From NCBI RefSeq assembly GCF_018977255.1, contig NW_024704742.1, positions 135,844,001 to 135,908,000 of the forward strand: a stretch of 64,000 nucleotides of DNA, given 5' to 3'. The number at the start of each line of letters is the position of its first letter. Position 1 is the stretch's first letter. Below, in pieces: positions 1 through 64,000 of this stretch. The DNA is from Callorhinchus milii (lineage: Eukaryota). The position numbers and the translations under genes are program-made. The notes under the pieces were generated by a model that ran no database searches, was not told the origin of the DNA, and worked only from the letters and a program-made list of their open reading frames with translations.

Positions 1-1264
1 TGGCAGCCAGTTTGCACACAGTGAATAACCAATTTTATTTGGGGGATTATTGGCCAGCCCGGGAGACAGAAACTCCTTTCTCTTTTCGAATAGTGCCGTG
101 AGATTTTTAACGTCCAAACAGACGGGACTTTGGTGTAACGTCTCATCCAAAGCACGGCATCTCTGACAATGCAACACACCCCAGCTCTGTGTGAGAGTGT
201 CAGCTTAGACTATGTGACTCTAGGTCCTGGGCTTGAACCCACAATCTTCTGACTCAGAGTGAGAGTGTTACCACTGAGACAGTCTGATACGTCAATACCT
301 CTGCGACCCAAGTCTCCATCTGTTTCTATTGTAAACATCCCAATTGATCCCACCACTACAACTCTCTATGTGAAGAAATGCTTCCTCATCTCAATCATAA
401 TAGTTATTATTATTTATTATTATAGACTCACGTGGTTCTGATTCTGTGCCCTTGACCAGAGGAAGTGGAGTCCACTGTCCAACTGAGACTTGAAGGTCAG
501 AAAGGCCTCTCCCCAAAGTTTCAAATCCTACGAAACCTTAGGCAAGTTTCCTTACTCCACACACATCTGTTTACCTAGCAGTGACTAGGAACGCCAGTGA
601 TAGTCGATTGTCGGATCGTTTTCCGGGGATAATAATTCACATGAAAAGCGGTGACCAATTTGCACTCAGCTACGTTCCTGCAAAACAGCCATGGAGTGAG
701 TGACTTATTGATCTTTCACTTTCGCCTGTCTGTCTATCTGTCTGTCCGTCCATCCGTCCCCATCCGTACGTCCATCTGTCTCTATCCCCAGCTTTGCATC
801 AGGCCACTGTTAAGCTCTCCGAGACGCTGCCCAGCATAAAAGGCGCAATATAAATGCACGTTGTCGTTCTCTCTCCCTTTGTCTTGCTGTCTCTGTCTCT
901 AATCATATTGTGTGTATTTCTGCATTCATCGGCTGTAATTACCTTGTATCAATCCCACTTCCCTCCGTCTGCCAGTTCAGGGAATTCAAGTGAAGCGAAC
1001 CTTCCCCTCCACCTCAGGAGGCATGGCTTTGGCAGGTCGAGCTTGTTCCCTGAGATAGCTGTGAGCAGTGCCCCCAGTCACAATCATACACTTTACACTC
1101 CAGCTGCACAGCTCAGCTTTACAGTTCCTGTGGAGTTCGGTAGCTCAGTGGTTAGAGCGCTCGAGAGGAGCCGAGAGTGAACTGTGAACTTTCCTTTTAA
1201 CATTGATTTAAAAGCCTCTCAAGTCTCTCTTCGAGCCATCTTCTCTGAGTGCTATGCGGTTTTT

Positions 1265-1486
1265 AGCTGGTTAGACTCCAGCAGTTACCCCAGTGCAGAC
1301 TCTGGGGTCCTCCAAGCCTTGGCTCTTGCCAACCTGCGCCTAATACTCTCCGGAATTAGATAAACAGAATGCGTCCCTCCAGGGAGAGAGAGAAAGAGTG
1401 CATTCCATTCCAACAATCTCTCTCTTGGTTTGGATACTCTTAAGCACAGTGATGGGTTTCCGCCTGTGTCAGACACCCGGCTGACC
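1265..1486 (+). repeat. Unclassified structured interspersed repeat (copy 1 of 6)
   Basis: agctggttagactcc...ccaagccttggctcttgccaacc...gtgtcagacacccggctgacc followed by an A tract. Confidence 0.85.
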
Positions 1487-2577
1487 GAAAAAAACCGGGC
1501 CAGCCTTGCTCAGTAGCTCACGCTCTCGATGCTGGGTCAGCAGGTTGTGGGATCCCCCCATGTTGGGACTTTAAATTCACACAGTCCAGGCTTACGTTCC
1601 ATTACAGTAGTACTGGGGTGGGAGTGGGGAGAGCCACTAGATTGTCAGAGTTGACGCCTTCTGATGCGACGTTAAACCTCTCTCCGCCTGTTCAGGTGGA
1701 CTTTAATGATGCCACTATTTCAAAATAGAAGCGCGTTTCTCCCCTTGTTCTGGTCGACAACGTACCAGACAAAAATTTAATTAAACAAATAATAATTTGG
1801 TCACTCAATCTACGGCAATTGGTGGGAAACTGCCGGACGCAATTGTTACAGTGTTATACCCACAAAATACACAGTCAATTCACTTTACAGTCAAATCCTG
1901 TGATATGAAAATGCTATTAATCTTATGTTTCTCCCACAAAATATACATGTCAATCCATTTTACCACAATGTGATAAGGCGCTATAACAAATGCAAGGATT
2001 ATTATTATAATAATAATAGACTAATCCGTGCATTTGATATAGCATCTTATCATGTCTTTGAGATGTCTCTAAGCGCTTCACAGTATATTACTGTAAAGCG
2101 AATTGACCGTATATTTTGTGGGCAAACACGGCAGCCAATTGCCCACATCCGTGTCCCACAAACAGTCATGGATTGAGTGACCAATTTATTATAATTATTA
2201 TAACCTCCTCTGTGCCACTCCTTTCTTCTCGCTCCCCCCAGATTCCTCTCTCACTCTCACCTTTCTTCGAGACCCAATTCATTTCCCGTGTCGCTGAGTG
2301 GAACAACAATGCAGTCTTACTGAAATGCATATTGACTCGCGGCAATAATCTGGAGACGAATCTGTCAGCTGTTGTGCTGTAAAGAGCAGTAGAAAGTGCC
2401 TGGCAGATCAATGCAAGGCAATGCCACCAGTCATGGAGCACTTAATCTCTGTCTATACACTGACTGATTCCCTTAATTACGGTTTTTATAAGCGTTGCTT
2501 CCAGTTAAGGCTGGGCAAGCATTCCACCTCAGGACGCAACCCTTCCTCCACCTCAGCTCAGCCTCAGTCCCTGTTGG

Positions 2578-3560
2578 ATTAAAGCAATGACTTTAACGCA
2601 GTTATGGGTTTAACCTCTCCACAAATGGTTTCTCCTCTAGCCCCCGAACCGTTTTGTGCAGCATTCCTCAGGGCTCTGCCCTTGGTCCCCTCCTCTTCAA
2701 CATCTATATGCTCCCTCTTGACATCATCCGCAGACATGGGGCCAACTTCCACATGTATGCGGATGACACCCACCCAACTTTACCTCTCTGCCTCTGCCCT
2801 TGACTCCAGGACCACTGCTGTGCTGACAGAATGTCTATCAGACATCAAGTCCTGGATGAGAGGTAACTTTCTTCAGTTGAACATCAACAAGACCGAGGCT
2901 CTCCTGATTGTTTTTTGTCAGCGCCTCCACATCTCAGGCGCTGACAGTATCACCTTCCATGGTTGCACACTCCACCTCACTAAGCCAGTCCGGAACCTTG
3001 GAGTCTTGATTGACCCTCAACTATCCTTTCTACCCCACATCCGTAACACTACCCGCTCTTCCTTCCCCCACCTCCGCGACATCGCCCGGCTCCGCAATTG
3101 TCGCACACTGCAGACTGCAGAGACCTTCATACACACAATCATAACATCCAGGCTCGATTACGCAAACTCCCTACTTGTCGGCCTCCCCAACTCCTCCCTC
3201 CACAGGCTGCAGATCATCCAGAACTCTGCAGCAAGTGTCCTCTCCTGCTCCAGACTCTATGACCCTATTATCCCCATCCTCAGCTGACTCAACTGACTTT
3301 TCATCACACAGGGAGTCCAGTTCAAGATCCTGGATTTTCAAAGTCCACCATGGCTTCCCCCGCCCAGCGGGCTCCGGCCTGATTCGCATCTCCCGCCTCG
3401 CCCGCCCCACCATTGTCGAACAGGCCTTCAGCCACTCTACCACCACCCTCTGGAACTCCATCCCGCAATCCCTCCGCTTTGCCCAAACCCACCACCACCC
3501 CCTTTCTTGCCTCCTTCAAGACCCGTCTCAACACCCTCCTCTTCAGGCACAGGAGTGACC
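2578..3560 (+). mobile_element. L2-clade LINE fragment (C-terminal RT region), degenerate
   Basis: Frameshifted [14 protein letters not shown] and HMYADD motifs, then LSDIKSWMRGNFLQLNINKTEALL, VRNLGV, SRLDYANSLLVGLP, LQIIQNSAA. Confidence 0.9.
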
Positions 3561-6193
3561 TTGGTTTAATCTCTAACCCAAAGACAGCACCTCTAACGAT
3601 GCAGCATTATCTCCCATCCCCACAGCGCTGGGCTGGAGCTTCAGGTTGGACTGTGGCTGTGTTGTGCACAAGTTGTATGTTAATCCAGTAGATGGAACTC
3701 TTGGGGAAGGGATATTTTGCAGTGCCTTCTGACAAGATGAGAACGTGATCAGAATGGGACGAGGCAGGCAAAGCAGAATGATAAAGAAAGCAGGGAGTTC
3801 TCTGTGAACAAAGGGATCTTGTTCTTCATTTGTACACAGAATCCAATTTCAGACGCACAATTCCTGGTGGGTGTAGACTCAAAGCACTGCACTGCCCTTC
3901 ATTCAGCACTGAATCCGCAATCTCATTCAACAAGAGACATGAGGATAATTAAAGGGGAGGTGAGAAGAAATGTTATCACGTCCAGAGCTGTTACAACACA
4001 AATGCTTTGTCACGCACAAAAAATGCTGAGACTGTAACAACGTTTAAAATGGGGCTTGGATCAATGTTTATTGAAGAGGAATCTTTTAACAGGGTATGGG
4101 GGGGAGGGAGAAGAGATGAGATAGACCAGGTGATTGGTATTTTCAGTGCACTGTTCACACTGCTCTGCGCAATTGTCTACCAAGTTTCGCCCATAAAATA
4201 CACAGTCAGTCCACTTTACAATACATTCTGTGAAGAGCTTTGAGACATCTCAACGCCATGATATGTCAAATGCAAGGATTAATATTATTATTATTAATAA
4301 TGCAGTGGGACAGCAAAGCCAATGCAGGCTTGGTGGGCCTCCTTCTATGCAAGGATTGGTGTCCTGTAGCGTATTGGTTAGAGCACTCACCTCGCAGATG
4401 AAAGGACCCGGGTTTAATTCCTGGGCAGGCGAAATGTAAGGCAACTTTCCTTATTCCACACGCCTCTGTTTTCCTAACAGTAAGTAGGAACCGGATTGTT
4501 AGTCGATTGGTGGATGGTTTTCCGGGGTTAACAATTACTTCCAAAAAATAAGTAAAACATAATAATTTGGTTACTCAATCCACTACCGTTTGTAGAACAC
4601 TGATGTGCAGTAAGCAGTAAATATATAATGTTTACGAATACAGGCTGCTCGAGCTAAGATTTTATTGGATCCAATCAGTCAACAATCAAAATGTTTGCAG
4701 AGCTAAGCTCCTTAAATGAATGAAACACGCTGGAAATTGGTCCAAAAGCTCTTCCGAAAGAAGCTGCACCTCTGGTTATTTATAACTCAGTTTCAATTGC
4801 AGACGGATTAAGGTTTACGTACTCCTCAATCCACTGCCTGCTGCGTCCACTCGACTGGCTCTGACCTCCTGCATGTCGCTCGTGCCCTCTGCTCCACCGT
4901 TGGTGGACCCACTTCCCACAACGACAACAAATTACATTTGTACGGCGCCTTTCACGTCTGGAGGACGTCCCAAGGTGCTGGACAGTCAGGGATCCGCACC
5001 CGAGATGGTGGTTGGGATCAGGAAGGGTGAAGGGCGGGGAGGGAGGGTGACCAAAGGAATGGTCGAAGAGGAGGTCACTACACCTCAACACTTTGTAATT
5101 CTCTGCTCAATCCTTCCACCTTGCTCTCTCTCTCCTTCCCCATGTTCAGGTTGCCCTTGAAGACCTTTTCTTTGATCGTGTTTATGGTTATCTCCTCCCA
5201 GTTCAGCGTCATGCTCCACCACTGTCAAGCGCTCTGAGACGCTATCCTGTCTGAGGGGCGCTATATACATGCAAGTTGTTGTTGTTGTTACTAGATTTTG
5301 CTGCTCTTAAAGGGACAATATTATTAATAATACTAATCCTTGCATTTGATATAGCGCCTTATCACGTCGTTGAGACATCTCAAAGTGATTCAGAAGATAC
5401 CGTAAAGTGAAGTGATTGTATATTTTGTGTGAGAAACACATGATTAATACTATTCTCAGTCTCACAGGTTTTTGGAGGATTACCCACTGAAAACAATCTG
5501 CCAATCGACTAACAACCATGTTCCTACTGACCGCTAGGAAAACAGAGGAGTGTGGAGTGAGGAAACTTGTCTAAAGCTCTGCGTTGTCCTGGAATCAAAC
5601 CCAGTTCCTCTCGTTTGTGAGGGGAGTGCTCAAACCAATGTGCTACAGAACTCCTCCCGAGATGGAGAACGGGAGAGACGGGGGTTATAAATCGCTAACA
5701 TGAATCATCGAGCCTCGGGAGGAGGTATGAGGGTGAGGGAGGGTCTCTAAACCATTGGCTACAAGTTGTTGTAGTTGATACTTTTCCTGTAAGGATCATA
5801 AGGAATTTTTGCCTATTAGTCACTCTCCACTGGACCAAGACTGTTACATCAATCATAGTGTAGCCTCCGGCAGGTTACTACAGATGAAGTCTACTGGTGT
5901 CACCTTCAGACTGGAGGGGATAGGGGTGGGGGGGTGGGGGGGGTTGGGGGTGGGGGGTCTCGCTTAGAGTGCCTTGGGTATCCCAGCCTAAATACATTTG
6001 GAATTAAATGGTTCATCTTAAAGGGACAGGCCTTTAATAGCCTTTAATAATACCTTCAAAGTCAACAGTTACTACACTTCACAGTGCTTCCTCCCAGACA
6101 TCCTGTCACCTTATTAAAGATTATGAAGGGATTTCATAAGGTGGCCATTAATGGGCTGATTCCATTTATTGGTGAGTCCCAAACGCGAGGGTG

Positions 6194-6568
6194 TAATAAT
6201 AATAATAATAATCCTTGCATTTGATATAGCACTTTTCACGTCTTCTCGACTTCTCAAAGCGCTTCACAGAATATTCCGTAAAGTGAATTGACTGTATATT
6301 TGTGGACGAAACACGGCAGCTAATTGCGGACAGCAGCGTCCCACAAACAGCCGTGGATCGAGTGAGTGACCACATTGTTATTTTTTTTGAAGGATGATTA
6401 TCCCCGGAAAAGAGATCCGCCAATCGACCTACAACCAGGTTCCTACTTACTGCCAGGTAAACAGAGGCGTGTGGAGTAAGGAAACTTGCCTAACATTTCG
6501 CCCTGCCTGGGAATCGAACCTGAGTCTCTCGCTTGGGGGTGAGTGCTCTAACCACTGAGCTACAGGAC
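6194..6568 (-). mobile_element. tRNA-derived SINE, family A (full length)
   Basis: Head with A box (tagctcagtgg) and B box (ggttcgattcc); central gggacgctgctg...caattagctgccg Deu-like block; tail ...tatatcaaatgcaaggattattatt. Confidence 0.9.
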
Positions 6569-9500
6569 TGTACAGTGCTCTCGGTAGAACACACCTGGAT
6601 TACTGCGTCCAGCTCGAATCAGGTCACGCCTGATTAAAAGAAACTTAACCAACCTGTGCGTGAAAATATCTCTCCCAATCTCTCTATTTATTACCTATTT
6701 TAAATTGAGGCCCTCTAGTCACTGACTCACTTACCAGTGGGTATAATGTCTCCCTATTGACTCTATCCAAACTCCTTATCATTTTGAATGTGGAACTCAC
6801 AGTTTGGTTTGGATATCACGGTGATGTGTTTCCGAGTGTGTGTGGCTCAGCTCCTGAACCATCGAGGCATTCACAGAGGCTTGACTCATGTCACCTTGGC
6901 GCCTGTTCTGGCCTGTTTCTGTACTTATACATTTTTAATAGATCTTTGTAGGATGTCTCCAAGCGCTTCACCGGATTTACTGTAAAGTGCAGTCACTACT
7001 TATTTGTATCCAAACAAAGCAGCTGCACAAAGCAACGTCTCACACTCTGCCAAGGAGCGAGTGACCAATTTTATTTGGGGAATTGTCGGCCAGAAAACTC
7101 CCTTCTCTTTTCCAACAGCGCCTACAAAGATCTACAGAGAACGTATATTACTGATTTTTTTTACGTCCACATGAACAGACATAAACGGGACTGCGGTTTA
7201 ACGTCTCAATTGAAGGACAGCGTCTCGGACAACGCCACACACCCCCATCGCTGCATTGGACTGTGATTTCGAAGTCCTGACGTGGGAGCTTGAACCCACG
7301 ATTTTCTGACTCTGAAGTGAGAGTGCTACCGACTGAGCCAGGCTGACACGCATGTTAAATGTCAAATGTCCCGCAGACCAAGACTGGGCGGAATTCGAGG
7401 CTGTGATATGGCCCTCCCTTCCCCCCTCCCCACCCAGCGTGTTGTTGGCCTTTGTGTCTGATTGTGGGCTGGTTGCTGGAGTCTGTATATGGGTCTGATC
7501 ATTGCCAAGCTGCATTTTGCTCCGCAAATTAATTGCAGGCAATGAACAACAGCACTCAAGTGGAAAATCAGTGATGAAACCAACAATTACAGACACCGTT
7601 TCCCCAGCACTTGGCTTATCCTTACCCAAGACTCCACACCACACGAGATGCGTCATCAACCACAACCACCACGACAACAAATTGCATTTACACGCCGGTT
7701 TTGACAGCGGGAAGACATCCCAAAGCGCTTGTCAACGAGGGGTTTGCACCCCAGCTGCGGGATGCGATCAGAGAAGGTTGGAGGGCAAAGTGGTGGGGGA
7801 AAGGGAAGATCACGGTTCAAAAGGAAAGGTCTTGAGATGGGCATTTCGCCTGCACCCTTCACATACGATCACGTCTCAATATGTTACCTCTTTGCCCGTG
7901 CTTTCGGCCATCTTTCCTTCTTCCCAGCAAGCCTGCCGACCACTATACCGCGGCTTTCACGGGTTTCCGTACATGTGCCAGATACCTGGCTGAACCCCCC
8001 CACCCACCCAAAAGAATAAAATTTGCCTCTAAATTTAAGGTGGGGGGAGAATGGGAGAAATTTCAGCTTTAATTTGGGAAGCTGTTTTCTTTTTCTAAAA
8101 GAAACTCCGAAAGAAAAACAGGTTCCGAACTGAGGCCGGGAATAGGAATTGTCCACTTAAATGTGAAGTTTCCGATCGAATGGTTCCGGCCTCCTGTTTG
8201 TCCCTCATACCCTCCGTGCCACCGTCGGTAGCTGAGCTTTCGGCCAATATACCACGAAACTCTGGAACTCCCTCCCTCCGACTTGCCCCTTCCCCGTCTT
8301 CAGATCGCTTCGAAAGACCTTCCTCTTCGACCGCACCTACGGTCACCTCCCCCTCGTGTCATGCTCCGTCACTGTCAAGAGTGGCGCCATATAAGTGCAA
8401 ATGGTTGTTGTTGTTGTTGTTGTTGAAGACATATGGTGTCAGAGGCTCAGCCTAGGATGTGAGCGTTGTGAGTACTTATTTATTATTGCAGAAATACAGC
8501 AAAAAATCAATGGGGAGAAGATTAATTCCCATTAGCTTGTGCGTGGATTCATATACACAGTGAGGCTGATGTAAGCTAAGTGTTGTGGTTATAATAATAA
8601 TAATAATAATAATCCTTTCATTTGACTTAGCGCTTTATCACATCGTTGCGTTCCAACGTCTCAAAGCGCTTCACAGAATATATTGTAAAGTGGATGTATT
8701 TAGGTATTGTTTTGGAGGGATTATTCCCCCGGATCCACTAATCGACTAACAACGAGGGTTCTACTTACTGTTAGGTAAAAAGAGGCTATTAATCTGCCTG
8801 CCCACTGCGCTCTCTGGCTTCCTCTGAGATTGGTCGGGCAATTGCTCAGCTCAGGCTGTTTATTAACCCCATTGCTTAATGGTCTCATTTTTCCTCGGTC
8901 TGTACTCAGCCAGTGAACACTGAGAGACTTTGCCCCATCAGTCAACATCGCTGCCAGCCTGACCCTGAGAGAGGAATTCAAAGAACTTTAACATGTAATT
9001 GTACCTCTCCGGCTTGGCTATTCAAAATCCAATTTCTTTTTAAAATACATTACTTTTCATTTCAACCCAGCTTAGCTGGCGTCTATCTGCAGATGAAACC
9101 GAGACTTATTTTTTGATTGGAACTTTAGATAGAGTATAAATAAGATCTTCTGATACTTAAACCTGCACTACCCTAGGGAAAGCCCATCAGCTCATGCCTG
9201 CTTCAATCCTAAACCCCCCCACCCAACCCCCCTTCCCCCCATCACACCCGGACCTGTAGCGTATTGGTTAGAGAACTCGCCTCCCAGCGGGGCAAAACCT
9301 TAGGAAGGTTTCCTTACTCCACATGCCTCTGTTTACTTAGCAGCAGTAAGTAGGAACTGGGTTGACTATATGACTGTACGGGGTAATAACACATCAGCCC
9401 ATAAAATGAAATCACTCAGTCCATGACTGTTTGTGGGACACTGCTGTGCACAATTGGCTGCCGCACTTCACCCACAAAGTATACAGTCAATTCACTTTAC

Positions 9501-10609
9501 AGTATATTCTGTGAAGTGCTTTGAGACGTCTCGAAGACGTGATTAGGCCCTACATCAAATGCAACTATTATTAATTTATCGATATCCAGTCAACACAAGT
9601 CTGACGATCTTTGGAGCTTGAAGTAACGCGGTAATAAATCCCTCAGCTTCTGAGTGAAACACCAAGATACCAAGTCAATTATTAGAGGAAAGTTCCAACT
9701 GAATGGCAGACACTGCAACTTGTCAGCAGTTTTCTGCCCTCAGCCTTCTGTGATTGTAAGTGATTCTACGTTACAGGTCCGGGTGTGGTGGGGGGGAGGG
9801 GGGTTGGGTGGGGGAGTTGAGGATTGAAGCAGGCATGAGCTGATGGACTTTAGTCCCTCTACCCACCGCCCTCTGGAACTCATCTTAAGCCCCTCTGCCT
9901 CGCCCCCCCTTGCCTCTTTCAAGTCCCATCTCAAGACCATCCTCTTTGACCGCGCCTTCAGTCACCCTCTATACCTACCCTCCCTGCCCTCCACCCCTCC
10001 TGATCCCAACCCCCAGCTCAAGTGCAAACTCTTGACTGTCCAGTGCCTTGGTACGTCCTCCCAATCTGAAAGGCGCTGTACAAATGGAATGTGTTGTTGT
10101 TGTTGGAGTCAATACCTTCCGAATTAATATTTTGCCCTTGCGTTAAAAAGGCTGTGGGTTCGAGCCCTTCACCGGAACATGAGCCCACAGTCCAGGCTGA
10201 CTCTGCTGGGGGAGTGATCTGGTATTGGAGGTGCCGTCCTTCGGGTGAGATGTTAAACCTCTGGACCTGTTGAGATGGATGTTAAAGATCCCATAGCCTT
10301 GTTGGTAAAGAGAAGGGAGTTCCTCCCGGTTTCCTGGTTGACAATTTTGCAGATAAATTACTTCACTTATTCCACGATATTGCTGTGTGCGAAGTGGCTG
10401 CTGTGTTTGCCTTGATGGGATAAGGCACTATATCATGCAAGGCAAACAGAGGCTTGATAGTCACAACACTTGACACCAATTGTTTGTGATGTGGGTTTCC
10501 ACTATCTGGACATTTTAGTACTAAACGTGAGGATTAATATTAGTCTCAATGACACACTATGCCTTTGGAGGGTCTATGTTTCAGGGGCCCTGGCAAACAA
10601 ATGCTCCCA

Positions 10610-10683
10610 CATATAAACACAGACACATAAACACACACGCATACACACATACACACACACACATACACAAGATACATACATAC

Positions 10684-10754
<71 letters not shown>

Positions 10755-10785
10755 TACATATACAAAAACACACGTGCACACACAC
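10610..10785. repeat. Compound microsatellite: imperfect (CA)n flanking a perfect (GACA)n run
   Basis: Perfect GACA run at ~10688-10754. Confidence 0.95.
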
Positions 10786-11854
10786 AATAATAATCCTTGC
10801 ATTTGCTATAACATCTTATCATATCTTCGAGACGTCACAAAGCACTTCACAAAATATACAGTAAAGTGAAATGACTGTATTTTGTGGGTGAAATACATAC
10901 ACACATATACACACACACACTGTTCATACTTACCAACTTACCATTGGTTCTGACAGTGGAGTCAGCAAATTATTCCCCTCTGTTATGTGGATGGGTCAGA
11001 TCAATAATATCAGTGTTTAGGTAGTCAGCTTATCACTGTTATTTCACAGGAATAGATCATATTCCAGGAAAGATCTAGGGAAAGATGTGCTTTATCATTC
11101 CGGGTTCAATTCCCAGGCGGGGCGAAACCTTAGACAAGTTTCCTTACTCCACAAGCCTCTGTTTGCCTTACATTTGATATAGCGCCTTATCCCATCATTG
11201 AGACGTCTTAAAGCGCTTCATAGAATATAATATAAAGTGGATTGCCCGTGTATTTTGTGGGCAAAAGGCGGCAGCCAATTGTGCACAGCAGTGTCCCAAA
11301 AGAATGGTGGATTGAGTGACCGAAATATTATTCTTCAAAAAAGTGTTTTGAAGTGATTATTAACCCTGCACAAAGCGATCCGCCAAGCAATTAACAACCG
11401 GGTTCCTACTTACTGCAATCGAACCCAGAACTCTCTAACACATCACCCCAATGTGGGGGTCTTGACCCCGCAAACTTCTGACCCAGAGGTGAGAGCGTGA
11501 GCGACTGAGCCAGACTGACAGCCGTAAAGCAGGGGTATGCCAACAACCCGAGTCTTTGGGAACAAAGCCGTTGACTGATTTTCTCATTTGAAGCGTGTCA
11601 TCTTGTTTTGAAGCATTGCCGTTTATGGCACCAGGAGTAAAGCAGGTCATTTATTGCCAGCCTGGGGTATGTTTCACTCGTTTTAGAAATGACGTCTACG
11701 AGGGCTGATTCATAAGCGTTTGCACCGACAATAGGTTCGAGCTTAAAAGACCCGCGTCAATCTTCCCAGCTTCAAGGTCAAAGGCACTGCAATATTTGCT
11801 GTCGCCTCTTTGTCAGAGCAGATGTTGAGTTGCTCCTCTGATCTGAAAATTCTG

Positions 11855-12235
11855 AGTCCTGTAGCGTAGTGGTTAGAGCACTCGCCTCGCAATTGAAAGG
11901 ATCTGGGTTCAATTCCCTGGCAAGGCATAAGCTAAGGCATAAGTTTGCCCACTCCACACACCTCTGTTTACCTAGTGATAACTAGGAACCCGGTTGTTAG
12001 TCAATTGGCGGATCGATTTCCACGGGTAATAATCCATTCCCCAAGAATTAATAAATAAAATTGGTCATTCAATCCACGACTGTTTGTGGGACACTGCTGT
12101 GCGCAAATGACTGCCTTATTTTGCCCACAAACATACATACAGTCAATTCACTTCACAGTATATTCTGTGAAGCACTTTGAGACCTCACAACGACGTGTGA
12201 TAAGGCGCTATGTCAAATGCGAGGATTATGATTAT
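11855..12235 (+). mobile_element. SINE family A (full length)
   Basis: gtcctgtagcgtagtggttagagc head through gtcaaatgcgaggattatgattatt tail. Confidence 0.9.
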
Positions 12236-13899
12236 TTTTATTCTTATCACCCTTTGCGGTTTTCACCTCAATATGGGTAGTGACTGCGGTTAACCAGGCA
12301 AACGGCCTCAAATGAAATGTGAACGGTAACTTTTTTAAAAAATTGCATCCTATTATCGATTGAGCATGATTGATTAAACACAAGAGATGCTCAGAAGGAG
12401 TGTTCTGCTCCGGTAGAGAAGCATTACACAGACTGACACATACAGAGTGAGCAAAGCACTTTATCCACTGATTCATTCAGATACAAATCAGATGGATTTC
12501 TTGGAAGGAACTTGGGAACATGACTTGGAAGGAACAGGCAACTTTGGATCTAAGCTTCCCAAAGCTTCGTCTGTGTTGTAGACTAATCCATACAGAATTA
12601 ATCACTAACAACATCTCCATTATTGTAGCATGTGACTAACAACAACAATAAATCATATTTGTACAGTGCCTTTCACGTCAGGAGGACGTCCCAAGGCGCT
12701 GGACGGTCAGGGAATTGGACCCAACTTGGGGGTTGGGATCAGAGGGGGTGGGCAGGAGGGTAGGGGTAGGAGGTTGACTGAAGGCGCGGTCAAAGAGGAA
12801 GGTCTTGAGAGACCGGCCTTGAAGGAGGCAAGGGAGGGAGCGAGGCGATGGGACTGTGGGATGGAGATCGAAAGAGTGGGGGCTATCAGGATTATTTTTT
12901 TTAAACCAGTAGGGGAAAGCGAGCGCTGAGTGGGGAGGGGGGGGGTGGGGGCGGGGGCGGGGTGGGAGAGACAAGGGAGGATGAAAGACTCCTGTGTGAT
13001 AAACATTGCAATTCTCCGAGTCTGAGTTTTGTTAGCGAGAGCCAGAGAAGGGCGGGCGGAGGGAGAGAGAGTGAGGGAGTGAGAGAGAGGGGGAAAGGGA
13101 TGGGGCGAGCCAGTCATATGGAGCGCTGGCACCAGTCCAGCTTGCTTTGCTCTCGATGAGTCTGTGCTACGCTTGCAGTTGTAGCACAGATGGTGTATTC
13201 TGTGGATCTGGCGATTGGCACACTTGACTGGCTGCCACAGGAATGTATAATACCCATTGAGCTGGGCTCCTTCCATATTCATTGCCAATAATACAGCACA
13301 CCTGTGGCTCCGAGCTGCCTATGCGCACTCGGAATATAGACAAGATTGTTGCCTTTCCCCCTCACTGTTTTGTGCCAAACAGTAAAGCTATTTTATAGAG
13401 AAATAATTATTTTTACACAGAGGGTTGTTACGGTCTGGAATGCACTGCCTGAAAGGGCAGTGGCAGCAGACTCGCTAATAAATTTCGAAAGGGAATTGGA
13501 AATTTACTTAAAAAGGAAAAACTTTCAGGGATATGGGGTATGAGCAGGGGAGCACGACTAGTTAGCTCTTTCATATAGCCAAGTGGCCTCCTTCTGTGCT
13601 GAAAAATTCTCTGATTCTATAATATAGAGATCCATACATAAACTCTACAGTGAAATCTATTAATTATGATGTAGATTTATAAATAATGTGTTTGTCATAT
13701 GGATCGGTATATAATTTCTGTATAATCTGTATCATATACACCTATACAAATTTAATGTTAATAATCCTTCCGTTTGATATAGCAACTTATTACATCGTTA
13801 AGACATCTCAAAGTGCCTCGCAGAATATATTGTAAAGTGAATTGACTGTGTATTTTGTGGGCGAATTTTATATATGTATAATATAAATCATGTAATAGA

Positions 13900-14047
13900 T
13901 AATTATTTGGGGGAGGACAAGTTTGCAGGGCTATGGGGAGAGACCGGGGGAGTGGGATTGATTTGGATAGCTCTCTTCAAAGAGCCGGCACAGACATGAT
14001 GGGCCGAATGGCCTCTTTCTGTGCTGTATAATTCTATGATTCTATGA
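13900..14047 (+). mobile_element. CR1 3' end
   Basis: gggccgaatggcctc hairpin and attctatgattctatga tail. Similar fragments at ~13405-13620, 42870-43260, 47150-47440 and 63942-64000. Confidence 0.85.
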
Positions 14048-15049
14048 TAGAATATATGATTAATTTGCACGTAATTTAACCTATACATAAAATACATAGT
14101 AAACCTTGCTTTGACAGCAGCACTTTTCATGCCAGGAGGGCATCTTAAAGTGCTTCACAGGATTCACTGTAAAAAGCAGTGACCATGAGTTTGTAGGTGG
14201 ACGTGGCAGCCAATTTGCGCAAAGCGACGTCCCACAAACCTAGTTGTTAGTCAATAGGTGGATCGCTTTCAAGACGTACTAATCCCTCAACGAAAAATTA
14301 CTCACTGAATCCACGACTGTTTGTGGGACACTGTTGTATGCAATTGGCTGTCGCGTTTCGCCCACAAAACATACAGTATACATTATTCTTTGAAGTGCTT
14401 TGAGATGCCTCAACAACTTGATAAGGCGCTGTATCAAATGCGACGATTATTATGATTATTATTCTGCAATGTTCTGGAGCATCAGCCTAGACTGCTGGTT
14501 AAACGTGCCGATGTGCGGGGGGATTTGAACCCACATCCTTTTAATTCAGAGGCGAGAGATTCTACCGACTGAGCCAGGCTGACACGTGAGAGAAAAGGTA
14601 AGTCATAAGCGGGTCTCAGCCAACCGTCTGGCAAAGGTAAAGCACAAGAGAGCGTCAGGAATCGATCGCAGCCAAGCTATTGACATAGGGATTAATTTAA
14701 TGCCCTGTTTCCAGTTAACACACCGGCGCTAATAATGCCTCTCTTTGATGGTGTATTCTAGGACCCGGACACACCACTGGAGCCACCAAGGCATCTTTTG
14801 GAGCAGTGCCATAGGTTCTATCATCAACATGTATTGACGTAACCTCTCCTGGTGATTAATTCCCTTTCAAAGAGAGCAGTAGATGACAGCGTCAGTGGGG
14901 AATCAGAGGCAACCGCTTGCCATCGATTTACTCTACACAAAGGTGACTGCCTCATCCTCTTTGCTGACCTGCTGTATTTCATAACAGGAGTTCCGTAGCT
15001 CAGTGTTTAGAGCACTCGCCTCGCAAGCGAGAGGACCCGGGTTTGATTC

Positions 15050-17600
15050 AGACCCAGAGGATCGAAGGTAACGGGTACTGTTTTGAGGAGAGAGGAGGTC
15101 AGAGAGCTCGGGGGGTGCAGAGGAGTGCAGGGACTTGAATACAAGGGTGAGGATCTTGAAATCGATCCTCTCTGGGACAGGCAGCCAGTGCAGTCTGGCA
15201 AGGACTGGGGTAATCGGGTTGTGGAGTCCTGTAGCTCAGTGGTTAGAGCACTCACTTTGCAAGCGAGAGACCTGGGTTCAATTCCAGGCAGAGGGCGAAA
15301 CCTTGGGCAAGTTTCCTTACTCCACACACCTAATAATAATCCCTCCAAAAAAACAAAATAATAATAAATTGGTCATTTTTAATCCACGACTGTTTGTGGG
15401 ACACTGCTGTGCACAATTGGCTGCCGCGTTCGCCCACAAATATACAGTCATTTCACTTTACAGTATATTCTGTGAAGCGTTTTGGAACATCTAGAAGACG
15501 TGAAAAGCGCTATATCAAATGCAAGGATTATTATTATTATTAACGTAATTTGATGCGGGTAAGAATGCGGATGGGAGAGTTTTGGATGATTTGGATTTTA
15601 TGGATGGTAGTGGATGGGAGACTGGTGAGGAGGGCGTTAGAGTAGTCCAGCCAAGAGGTGACAAAGGCATGGACTAGGGTTTCAGCGGCTTTTGGGGAGA
15701 GGTATTTGCAGAGAAGGGTGACGCGTCAGAAGTGGAAGAAAGCAGTGCTGGTAAGGGACCAGATGTGGGGGAGGAAGGACAATTTGGGATCGAACCTGAC
15801 TCCAAGGTTGCATAAGGGTTCGGAGAGTTTTAGGGGGAAGTCGGGAAGGTGGAGGAGGTGAGAGCCGTGGGATTTGAGACGTGACCAAGAGCAAAAGAGT
15901 ATGGCTTCTATCTTGTTCAATTGAAGGAAATTTGCACTCATCCAGCCCCTGAGGTCTGAAAGAACATCAGGGGACTGGGGCTCTCGCAAAGAGAGGTGGA
16001 AAAACAGAGTTGGGTGTCGTCCGCATACATGTGGAAATGTACCCCATGTACCTCAAGGATGACATCCCCAAGAGGGAGCATGTAGATCAGAAAGAGGAGG
16101 GGGCCAAGGATGTCACGCCGCATGTGACCGGGTGAGAGTGGGAGGAGAAGCCATTTGTGCAGATGTACTGCTGGCGGTTTGTGAGGTAATAATAATAATA
16201 ATAATCCTTGCATTTGACAGGACTCAAACCAGGCGAGTGCAGTCCCACTGAGGTGGATGACAGAGGAAAGGCAGTGGAGGAGGATGGCGTGGTCGACTGT
16301 GTCGAATGCCGCAGAGATGTCCAGGAGGACAAGGAGGCAGAGGGAGCCCTGGTCACAGATAGAGAGGATGTCGTCTGTGACTTTCACAAGCGCAGTCTCT
16401 GTACTGTGGGTAGGACAGAAACCGGACTGGAGGGGTTCGAAGCGGGAGTGGGAGGAGAGGTGTGTGCGAAGTTGATTGGCAACAATGCATTCTAAGACTT
16501 TAGCGAGGCGCTAGATGATGGTTGAGGGCTTGGTGGAGGAGAAAGGGATGTGAGAGGAGAAGGAGATGAGGAAGTGGTCCGAGATGGCCTTGTCCATAAT
16601 GCTGAGGTCGGAAATGTCAAGGCCGTGGGTGATAACGAGGTCAAGGGCATGACCACAGTTGTGGGTCGGTGAATTTATATGAAGGGTGAGGAGGGCAGTG
16701 ATATCGGCAGAAGTAGTGCAAAGGGAGCTTAGATGGAGGTTGAAATCGCCCATTATGAGCAGGTGCTCGGAGCAGAGGGACAGGGAAGAGAAGAGAGTAG
16801 AGATGTCTGTGTGGAAGCAGCCGGGGGGCTTAGGGGGCAGTAGACAAGGAGAATTTTCAATGGGAGAGAGGGGTGGAAGAGGGTGAGGTGCTCAAAGGAG
16901 GGGAAACAGCCAGAGGAGTAGGGGGTAAGACCAAGGGAGGCTTTGGAGATGAAGGCCACCCCGCCACCACGTTGGTTTGGACGGGGGGGTGTGGTGGAAG
17001 GTGTAACCTGGAGGGGAGGCTTCCACTAGGGGGACGGGGTCATTGGGGGAGAGCCAGGTTTCAGTCAGCCCAAGAATGTCAAGGTGCTCGTCCAGGATAA
17101 GGTTGTGGATGCTGAGAGCTTTATTTGTGAGGGAATGGACATTTTGGCGGGAAATGCGGATGGGTTTGCTGGAAGGAGGGAAGGGAGGAGAGGGAGGGAG
17201 TGTGATGCGGAGAGGATTTTGGGTGTCCGGGAGAGATGGTTGTGGAGAGTGGTGTGAGTGGAGAGTTGGGAAGGGTACGTATGAGAGAGGGGGAAGTTGG
17301 ATTTTGCCTTAAGGAGGTGGTTTGAGCGGAGGGAGTGAGTGATGGAACACGTGGGGTTGCTGCTCTGGGACAGCCAGTGCCGGGAGCCACGATGGGCCTG
17401 ACGGAGGATGCCCAGGCTGGAGCAGAGGGAAGTGGTGATGGGGTCCAGGAGAGAGAGAAGGCGGGGAGGGCGGTGGGAGAGAAGGACAGAGGGGGAGTAG
17501 CGGATAGAGTGGAGTGGGAGAAGAGACATAGAAGGGGGTAAGAGGAGAGACATAGAGGGGGAGGGTCAGGGCGAGACCGGGAACGAGCGATCAGCAGGGA
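15050..17600 (-). mobile_element. L2-clade LINE retaining its 5' end, APE endonuclease and part of RT; internally deleted, with nested SINE insertions
   Basis: N-terminal LGILRQAHRGSR; APE motifs LTETWL, MGDFNLH, HALDLVIT, SDHFLISF; RT motifs LLDISAAFDTVDH, GPLLFLIYMLPL, HMYADDTQL. Confidence 0.92.
15219..15541 (+). mobile_element. SINE family A, short subfamily, nested in L2
   Basis: Head and tail intact; lacks the gcctctgtttacc...gatcgctttcc block. Confidence 0.9.
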
Positions 17601-19130
17601 GCGCCTCGGTTTACCCAGCAGTGAGTAGGAACCCGGTTGACAGTCAACTAGCGGATTGCTTTCTGGGGGTAATAATCCCTCCAAAAAAAAATCAGGACAA
17701 TTACCAGGACAATCCCCTTCATTTTACAACATGGGATTTTGAAGCCGGTTTCTTTTAAGTTTCTTACAGGAAACCCACAGGTTGTCCCGCAGTTTGCGAA
17801 CAGAAACCTTCTCCCAAATTAAATTTGAATTGAAAATGTTTCCATCACTAACGATAACAACTCTTGCATTCGATATAATGCTTTATCACCTTATTGAGCC
17901 GTCTCAATGCGCTTCACATAATATACTGTAAAGTGGATTGACTGTGTATTTTATGGGCGAACAGCGGCCAATCGCACACAGTGTCCCACACTGTCCCACA
18001 AACAGTGTGGATTGAGTGACCACATTTTTTTTTGAAGGGGTTATTACCCCCAGAAAGTGATCCGTCAATCCACTAACAACCAGGTTGCTAATTACTGCTG
18101 GGATTTGGGCGCTCTCTCTCTCCCTGGAGGGACACATCCTGCTTACCTAATTCTGGAAAATATTAGGTGAAGGTAGGCAAGAGCCAAGGCTTGGGGACCC
18201 CAAAGTATGTGTTTGGGGGTAACTGTTGGAGTCTAACCAGCTTAGAGACCCAGTTGATGAGTTGGTGAGGAGTGTCAAGGATGGAGGTGACAAGAGCACG
18301 GAGTAGTGCTTTGGCAGTGTTTGCTGTGAGACAGGATATGGGGAGAGGGAGCGCGAGAGAGAGGATTATTAACCGGCCAAAGATCCAATAACTATTCATT
18401 CAGAGGAGAAGTGGCGCTTGCAAGAGTCTGTTAATTTAGTCCGGGGCAGTGAAGTGAGTCAGAACTCATTACCTTCTGAAAATACTGAAGACATTGCGCC
18501 ATAAAGATCTGAATTCACAGAATAGGTCTGCTTGTAAGTTATAAATCTGACATTAAATTACCTGGGGTTAGTGTAGCAGCCAGATCAGTAGGACGTAGCT
18601 GGCTAGACTGAGAGCTGGCCAGGACTATTGACAGCTGATCCCCATTCAGATTTATTATCATATTTTATATTCCAGACAGAGAGAGAGAGACCCAGAGCCA
18701 GCTTCACATTCAGGGCTTGGAGACTGAAGGTGCACGGAGCGTGTGTGTGAATATCATGCTGCATTCTCCCACCTGCTTAGTCCCCAGCCCACTACCTGCT
18801 GCCTCCACTCGACTGGCTCTGGCCTCCTGCTTGTCGCTCGTGCCCTCCGTTGCAAGATAGGTGGCCACACTTTCAGCCATTACGCCCTGAAACTCTGGAA
18901 CACTCTTCCTCTATCCCTCCGGTTTTCCCATTCCTTCCCCAGCTTCAGGTCGCGCCTGAAGACATCCCGTTACCCTGCATGAGGGGCTCTGCAAGTTGGT
19001 GGTGTTGGTGTTGCTCCTGAGCCTTGCCACAACAGGCTGATGCTCTCTATCTGTCTGTGTGTCTCTCTGATACTGTCTGTCTGTCTGCTTGGCTGACTCT
19101 GCATGTTTCAATCTGTCTGCATGTCTTATG

Positions 19131-19560
19131 TGTCAGCCTTGCGCAGTGGGTAGCGCTCTCGCCTCTTGAGTCAGAAAGTTGTGGATTCAAGCCCCACGTC
19201 GGAACTTGGGATCACATAGTCTAAGCTGACACTCCAGTGCAGTGCCGGGGGCTGTTGCATTGTCGGAGGTGCCCTCTTTTGGATGAGACGATAAGTTCCC
19301 GTCTGCCTGTTCAGGTGGTTGCTAGACATCCCACGGCGCTATTCGAAAAGAGGAGGGAGTTTCTCTTTCCCGGTGTCCTGGCCAACAATCCCCCAAATAA
19401 AATGAATGCCTCACTGTTTATGGTACGTTCCTGTGCGCAAATGTGCTGCCACATTTCACCCACAAATACAGTTAGTCAATCCTCTTTACAGTAAAGTGCT
19501 GTGAGAAGTTGTGACGATGTGGTAAGGCGCTATATCAAAGTACAAGGATTATTATTATTA
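19131..19560 (+). mobile_element. tRNA-derived SINE, family B (SacSINE1/Deu-SINE-like), full length
   Basis: Head tgtcagcctt...cagtgggtagcgctctcgcctc...gagtcagaa; body gctgacactccagtgcag...ggaggtgcc...caggtgg; Deu-like block; same tail as family A. Confidence 0.85.
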
Positions 19561-20400
19561 TCCATTACAGCCTTGGCGAGCAGGGTTACAAGGAGCTGAG
19601 TGGGGAGATTCTCTGCTACTATTTTTAGGAAGTAAAACGGTAGATTGATAAAAAATTAATAACCTTTTCATTTGATACAGCTCCTTATCACGGCATTAAG
19701 CCATCTCAAAGCGCTTTGTGGGATTCACCGTGAAGTGTGGCAATGGTGCATTTTGTAGGCGGATAGTAATGGGAAAATTCCTTCTGATCTCTCTGACCCC
19801 CTCCCTCCCGATTTCTCTGCTGACAATCCTGAGACTGTAGCCACCACTCCCTCCACCATCATTCATTCTAGGTTGTGAGGAAGGTATCTGATAATAATAA
19901 TAATAATCCCTGCATATAGTACCTTATCATGTCGTCGAGATGTCTCAAAGCGCTTCACAGAATTGATTGTAAAGTAGATTGACTGTGTATTTTGTGATCT
20001 CAGGCTCTGTGCGTTATTTTGTTGGTGCTTCTCTTGCAGCTGTGGCCTTTCCAGAATAGAATGATGTCCTATTCGTTGTGTATCCTTAATCAGATAATTG
20101 TAGTGTTTCAGAGGTCACTGCACCCATTAAACCTCTCCCTCCGCATTTCACTCACGTCCCAGTTTATGGACATCGACTGAATAATAAAACACACTGAAAA
20201 GCCGCTTGACATCTTAATGCACTGAAATTGGTAGAACAGCCACTTCACTTCACAGTAGGTTCTTGTGAAGCAGTTGGGGACGTCCTTCTGATGTGAAAGG
20301 TGCTATCTTAATGTACATTCGTATTGCATTTGTGTATTGCAATGTAACCAGAGGACATGGGTTTAGAATTGCAAAGGGCAATTTTAGGACAGACACCAGG

Positions 20401-20760
20401 AATAATAATAATAATCCTTGCATTTGACGTAGCACCTTATCAGGACATTGAGACATCTCAAAGCACTTCACAGGATATACAGCAAAGTGAATTGGCTGTA
20501 TATTTTGTGGGCACATTGCAGGCTAATAGCGCACAGCAGTGTTCCACAAACCATTGTGGATTTAGTGACCGAATTATTACCATCTTTTTTTGAAGGGATT
20601 AGTACCCCTGGAAAGCGATCTGTGAATCGAATAATAACTGGGTTCCCACTTACTGCTTGGTAAACAGAAGCGTGCGGAGTAAGGAAACTTGTGTGAGGTT
20701 TCGCCCTGCCCGGGAATCGAACCCGGTCCTCTTGCTTGTGAAGCGAGAGTGCTGACCAAT
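20401..20760 (-). mobile_element. SINE family A
   Basis: aataataatccttgcatttg tail through gggaatcgaacccgg B box. Confidence 0.9.
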
Positions 20761-21264
20761 ACGTAGTTTAGCTACAAGTACACATAGTCCGCCCTTGGCA
20801 GCAAATCATTGTCTAACCCCAACCCAATCGTGAGAGCACCATCAGCTCAAGGACTGTAACATAAATAATAATCCTGACATTTGATATTCCACGTCAGGAG
20901 GATGCCTCAAAGTGCTTCACAGGATTTTACTGCAAAGAGCAGTGACTGTGTACTTTGCGGGAGAAAGAGTTACCAGGAAAGGTGCTTCACACAAGGACAC
21001 ATTTAAGAAACAGCTTGACTTTGTGATGGGAGGACAGTGTTAAGTGTTGAAAGTTCAATCACCAATTTACCCAGACAACTGAGGACCGGCAATAAATGGT
21101 GGTGAAAGGCGATAACAACAACTTGCATTTATATAACGCCCTTCACACGGGGTAGCAGCACAGAGCGCTTATCCAGATGTGATAGAAGATAGAGAGTTGG
21201 CCTGACGCACGGACAAATAAAACAGCAGGTCAAATAGGCTTTTTTTTGTTTTGTATCAAAACAT

Positions 21265-21270
21265 TTTATT
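21265..21270 (-). terminator. Candidate polyadenylation signal for DCC
   Basis: Plus-strand tttatt = AATAAA on minus, with U-rich sequence upstream and a U/GU-rich tract (ctgttttatttgtcc) about 40-55 nt downstream. Confidence 0.5.
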
Positions 21271-22220
21271 TATCAAACAAAAATGCACCATCGGAATAAC
21301 ATTTCTATAAAAAACGAACATCTGACTGTTCTACAGTGCATTACAAAACCCCCTTTTGTTCATTTCCTCTCATGTGTACGTTTTATAACCAGGTAGAAGG
21401 AAGCCCCTTCCCGGGGACACACTAGATACCGTGGTTTCTAAGCTAAATTTTGGTTAACATTGCCTATATTTCAACATGGGAGGGGATTGGGGGAGGAGGG
21501 AGGGGGAGAGGGAGTGGGTGGGAGGGGAATTAAGTCCGTGAGCTCCGCTAGAAAACCTTCCTGTTTAACACCCCCTCCCACCCAGAAAATAAATAGAAAC
21601 ACCTCCAGAGATGAATTGCCCACCCACCTCTGCGGTCTTCTTCTCTGTCTTCCCCCCCCCCAGCCCCCATCCCCAGCCCCCAGCCCCCATCAGGTACGTC
21701 CACACTCTCGTCATAAATTATCGCAATTAGCCTAATAAATAAAATATTAATTATTAAAAAAAGTACACTTCCCGCCCACCCGCCCACCATCCCCAAACCC
21801 CTCCCCCCAACACATCACCCCCATCACCGAGTGGGCAATCCAATCCGAAAGGAATTAATTGCCCGCATCCATTTTACACTAAAAGTGGCACTGTTCTTGC
21901 TATGTGGTTACGAGTCTTCAAAATATGCCCCGCCCCTCCCCAAAATGTACAGTACTGTATATAGTGATAGGTTCATGCCCGATTGAGATACATTTGTCAT
22001 TAACGTGTGCGGAGGGACAGTTGTCAGTGAGAGACACACAGCTCTGGTCTGCAATGGGGTAGTGAGCAAACCATAATGCGCTCCCAGAAAAGCGGTGTGA
22101 TAGGCTTTCACCTGGAAGGAGATTCCACAGATTGGGACACAGCAAAGTTGACCAGGACATCTTTCTTGGAACCTAACTGAAAACCACAAAGCGCTGACCT
22201 CAGTGCTATTTTTCAGGTGA

Positions 22221-22452
22221 TTTTTTTTTGGTCAGCCGGGTGTCTGACACTCGCGGAAACCCATCACCGTGCGTAAGAGTCTCCAAACCCAACTGAGAAT
22301 TCCATGCATCCCACTTACACATGGAAATCTCAGAGATAGATTATTGGAATGGAATGTGCTCTCGCTCCCTGGAGGGACACCTGCTGCTTAGCTAATTCCA
22401 GGATGTATTAGGTGCGGGTTGACAAGAGCCAAGGCTTGGGGAGACCCCAGTG
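22221..22452 (-). repeat. Unclassified structured interspersed repeat (copy with A9 tail)
   Basis: Reverse complement of the 1265-1486 family; includes the long hairpin missing from copy 1. Confidence 0.85.
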
Positions 22453-23379
22453 TGGGTGTGAGTGAACCACACTAACATGTGTTGCATCTCTTCTGAGCAG
22501 GATTGGGGGGAGTGGGGGGGGCACGTGGGAGAGGTCACCCCTTGCTTCCCTCCACCCCCCCATCCCGACTAGGGAATGGACATCAAGAAGTTCCAGTGAC
22601 AGGAGTCACCACTGTTAACTTTCCTGAATTCCTTTCTGTTGGGCAATAACTGCTGTAATTCCACCCATTATTGGAAGAAATGTTTTGAGAGTTGAGTTGC
22701 CTAATGAGCATTGGCTTCTACAGTGCTCTGAGCACTTTATCCAACATAATTGATTCTCAGGGTGAGTGTGTAGTGGAGGGACATAAATATAACATAGCCA
22801 CAAGCTAATCTCAAAGAAAGTTTAACAGGAACCTCTTCACACAGAGGGTGAGAATGTGGAACTCACTGCCGGAAGCTATGATTAAATCAAAGAGCATCAA
22901 AATATTTAAAGAAAGCTTAGTTGAGGGAGAGGGGAATAGGAGGGGGGAATAGGAGGGGTGGGGCCTTGGACTAGCTGGGCCAAATAGTCTGTTGCAGTGC
23001 TGTACAGTCAGTGTATCATTAGAAATGAAATTCGACAATGACCCTATAAAGAAATGAGTGGCCAAATTATTTGTGTATTCTGGTGAGGAGATGGGGGAGG
23101 GGAGCGGGTGGGTGGCTATAAGTCAGGACAGTTGGAGTTGAGGTTAGATCAGCCATGATCTAATAGAATGGCGGAACATGCTCGAGGGGCTGAATGGCCT
23201 ACTCCTGTTTCTATGTTGCTGTATATAAAATGGGGGGAAAAGACTCCACAAATTAGCGGCCAACGGTTGACAATCCTTGGAGCTGAATCACAAGCAAATA
23301 GATCGCAAAATTAATGAGTCAGAGAATTGGCTCTGGAAATAAATAATAAGCCTGTCCGTGGTTCACAATGTTATACAAC

Positions 23380-23720
23380 AATGACAACTTGCACTTATAT
23401 ATCACTCTCCACGCAGGATAGTGTCTCAGAGCGCTTAATGGTGGCCAAACCGACTACGAGCCGGGGGTGGGGGTAGGTGGCCGTAAGCACGGTTGAAGAG
23501 GAAGGTTTTCAGGCTGGTCTTAAAAAAGGGGAGAGAGGAGGCAAGGCGGAGGGATTGAAGGATAGCGTTCTAGAGATTTGGGGCATAGTGGCTGAAAGTG
23601 TGACCTCCGATAGTGGGGCTTAGGGTGAGAGGGACGAGCAGGAGGTTGGTGTCAGTTGAACGGAGGCGCCGAGTGGTGGATTGGGGAGTGAGGAGGTCCG
23701 AGAGGTAGAGAGGGACCAGA
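23380..23720 (-). mobile_element. L2 LINE 3' fragment, second tail type
   Basis: Tail caacttgcacttatat...cacgcaggatagtgtctcagagcgctt; the same type occurs near 5230, 31375, 41935 and 42130. Confidence 0.75.
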
Positions 23721-24074
23721 GAGTTATGTTGTTAAACCAGTCACGTTCCCCAACGCACAGCAAGCTTTGGAATTCCAGTGGAAAACTGAGCACAGTATTT
23801 TCAGAGAAGGTTTCGACGTGGACATTGATGCCGAGGAGGTATAGGTTTTGAGCTTTGGGTGTGAAGGATAATGATATTACTACACTGGAAACCGGATCCG
23901 GTGAACAGCAACAACAACAACCAATTATATTTACACTGCGCCTTTCACGTCGGGAGGATGTCCCAAGGATTTGGACCCGGACTGGATATTGGGATCAGGA
24001 GGGTGACCAAAGGCGTGGTCGAACAAGAGAGTCTCGAGAGGTGCAAGTAAATCCAAGATGAGAGCAAGGGAGGC

Positions 24075-24420
24075 GCACACAGGCAGAGAGATACATACAG
24101 GCAGAGAGAGAGAGAGAGACACACACACACGCAGGTAGAGAGTCACACACACAGGTAGAGAGGCACACACAACCAGGTAGAGAGACACATACACAGGCAG
24201 AGAGACACACACACACACAGATAGAGACACACACGCAGACAGGCAGAGAGAGAGAGACACACACACACATGCAATGCATAGATACTGACTTTGGCACACG
24301 GCCACAGAAGGTCTCACACACACATACACACAGCTAGAGAGAGGCACAGGTAACCAGAGAGAGAGATAAACACATGTAAAGATAGACAGAGACATACATG
24401 CAGAGAAAGACGCACACAGA
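24075..24420. repeat. Degenerate GA/CA minisatellite
   Basis: Recurrent aggYagagagacacacac units. Confidence 0.85.
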
Positions 24421-26516
24421 CAAATGCACTCGTTCCCAGTCATACAGATATCAGGCTCTGGTATCATGTGTTACTGAATACATTAGTGAGTGGTGAGAGT
24501 GGCTCAGCCACTTCATCTATGATTGCCCCCCCTACCCCCCTCAAATAGCCAGGACGGGGCAGTGAGCCTGTCAGTCAATGACACAGACTATAGAACTCCG
24601 TCAATTAACAAAATCAAGAGGATTATTTCAAATAAAACCTGGACGGTAGATTGCTTATGTCTGCAATGCTGTTGGATATTCAGACTGCAAGACAAATTCT
24701 CAAGCTGAACAAGCCCTTCAGATAACCACAGGTTGTTGAACACACACCACGATGAACGGAGAGACTTTCCTCTATTTATTGTAAAGTGGAGCAACTTTGT
24801 GAATGCAGCAGCCAATTTGCACACAGCAATGTCCCCAAAACAGCCATGAAGCGAACAATCAATTTTATTTGGAGGGGTGGGGGGGGTGGATTGTTTGCTA
24901 GGACATCGGGAGCGAGAAATCCCTTCTCATTTTTTTACTAAACAAAATCCACCCGAACAGGCAGACGACATTGGTTTAACGGCTCAGTGTTTGGGGCAAA
25001 GTCGGGTAATTGGAATTGAGGCACGGATCGACCATTGATCTAATTGAATGATGGAATAGGCTCGAGGGGCTGAACGGCCTACTCCTGTACTTATGTTCCT
25101 CATCCGAAGGACGGCACTTCCAACAATGTAGTGGTGCTCAAAGAGGTAGGTTTTATAGTGGGTCTAGAGACAGAATGGGGGTGTGGACAAGGAGTTGGAG
25201 GGGTAGAGGGAGGGAGCTCCAGAAGTTAAGTGGAACAGCTCAGAGTTCAACATATCTGACTCGTCTCATCCTTCACCCGCTGAGCCTCACTGGCTCCATA
25301 AAGTGATTTTAATGCCTTTTAATTCAATTAAACGCAAACAAAGTTGGGATGTAATAATGAGCGATTATTAGAGTGATTATGTGCGTAAGGCAGCGATCTC
25401 AAATTGCTTGCCATGTGTTCAGCCTCCCCCTCTCCCCACCTCAGGCCATTAGTCATCCATTCCTCTCAATTAACAAGCCAATTATTTGAGTGTTAATCAT
25501 TTGAGCAACTTATCGGAGAGATTCAATTCTTCCCTGACGTTTCTGTGGCTTAAAGCCAGACTCTATTGTGGATTTTACATTAGGAAGATAGCAACCTAGG
25601 AACAAGAGTAGATCATTCAGCCTCCTGAGCCTGTTCCACCATTCTATTAGATCAGGGCTGATCTGTACCTCAACTCCAATGACTTGCCTTTGCTCCATAT
25701 CCCTGGATTTCCTAACAGTAACATGCTTTTATACAGCTCCCTTTGTGATTATCCACCTCAGTCTTGAAAATGTGAATGGATCCACCATCCACAGCCTTTT
25801 GGGGGAAAGAGCCTTGGGACGTCCTCCTGACCTGAAAGGCGTTATACAAATATAATTTGCTGTTGTTGTTGAGAGTTCCAGATTTCCACTACCGTTTGGG
25901 TGAAAAACTGCCTCCTGATTTCACTCTAATTGCCCCCTTGTTCTGGGTTTTCTCACCAGAGGAAACAGTTAATCTATAGCTACTCTATCAAATCCCTTTA
26001 TTATTTTCAACACCTCAATCAGATCACCCCTCAACCCTTGCGACCACTTTACACTGGGGATCAGCTGTAAGACAGGAAGGCCCCCGGCTTAAACTGAGGT
26101 GCAGTTACACTCCCAGTTTACCCCCTTGGCTGACCGTCTGACTCCGTATCTGCACTGACCTCGGTTACAGGGACTCTGAATGACACTCACACATCCCATT
26201 ATAACACAGGATCTCAATTTATGCCCCCACAATTGCCTCATTATAAGGCAATCGGACTATATTCTGCAGCCATCAAAGTATAGTTTTGTTTTGGTTAACA
26301 TATTGACACCCAAAAACCCATCACCATGCTTGAAAATATCCAAGCCAGACAGAGTTCCGTGCATGTCATCCATTGGGGTAACTGCGGATGTTAACTAGCT
26401 AGAACCTCACCATTTGCAATTGAGAGCATTGTTAGGGCTTTGGTTCTCAGGGTTAACAGGAGCCGAGTGGGTAGAATCCCCAGGCCCCGGAGAAAATTCA
26501 ACACATTAAATGATAA

Positions 26517-26614
26517 TTATCACATGGACAGAAACCTGCGGTTAAAGGCTGTGCTTAACATCGGGTTATCACATGGACAGAAATCTGCGGTTAAAGGCTG
26601 TGCTTAACATCGGG
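26517..26614. repeat. 49-bp tandem duplication
   Basis: Two units of ttatcacatggacagaaaYctgcggttaaaggctgtgcttaacatcggg with one mismatch. Confidence 0.97.
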
Positions 26615-27131
26615 CTTACCCTCCACCGCCCCCCATCCCAGATAATGTTGTTGAGATAATGCTTTGTGCCAGAGAGTCAGTCTCAGTCTAAACTAAAACG
26701 CAGACACCCACACAATAATTCAGACACAATGCAAGGGTTTAAAGGTAATGAGAGTGTTTCAGAGGATATATGTTGACGAGCCCTTTTAGTGGGCAATTTG
26801 AGGGACAAGAGAACATGAGTCTAAGATTATAACACAGAGAGTAATTTGTGGAATCACCTTTTCTCTATTAAGGTGGTCAGAATATGGAACAAGATGCATA
26901 TTTCTTATGAAGAATTTTTTGAAGAAATATCGCAATTTAGTTTCCCCCCACACACTACAGAGAACTAAAGAATTAAATTGGAGTTGTGTCGGATGGATAG
27001 CTCCAAGTTTGAACCAGAGCTGTAACAAGATGAAAGGATATTGGGAGGGAACTGGGAAGTAGAATTGATATTTTATACAAAAAAACATTCATTTAGACAA
27101 ACGGGCAAACTGGCATTGATGTTTAGTTAGG

Positions 27132-27500
27132 TGTCAGATTGGTTCAGTCAATAGTACTCCCGTCTTCGAGTCAGAAGGTTGTGGGTTCAAAGCCCATAAG
27201 AGGAACTTCCATACAGTACTAGGCGAGCACTACATTATCAGAGGTGCCGTGGGATGAGACATTAAACCATCCCGTCTCCCTCTTCAGGTGGACGTTAAAG
27301 ATCCTATGGCACAATTGGCAAAGAGAAGGGTGACAATTGGCTGACAATTCCCCAAATAAAATCGGTCACTCACTTCATGGCTCTTTGTAGGACTTTCCTT
27401 CGCACAAATTGGCTGCCGCGTTCAGCCACAGTCACTACAAAGTGGAGCCTGTGAGATGTGCTGCTGGCGTGAAAGGCGCTATAGCAAATGCAATAATTAT
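27132..27500 (+). mobile_element. SINE family B
   Basis: Same head and body as 19131-19560. Other copies at ~1-290(-), 1500-1830(+), 6950-7347(-), 10140-10410(+), 28450-28817, 39345-39710(-) and 45378-45540(+). Confidence 0.85.
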
Positions 27501-29384
27501 TACTCTAAGAAATGAAGAGGTTGAGGGAGTTTTGTTACAGAATTAGTGGATGCTAGCTGCGGGCTGTGTAAGAATTCTGGTCTTAGTGTTGAAACTCGCT
27601 CCCCAAACTCGGTGTTTTTTAATCTTTCTTTCTATATTATATTTGGGGAATGAAACAAGGGTTTGAAGAGAAGGCGTCTTCTTAGTTGCTTATTGCTGAC
27701 AGTGTGTGATATTGCAGTGGGGCCATGAGCCTACAGATATTTGATTTCAGTGGGGGGGGATAGAGAGAGAATGATGAGGAGAGAGAGGATGGTGGGGAGA
27801 GAGAGCTTAAACTGTGGCTTATTGACAGGTGTTGTTGTATCGCCCTTTATTTTGCTCCTGACACTGATCTCTGATATACGAGGGTGGCAATTGGGAGATG
27901 CACCCACTGGAATTCCAACCAGTCTCAGCCTTGTGCGCTCATTTTGCCTTCAAGCTTAATCTCACTCACACACAATTGTGGACGATGGTGAAATCCAGTC
28001 TTAATCTGAAAGCCAGTTTTTTTCTTACAATTATTCAAAAGGACCTGACTCCCAAATACTGAGGACCCACGTGGCTCAGCAACCGGACTACCGAGCCCAC
28101 CACAGATAGCTATGACAACAGTAGCTTGCACTTTAACAGAGCTGCTCATGAACACCTTGAAGACAATAAGAGAAGCAGGAGAAAGGGCAGAAAATATAAC
28201 TGTGTTGACCAAAGAGAGGGTTTTTGAAGGCGGGAGGAGAAAGAGCTTGAGGGAAAGGGGTTTGGGGAAAAAGTTGGAGAGCGTGGAGTGGGGCACAATG
28301 GCTGATAACATGGCCACTGATGAGAGAGTGAAGAATGAGTAGTCAGAATGGCAGAGGGTATGAGTGGGAGAATAAGCTCCAGGAGATAACTAAGGGAGCC
28401 AAGGTAGGGAAAAAGGGGATTTGAATTCAGCACTAAAGGCTTTGAGTTGAGCTTATTGTCGGAGGTGCCATTCTTCAATGAGATGCTAAAGTCCTCCTCA
28501 GCCTGTTAAGGTGGACGTTAACGATCCCGCGGCGCTATTTGAAAATGTGAGAAGTTTCTCTCCGTGTCGTGGCTGATAATCCCCGCAAATAAGATTGGTG
28601 ATTCACTTCATGGCTGTTGGCAGGACATTTAACGACTGCGTTTATCTCCAAAAAAAAATCTCTTCCAAATGGACAGCACCTCCAACAATGTAGGGTTCCC
28701 CCAGCACTGCAGTGGAATGTCAGCCTGGACTATGTGAGCTCAAAGTCCTATCGCCGGGCTTGAACCCACAACCTTCTGACTCAGAAGTGAGGGCCCTGCA
28801 ACTGAGCCAGGCTGACATGTGCAGGGAGTACTTGGGGGGAGGAGGGAAGGGGGAGAAACTACAAGCAGTTGTTTTTATCCCCAAACTAAATTGTGCTGGA
28901 GTGTGCGGATTATCTTACGACTGTTGTGGTGGGTGGGGTGGGGTGGGGGGGGTTTGGGGAGAGAGAGAGAAGTTCCTTGTTTCAAGTCAGCCGGTGAAAC
29001 CCATTGCAAACGCACAAACAAACAAACAAACAAACAAATAAATAAATAAATAAACCCCTAACAAAAGCCTGGCGTGGTATTCTCGGAGGTCTCAGACGTA
29101 CGAACACATAGAATGATATGTTGCTGATTTGAACCAGGGTACTTGTGCCGGCATTTCCTTGTTTGAACTGAAGCACGTTGAGGAGAGAGCGATATGCGTG
29201 TCCTAAAAAACAGTACGCCAACACCTTCCTGTCTGTCCTGCCTCCCCCCCCCCACCCGACCCCACTTCGTGGTTCCCCCCTTCCACTCCCTCCCCTTCTT
29301 CCCTCCTCCCCCCCACCCCCCCCTCCACACACACCCCACCCTTCCCCCATGTTGGCTGGTCTCTGGCGGGCAGGTTGGTGCTGG

Positions 29385-29474
29385 TTAGAAAGCGGAGCCT
29401 GTGATGGCATTTAGTTGCTTCATGAGACCCTCCAGACTGGCCATTTGCTCACTTAGGTCATCCTGTTCGTACAC
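29385..29474 (-). CDS. DCC: DCC terminal coding exon (exon 29 equivalent), P3 motif and stop codon
   Basis: ctgtag|GTGTAC...TTCTAA; VYEQDDLSEQMASLEGLMKQLNAITGSAF*. This C-terminus is diagnostic of DCC rather than neogenin. Confidence 0.97.
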   Translation of the reverse strand: MYEQDDLSEQMASLEGLMKQLNAITGSAF

Positions 29475-29937
29475 CTACAGGAGGGAAACGGGACAGGGTT
29501 AGGGCCGAGCCGAGGTTTCAACAACTGGGAGCAGCTGTGGGGGGAAAAGGGAAGGGAGAGGAGGACAACTGACACCCACGGAAACCTGTCACCGTGCTTA
29601 AGAGCCTCCAAACCACACCCTCCCCACCTGATCTCCCAGAGTTTGAGTGTAGGTTGGCAGGGGACAAAACTTGGGGGAATTTAACTAAGCAAACCAAGCA
29701 TTTAAGTTGCCTTGGCAAGCTTTCTGTTATTTGTTCAGATAGGAGTAAGAGCGGGGGAGTGGGATTAGTTGGTAGTTCTTTCAAAGAGCTGACACATGCA
29801 CGATGGGCGGTGAGATTGTATGACTCTAAGGTAAGCAGGAAATCCTTGGACCTGAGCTGGTTCCCAGTGTGACGTGTCTTGCTTTGCCTTGCTGGGTTTC
29901 TTTGTCACAGATATGGAACTGCTTGTATTGACCTTAC

Positions 29938-30077
29938 ATTAGAATGCTCCTCTGTCCTGTGGCTCTCCTCTGTCACCTCTGGGGCTGTGGGTACGGACAC
30001 AGGAAGCAGCGGTGATCTGGCTTTGCCGGCCAATCCCAGCGAGGCTGTCTTGCCGTGACTCAGGGTAAGGTTAGAAC
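29938..30077 (-). CDS. DCC: DCC exon 28 equivalent
   Basis: ttacag|GTTCT...CTAAT|gtaagg; 140 nt; [47 protein letters not shown]. Confidence 0.95.
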
Positions 30078-30556
30078 CTGTAAATGCAGAAGGAGACCAT
30101 GAGTCAGTGACAGGTCTCCAGAGCAGTAACCGTGTGGACCAGACTCTCAATACAGCCACTCTCAGTCCCGCTCACAACAGGAAACACTTTACACGGTTAA
30201 AAGGGCATAAGGGCAGGACAAGAGCAGGAGGAGGCCATTCGACCTGTTGAGCCGGCTCTGTCATAAAGTCTACGGCAACTCTTCAATCTCAACTCCATAT
30301 CGTTTAATGTGTGTGTCTCGATCTATCTTATCTCTTTGTCTCTCTGTGTCTCTGCGACTCGTATCTCTGGCTCTGTCTCTCTCTCTCTCTCTTTCTCTCT
30401 CTCAGTTTTACCCAGAAAACACGCTTCACAGTTTAAATTGGGTTTAAGATTTGGATAAATTGGTCAGACAGGCTAATGCTGGGCAGAAGCTCAGACCTGA
30501 ACTCAGGTTAAAGGGAATGTTACACAGCAGGAAATTGTAGGGGCTAGACAGAACCT

Positions 30557-30913
30557 ATAATAATAATAATTCTTGCATTTGATATAGCGCCTTATCATGT
30601 CTTCAAAACGTCTTAAAGTGCTTCACAGAATATACTGTAAAGTAAATTGATTGTACATTTTGTGGGTGAAATGCGGCAGCCAATTGGGCGGAGCAGTGTC
30701 CTACAAACAGGCGTGGATTGAGTGATCAAATTATTATTTTAAAAGGGATTTTACGTCCGGAAAGGCAATCCGCAAATCGACCAACAACCGGATTTCTACT
30801 TACTGTAGGTAAACAAGGCGTGTGGAGCAAGAAAACTTGCCCAAGGTTTTCACCCTGCCGGGAATTGAACCCTCTCGCTTGCAAAGCGAGCGCTCTAACC
30901 ACTGAGCTACAGG
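30557..30913 (-). mobile_element. SINE family A
   Basis: Same head, body and tail organisation as 6194-6568. Confidence 0.9.
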
Positions 30914-31977
30914 CGTATCCGTTCACTCAACATTAATCTTGAACTTGTCTCTTGAATTAGTTGGAATTGATATGTTTCCAACAGATAAAATTGTCTAAGA
31001 TATTAACCTGATCGAAATTGACAATGGAATTATCGTCGTTAGTTTCATTAGTTCTATTATATTTGGCCAAATGAATGGTAAATACTGTTTTTTATTCAAT
31101 TCTGATATCATCTGGCTCCTCACCCAACTCCCCAGTTCCATTATAAATAGGGTCCAAATCATATAAAACTCTGCCGCCTGTGTCCTCACCTTTCCTCCGC
31201 ACCCCCATCACCCCAGTTCTTGCCACACTCCACTGGCACCCTGTTGCAGAATAGGTCAATTTCAAAATCCTTGCTCTTACTTTTGAGTCACTCTATGCCT
31301 TCATCTCTCCGATCTGCTCACATCCCACTCCACTACCTGCTGCCTTCGCTCAGCTGGCTCAGGTTTTCTACAACAACAACTTGAATTTATATAGCACCCC
31401 TCACGCAGGGCAGGGTCCCAGTTCGCTTCTACACGTCGCTTGTCCCCTCCGCTCCATCACTGGTGGCCATGCTTTCAGCGATTATACCCTGAAACTCTGA
31501 AACTCTCAGCCTCAATCCCTCCGTCTTGCCCCCTCTTTGCTCATCTTCAAATCGCACTTGAAGAATTTCCTCTTCGGTCGTGCCTTTGGTCAACTCCCCT
31601 CCCTCTCCAGCTCATCATCAAACTACGCCGTTACTAAGTGGTGAAGGACGCTATATCAATGGAAGTTGTGATTGACACATCGGGAGGAGATAATGTTGAT
31701 GAACTAACTCCACTCTGACTATCCTCCATCGCGGAATCCCTCTACTCGCTCCCTCCCGCAAGAACGTCTCATAATGTACCTCGTTGGCCATGCATTCCCA
31801 CACCCACCCCTCCAACAACCCCTCTTGGCTCCACCCTAACCTCAAGTGCCCCATCCAAAGCATTTTGTGATGTCCTCCAGATGTGACAGGTACTGTATAA
31901 ATCTCAGTGGTACTATATTGAAATGAAGCAAGGGGAAACATGTAGAAATGCCTCATATTAAATGACAGCAACACTGT

Positions 31978-32346
31978 AATATAAAAATCCTTGCATTTCA
32001 TATGGTGCTTTATCACATTGTTGAGACATCTTCAAAGTGCTTCACAGAATATACTGTCAAGTGAATTGAGTGTATTTTGTGGATGAAACATAGCAGACAA
32101 TTCCACACAGCAGTGTCCTACACACAGTCGTGACTAGATTGAGTGACTACATTTTTTTTTGAAGGGATTATTACTCCCGTAAAGCGATCCGCCAATCGAC
32201 TAGCAACCGGGTTCCTATTTACTGCTGGGTAAACAGAGGCGTGTGGAGTAAGGAAGCTTGCCTAAGGTTCCACCCTGCCTGGGAATCGAACTCAGGTCCT
32301 CTCGCTTGTGAGGCGAGTGCTCTAACCACTATGATACGGGACTCCA
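31978..32346 (-). mobile_element. SINE family A
   Basis: Same organisation; head anticodon loop reads ctcacaa. Confidence 0.9.
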
Positions 32347-33302
32347 TTTGCAGCCTCTGTACACAGCAGCCTCAGTGAACTCGGCTGCTTATCCCACAAA
32401 GTGGTTACAGTAAAAAATCCTAATTCCTTAAACAAGACTTGGACTGTAGTATAGCCTCTTAGATTGGCAGTAATGGCCTCTTACTGAAATGCACTCCCAT
32501 TGCTCGGCCCGTATTAATGCATTAGCTGCAGATTGTCGCTGGCTCCCACTGCTGCTCGCGCTGAGTTGATGACATTAAATGCCACCATCTGCTGTACCTT
32601 TACCAGCCAGGCACCACAGTGGGACCCCGAGCTCGAGTCCAAATCCCTGATTGTCCAGGGCATTGAGACATCCTCTCGACGTGAAAGGCGCTATACAAAT
32701 ATAAATGTAATTTATTGTTGTTGAGACCTTAATAAGTTTCAGTTGTGGAACTTCTGCGATTTGGTCTTGGTTTGGAGGCCCTTTCAATAATCATCTAATT
32801 CTTTGCATTTGTTACAGCGCCTTTCACGTTAAGAGGACGTCTCACAGGATTTTACCATAAAGTGAAGTCATTATGTATTTTGTTTGCTGCAGTTCTTCAA
32901 AGAAAACAGCATCCAAGTTACAATTGGATTGAAGAATTTTCCACAATTTCACTCAAAGGAACATAGGAACAGGAGAAGGTCATACAGCCCCTCGAGCCCG
33001 TTCCGCCATTCTATTAGATCTGTACCTCAACTCCAAATACCCACCTTGACTTCACAGGGAATTAGCACTTCCGACAATCAAGTTGTGAGGTAGTTATGCA
33101 TTAATCAAAATAGGGTGAATATTTAGTCATGGAGAGGGGTCATAGGTGTTTAGAGCCTGATAGTCTGTTGAATTTGTTAGATTGAGATATCAATCTGTTT
33201 ATCGCTCTTAAGGTGTAAAAATGTTGGTTAAGTGCTTTTGGGTTATGTTTTTTTTGTTAGATTTTGTGAGTAAATGGATTTTATGGTCCTGTTGGAGTCT
33301 TT

Positions 33303-33815
33303 TAGTCCTCTCCCGCCCCAGACTCCGTGACCCCATCACCCCCACCCTCGCCCAGCTCCGCTGGCTCCCCATCCCCCAGAGGAGAGAATTCAAAATCTTC
33401 GTCCTCACTTTCAAGGCCCTCCACGGCCTTGCCCCCTCCTACATCTCTGACCTGCTGACCCCCTATCAACCTGTCCACTCCCTCCGCTCAGTAGGCTTTG
33501 GCCTGCTCCTTGTCTCCCGTCCGACCTGCCCTACCATCGACGGCCAGGCTTTCGGCCTCTCTAACCACACCCTTTGGAATTCCATTCCACAATCTCTTCG
33601 CCTTGATCCCTCTCTTGCCTCCCTCAAGGCAAGGCTCAAGACCCTACTTTTTGACCGTGCCTTCAGCTGCCCTTCTAACTCGTCTGCCCTCCTTCATCCC
33701 AACCCTGCCCCACACACTCAGGTCCTGATCCTTGATTGTTCAGCGCTTTGGGACGTCCTCCGGACGTGAAAGGCGCTTTACAAATGTAATTTTGTTGTTG
33801 TTGTTATTGTTGTTA
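33303..33815 (+). mobile_element. L2 LINE 3' end, relatively young, with (TTG)n tail
   Basis: PITPTLAQLRWLPIPQRREFKIFVLTFKALHGLAPSYISDLL...LWNSIP...KARLKTLLF; 3' stem-loop acgtc-ctccg-gacgt followed by ttgttgttg. Confidence 0.92.
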
Positions 33816-34206
33816 GTCTGAACGACAGTTGAGTAAGCGAGTTTATGTTTTCAAACCGTCAAATTGCAAAAGATTTATTGGAGGAGATCGTGCTTAGTCA
33901 ATTAGGAGTTAAGTTTGTCAAAATACAGAGATCTGATCGGGTAAAAAAAAGTCACATGGGCATATTTGAGACATGAAAGAGATGGAGTGGACAGTTGTTG
34001 GGTTTGGAGTTTTAAATAACATTTGACTTTAATATCACTAATTATAAAAATTCTGAATTTCGGAAACTTAGAAGAGATTTGAATTTATAATATATATATT
34101 ATAAATAATCCTTGCACTTGATATTTAGGGTAAGGTTACTCCTTGGTGGTCCAAGTGCTGAGGCTCAGTAGTTAGATATCTTCTAAAGGATAAGTTATTT
34201 TGGCTT

Positions 34207-36390
34207 CATAGAATCATAGAATTGTACAGCACAAAAAGAGGCCATTCGGCCCATCGAGTCTTTGAATAGAGCAATGCAATGTCAATCCCACTCCCCGGCC
34301 CTTTCCCCATAACCTGCAAAGCTGTGCTCCTTAAATACCCGTCCACCACGTTTTTAAAAGTAGTTATCGAATCGGCCTCGACCGCCATTTCATGTGTTCC
34401 AGATTCCAACAACTCGCTGAGTGAAAAAATTTCTTCTCACGTCCCCTCGGCTTCTTTTAGAGACTATTTTGAATCTGTGACCTCGAGTTACCGACACACC
34501 CACCAGTGGAACCAGTTTTTCCCTTTCTAACCTATCAAATCCCCTCATGATTTTGAAAACCTCTATTAGGTCTCCTCGTAACCTTCTCTACTCCAATGAG
34601 AATAATCCCGGCCTCTCTCGCCTTTCCTCCTCATCATCACGATCCCTCATTCCTGGTACCATCCTCGTAAATCTCCTCTATACCCTTTCCAATGCCTTAA
34701 CATCCTTCCTATAGTGCGGTGCCCAGAACTGGGCGCAGTATTCTAACTGAGGCCTAACCAGTGTTTATATGGGTTAATCAGAACCTCCTGACTCTTGTAC
34801 TCTATGCCCCTTTTTATAAAGCCCAGTATCCCATATGCCCTTTTTACAGCTTTATCTACCTGTCCCTCCACTTTCAAGGATTCATTTACCTGCCCCCCCA
34901 GGTCTCTCTGTTCTTTCACCCCCTTTAAGATTGTATTACCAGCCTATATTACCTCCCCTCAATCTTTCTTCCAAAATGCATTACCTCGCATTTCTCCACA
35001 TTGAATTTCATCTGCCACGTGTCTGCCCATTTTACCATTCTGTCTATGTCTTCCTGCAGTTGGCTGCTATCCGTCTCACTGTTTACTATCCTACCTAACT
35101 TTGGGTTGTCCGCAAACTTGGAAATGGTACTTGCTATTCCCAAGTCCAGATCATTTATATATAAATTGTGGAGTCCTGTAGCTCAGTGGTTAGAGCACTT
35201 GCCTTGCAAGTGAGACACCTGGGTTCAATTCCAGACAGTGCGAAACCTTGGGCAAGTTTCCTTACTCCACACACCTAATAATAATCCCTCCAAAACAAAA
35301 AAACAATAATAAATTGGTCATGTCCAATCCACGACTGATATGCACAATTGGCTGCCGCATTTTGCCCACAAGTATACGGTCAATTCACTTTACAGTCTAT
35401 TCTGTGAAGTGCTTTGAGACGTCGAGAAGTCATGAAAAGCGCTATATTAAATGCAAGGATTATTATTATTATATTATTATTAAGAAGAGCAGTGGTCCCA
35501 ATACCGATCCCTGGGGGACACCACTGCACACTTCCCTCCAGTCAGAAAAGCAGCCGTTCACCACAACTCTCTGCTTTCTGTCTCCCAGACAGTTCTGGAT
35601 CCATACTGCCACTGTCCCTTTTATACCAGGGGCTTCTATTTTTCTTACAAGTCTTTTATGGGGCACTTTGGTAAATGCCTTTTGAAAGTCCATATAAACT
35701 ACATCTACTGCACTACCTTCAACCACCCTCTCCGTTACCTCATCGAAAAATTCTATTAGATTTGTTAGACAAGATTTGCCTTTAACAAATCGGTGCTGGC
35801 TGTCCCTAATTAACCCATTTTCTTCTGAGTGAAGATTTATTCTGTCCCAGATTATAGCCTCCAGGAGTCTCCCCACTACTGATGTTAGGCTGACTGGTCT
35901 GGAGTTCCCAGGTCTGTCATTCTGCTCCTTTTTGTACAAGTACATTGGCCACTTTCCAGTCCTCTGGCAGAACTCCTGTGTCCAACGAAGATTGAAAAAT
36001 TGTAGCCAAAGCCTCCGCTATTTGTACCCGTCCCTCCCATAGTAACCTTGCCTGCACCGACCGGACCGGGCGACTTATCTACCTTGAGCCCAGTCAACTT
36101 TTTCAGTACTTCCTTTCTGTTTATACTTATCCTATCCATTTCCTCTGACCCTCTCCTCCGATACTGCGGCATTTGGTGACTTCTTTTGTGAAGACAGATG
36201 CAAAGTACTCATTTAGTACATCAGCCATGCCCCCTGCCTCCACAATAAGATTTCCGCCTTGGTCTTTAATTGGCCCCACCCTACCTTTGACTAACCTTTT
36301 TTTCTTGATATGTTTGTAAAAAATTTTTAGGATTCCCTTCAATGTTACCCCCTAACCTTTTTTCGTAAAATCTTTTTGCCCCTCTTATTT
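34207..36390 (-). mobile_element. CR1 LINE, 5'-truncated (RT domain and 3' tail), interrupted by a SINE at ~35165-35480
   Basis: RPVSLTSVVGRLLE, QHRFVKGKSCLTNLIEFFDEVT, VYMDFQKAF, SGVPQGSVLGPLLF, SKFADN, WADTWQMKFNVEKC; (ATTCTATG)n tail at 34207. Confidence 0.95.
35165..35480 (+). mobile_element. SINE family A, short subfamily, nested in CR1
   Basis: Interrupts the CR1 RT between ...gtccagatcatttatat and aagaagagcagtggtccc. Confidence 0.9.
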
Positions 36391-37629
36391 CCTAGTAATT
36401 AGAGAAGAGAAGGTTTGGTCCTTTCAGAGTGCACGTGGAAAGAGCGTTTTATTCTCAAAGATAAGAGAACCATGACACAGTGTTCCTCCAGCACCTCACT
36501 GGAGTGTCAGCCTAAACTGTGAGCTCAAAGTCTTGATGTGGGAGCTCGAAATCACAACCTTATAAATCAGAGACGCGATGCGATTGAGTGAGCCAGGCTG
36601 ACAATCATATCTCTCCTTAATCTCCTCCAGAGTAGATAACCCATGTCTACCAACCTGCCATCAGAACTAAGCCGCTTCATCCCAAATACTAATTCAGCGA
36701 CTCGTGGCTGGGTATCCTCCAAGATTAGTTTGTCCTTTCTGTGTTTGGGCTCCCAAACTGAACACAATGATCCAGCTGAGATTCCTACTGATGCCAATTT
36801 GGCTCCACATTCCACAACCATCACTCTGGTTATGCTCAGTTTTTTAATCAGAGACTTAATAACTACTTAGAATGCTGACAGAATGCTGGTCTCAGTTGCC
36901 AAAGTTCTGATCCCCAGACTTCAGGCCACAGCTCGACTGATCCTCAGTGTTAGAAGCATATGGTTTGAGTAACGACTGCATAAACTGTGGGCTCTTCAGC
37001 ATTGAAAAATGCCATAGGAACATAATAACAATGATAATAATCCTTGCATTTGATATAGCGCCTTCTCTCGTCTTCGAGACGACTCAAAGCGCTTCATAGA
37101 ATACTCTGTAAAGTGAATTAACTGTATACTTTGTGGGCGAAAGGCGATGGCCAATTGCGCAGAACAGTGTCCTACAAACGTCGTGGATTGAGCGACCAAA
37201 TTATTATTATTATTATTATTTTTTTGAAGGGATTATTACCCGTAGAAAAGCAATCTGCCAATTGACTAACAACCAGGTTCCTACTTACTGCTAGGCAAAC
37301 AGAGACGTGTGGAGTAGGGAATCTTCCCCAAAATTTTGCCATGCCTGGGAATAGCCCCACAAGCATTTTGCCTCCAAATGTGAATGGACACAAAGGGCGA
37401 TCAGATGTAATTGTGGTGGGAATACCAGTGACTGAAGGGGAAGGGGGTAGGAGCTAACAAAAAAGAAGGTGAGCTGGGAGGAGGTGGGGGGAAGAAGCAG
37501 GAAAGGCCTTTTTTCTTTTGCAAAGTATTATTGCACGGCTATCAGCTACAAATTTCCGGCAAATGGAAAGTGAGACACGTCCAACTGACTCTTAGTCATA
37601 GCACGAAATAATGGGCACATCGTCCAAGC

Positions 37630-37960
37630 TCAACAACAACAAATTACATTTGTAAAGCACCTTTCACGTCGGGAGGATGTCCCAAGCAGCTGGACAGTCA
37701 GGGCTGGGGGTTGGGATCAGGAAAGCTGGAGGGCAGGGATGATAGGGTGCAGGGTGTCCAAAAGTTCCAAAGGGTGGGGACAAAGAGGCTGAAAGCCCAA
37801 CCGCCGATGGTAGGGCAGGCTGGACAGTCGACAAGGAGCAGGCCGGAGCATGCTGAGTGAAAAGGTCGACATGGAGTAAGCAGGTCACAGAGGTACGGAG
37901 GAGCAAGGCCATGGAGGGCTCCGAAGGCGAGGACGAGGTTTTGAACTCTATCCCCTGGGG
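37630..37960 (-). mobile_element. L2 LINE 3' fragment
   Basis: caacaacaac tail plus ctttcacgtcgggaggatgtccc. The same 3' end recurs near 4920, 7670, 10080, 12640, 23910, 45740 and 55980. Confidence 0.8.
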
Positions 37961-38129
37961 GCTATAACTCACCTCAAGTACTGCTCAAAACATGACTCAA
38001 ACTGAGTGGAGACACCAATACACATACCCACACATACTCATATATGCATACGCACACTTGCCCACACACACACTGACTGTGCATACACTCAGATACACTC
38101 ACTGACACACCCAGGCTGCTGCTGCTCAC

Positions 38130-38351
38130 CTGGTTGTTGAGAGAGGAGAGGTGTGTAGGGGACTTTGGGCTCCAGGGCACTCATGGGGGGAGGTAGCAGG
38201 GGGTTTGCGAAGCTGCGGAGTGGATGAGTGGGTCGGACACAGGCTGTAGGGATGGTTCTGCTCGGGGCCTCCTCCCCCGACGGGTGTTCAACCTGGGTCT
38301 GGGTTAACATAGACGGCTGCTGAGTGTGCGAGACTGGGACCTCACTCATGG
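38130..38351 (-). CDS. DCC: DCC exon 27 equivalent, P2 motif
   Basis: gcacag|CCATG...ACCAG|gtgagc; 222 nt; [74 protein letters not shown]. Confidence 0.95.
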
Positions 38352-38795
38352 CTGTGCGAAAGAAAGCAGAGGGTGAGACAGCGGTGGGTCAACAGACAGA
38401 GACAAAGCCCAGGAACACACTCACATCCATCAGGCCTGGGTCACAAAACCAATAGTAACCAAATAACCCTTGATTTGATACAGCGCCAATTACAGCCGAA
38501 ACATCTCAAAGTGCTTCACAGGGAATTGGTGTCAAGTAGTGACTGTGTATTTGACTGTGTGGTAAACATGCGGTGAATGTGTGGTGAACATGCGGTGAAC
38601 ATGTGGTCAGCGTATTTTAAGCATGTTGTATGGAGCCAGCGTACATGTGTCACATTCACCTGAACAGAACTCAAGGCTGATTTACTGACACGATCCACAC
38701 ATCGTGTGCAAACGACAACTCATTCCGATTCAATGTCACGAGACACAATGAGGAGGGAGGGAGGGAGGGGAGGGGGGGAAAGGCGAGGTTCTCAC

Positions 38796-38945
38796 CTGAT
38801 ACGAACCCCCGATCGACGGTGAGTGTGGGGAAGGGCATGGTGCGCAGTGTGAACTGCGGGTGTGGGTATCCGCAGGTCGGGGAGGGCAGGATGCCAGGAT
38901 ACTGGGCACTTTCCAATGTCGGGACAGGAATAGCACTGACCACAG
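38796..38945 (-). CDS. DCC: DCC exon 26 equivalent, contains LTVD caspase-site homologue
   Basis: ctccag|CTGTG...ATCAG|gtgaga; 150 nt; [50 protein letters not shown]. Confidence 0.95.
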
Positions 38946-40392
38946 CTGGAGGAGAGAGAGGGGAACAAACCATGGGGAGGGAAGCGGGGAAGAGGGAGGA
39001 GGGGAGGGAGTAAGGAGGGAGGGATGGATGGGGAGAGAAAGAGGAGAAGAATGGAGAGGGGGAGAGAGGTTTTACACACACAGTACTTTTGTTTTCTCTT
39101 TGTGAACAAATTGAACGATTTACATGTAAGGTACGATCAATCTCTTGGCGTTGATTGGTGCTGGTTTCAGAAAACCAGCTCTGGGAACCCACGGCATTGT
39201 TTTATATTTGGAGGAGCAAATTATCTTACGTTTATATGTGGGTCATTTACGTCCTGAAAGCCACACACCACCCCTGATCTGATAAACCCTCGGAGCTCCT
39301 CAGCGCTCCACCAAAACACATCATAATGAGATGTTAATTAACAAGAATAATCCTTAGATTTGATACAGCGCCTTTCGCATCGGAAAGACGTCTAAAAACG
39401 CTTCACAGGATGCACTCTAAAGTGTAATGACTGTCCGTTTGTGGGTGAACGTGTCAGCTAATTTTGAACACATGTCCCATGGACACAAACAGCCATGGAG
39501 TGAGTGACCAATTTTATTCGGGGGGGGATTGTCGGCCAGGACACTGGGAGAGAAAAACTCCCTTCTCTTTTCGAATAGTGACACAGAATCTTTTAACGTC
39601 CATCTGAACAGACAGACGGGACCTCAGTTTAACGTCTCATCCGAAGGACGGCACTCCTGACGAATGCAGTGCTAGACCCCACCACCCAGTACCGCACTGG
39701 AGTGCCAGTTTGACCGATCAAAAAGGGAGCATTGTCAGCCGGGGCACCAGGAGAAACTAGCTTAATACTTTTACAATAATGTCACAGGATCTTTCAACGT
39801 GACCAGGCAGCAACTTGGCTCATCTGCATGACAGAACCTCAGGCGATGTGGCATTCCTCCCAACACCGCATTGACTTGCCAGCCTAGATGTGGGGTTTGA
39901 ACCCATAAAAGAGAGCGCTTAACCAACTGAGTCAAGCTGATACAGTCACATCAAAGTAACCTGACAAGACACTGCGAGGTAGAAATCATCGCAGACCTGG
40001 ATTTACTTTATTAAATTATTATTGATAACTCTTAATTTATTTCCGTGCTACTTGTAAATTTTTATCCTGGTGTGCTGGCTGACAATAGGTAAGATGGATG
40101 TTGATAGGGTGTTTCCACTTGTTGGTGAGTCCAAAAATGAAGGGGTATAAATAATATAAGATGGAGCAGTAACAGATCTAACATTTAGGAGGAACTTCTT
40201 CACACAGAGGCTCGTGAGAACGTGGAATTCACTGCTGTGATTAAAGCAAAAAAAAATCAACAACAAATTGCACTTACACAATGTCCTTCACATAGGATAA
40301 TGTCTCTGAATGCTTTAAAGGGACGGTATCAACCTCGAAGCCAACGGGAGAAGTGACCATAGGTGCAGTCGAAGAGGCAGGTTTAGAGACAG

Positions 40393-40763
40393 GATAATAA
40401 TAATAGTAGTAATAATAATCCTTACATTTGATATAGCGCCTGATCATGTCGTTTAGACTTCTCAAAGTGCTTCACAGAATATGTTGTAAAGTGGATTTAC
40501 TGTGTAATTTGTGGGTGAAACACGCAGCCAATTGTGCACAGCAGTGTCCCACAAACACTCGTGACCACAGTGACCACATTTTTTTGGGAGGGATTATTAC
40601 CCCCGGAATCGATACGCCAATCGATCAATAACCAGGTTCCTACGAAGTAAACAGAGGCGTGTGGAGTAAGAAAATTCGCCTACTCGGTTTCACCCCGACC
40701 ATGAATTGTACCTGGGTTCTCTCGCTTGCGAGGCGAATGCCTCTACTATGATATGGGACTCCA
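40393..40763 (-). mobile_element. SINE family A
   Basis: Complete from tail to head; a further partial copy lies at ~40990-41200. Confidence 0.85.
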
Positions 40764-41433
40764 TAAGTCTAAGAGCCAGGTTGTGAGTGGAGCCTGGCAA
40801 GAACTGGGCGCTGAGTTTGGCGCACGCAAGGATATGAGCTCTCGAGATTTAAAGTTCTCTCACTGTCAGCAGATCAATGGAATCTCATTACAAATTACTG
40901 ATGACTGCATCTGGCTCTTCGTGGAAACGGGATAAAGAGCTGATCTCTGAGATATCAGAGTACACGTCAGCAATGGTAGTGTCCTGCTATAATAATAATA
41001 ATAATCCTTGCATTTGGTACGGCACCTTATCTTGTCATACACAAAGCACTTCACAGAGTACATCGTAAAGTGGATTGTCTGTGTATTTTTGTGGGTGAAA
41101 TGGGGCAGCCAATTGCGCACAGCAGTGTCCCACAAACAACCGTGGATTCAGTGACTAAATTATTTTTTTTTTTGAAGGGATTACCCCCGTAAAGCGATCC
41201 ACCTGACAACAAAATCAGCCATTCACTTCACGGCTGTTTTTCGGACATTGCCCTGTGTAAATTGGCTGTTAGGTTTGTCTACAAAACACAAAGTCACTGC
41301 ACTTCACAGTGAATCCTGCAAAGCATCTTAAGACATCCTCCCGACCTGTCAAGGTAAAATATATCAAATGTAAGGAGAATTGTCGCGTTAAAAGAGAAGG
41401 GGTCTGAGTGTCAGAAGCAGTGACGTTACTCAC

Positions 41434-41550
41434 TTGGGTTGCTGGGTTGAGAGTCCATAGGAATCATCAGTTTAGGACGTGTGCCTCTACGAGCAGTGAC
41501 TGAACGTTCAAGAGTTGACATGCTGCTCCCCACTTCATCAGGATCGGGCC
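41434..41550 (-). CDS. DCC: DCC exon 25 equivalent
   Basis: ccacag|GGCCC...CCCAA|gtgagt; 117 nt; [39 protein letters not shown]. Confidence 0.95.
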
Positions 41551-41770
41551 CTGTGGGGGGAGGAAGAGCAGAAGGAAACATTTAGATCTTTTTTCCTATT
41601 TTCACCCACAAACTATACAGTCAATTCGCTTGACAGTATATTCTGTGAAGCGCTTTCAGACGCCTCGAAGACGTGATAAGGATAAGGCGCTAAATCAAAT
41701 GCAAGGATTATTATTATGTCCAAGTTGCTGTTGTTGATACCTAGTTGGCTAATTGGCTAAAGACATTAAG

Positions 41771-41875
41771 TCTTTTCTACCGAAAGGTCATCGGCCTGAA
41801 ACGTTAACTCACTTTCCTTTCTCCATAGATGCTGCCTGACCTGCTGAGTGTTCCCAGCGACTTGTGTTTTCAAGT
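41771..41875 (+). mobile_element. Penelope-related short repeat with degenerate hammerhead motif
   Basis: cgaaaggtcatcggcctgaaacgttaactc...gatgctgcctgacctgctgag; near-identical to 45795-45930. Confidence 0.7.
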
Positions 41876-43462
41876 TTATTATGCGTTGATTTTTAATGGC
41901 ATTTCCTAACAAGGAAAATTCAGTAAACAGCAACAACAACTTGCATTTATGGAGCACCCCTCACACGGGGTAGTGTCCCGGAGCCCTTAAGAGCTCTGCG
42001 GATGGGTAATAAGCGTTTACACTTGCCTTATAGACCCCCTCACTCCCCCGCTTCCCTCAACTCAGACTTCTTATTAAAAAAATCCAGTTAGAAATTGTTG
42101 ATTTGATTAATTTCTCCGCTAACGGTAAGCGCTCTGAGACGCTACCCTAAGTGGAGGGCGCTATATAAGTGCAAGTTGTTGTGGTTGTAGAAATGATCGC
42201 ATGCTGGAGAGCTTAGAACGCTTCCTGTTAGAGAAAGTTGAGGTGATACTGTCCAGCCGTTTAAGGTAATGATTTGCGGGAATTAATTGGGAAAGGGTTT
42301 TTCCCAAAGAGTAATGGTGGTGTGGAATGATTCACCGAGGGATAGACGAATGGGGCATTTAACATGCAGAGAATTGGGCTTAGGATGACAGTCTTGGAGG
42401 AGCAATGATCGACACCAGATTATAGGTCAAAATGGCCTCCTACTGTGTCTGTTTTTCTCTAGTTTCTCTGGTATCTGCTGAATGAGATTGTGGTTAGCTA
42501 GCAGGGATATTACGCTCCAACACCATCAGTAAGTAGCTGCCCGCAGGCTTAAATCCTTTAATACTGGAGCTGCATGGCTTCACGTCATTGGAGAATGTAG
42601 ATTGTAGAGGATTTGCAGGTCCCAAATCAAATTATATATGGTCCCATTTACCGACATTTCCTACACACAAGTAAAGTTGAAAATATTCGATAATTTGATA
42701 TTATTATTTCAGTTCGTTTCATCAAATTTGACATGCCGTCTTATCACGCAAATAATACATCGGAAAGACGCCTCCATACACTTCGCATGATTTTCCTACA
42801 AAGTGTAGTGACTATGAGTTTTGTCAGTAAAGATTGGAAAAGACAAGGGAGTTTCTAATTCAAAGTTTGATAATGTTTAACTGGGGGGAACTAGTAGAAG
42901 TATTTAATATTATAAATGGGTTTGATAAGTTTAACACAAATGGGCTGTTTCCGCTGGTTGGGTAGTCCATAACCAGGGGACAAAAATATAAGATAGCGAC
43001 TAGGATCTAAAAGATAATTTAGGAGGAACTACTTCACATAGAGGGTAGTGAGATTGTGGAACTCGCTGCTTGAAGTGGTGGTTAAATCATGTAGTGCAGA
43101 AGCATTCAAGAGGAATCTAGACCTTTATATGAGGGAGAGAGGAATAGAAGGACGTGGGAGGAAGTAAGAAATGAGTGAAGACTCCTGAGGAGTATAAACA
43201 ACGGTATGAACTGGTTGGGCCAAGTTGCCTGTTTCCGTGCTGTAAAGGCTTTGTAAATGTTGGTAACTCCTGACTCCAGGCTGTTTGCATGAATATTTTC
43301 TCCCAATGCCCCGGGCAATAACACCAGATAAATCATTCATGGCGGTTTGTCATGGCTGTCAGTATATTGGCCGCAGAGTTTGCCCACAAATCTTCAGTTG
43401 GTACACTTAACAACAATTTCCTGTCAAAAGTTATTCATGGTTATACAGGTGATGTATCAAAA

Positions 43463-45100
43463 GAATCATAGAATCATAGAATTCCACAGCATAGAAGGAG
43501 GCCATTTGGCCCATCGTGTATGTGCCGGCTCTTTGAAAAGAGCTATCCAATTCAACCCCACTCCCCGCGCTCTCCCTGTAGCCCTGCAAACTTGTCCTCC
43601 CCAAATAATTATCTCTCTTAAAACCTGTTATCGAATCGGCTTTCACCACCCTTTCAGGCAATGCATTCCAAATCCCAACAACTCGCTGTGTGAAAACATT
43701 TCTCCTCACCTCCCCTCTGTTTCTTTTAACCGGTTCATCATAACCTTCCTGACTTTTGTATTCTATGCCCCTATTAATAAAGCCTAGTATCCCATATGCT
43801 TTTTGAACAGCTTTATCTACCTGTCCTACCACCTTCAAAGATTTACTTATACGAATCCCCAGGTCTCTCTGTTCCTTCACCCCTTTTGATTGTACCATCA
43901 GCTTATATTACCCCTTCTCATTCTTCCTCCCAATTGCATCACTTCACATTTCTCCACATTAAACTTCATCTGCCACGTGTCTGCCCATTTTACCAGTCTG
44001 TCTATGTCCCCTTGCAATTTGCTATTATCCTCCTCACTGTTTACTACTTTTCCAGCTTAGTATCATTGCAAATCTGGAAATTGTACTCCTTATACCCAAG
44101 TCCAGGTCATTTATATAGATCAAAAACAGTGTGATCCCAATACTCACCCCTGGGGGACTCCACTGAACACTTCCCTCCAGTCAGAAAAACAACCATTCAC
44201 CACCACTCTCTGCTTTCTGTCTCCCAGCCAGTTCTGTGGCCATGCTGCCACTGTTGCTTCCTTCCTCGTTGGGCTGGACACATACTGATCCAGATAGTTA
44301 TCCTGCACAGATTTCAGGAATCCTTCCCCCTCCTTGCCCTTTACACTGTTATTTTGCCAGTCTATGTGAGGATAATTGAAGTCCCCCATTATCACGACTC
44401 TGTTGGTTTTGTATCTTTCTGAAGTCTACTTGCAGATTTGTTTGTCTATCTCCTGCCCACTATTTGGTGGTCTATAGAACACACCTAACAGAGTAACAGC
44501 TCCTTTTCTGCTCCTTAACGCCAACCAAATAGATTCCGTTTTTGGACTCTCTGGCACATCGGCCCTTTCAATATTTTTAATCAATATTGCCAAACCCCCT
44601 CCTTTTTTTCCTTCCCTATCCCTCCTGACTACATTGTAGCCAGGCATATTCAGCTCCCATTCCTGGCCTAGTTTGAGCCATGTCTCCGTTATTGCCACAA
44701 CATCATAACCCCATGTGGCAACTTGAGCCCGCAGCTCCCCAATCTTATTTGTCACACTCCGTGCATTTACACACAAGCACTCCCAAGACCGACTCTGCAT
44801 TTCTCCCCCGTTAATCATCCTGGAGTTCCACATGGCACGCATTGTGTATGTAACCAGTCTCAGCTGCTCTGCCATATTCCCAGACATGTTTTAATATAAG
44901 CTATATTATTTTAATATAATATATAATATATATAATTTTATGTGATATATTATTTTAATATAACTTATACATTTTATAGTTATGCAGCTCTTTCCCCCTC
45001 TGCACCGAATTCCCACTCTCACCAAACTTCTTAACAGAATTCTCACTCTGTTCCACCTCACTCAGTTTCCTCCTCACGCCGCTGGGCTCTCTGCTCAAGA
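43463..45100 (-). mobile_element. CR1 LINE retaining both ends, with several internal deletions
   Basis: APE: CLCVNARSVTNK, VVAITETWL, GVFYRPPN, MGDFNYP; joined in frame to RT WLGDRKQRVVVNG...SGVPQG; ATTCTATG tail at 43463; probable ORF1 start near 44887. Confidence 0.9.
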
Positions 45101-45794
45101 AATAATTATTTAGCAGTAATTTGAAGGTTTTTCATTCTAATCTTCAAATGCTTCCATGCCCTTACCACTGTGATTGCCTGCTGTCCTATTCCCCCTCTTG
45201 CCCCTTCCTTCCAGCCCCCCAACTCAGACCTGCTCCATATTCTTCCCTCCACCACCCCCCTCCACCCAGCCAACCTCCACCATTGCTGGGCAAGATTTCA
45301 GTCACTGTGCCCCTGTTCTCTGGAACTCTCTCCCCATCACCTCACTTCTCCATCTCCATCTCCTTCTCCATCCTAGATGTCAGACTGGCTTAATCAGTAG
45401 CACTCTCGCCTCTGAGTCAGAATGCTGTGAGTTCAAGTCCTAAGGTGGGAATATGATCTTTCATAGTATAGGCTGACACACTAATATAGTGCTGGGGGGA
45501 GCACTACATTGTTGGAGGTGGCATCGGATGTGATGTTAATTCCCCAATCCTCTGGAATTGTATCCTAGAGTCCCTTTGCCTTGACCCTTCCCTCCCCTCC
45601 TTCAAGGTTCATCTGAAGACCTTCCTCTTTCACCACACCTTCAGTCATGACCTACCCCGCTTTGCCCACCCCTGCCAAATCTAATCCCAGTTCAGGTACA
45701 AACCCTCGACTGTCCAGCGCCTCGGGATGTCCTCTCGACATGAAAGGCACTACATGAATGTAATAAAAATAGAAGTCGCTGGGAACAGACGCCA

Positions 45795-45930
45795 TTCTGA
45801 CAAAAGGTCATCGAGCTGAAACATTAACTCACTTTCCTTTCTCCATAGATGCTGCCTGACCTGCTGAGTGTTCCCAACGACTTCTGTTTTTATTTCAGAT
45901 TTCCAGCATCTGCAGTATTTGCATTTTGTC
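45795..45930 (+). mobile_element. Penelope-related short repeat with degenerate hammerhead motif
   Basis: ttctgacaaaaggtcatcgagctgaaacattaactc...tttcagatttccagcatctgcagtattt. Confidence 0.7.
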
Positions 45931-46219
45931 ATCGGGATGGTCCAACCTTTTTGGTTGCTGAGGGCTGAATGCCCTAGTTGAGAAACATTTGTGGGCCTCA
46001 TAAGCAATATTTTTGTGTTTCCCTTCCAAAAACATAACATTTTACTGATTATGAATGGAGCGGTTGGACCAGATGAATTGGGGGGGAGAGAAATCAGCCT
46101 GTGGACTGCTTGTTGGACCACCTAAGTCAACTTAAATACAATTTGGTGGTGTTGTTTTCTGCGTGCGAGGTGCTGTGCTGTATGAGTTCAGGTTGCTGTT
46201 GGTATTGACTTGAGCTTAC

Positions 46220-46449
46220 CTGAGTGAGAGCCACTCTTGCTGGTCAGCTGGTGTTCTGACTGGCTCTGGCTGACGGGGGTGATGTTCTGACAGCTTTGGT
46301 GTGCGGGTGAGCTTCTGACACTGGGCTCTGTGCCTGGGGGCTTCTCAATGTTTTTCATCTCCATCTCCTCGTGGTGGATCCACAGGTCTGGGGGCCTCAG
46401 GTCTTTTTGGCTCCCCTTCCTTTTACCTCCACTGTGTGCTGCACGTTTC
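46220..46449 (-). CDS. DCC: DCC exon 24 equivalent, cytoplasmic P1 motif
   Basis: ctccag|GAAAC...CTCAG|gtaagc; 230 nt; [76 protein letters not shown]. Confidence 0.96.
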
Positions 46450-46958
46450 CTGGAGACAGAAACACATTAGCAAACGTTGCATAATAATAATTTGGTCACT
46501 CAATCCACGACTGTTTGTGGGACACTGCTATGTGCAATTAACTGCCACTTTTTGTCCACAAAATATACAGTCAGTTTACTTGACAGTATATTTATTCTGT
46601 GAAGCGCTTTGAGACGTCTCGAAGATGTGATAAGGTGCTATATCAAATGCAAGGAATGTTATTATTAAAAGGTCACAGGAGTTTTGAAGAAGAGGACTCG
46701 TACAGGAAGGGCAGAGATGAGCAGGAATACTCCTCTGTGTTAATTAGCATATGGAACTCATTAAGGAATTTCGTATCAATTCCTTAACTAACGTCATTCT
46801 CTAACCTGTCCCTCACACCCTGCACCCAGTCTGCTATACCTCATACCCTCGCCCGACTTTCGCCGGAGGGGAGGAGGTGGGGAGGCAAAAGGACTGTGGG
46901 ATGGAGTTCCAAAGAGTCTGGCTCGCTGTTTCTCTGTTGATCCAGACGAGGCACCTAC

Positions 46959-47121
46959 TTTCTCTGCTGTGCTGAGGAACGGCGGGTACAGATGATAGCC
47001 ACCACAATGACCACGACCACGGTCACGGCTCCGATGGACACCACGATGATCACCAGCAGGTTACTGTTCTTCTGAGGAGTCACGCTGCCGTGCGGTGGGT
47101 GCATCTGACCAATCGGGGGCT
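46959..47121 (-). CDS. DCC: DCC exon 23 equivalent, transmembrane helix
   Basis: ccccag|AGCCC...AGAAA|gtaggt; 163 nt; [56 protein letters not shown]. Confidence 0.96.
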
Positions 47122-48832
47122 CTGGGGAGGAGACAAGCAAAAGCCAACAAGAGTTATTACGGTCTGGAATGCACTGCCTGAAAGGGTGGTGGATGCAGAT
47201 TTTATAGTAGCTTTCAAAAGGGAATTGATAGCTACAATGCAATACAAAATTACATTTCTACCGCGCCTTTTACATCGGGAGGACTTTGCAAGGCATTGGA
47301 GGTGTTTATAAAGTCCCAAGGTGCTTAAAAAGGAAGGTTATGGGGTAAGAGCGGGGGAGTGGGACTAGTTGGAAGCTCTTTCAAAGAGCCAGCACAGGCA
47401 CGAGGGGCCGAATGGCCTCCTTCCGTGCTGCAAGATTCTATAATTGAAATTAAAAAATACTGGGTATCGTTTGCAGTAGTTTTGAAAAACATTCCTTGTG
47501 TTATTTAGGAAATATTGATAACCACCCTCTGCTCTCACTCTGTTCTCCATGTGTATTTTTTTGTCTCTTACAAAATACCCAGGCCACCATTATTTTTTTT
47601 CCTCTGAGGCGAGCGATTTTTGATTTTGTGACCTTGTGTTTTTTTAATCATAATAATAACCCTGTGCGCAATTGGCTGCCGCATTTCGCTCACAAAGTCA
47701 GTCCACTTTAAAATATATTCCTTGAAGCGCTTTGAGACGTCCCATTGATTCGATAATCCAAGGATCGTCAATAATAATTATGGTATAATGGCATAACATT
47801 TGGTATAAGACTGAGCGCTCAACTTGCCCAAAGAGGGACGTAAGTCCTTGTGACACTGGAATGAGCGCAGTCAGTTGAGGAAGAGCTCAAATCCCCTCTC
47901 TTCCTGTCTGAGAGCAGCCCGGATACTAATCACAATGAACAAATCCCTTCAGAGAAGACCACTCTCCTTCCAGCTGAATTATTGGGAAGTGAAGCATGTT
48001 GAGCAGGAGCAGGCCGGGCAGGCTGTGGACATGGGAGCGGAGAGGAAGGCACCAATCCTGCCAACAGGACAGAGCAGTCCCACTTGACTTGGGGGTGGTG
48101 GGGGATTATCAAAGTGAGCATTAATTGGCAGCTTCATAGACTGCACACTGTGCCTTGAAGTGACTGCGGGGAGTAACTTCATGGCAAGACATCTGAGGAC
48201 CTTTCAATGTTGTAACATTATTATTCTAGTAAAAAGGCACGTCTCCTTACTCCACACGCCGCTGTTTACCTAGCAGTAAGTACAACCCGGTTGTTAAGTC
48301 AATTGATAATAATAATAATATAGCGCCTTATCACGTCGTTGAGACATCTCAAAGCGCTTCACAAAATGTATACAAAATACATTATATTCCGTGAAGCGCT
48401 TTGAGATACCTCAATGATGTGAAAAGGTACTACATCAAATGCAAGGATTATTATTATTACAGAAAAAAAAGCTTAAAAAATTAAAGACTGCGTTTGTTGA
48501 TTTGACAAATTGTGAATGCTGTGAAATGCTGTGTTATTAAGAGTAAATCTAGACTCCGAGCGGAAAGCCTAGCCATTGATGTGCTGAACACCACTAAATA
48601 AATCATTCCCTGTAAGAAAGGCACAATCCCTGAGGGGCTTTTATAGAGATGTGCAAGATGCTTAATGTAACAGCTAAACAATCCTTTCAGATATGCCGAG
48701 ACACCAAGACAAGAGGGCACAGGGTCAGGTTGGGTGAGGGGCAATTTCAGGACACGAGGAAGTATTTCCTTACATAGATGGGGATTAACCAATAGGGGAT
48801 ATGGGAAGGGTGGCTGAGGGCAAGATTCATTT

Positions 48833-49192
48833 AATAATAATAATAATCCTTGCATTTGATATAGTGCCTTATCACGACTTCGAGACTTCTTAAAGCGCTT
48901 CAGAGAATATACTGTGAAGTGGATTGACGATGTGTTTTGCGGGTGAAACACGGCAGGCAGTTGCAGACAGCAGTGTCCCACAGACGGTTGTGGATCGAGT
49001 GACCAAATTATTTTTTGAAGGGATTACTACCCCCAGAAAAGCGACCCGCCAATCGACTAACAACTGGGCTCCTACTCACTGCTGGGTCAACAGAAGTGTG
49101 TGGAGTAAGGAAACTTGCCTAGTTTCACCACACCCGCGATTTGAAACCCAGGCCCTATCGTTTTGCGAGGCGAATGCTCTAACCACTACGCC
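48833..49192 (-). mobile_element. SINE family A
   Basis: Complete from tail to head. Other family A copies or fragments lie near 4360, 5320, 9250, 37035, 46480, 57895, 58235 and 63755. Confidence 0.88.
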
Positions 49193-50657
49193 ACAGCGTA
49201 GCGGAACTCCACAGCTCGATGCGAGGACGGTGAGGGGAAGGGGATTCTGGAAGGATGAGATCAAAAGGGCCAAAGGGCCTTATTCATCCGAATCAATCTA
49301 TGTGATGTTGATATCTGCCAGAGAAAATTTTCCGACTTGGATCTGTAAAAGCATCCGACCCACTTTGTTAAGCTTCAGGAGCGTTGAGCAGAATAGATCT
49401 CGTGGGCATTTCATAGGGGGCCACAGGTACTTGTGAATAATTCACAATTACCCGCTGGTTCCCCAGTGCCCACCAGGACCATTTGTTCCGCCTGCAGCCT
49501 TTGCAATTGATATTCACTGAAAGCAGCCTGTTCACAGGCAGCCAGAGTCAGGCAGGAAATTAACACATCCCAAACACAGACCCCAAGCCTCAACCTAATA
49601 ACAATTACCTACTAACACACACAGTCACCACACTTTCCAGTATATCCTGTGACGCAAAATTTATATTATTTGATATCATTGTGCGATGATGAAGGCGCCA
49701 TATCAAATTTGACGATAATAATAATCCTCGCATGTGATATAGCATACCATCACGCATTCGAGACGTCTCAAAGCACTTCACAGAATATAGTATAAAGTGA
49801 AATGACTATATTTTGTGGGAGAAACGCGGTAGCCAATTGCACACAGAAGTGTCGCACAAACAGTCGTGGGTCAAATTATTTTTGATTCTAATAATAATGA
49901 AAAGCTTTTGCAAAGGGAGTAAATGCTTCAGATGTGAAAAGAGCTTTACCAAATTTGATAAAGAAAATTCATATTATGTGGGGCTGGGGACTAATTGGCT
50001 AGCTCTTTCAATAGCTGGCACAAGCACGATGGGTCGAAATGCATCATTCTGTGCTGTAGGATGCTATGATTATTTGATATGCAATGAATACTGATTTTCA
50101 CTGATTAAAATCGTGAAAGGTGCAAACAGAAGAATAGAACGTGAGAGAGAATGAGAGTGAGACAGACAGACAGACAAACAGACAGATAGAGAATAGACCA
50201 GAAGCTTCACTTGAATAATGTCAATTAGACCCACTCATGGTATCAATCCGGAGATACCTTGACATGTAACGGGTATAATGGGAGTGAAGTGGGGGATCAG
50301 CTTTAGCGGGCTGATGTGAGGGACTGCAGTGTGAAGCACTGCGATAATAGATGCATTCACACTGCTTATTGCCACTCATCAGCAGCAATGCTCTATCCCC
50401 TCATTATAAAAGCAGTTAACTTGGGTTCCTTTATATTCCCTTGATTTGTGCCAAATGACCTTGAATTGATGAGCAAATCTCTGGGCTATCAGCCCTCCCC
50501 CCCACCCCCCTCCCCATTCACACTGTCCACAATCCTCCCTGTTGAAGAGAGCGGCCATTTAGAGGCAGACAATTGCTATATCAAATGCAGGAATGATCAG
50601 CTACTGTAGCTCAGCCTGCCCTGTAACTCTTGTCTATCCCTCAGGTCAGGACCTCAC

Positions 50658-50729
50658 CGTTCAGGCTGCTTCTGTCGATCAGGTTGGTGTCGGCCGGCCA
50701 GAAGCCTCCATCTCCGTGCACGCTCCGAC
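50658..50729 (-). CDS. DCC: DCC exon 22 equivalent, extracellular juxtamembrane region
   Basis: cccagcag|GTCGG...GAACG|gtgagg; 72 nt; [24 protein letters not shown] versus human [22 protein letters not shown]. Confidence 0.93.
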
Positions 50730-52131
50730 CTGCTGGGCAAAGCAACAAGTCAGGGCTTAGGGTCTGAGTGGGCAAGAAGGGTAGGGGGCAGAGATGGGAG
50801 GTAGGGGTTAGGGGACGCAAGGCAAGGGAGGAGGAGCTGAGGTAGGGGAGGGGTGAGGTAGGAAGGGGGTGAATAGGGTATTAGGGGAAGAGGAGGAGAG
50901 GGTAAGGTAGGGGAAGGGGTGATAGGAGGTGAGGGAGTGAGGACCATCAGGGCAGAACATCATCAAGAGAGAAATCAACCATAGTAGAACTGAGCTGAGC
51001 ATCACATTGAGAGTGAGAAATACCAAACTAATGGGAGGAGGTGGTGGGGGAGGAGAGGGGAGAGGAGAGACAGAGTGGAGAGAGGAGGAGGAGAGGAGGA
51101 AAAGAGAGAGGGAAGTGGGGGGGGGTGGGAGAGAGTGGGAGAGCTGGGATGGTTTGGGGAGTTTATTGTCATGGAGTGTGAGCCTTTTACGCACAAACAC
51201 CACTGATTGAGAGGTTCTGCTGCCCGACACCGCCCCCCACCCCACCATCATCATCAAACTGCAGTGATCAGCAAACACAAACACGTTCCTTCAGACAGCG
51301 AGGTGACAGATGCCACGTACTTTCAAAATTCTAATAACAATCAAATGATAATAAAATAATAATTTATAACGTTAAATTTACGACTGTAAAACTTTCAGTT
51401 TGTGTCCTTTAAACTTCTACCATCCTCCTCTCCTCAAAAGTTTCGCAGCTCAGAAATTCCGCCCAGTTGTACTTATTAACGAGAGGGGCAATTTGGTGTT
51501 AAGATTTAAGAAGGCGCAGAATTGCGGAAAATTCAAACCCACCTTAAATCAGGAACTGGTTTCTTTGTAAGAACGGCAGAAAAATGACGGCTTCCAAATA
51601 AAAACTGGATTGAAGACCCAATCCACAACTGTGCTAATTGGCTGCCGCGTTTCGCCCACAAAATATACCGTCACTTCACTTCACGGTACATTCTGTGAAG
51701 TGCTTTGAAACGTCTCAAAGATTTGATAAGGTGCTATAAATGCAAGGATTAATATTATTATTATTGTTGTTGTCACAATTCCTTGCTACCTTAAATTTTA
51801 TTGCAAGATAACATTTATAGGCTGAGACTAAATGATATTTGGGCATGAACCTTGACTCTTGGTTCCATTTATGTGGGGAGGAGGAATTTGTATACACTCT
51901 AACTCTCTAGCGAGGTCACTCTGGTGATCAGAGCTACCAAATTCCACCTCGCCTTATCCAGCAAGATTGCTTGGACTTAAGATTTAAGGTGACGCAAAAG
52001 TGTGGCATGTTCTTCAGCTCTGTGCCTGGTCTGCACATCACAAGCTGTCCTGTAAAGGTCCTCCACCAACCAGATACCCATTGAATAGCTGATGAGGAAA
52101 CTCTGAGGCTTGGGACAACAGCTAATGTTTT

Positions 52132-52352
52132 AGCTGGTTAAACTCTGAGGTCCCCCAAACCTTGGCTCTTGTCAGCCTGCGCCTAATTCTCGCTGGAATT
52201 AAGTAAGCAGGGTGCGTCCCTCAGGGGAGAGAGTGCCATTCAATTCATGGGGATTCTTCCATGCAAAGGTGGAACTCTGAGTCGTTTGGTTTTGATGAAT
52301 CTTAAGGACAGTGATGGGTTCCTGCGTGTGTCAGGCATCCACCCGGCTGACC
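52132..52352 (+). repeat. Unclassified structured interspersed repeat
   Basis: Same two termini as copy 1. Further copies at 18110-18242(-), 29568-29614(-) and 53174-53425(+). Confidence 0.8.
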
Positions 52353-52686
52353 AAAAATAACATCTCCACTTTACTTTGGATTTGGAAGCCTTTTTTCCCC
52401 GCAATTCTTACAAAGAAGCTTGCATCTAAATTAAGCCCAGATTGGCAAATGTTCTGCACCGTCTGAACATTTTAAGGTCAATTGATGACAGCACAGCCCA
52501 GCCTGACTTATCGGCAGGACTTGGAAGGGCAGACCAGTCCCTGTGGGCAGAGAATCCTCCAACTCAGCTCCTGTTAACCCAGCAAACCAAAGCCCTAATG
52601 GGTAAGAGGGTCCTAGCATCTTAACAAGCAGAAGGAAAGCTTGCCAGTCAGCGATATCCATGGCAAGCAATGCAGGTTTAGACTCC

Positions 52687-53172
52687 AACAACAACAACAA
52701 CAAGATTTCATTTATAGAGCGCCTTTCACGTAGGGAGGAGGTCCCAAGGCACTGGACAGTTGGGTCGGGACCCGACCAGGGGGGAAATGGTCAGGGTGAG
52801 GGGAGGAAAGGGAGGGAGCGAGGAGGGGGGAAATGGTCAGGGTGAGGGGAGGGAAGGGAGGGAGCGAGGAGGGGGTAGGGAGTCGAGTGGGGAGCTGAAG
52901 GCACGGTCAAAGAGAAAGGTCTTGAGACCGGCCTTGAAGGAGAAAAGGGAGGAGGCGGCGAAGGCACTGGGGGATGGAGTTCCAGAGCCTAGGGCCTGAG
53001 AGGCTGAAGGCCCGGCCACCGATGGTAGGGCGGTTGGGGCGGGGGATGTGGAGCAGACCGGAGCCAGAGGAACAGAGGGTATGGGCAGGTAAGTAGGGGG
53101 ATAGTAGATCGGAGAGGTAGGAGGGAGCGAGGCCGTGAATGGCCTTGTAGGTGAGGATGAGGATCTTGAATT
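52687..53172 (-). mobile_element. L2 LINE 3' end
   Basis: FKILILTYKAIHGLAPSYLSDLL...LWNSIP; caacaacaac tail at 52687. Confidence 0.9.
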
Positions 53173-53719
53173 CGACAGTTACCCCAACACACACCCTGGG
53201 GTCCCCAAGCTTTGGCTCTCGCCAACCTGCATTTAAAACTCTCTGGAATTAGGTAAGCAGTCTGTGTCCCTCCAGGGAGAGAGAGAGAGAGAGAGAGAGC
53301 ATTCCATTCCAACAATCTATCTCTGGGATTTCCATGTGTAGGTGGGATGTATTAAATTCTCAATTTGGTGTGGATACTCTTAAGCAACGGTGATGGGTTT
53401 CCACGTGTGCCTAACACTCAGTTGACTCCCCCCCTCACCCCCAACCGTCAAGACAAGTTGGCACGTCAGGCCTCAGAAGCAGGTTTTCCTTCTCCTTAAT
53501 CCTGGAGTACAATTGCACTCCCAAGTGTCATCGCCACACTCAGTGAGGGCTGGGATTCGAACCTGTGACCTTCCCCGCTATGTGATCCAGTGCTGCCTTT
53601 ACCCGTCATGTGTGTGGGATTGGGATGGAGGGGGAAAAGCTCTGGCTTCAAGTGTTGAGTGCACCTTGAACACGCTCTTCAAGTAACATGCACTCTGCAG
53701 CGATTTGTGGCTCATACTA

Positions 53720-54040
53720 CAGGAGAAAGGGGAGAGGAGATGGGGAGAGGGGCAGCAAGCAAGTGCAGAGGAGTAAGGATGGATGGGAGTGGGGAGGGGG
53801 AGAGGGAGAGAAGAGTGAGGGGAGAGAGAGGGAAATGGGAGAGATGCAAAGCAGAGGGCAAATGGGTAAGGGGAGAAGTTTGAAAGGGATGAGGGGAGAA
53901 GAGATAGGGGAGAGAGGAGTGAGGAGGTTGGGTAAGAGGAGAGGGGCAGGCTTGAGGGAAGAAGAGGGAAAGGGATGAGGGAGAGAGAAAAGGAGTGAGG
54001 GAAATTGTGCAAGAAGTGAGGGGGAAAATGAAAAGAAAAA
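53720..54040. repeat. Purine-rich (GA) low-complexity tract
   Basis: Composition; similar tracts at 50790-51150, 38950-39070 and 60260-60390. Confidence 0.85.
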
Positions 54041-54479
54041 TGGGGTTCAACATAGAATTATAGAACAGAAAAAATATTTTAGGAAAAATAAAGAAACATC
54101 TGATTCGGAAACTATGTACAAAGAGCTGACTGGATGCAACAAGGTACAGAAATGGTCGACAAAGGTTCTGAGTTTAGTGTCTCAAACTCCGTTCAGTGTT
54201 TCCCATTGCAATTCTGCTATTTAACGGCATTATATTATCTTTTCTTTTTTCTTTTGAAAATAAATTCAGGTGTGTAAATTCAGCATTCATGAGCCAGGGA
54301 GCGAACATCACTGAATCTCCACACCTCCCTCTGTGCCAGGCTTTATTCTGTGCTTGCCAATTGGAACACTTATTCAGACACAATTTCTCAAAGCCTCTCT
54401 GTCTCTCTTTCTCTCCTCCCTTCCCTCTCGCTCCCATTTGAGCTCCGCGCACACTCACTTACACACTCGCTCAAAAACG

Positions 54480-54825
54480 CATACGCGCACGCACTGAAAC
54501 ATGTCAACACGCAGCAGAAAGGCATACAGACACAGAAATATGCACAAACTAGGAATCACACATGCACCACGGACACAAACCCAGAAAATCACGCTCGCTC
54601 AGACAAACATGTACACACAGAAACGTGTGCACACAGAAACACCCATCCACACATACATAAACATATACACACACACACTCAAAAACACAGACAAACAGAA
54701 ATAAGCACATAGAAACATGCATGCACGGAAACATGCGCACATATTAACACATGCAAACATATTAATACACAGACACATATTAACACGTGCAGATAGAAAC
54801 TCACAAATGCAGACGTACACACAAT
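54480..54825. repeat. Degenerate CA-rich low-complexity tract
   Basis: Composition. Confidence 0.85.
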
Positions 54826-55107
54826 GTAAGACTAAGAAGCACGACAGCTGTGAAAATCAGACATACCAGAGTGAGAGGGCTAGTGTCACTCAGGAGACCT
54901 GACTCTGATCATTAACCACAAGACTTTCCTCGGCTGGAGTGAATATTTACCCGGGGGTAGGGATGTGGGTGGGGGTGGAGGGTGGGGCAGTGAAGAGTGC
55001 AGCGTCTCCTTCAGGTAAACAACTGAATAAACACTGGCACTGGACACAGTTAACCATTACACATTTCTGATTGAGTCAGTAGGTTGACAGGTTGGGGCCT
55101 ACCGTAC

Positions 55108-55140
55108 CTTGGTCATTAGCCATTTTATCAGGGTGTTCAA
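55108..55140 (-). CDS. DCC: DCC exon 21 equivalent, 33-nt micro-exon
   Basis: ttgcag|TTGAACACCCTGATAAAATGGCTAATGACCAAG|gtacgg; VEHPDKMANDQ, identical to the DCC peptide as I recall it. Confidence 0.94.
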
Positions 55141-57524
55141 CTGCAAGAGAAGACAATATCATTAGACCTCATGAGCTTGAGGGATGTGGACATGGGATGG
55201 GAGGGGCATGTGCTGCAGACATTACTAGCATGGGGCGAGGAGGGGCGGGCGTGTGGGAAAGGGAGCAAACAGAAGATCGCTGCATTTCTCAAGCCAACCG
55301 ACATCTGACTGGAAGAGGGGAGGATAAGGGAGGGGAGGAGGACAGCCATTTTCACGTCAGCATCCCATCTCTCTCCCCCACAGACCCGGGAAGAGACACA
55401 CAAAATATTCATCACTCGGCGCTTCAACTCTCTGTGGCCATTTTGTGCACAGCAATGCTCCACAAACAGCTATGACGTGAATGGCCAATTGGCCAGGACA
55501 CAGGGAGAAACTCCTTTTTCTTTGCCAACGGCATCGCAGGAACTTTAGGCAGATAACACCTGGTTTAACATTTTATCTGATGCAGTGCTCCCCCAAGATT
55601 ACACTGGGGCATCAGGCTATGAGATCAAAGTTCAGTAACTGGTTGAAACCTTGCACTGAAACATATAGGGGCAGAATTTGTGGTATCACTTAGCTCTTTC
55701 CCGGTCTTAATTAGCACAAGGAATGTCTTAAGAGATACAGCAACATTTTAGGGTATGGGGTAAAAGCGGTAAATGGGACTGAAAGGATTGCTCTTTTAAA
55801 GAGCACAGACTTGATGGGCTGATTGGCCTTTTTCTGTGCTGAAAATTTCTATGGTGACACGGTGATTGGGAGCCACAAAATCCCAACCCCACCAAAACAA
55901 GGGGTGATAGATAGGTCATGGGTTCAAGCTCCCACATCAGGGGACTTTGAGCTCACAAGTCTAGGCTGACGCTCCAGTGCAACAACAACCACAACAAAAT
56001 TACATTTGTAAGGCACCTTTCATGTCGGGAGGATGTCCCAAGGCGCTGAGAAATGCTTTACAAATATAATTTGGATGTTGAAAGACTGCAAAGAGAAGGC
56101 ACTTTCTCCCAGTGTCCCGGCCCCCGTTGAATTGATTGCTGACTTCATGGCTGGGAGTTTGCTGTGTGGCAATCGACTGCTGTGCTTTACAAGCGCTCAG
56201 GAATGACAGTTTTGTCAGCAGTTTCTCGTAAAATGGGTTGAGATATTTTGGCATTTACAGGCGCTGCTTCAAACAGAATTATTCTTATTGCAATTACAAT
56301 TCTCTGTATTATTCTTATTACAGAGGAGCCTTATTATAACAAGGCAATTGGGATCCATAAGATCCCATCCCCACCAAAGCGGTGTAATAGCCAGTTTTGC
56401 TGGTCTTCCAGGTCATCAGATCTCCACCAACATCACTGCCTGTGAGCTACCTAAGAGCAAAGCAGGAAATGACATTGGAATTGATCTGATGACCCCCAAA
56501 ACCGGATATTTTAAGGAAGCCAAAAATGGCCGACGTCCGGTTCATCAGGTCTCCACCGATATCACTTCCTGCGTGTAGCACTAGAAGTGGCATGGGCGAT
56601 GACACAATGACCCACAAGTTGGACATTTTAGCACCGCAGCAGTATCACGTGGGGCTGATCTAAATGAGGAATGCTGCATATTCAAGCTCAATCATTCATT
56701 TTAATGACAATGCGGAAAAATAAACAGCTCCGTAAGTCAATCTCCCAAGTCAATTCTAAGGCGTTCTAATCTGCATGATCGCTCCTTGTTACCTGACTCC
56801 TGCAGTTGCACAAAATCATTTTAGAATTATTAACATTATCATTTCCATTATTCTTCCTGTAGCTAAATTTACAGCCTACTCGGCAACTGACTCTGCACTC
56901 CACGAGAAAGACGCGTTTTCACTATTGTGATTTTTAGGGAGAAAATAGAGGTGGCAGAGGTGGGGGTGGGGGTTAAGTATGTGTGTGGAGGGGGGGAGAG
57001 CTGGGAACAGGAGGTGCTGGAATAATAGGGAACTGTCTGTAGAGATTGTTATAAACCGTGTCTGCACATCATTAACATTGCTTTAAGTACAACTTATACA
57101 GTACAATACAATTTACATTTCCTATCTCGTCGGAAGGATGGCTTAAAGTGCTTAATATAGCTGGCTGGTCCCGAGCTGGGGTTGGAGGGATGGTGAAAGA
57201 TGACTGAAAGCACGGTCAAAGAGGTAAGTCATACGTTGGGTATTATGAAACTGTAACACAAGTGGGAAGGGGGATGTGGAGCAGGCGACAAGTCAGATGG
57301 ACTGTGGTGATGGAGTCCAATTGTCCTGTGAAGCTGTTTAAATGTGTGTTCCCGGTCAATGCCAAATGCCTTGTGACACACTGGCCGGGGTGGGGGGGGA
57401 TTAAGTACGACTGCGGAGAGCAGTCAAGGCAATGAGCAAACAACAAAGACTACACGAGGGGAAGGACGGTCACTGGGCGACAGCAGCCTCTTTGAGTATA
57501 ATGTTTCTTGCTGAAACCCCCAAC

Positions 57525-57719
57525 CTTTAGGTGTTCTGAACAGGACGGGGTCTGACAGGGGTCCCAGGCCCTTGGCGTTGCGACCCTGGATTCGGAAGTA
57601 GTAGAGCGCGTCCAGGTTGAGGTCCAGGATCTGGTGGGTCAGCCTGTCCCCACTGACCGGCTCCATCACCCAGTCATCAATTGGTGCGTTCTTCTCAGTC
57701 GTGTAGAACATGGAGTAAC
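57525..57719 (-). CDS. DCC: DCC exon 20 equivalent, FN3-6
   Basis: cctcag|GTTAC...TAAAG|gttggg; 195 nt; [65 protein letters not shown]. Confidence 0.96.
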
Positions 57720-58367
57720 CTGAGGGGAGGAGGACACGGACAAGGACGATCACCAGTTAGAGGATGAACTGTGAGCAACGATTAGACACTTTAGGGATTT
57801 TCAAGAAACGGGTATCTCAGAGATAGGGTGGTCTCCAACTGCCTTTTTTACCCATTTTTTAACAAAAAGAAATGATGTGCCTTTTTGAATGGTGAATCGC
57901 TTTCTGGGGGTAATAATCCCTCCAAAGAAATGTAGTCACTCAATCCGCGACCGTTTGTGGGATACTGCGGTTGCTATATTTTGCTAACAAAATATAAAGG
58001 CAACCCACTTATTAATATATTCTGTGAAGCGCTTTGAGACGTCTCAACGAGATGATAAGGCACTATATCAAATGCAAGGATTATTATTATTATTACAACC
58101 CACAGCACTCTGCTCCTTAAAGTCCCAGCATCCCAGGATTCAACCACTCTTCCTCTTAAACCCCATTCCAGTCATTCATAACCTCTTCCTGGTGCCTGGC
58201 TTGAAATTGCCCTTCACACACCCTTGAACTGTGTGGAGTCAGAAACTTGCCTAAGGTTTCGCACCGCCCGGGAATTGAATCCCGGACCTCTCGCTTGTCA
58301 GGCGAGCGCTCTAACCACTATGCTACAGGACTCCACAACCTAAGAGTTAGAAGGGTAAGGAACTCAC

Positions 58368-58475
58368 CGATAATCTTTCCGTTGGCCTCTATTGGTGGCT
58401 GCCAGCTGATGATGACAGCTCGAGGCTTACCCTCTCTGCTGATGATCGTCAGATCCTTTGGGGCCGAGGTGGGTG
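58368..58475 (-). CDS. DCC: DCC exon 19 equivalent, start of FN3-6
   Basis: caccag|CACCC...TATCG|gtgagt; 108 nt; [36 protein letters not shown]. Confidence 0.96.
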
Positions 58476-59072
58476 CTGGTGCCGCAAGTAGGAGGCAGAA
58501 GATAGGGAGGAGAGTGAGCGTTAGGAGGAGAGACAGTGCCAATGTGGAGCATTGCAGAGGCTTCTAACACAGGCACCAACCACACACGCGCGCGTGCGCG
58601 TACATTTCAACCCCAGGTACAAACTCTGTCTCGTTGTATCACATCTCAGCCGAGGCCTGTCAACAGCTGCCTGTCAACAGTTATAGGTGCCAATAGGTGC
58701 CTGTCAATGGGCGTTTGCTGGAGTTTAAGCAGCTAAAACTACATAGCTTGATATTGACATTGTCTGCAAACTTTCCCGGTGCTTGTCCATCTAGGACCAC
58801 CCTTATCCGTTAGGAATATGGCTTCCAGGTTAATGGGAGTTGAGTGGGATAACTCCCTGCCCCCAGTGGTCTGCCCTTCCAGATCCTGCCGATGTGCCAG
58901 GCTGGCCGTGCTGTCATCAGCATTACCCTGGAGTAATATAGTCTGGTTCAGGAACCGGACTACATACCGTCACAATGGGTTGACTCCATTGCGATATTCT
59001 ATTGACAGTTCATCACCTTGGAACTAGTTGAACCGCAAACAGGCGCCGCTGACAAGCAATGAAAGGACTCAC

Positions 59073-59211
59073 CGGCTTCAAACGTTTTAGAATGAGCCGT
59101 CATGCTCCACGTGCTGGACCTCCGACCTTTGGTTACCATGACGGAGAACTCATACATGGTGTTGGGTTTGAGGCCGGTGACGGTATGGCTCAGGGCTGTG
59201 GTATCTGCAGA
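59073..59211 (-). CDS. DCC: DCC exon 18 equivalent, FN3-5
   Basis: ctccag|TCTGC...AGCCG|gtgagt; 139 nt; [46 protein letters not shown] (read manually, absent from the ORF track). Confidence 0.96.
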
Positions 59212-59361
59212 CTGGAGGGCAACCAGAGAAACAGAGAGAGAGAGAGAGAAAGAGAGAGAGACAGGAGATCAGGTCAGGACAACCACAACAACAGTTACGT
59301 AGCGCCCTTCAACCAGGGTAGCGTCTGAGAGGTCGGTGAGGAGACTTGAGGTCGAAGTTAC

Positions 59362-59603
59362 CTTGAACTTGGTGTTGGCAGAGTAGCTGGTCCTCCATCG
59401 CACGGTGTAAAAACGCACCTCAGACACCAACCGCTGGTTCTTGGGGGCCGAGTTGTCTGCCCAGCTGACACGGACAGAGTCGTGGCTGACCGACATGGCC
59501 TGGACACCTACAGGTGGTAGCATGGGGGTGGAGGTCTCTGGGACTGAGGTTGGGAGGTCACCAAACAAATGGAACAAATCAACATCTAAAGGGTCAACAG
59601 GGT
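59362..59603 (-). CDS. DCC: DCC exon 17 equivalent: FN4-FN5 linker plus start of FN3-5 (long form; internal alternative acceptor at 59537)
   Basis: ctcccag|ACCCT...TCAAG|gtaact; 242 nt; [81 protein letters not shown]. Confidence 0.96.
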
Positions 59604-60747
59604 CTGGGAGGCGAGACCAAAAGTCATGCATCGAATCGAGGAATGGGGAATGGGGAACAGGGGTGTGGGTGCATAGGTGGGGGGGGAGGAGGAATGTGGG
59701 GGTTTGGGGACAGAGAAACAGCGGCAATAATTGCAAACGTGGTCAGAATGTAAACAATGACGTGAAATGGTGTGAGAAGATCACGGAGGAGGGAGGGGGA
59801 AAAAAAGTGCAGATTAATTGAGTCAGGAAAAGACCGTTTGACATCGGGATAATCCCCTCTCGGAGCGGTCTTCCCATAGGGAGTAAACAGGACCGATCTG
59901 AGTAACGAGCATTGGGATAGAGCAAAACAGGATAAGGCCTCTGGGGGCCATTAGATCAAAGTTACTCTATGTCTCACACCTCAGTCCATTTCTTTGTGAT
60001 AACTATCTGATTCTCTCTTGAATTTACTGACACCATTGCCTGTTAGAGTTGTCTGTCCCACACACTCACTGCGTTCTGTAGATCTCTCCTGAGCTTGGAC
60101 TCATGTTCCCTATTGTGTGGAGCTTTTCACCAAATTAACCATATAATCAGTTTATTGCTACACTTCAGTGTCTCTATCGTTTCAACAGGATCTCTCAACT
60201 CAGATTCCCTTCACCGGTGTTAACATTGCCAAGCTCTGTAGCCTCTCCTCATATCGGGGCGGATGGGATGGAGGGAGGGGGCTGGGGAAGGAGGGAGTGT
60301 GGGGAAGGAGGGAGGGAGGTAAGGAGAGAGGCAAAGGAGGAAGAGAGATCAGGAGAAAGGGAAGGAAAGTATGAGAGAGCGAGGGACGGAGGTGTCAGGT
60401 CCGCCATTAACCGGTGTAATGTGACATTGTAAATATGAGTACTGTCCATACTGTTACACAAGCAGAATGTGGATAGGCACATTGGGGGGTGTGGGGGGAG
60501 GCAGCGGACACTAATGATCGGGGGAGAGTGGGGGTGGGGAGAGAGAGAGAGAAGTAAAAACAGGGGGAAATTTAACCAAACAGAAATAAGATACATTGAA
60601 GTGGGACGATTTTGTCACGTTTCTTAACAGATTTCTTGTTAATTAAATAATGAGTTATGTCATCCTCTGTGCTACCTGGGCAGTCTCATGTGGCAAGTGA
60701 GCCGACCAGCAAGCAGGACTCCATGTGTGGACAGAGCACAGCACTCA

Positions 60748-62085
60748 CAGAATCATAGAATTATAGAATTATACCGCACAAAAAGAGGCCAATCGACCCA
60801 TCGTGCCTGTGCCGGCTCTTTGAAAAGAGCTATCCAAATCAATCCCACGCCCCGCTCTCTCCCCATAGCCCTGCAAACGTGTCCTCCCCAAATAATTATC
60901 TACCTCTTTCTTAAAAGTTGTTATCGAATCGGCTTCCACACTCTTTCAGGCAATGCATTCCAGATCCCAACAACTCGCTGTCTGTAAAAATTCTCCTCAC
61001 CCCTCCTCTGTTTCCTTTAAAAAGTATCTAAAAGACCGACCCAGCCGCCAGTAGAAATAGCTTCTCCTTGTTCACCCTATCGAATCCCCTCATAATTTTG
61101 AAAACTTCTATTAAGTCTCCTCTTAACCTTCTCTGCTCCAAGGAGAATAATCCCAGTTCTCTCGCCTCTCCTCATAACTGAAGTCCCTCATTCCTGGTAC
61201 CATTCTGGTAAATCTCCTTTGCACTCTCTTCAGTGCCTTGACATCCTTCCTAAAGAGTGGGACCTAGAACTGAACACAGTCTCTAGCTGAGGCCTAACCA
61301 GCGTTTTATAAAGGTTCATCATAACTTCCTGACGTTTGTATTCTGTGCCCCTATTTATAAAGCCTAGAATCCCATATGCTTTTTTAACAGCTTTATCTAC
61401 ATGTACTGCCACCTTCAAAGATTTACTTATATGAACCCCCAGGTCTCTCTTGTTCCTTCACCCCCTTTAAGATTCCACCATCAGCTTATATTACCTCTCC
61501 TGATTCTTCCTCCCAAAATTTGCATTTATCCACATTAAACTTCATCTGCCATATGTCTGCCCATTTTATCAGTCTGTCTATGTCTGTTAGCAGTCTGCTA
61601 CTATTTTCCTCACTGTTTACTACTTTTCCCAGCCTAGTATCATCTGCAAACTTGGAAATTGTACTCCCTATACCCAAGTCCAGGTCATTTATATGTACTG
61701 TACAGCTCCAATGTGCTTGTGCCAGCTCTTTCAAAGTGCTGTTCAACTAGTCCCTGTCTTACGCTCTTACCCCATTGCTCTGCAAATGTTTTTAAGTACC
61801 TATCTAATTCCCTTTTGAAAGCTACTATCGAATCTGCTACCACCACTCTTTCAGGCAGTGCATTCCAGTCTGTAACAACTCTTTGGGTAAAAAAAAAGTC
61901 TCCTGGTCTCCCTCTGGTTCTTTGGCCAATTAGCTTAAATCTGTGGCCTCTGGTTTCCGACCCACCCACCAGAGGAAACAGTTTCTCTCTATCTGCTCCA
62001 TCAAAACCCCTCATAATTTTGAACATCTCTATAAAATTTCCCCTCAACCTTCCCTAAGAGAATAATACCAGCTTCTCTAATCTCA
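60748..62085 (-). mobile_element. Two adjacent CR1 LINE 3' fragments (~60748-61690 and ~61710-62085)
   Basis: SKFADDTRLG, WADIWQMKFNVDKC, LYKTLVRPQLE, RGNFIEMFKIMRG...FFTQRVVTDWNALP; tail at 60748. Confidence 0.9.
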
Positions 62086-62560
62086 CGTCTAGGGATCTAT
62101 CCCGAATGTTGGCAGTGTTACACATTAGGACTTTTATCCGAGTTTTCAGCTTTTTTTCCCTCGATCGGTCTGGATGCAGAAAGATCTGATCTCATCCCTC
62201 CAACTCGTCTGCTCTACTGTTCCTCCCCATTCCACCACAGCATTGAGCTGCTTATTAAAATTATACCCAGTGTCCTGGCCTCCACCATCTGTCCTGAACC
62301 AGTCATTAACAACCCTCTGGGTAAAGAAAGACTTCCAGGTGTCAGTCTGGAAAGTCCAGGCTGCAGATTGCGAGCTGGATTAATAATCATCCTTGCTTTT
62401 GATAGGGCACCTTATCAAGCCTTCAACACGTCTCAAAGCGTTTCACAGAATATACTGTAAAGTGAATTGACTATGTATTTTTGTGGGCGAAACACAGTAG
62501 ACAATTGCACACAGCAGTCCCACAAAGAGTCGTGGATTGAGTGACTACATTTTTATTTCT

Positions 62561-62879
62561 AATAATAATAATCCTTGCATTAGATATAGCGCTTTTCACG
62601 TCGGGAGGACATCCCAAAGCGCTTCACAGAACACACTGTAAAGTGAATTGACTGTACATTTGTGGGCGAACGCGGCAGCCAATTGCGCACAGCAATGTCC
62701 CACAAACAGTCGTAGATTGAAAATGACCAATTTATTATTGTTTTGTTTTGGAGGGATTATTATTAGGCTCTGTGTGGAGTAAGGAAACTTGCCCAAGGTT
62801 TCACCCTCTGCCTGGAATTGAACCCAGGTCTCTCACTTGTAAAGCGAGTGCTCTAACCACTGAGCTACAGGACTCCACA
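62561..62879 (-). mobile_element. SINE family A, short subfamily, within a cluster of three tandem SINE pieces (62380-63005)
   Basis: Shares the internal deletion of 15219-15541; tail segment closely resembles the L2 3' end. Confidence 0.88.
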
Positions 62880-63280
62880 AGACTCCTAGAAGGGATTATT
62901 AACTCAATCGACTAACGACTTTACTTACTGCTGGGTAAACAGAGGTGTGGAGTAAGGAAACTTGCCTGAGGTGTTGAGGGCTCTAACCAATACTCTACGG
63001 AATTCCAATGCGGTTGGGGAATGGAGATTGGGGTTGTGGTGGGGTTTAGTGTGGCGTTTGGGGAGAGTTAGGGTATAGGATGGAGTTGGGGTTGAGCATG
63101 TGATGGGGGTTGGGGTAGGTGTTGGGGATGGGGGTTGGGGTGAGAGCTATAGAGTATTGTGGGCTGTGTTATCAAGTCTAGGTGTCGTACTAATCAATAT
63201 GCGTAGAAATCTGTTCCACATACATACATGTGACTTTCCTCTCGCCCACCCCTGTCCCCACCACCCCAGCAGAGCTGTAC

Positions 63281-63376
63281 CTGACAAGGCCCTGGTGGTG
63301 GCACTCTCGTACAGCGGAACTCCCTCCCCAGCGTTGTTTAAGGCCTTCAGGGAAATGACATAGTGGGAGCTGGGTT
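63281..63376 (-). CDS. DCC: DCC coding exon (human exon 16 equivalent), end of FN3 domain 4
   Basis: ttgcag|AACCC...GTCAG|gtacag; 96 nt; encodes (E)[31 protein letters not shown], matching [30 protein letters not shown]. Upstream exons lie outside the window. Confidence 0.96.
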
Positions 63377-64000
63377 CTGCAAGAGAAAGAAAGGTCATTG
63401 TTACCCTCTGAGTTTACCAGCAGTCAGACATTGAGGGTGATGTTCTCTGAGCATAAAACCCACACGATTTTCCAGACGGGTTATGACATACCACAATTTC
63501 TCAACCCTCCTCAAACCCCTTCCGACAATAGCTTTGTGAAGAGCCCCAAATTCTTTTATCTTTATCTTTTAAAGAGCCCCAAATTCACCGCTGATTATAG
63601 GAACTACGCTTGTTTTAAATGGCACACATACACCCGCATTCAATTTGTGGATCGAATTGATTAATAGTTGTAATCAATGTATTGTTGTTATTGTTATCAT
63701 TGTTTTTATTATTATTATTATATAACAATAATAATACTTGCAGTTGATATAGCATCCTGTAGCTCAGTGGTTAGAGCAATTGCCTCGCAAGTGAGGGACC
63801 TGGGTTCAATTCCTGTCAGGGCAAAACCTTAGGCAAGTTTCCTCCACACGCCTGACAATAAAGCGCTTCACAGAATTGACTGTGTATATTGTGGGTAGAA
63901 ATTATCATTGATATTATTATTGTTGTAATTATTGTTATTGTCATAGAATCATAGAATCACACAGCACAGAAGGAGGCCATTCGGCCCATCGTGCCTGTGC

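Follow-up and report, generated by a model that had tools for sequence, protein, structure and literature searches.

A hairpin-rich, A-tailed repeat at an elephant-shark locus is probably the 3′ tail of an old LINE

Introduction

The stretch of elephant-shark DNA analysed here (64,000 nucleotides, hereafter the window) holds several copies of a hairpin-rich repeat that end next to an A run, and it raises the question of what kind of element this is and where it begins. A preliminary description had read it as a SINE-like unit of about 290 nt, starting at the same AGCTGG in unrelated flanks and derived either from a structured RNA or from an unidentified retroelement. The findings presented below indicate that the repeat is real, that its boundaries had been misjudged and that its explanation is ordinary. 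It forms the A-tailed terminal portion of a longer and abundant repeat of at least 530 bp, which is most likely the 3′ UTR of an old LINE with a poly(A) tail whose copies were probably truncated at the 5′ side and later eroded. A-tailed retroposition and derivation from another retroelement agree with the data, while the structured-RNA SINE with a set 5′ end does not, since AGCTGG is internal and the starts vary.

Results

The window is dense in LINE and tRNA-SINE debris. We kept the names c1 to c6 for the six copies first described and assigned c7, c8, c9, c11 and c12 to the added pieces (Table 1); part A is the 5′ portion of c5, part B the segment upstream of AGCTGGTTA and part C the A-tailed 3′ part. 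All six original copies aligned (blastn E values from 1e-8 to 1e-53) and the actual total came to 10 insertions in 11 pieces, 4 on the plus and 6 on the minus strand, with a shared core that was 77.6-86.8% identical across five copies. Motif matches at 21448 and 21899 were inspected and not counted as copies. One insertion was split: c11 broke off at ...GACTCCA and c6 continued with the next bases beyond an unrelated insertion of 486 bp, presumably of L2 type. Since c6 resumes at the breakpoint of c11, both pieces constitute a single copy of about 460 bp.

Table 1. Copies of the repeat and associated features in the window
Feature	Position	Strand	Remarks
c1	1251..1494	+	starts 14 bases upstream of AGCTGG; without long stem; A run at end
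c8	6788..6849	+	fragment of 3′ part; found with in-window profile; blastn from c3 E 3e-5
c2	18110..18244	-	start about 2 bases upstream of AGCTGG; end in GA microsatellite
c12	19552..19622	-	fragment of part B; E 6e-8 to c11
c3	22221..22456	-	fullest 3′ part; A9 tail
Long stem-loop in c3	22293..22333	-	z -5.0, for a stretch chosen around the stem
c7	26285..26487	-	carries piece of part B and AGCT site; internally deleted twice; A run at 3′ end
c4	29565..29745	-	about 55 bp beyond AGCTGG position upstream; internal deletions; decayed 3′ end
c5, part A	51830..52123	+	decayed reading frames; left limit approximate
Possible C-terminal Cys/His knuckle remnant	51860..51900	+	motif spacing as in an excerpt of PMC5381506
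c5, part C	52124..52360	+	A run; joined to part A across internal deletion
c11	52478..52688	+	part B; first half of split copy
Later unrelated insertion	52689..53174	-	(TTG)n-tailed; 74.6% to 33386-33672; separates c11 from c6
c6	53175..53427	+	second half of split copy, from where c11 stops; without A run
c9	58701..58944	-	part B continuous through AGCT site

Several other features were observed around these copies. Exons of the netrin receptor DCC lie on the minus strand, among them an FN3 exon frame at 59272-59742 (E 3e-29 to PDB 2edd). A second FN3-like DCC exon was seen at about 59075-59210 (-), with c9 some 130 bases behind it, and a terminal exon at 29385-29474 (-), which we take to be the last one of DCC, ends in ...GSAF*, with c4 ending about 90 bases before its splice acceptor. 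A tRNA-headed SINE, presumably Deu/SacSINE1-like, occupies 1495-1760, directly behind the A run of c1. Two exact tandem duplications, at 26517-26614 (49 bases) and 52778-52875 (46 bases), with matches of 97-98%, look recent and each lies near a repeat copy.

The sequence AGCTGGTTA, present exactly at 1265(+), 18242(-) and 52132(+), had been taken for a fixed 5′ end. This boundary did not hold, because AGCTGG was internal in c4, c7, c9 and c11/c6, and c1 ran 14 bases past it. In four insertions an upstream segment was joined to AGCTGGTTA, and in c9, c11 and c7 it began as much as about 210 bp before the AGCTGG site. Over 200 columns of this segment c9 and c11 were 73.5% alike. For the extension of about 55 bp in c4, 4 and 10 of 1000 random windows scored at least as high. 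The upstream flank of c5 consists of repeated DNA, and that of c1 matches c9 for 14 bases. Relative to AGCTGG, the 5′ ends fell at about -210, -200, -85, -55, -14, -2, +35 and +190, the remaining ones being that of c5, at or beyond -92, and that of a fragment consisting of part B only. They span more than 400 bp among the 10 insertions, some of them possibly as a result of later erosion.

Continuity across AGCTGG was also found in contigs of four sequencing runs, labelled three organisms, which were compared over 52040-52740. In run X1, the summed depth of part B, which is not a copy number, was 1.2e4-1.35e5 versus about 9 on the unique flank, and it was similarly raised in the other runs. The repeat family is clearly abundant and common to contigs of the three organisms. 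Among the 15 joints listed (130 in all), 8 returned from part B into part C, and part B was bridged to 52126-52128 by another two contigs; contigs from three organisms connected the upstream segment with the “290-nt” segment and extended further 5′. Loose ends before 52483/52498 agreed at 0.65-0.71, with 55-199 contigs per row among the rows listed (24 of 1726), indicating that the element continues for at least 30 bases past the start of c11 and hence measures at least 530 bp, instead of the 290 nt or so first proposed. The repeat was likewise present in X19, a run guessed to be RNA whose contigs show neither strand nor ends. Molecule ends were not reported to accumulate anywhere, although contigs would not reveal this, and pattern scans of viral contigs, metagenome contigs and prokaryote genomes gave 0 matches.

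Part A was repeated as well over 52040-52123 (depth 322-8914 versus 9), and four contigs placed it before B or C. The link from A to B consists of two single contigs with a short side of 20 letters, sides of less than 30 letters calling for caution, and the link from A to C of two contigs with a short side of 29-30 letters. The A-to-C junction (rows 52125-52127) showed single-copy depth in X1 and appeared in one contig of X6, which argues for an old single event and not for an amplified subfamily. Separately, the c5 deletion junction (52116-52135) was seen gap-free in this X6 contig, from another organism, with 26 differences in 152 bases; c5 is probably an orthologous insertion that predates the species split.

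These data bear on the alternative that the repeat is a non-autonomous retroposon of 550-900 bp, mobilised in trans via its A tail, either as an internally deleted LINE like Bov-A or as a non-coding element like Sadhu or SVA, types described in an excerpt of PMC4494074. Its A-tailed, fixed 3′ end, the absence of coding matches, the internal deletions in c5 and c7 and the fact that c9 and c11 both start near -200 to -210 would all suit such an element. However, contig loose ends with agreeing sequence extend past this shared start and the c5 deletion junction is not amplified, so that we regard this alternative as unlikely.

A different proposal keeps the repeat within a LINE tail and gives the hairpin at AGCTGG the role of a programmed break, acting as a reverse-transcriptase stop, an internal start or a self-cleavage site and repeatedly yielding an A-tailed, SINE-like sub-element of about 290 nt without a Pol III head. 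Of the 10 insertions, only c1 and c2 have their start no more than about 15 bases from AGCTGG, which is also where the c5 deletion ends. Two starts and one deletion end among 10 are too small a count to decide on a truncation hot spot. Paired 5′ ends were also observed at two other positions of the element, 26487(-)/19622(-) and 58944(-)/52478(+), so that AGCTGG is not the only place where starts cluster. We give the proposal little credence. If 5′ ends did pile up at this hairpin genome-wide, the family would lend itself to testing whether the stops of LINE reverse transcription are set by RNA structure, and also how LINE tails give rise to SINE-like units.

At the 3′ side, CCCGGCTGACC was exact and ended at 1486(+), 22230(-) and 52352(+), where, in agreement with the preliminary description, it adjoined A runs (G followed by A7 in c1, A9 in c3 and A5-T-A2 in c5). 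Of the five copies extending to the 3′ end, four had an A run (c1, c3, c5 and c7). The 3′ end was absent from 5 of the 10 insertions, indicating that target-primed insertion alone is an insufficient explanation. No TSDs above chance were detected in six copies, each decayed by about 10%. A TSD candidate of c5 (51805-51814) was discarded as being at chance level, its score having been reached by 31 of 100 random windows. AATAAA was absent from the five copies scanned (c1, c3, c6, c9 and c11) and the GC content of the element was about 50%. Inspection by eye revealed no TIRs, TG..CA LTR ends or terminal direct repeat pairs among the in-window ends, nor anything resembling a PBS after the 3′ end.

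If the A run reflected a target-site preference or belonged to a terminal repeat, the element could instead derive from a DNA transposon, a solo LTR or a tyrosine-recombinase element (DIRS/Crypton). In line with this origin, erosion at both ends is common, as are internal deletions; in addition, the 3′ end reads ...CC(A), and AGCTGG is preceded by T-rich bases in three copies. This origin is made improbable by the T run being internal in c9, by the A run following 4 of the 5 complete 3′ ends and by the lack, to the eye, of TIRs, terminal direct repeat pairs and PBS-like sequence at the in-window ends. Helitron, Kolobok and piggyBac readings, judged by the end rules of these elements, were dropped on the internal position of the left T run. 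Missing repeats do not exclude Cryptons, because those of animals are without terminal repeats, as stated in an excerpt of PMC3212892.

The interpretation of the repeat as the tail of a LINE is also consistent with part A, whose features are suggestive of a decayed end of ORF2. In L1, ORF2 ends in CX2-3CX7-8HX4C (excerpt of PMC5381506). The three-frame translation of part A gave C-G-E-E-E at 51872 and, after a 1-nt shift, a His codon at knuckle spacing. In the knuckle candidate the first Cys reads TGG, the last one is unrecognisable and a single Cys remains intact. Matches to C[GKN].E[ED], a pattern chosen post hoc, numbered 2 among the 127,996 codon positions of the window, and one of the two lies in part A on the right strand. 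At 52082, where c5 has a stop codon, a sense codon accounted in three runs for 53-65% of the depth and in X6 for 32%; some contigs also carried an in-frame insertion of 6 nt. We also take the downstream peptide to resemble Tx1-type ORF2 ends. The frames of part A gave 0 matches in Pfam and 0 in three homolog searches, and a comparison with the PDB returned chance matches only; because all protein searches were blank, the coding reading of part A is no stronger than suggestive. A hammerhead-like CTGATGA-G-GAAA at 52090 was discarded, being without stem II and without an Rfam match.

On the opposite strand, a frame antisense to part B matched one protein, a Callorhinchus milii gene model, at 74% over 35 residues. 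This cyclophilin gene model (UniRef100_A0A4W3H8Q4) has final 35 residues that correspond to the antisense strand of the repeat, a spurious-looking exon, due to an error in the gene model or to exonisation of a copy. In addition, a stop-free frame of 119 codons (52431-52790, -) runs antisense across c11 into the adjoining insertion, and 89 of its codons had no match in Pfam.

Regarding the hairpins emphasised at the outset, the long stem was indeed present in c3 and missing from c1. It was deleted, cut or rearranged in c1, c4, c5 and c7, a loss that would fit hairpin-promoted deletion or template skipping. The short stems fared worse: ccaag/cttgg, tccct/aggga and gtgtc/gacac would enclose loops of 1-2 nt and, because such loops cannot form, they amount to 4 bp at most. 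The strand-specific gain of G-U pairs came down to 15 G-U versus 7 A-C cells, which is not significant (p=0.13), and the stem thought to close the 5′ and 3′ ends was absent from the consensus fold, a local GCTGG/CCAGC hairpin competing with it. For the in-window consensus of part C, the fold had a z of -3.2 when the A-tailed strand was used and of -1.5 for its complement, whereas single copies ranged between -2.6 and +1.0, and among 30 random windows one reached -5.4. The comparison between consensus and single-copy folds suggests that the ancestral tail was probably somewhat structured.

Covariation was equal to that of shuffled alignments, 282 of 500 being as high, in a check that had little power (36 pairs, 8 rows). 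Two-sided changes occurred in 2 of the 36 pairs, both within the poorly aligned stem of c5, and RNAalifold returned 0 pairs on the gappy 8-row alignment, an uninformative outcome. Watson-Crick pairs were kept in 113 of 142 cells (80%), about as neutral decay predicts. No Rfam family was found at the gathering threshold and nothing credible at E values up to 5, ribozymes included. As previously stated, there was no tRNA on the element; c1 contained a one-mismatch B-box-like 10-mer with no A box before it. An origin by self-cleavage or from a structured RNA has neither a ribozyme or RNA family match nor covariation in its favour. The original model of a SINE-like element of about 290 nt, derived from a structured RNA and with its 5′ end set by a promoter or self-cleavage, could appeal to the better consensus fold on the A-tailed strand, the two starts and the deletion end close to AGCTGG and the B-box-like word in c1, but it is largely refuted and now very improbable, given that AGCTGG is internal in several copies and overrun in c1, that single copies fold weakly and that Rfam, covariation and the missing A box all speak against it.

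Discussion

The analyses presented here point to the repeat being the 3′ untranslated tail of an old LINE, possibly a Tx1-like one. Reverse transcription of this LINE would have been primed at the A tail and halted early at varied points, and the resulting copies would later have been eroded by deletions and subsequent insertions. In c5, part A may correspond to the decayed end of ORF2, with the knuckle remnant and a helical stretch following it, and it would have been joined to the tail through the deletion of a few hundred bases. The hairpins may go back to the ancestral tail, with neutral decay following insertion. LINE families consist mostly of 5′-truncated pieces of 100-1000 bp (excerpt of PMC3747384).

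No paper on the family came up in literature searches on elephant-shark LINEs, and in a full-text search for four motifs of the element an 11-mer alone matched, in 7 unrelated papers. The family may already be named in Repbase, Dfam or paper supplements. As read, the significance of the repeat lies in the annotation of repeats in a cartilaginous-fish genome.

Several known systems share part of these features. Ribozyme-bearing retroelements include HDV-like ribozymes at R2 5′ ends and a ribozyme within human LINE-1 (excerpts of PMC3774820 and PMC11620745). The likeness is that a structured RNA within a non-LTR element might determine the ends of transcripts, whereas here no ribozyme model matched and AGCTGG is not a genuine end. 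Non-tRNA short retroposons such as SINEU share with the element the poly(A) tail and the lack of a Pol III promoter; SINEU, a proposed user of the Tx1 machinery, has heads that are U1/U2 snRNA (excerpt of PMC4494074), while the element described here has no Rfam match and its 5′ side runs into more repeat. The elephant-shark SINE2-1_CM, SINE2B-1_CM and SacSINE1-CM are likewise abundant interspersed retroposons of similar decay. According to an excerpt of PMC5499810, the tRNA SINEs of this species combine a tRNA head containing A/B boxes with a CORE or Deu domain and a tail of L2 type; going by this description, our element, with an A tail and no tRNA match, is set apart from them.

Among LINEs, vertebrate L1 tails end in AATAAA and have 25-35% GC outside mammals (excerpt of PMC5381506), whereas the tail found here is without AATAAA, has about 50% GC and extends over at least 530 bp with hairpins. 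The absence of AATAAA from the five copies scanned indicates that the element is not a vertebrate L1 proper. Compared with the 5′-truncated, poly(A)-tailed LINEs of the L1 clade (L1/Tx1), the element is known from in-window copies and contigs, among which no full-length form was seen, nor reverse transcriptase, endonuclease or TSDs. It resembles these LINEs in its fixed A-tailed 3′ end, in its ragged 5′ ends and in the possible remnant of a C-terminal Cys/His knuckle before the UTR (excerpt of PMC5381506).
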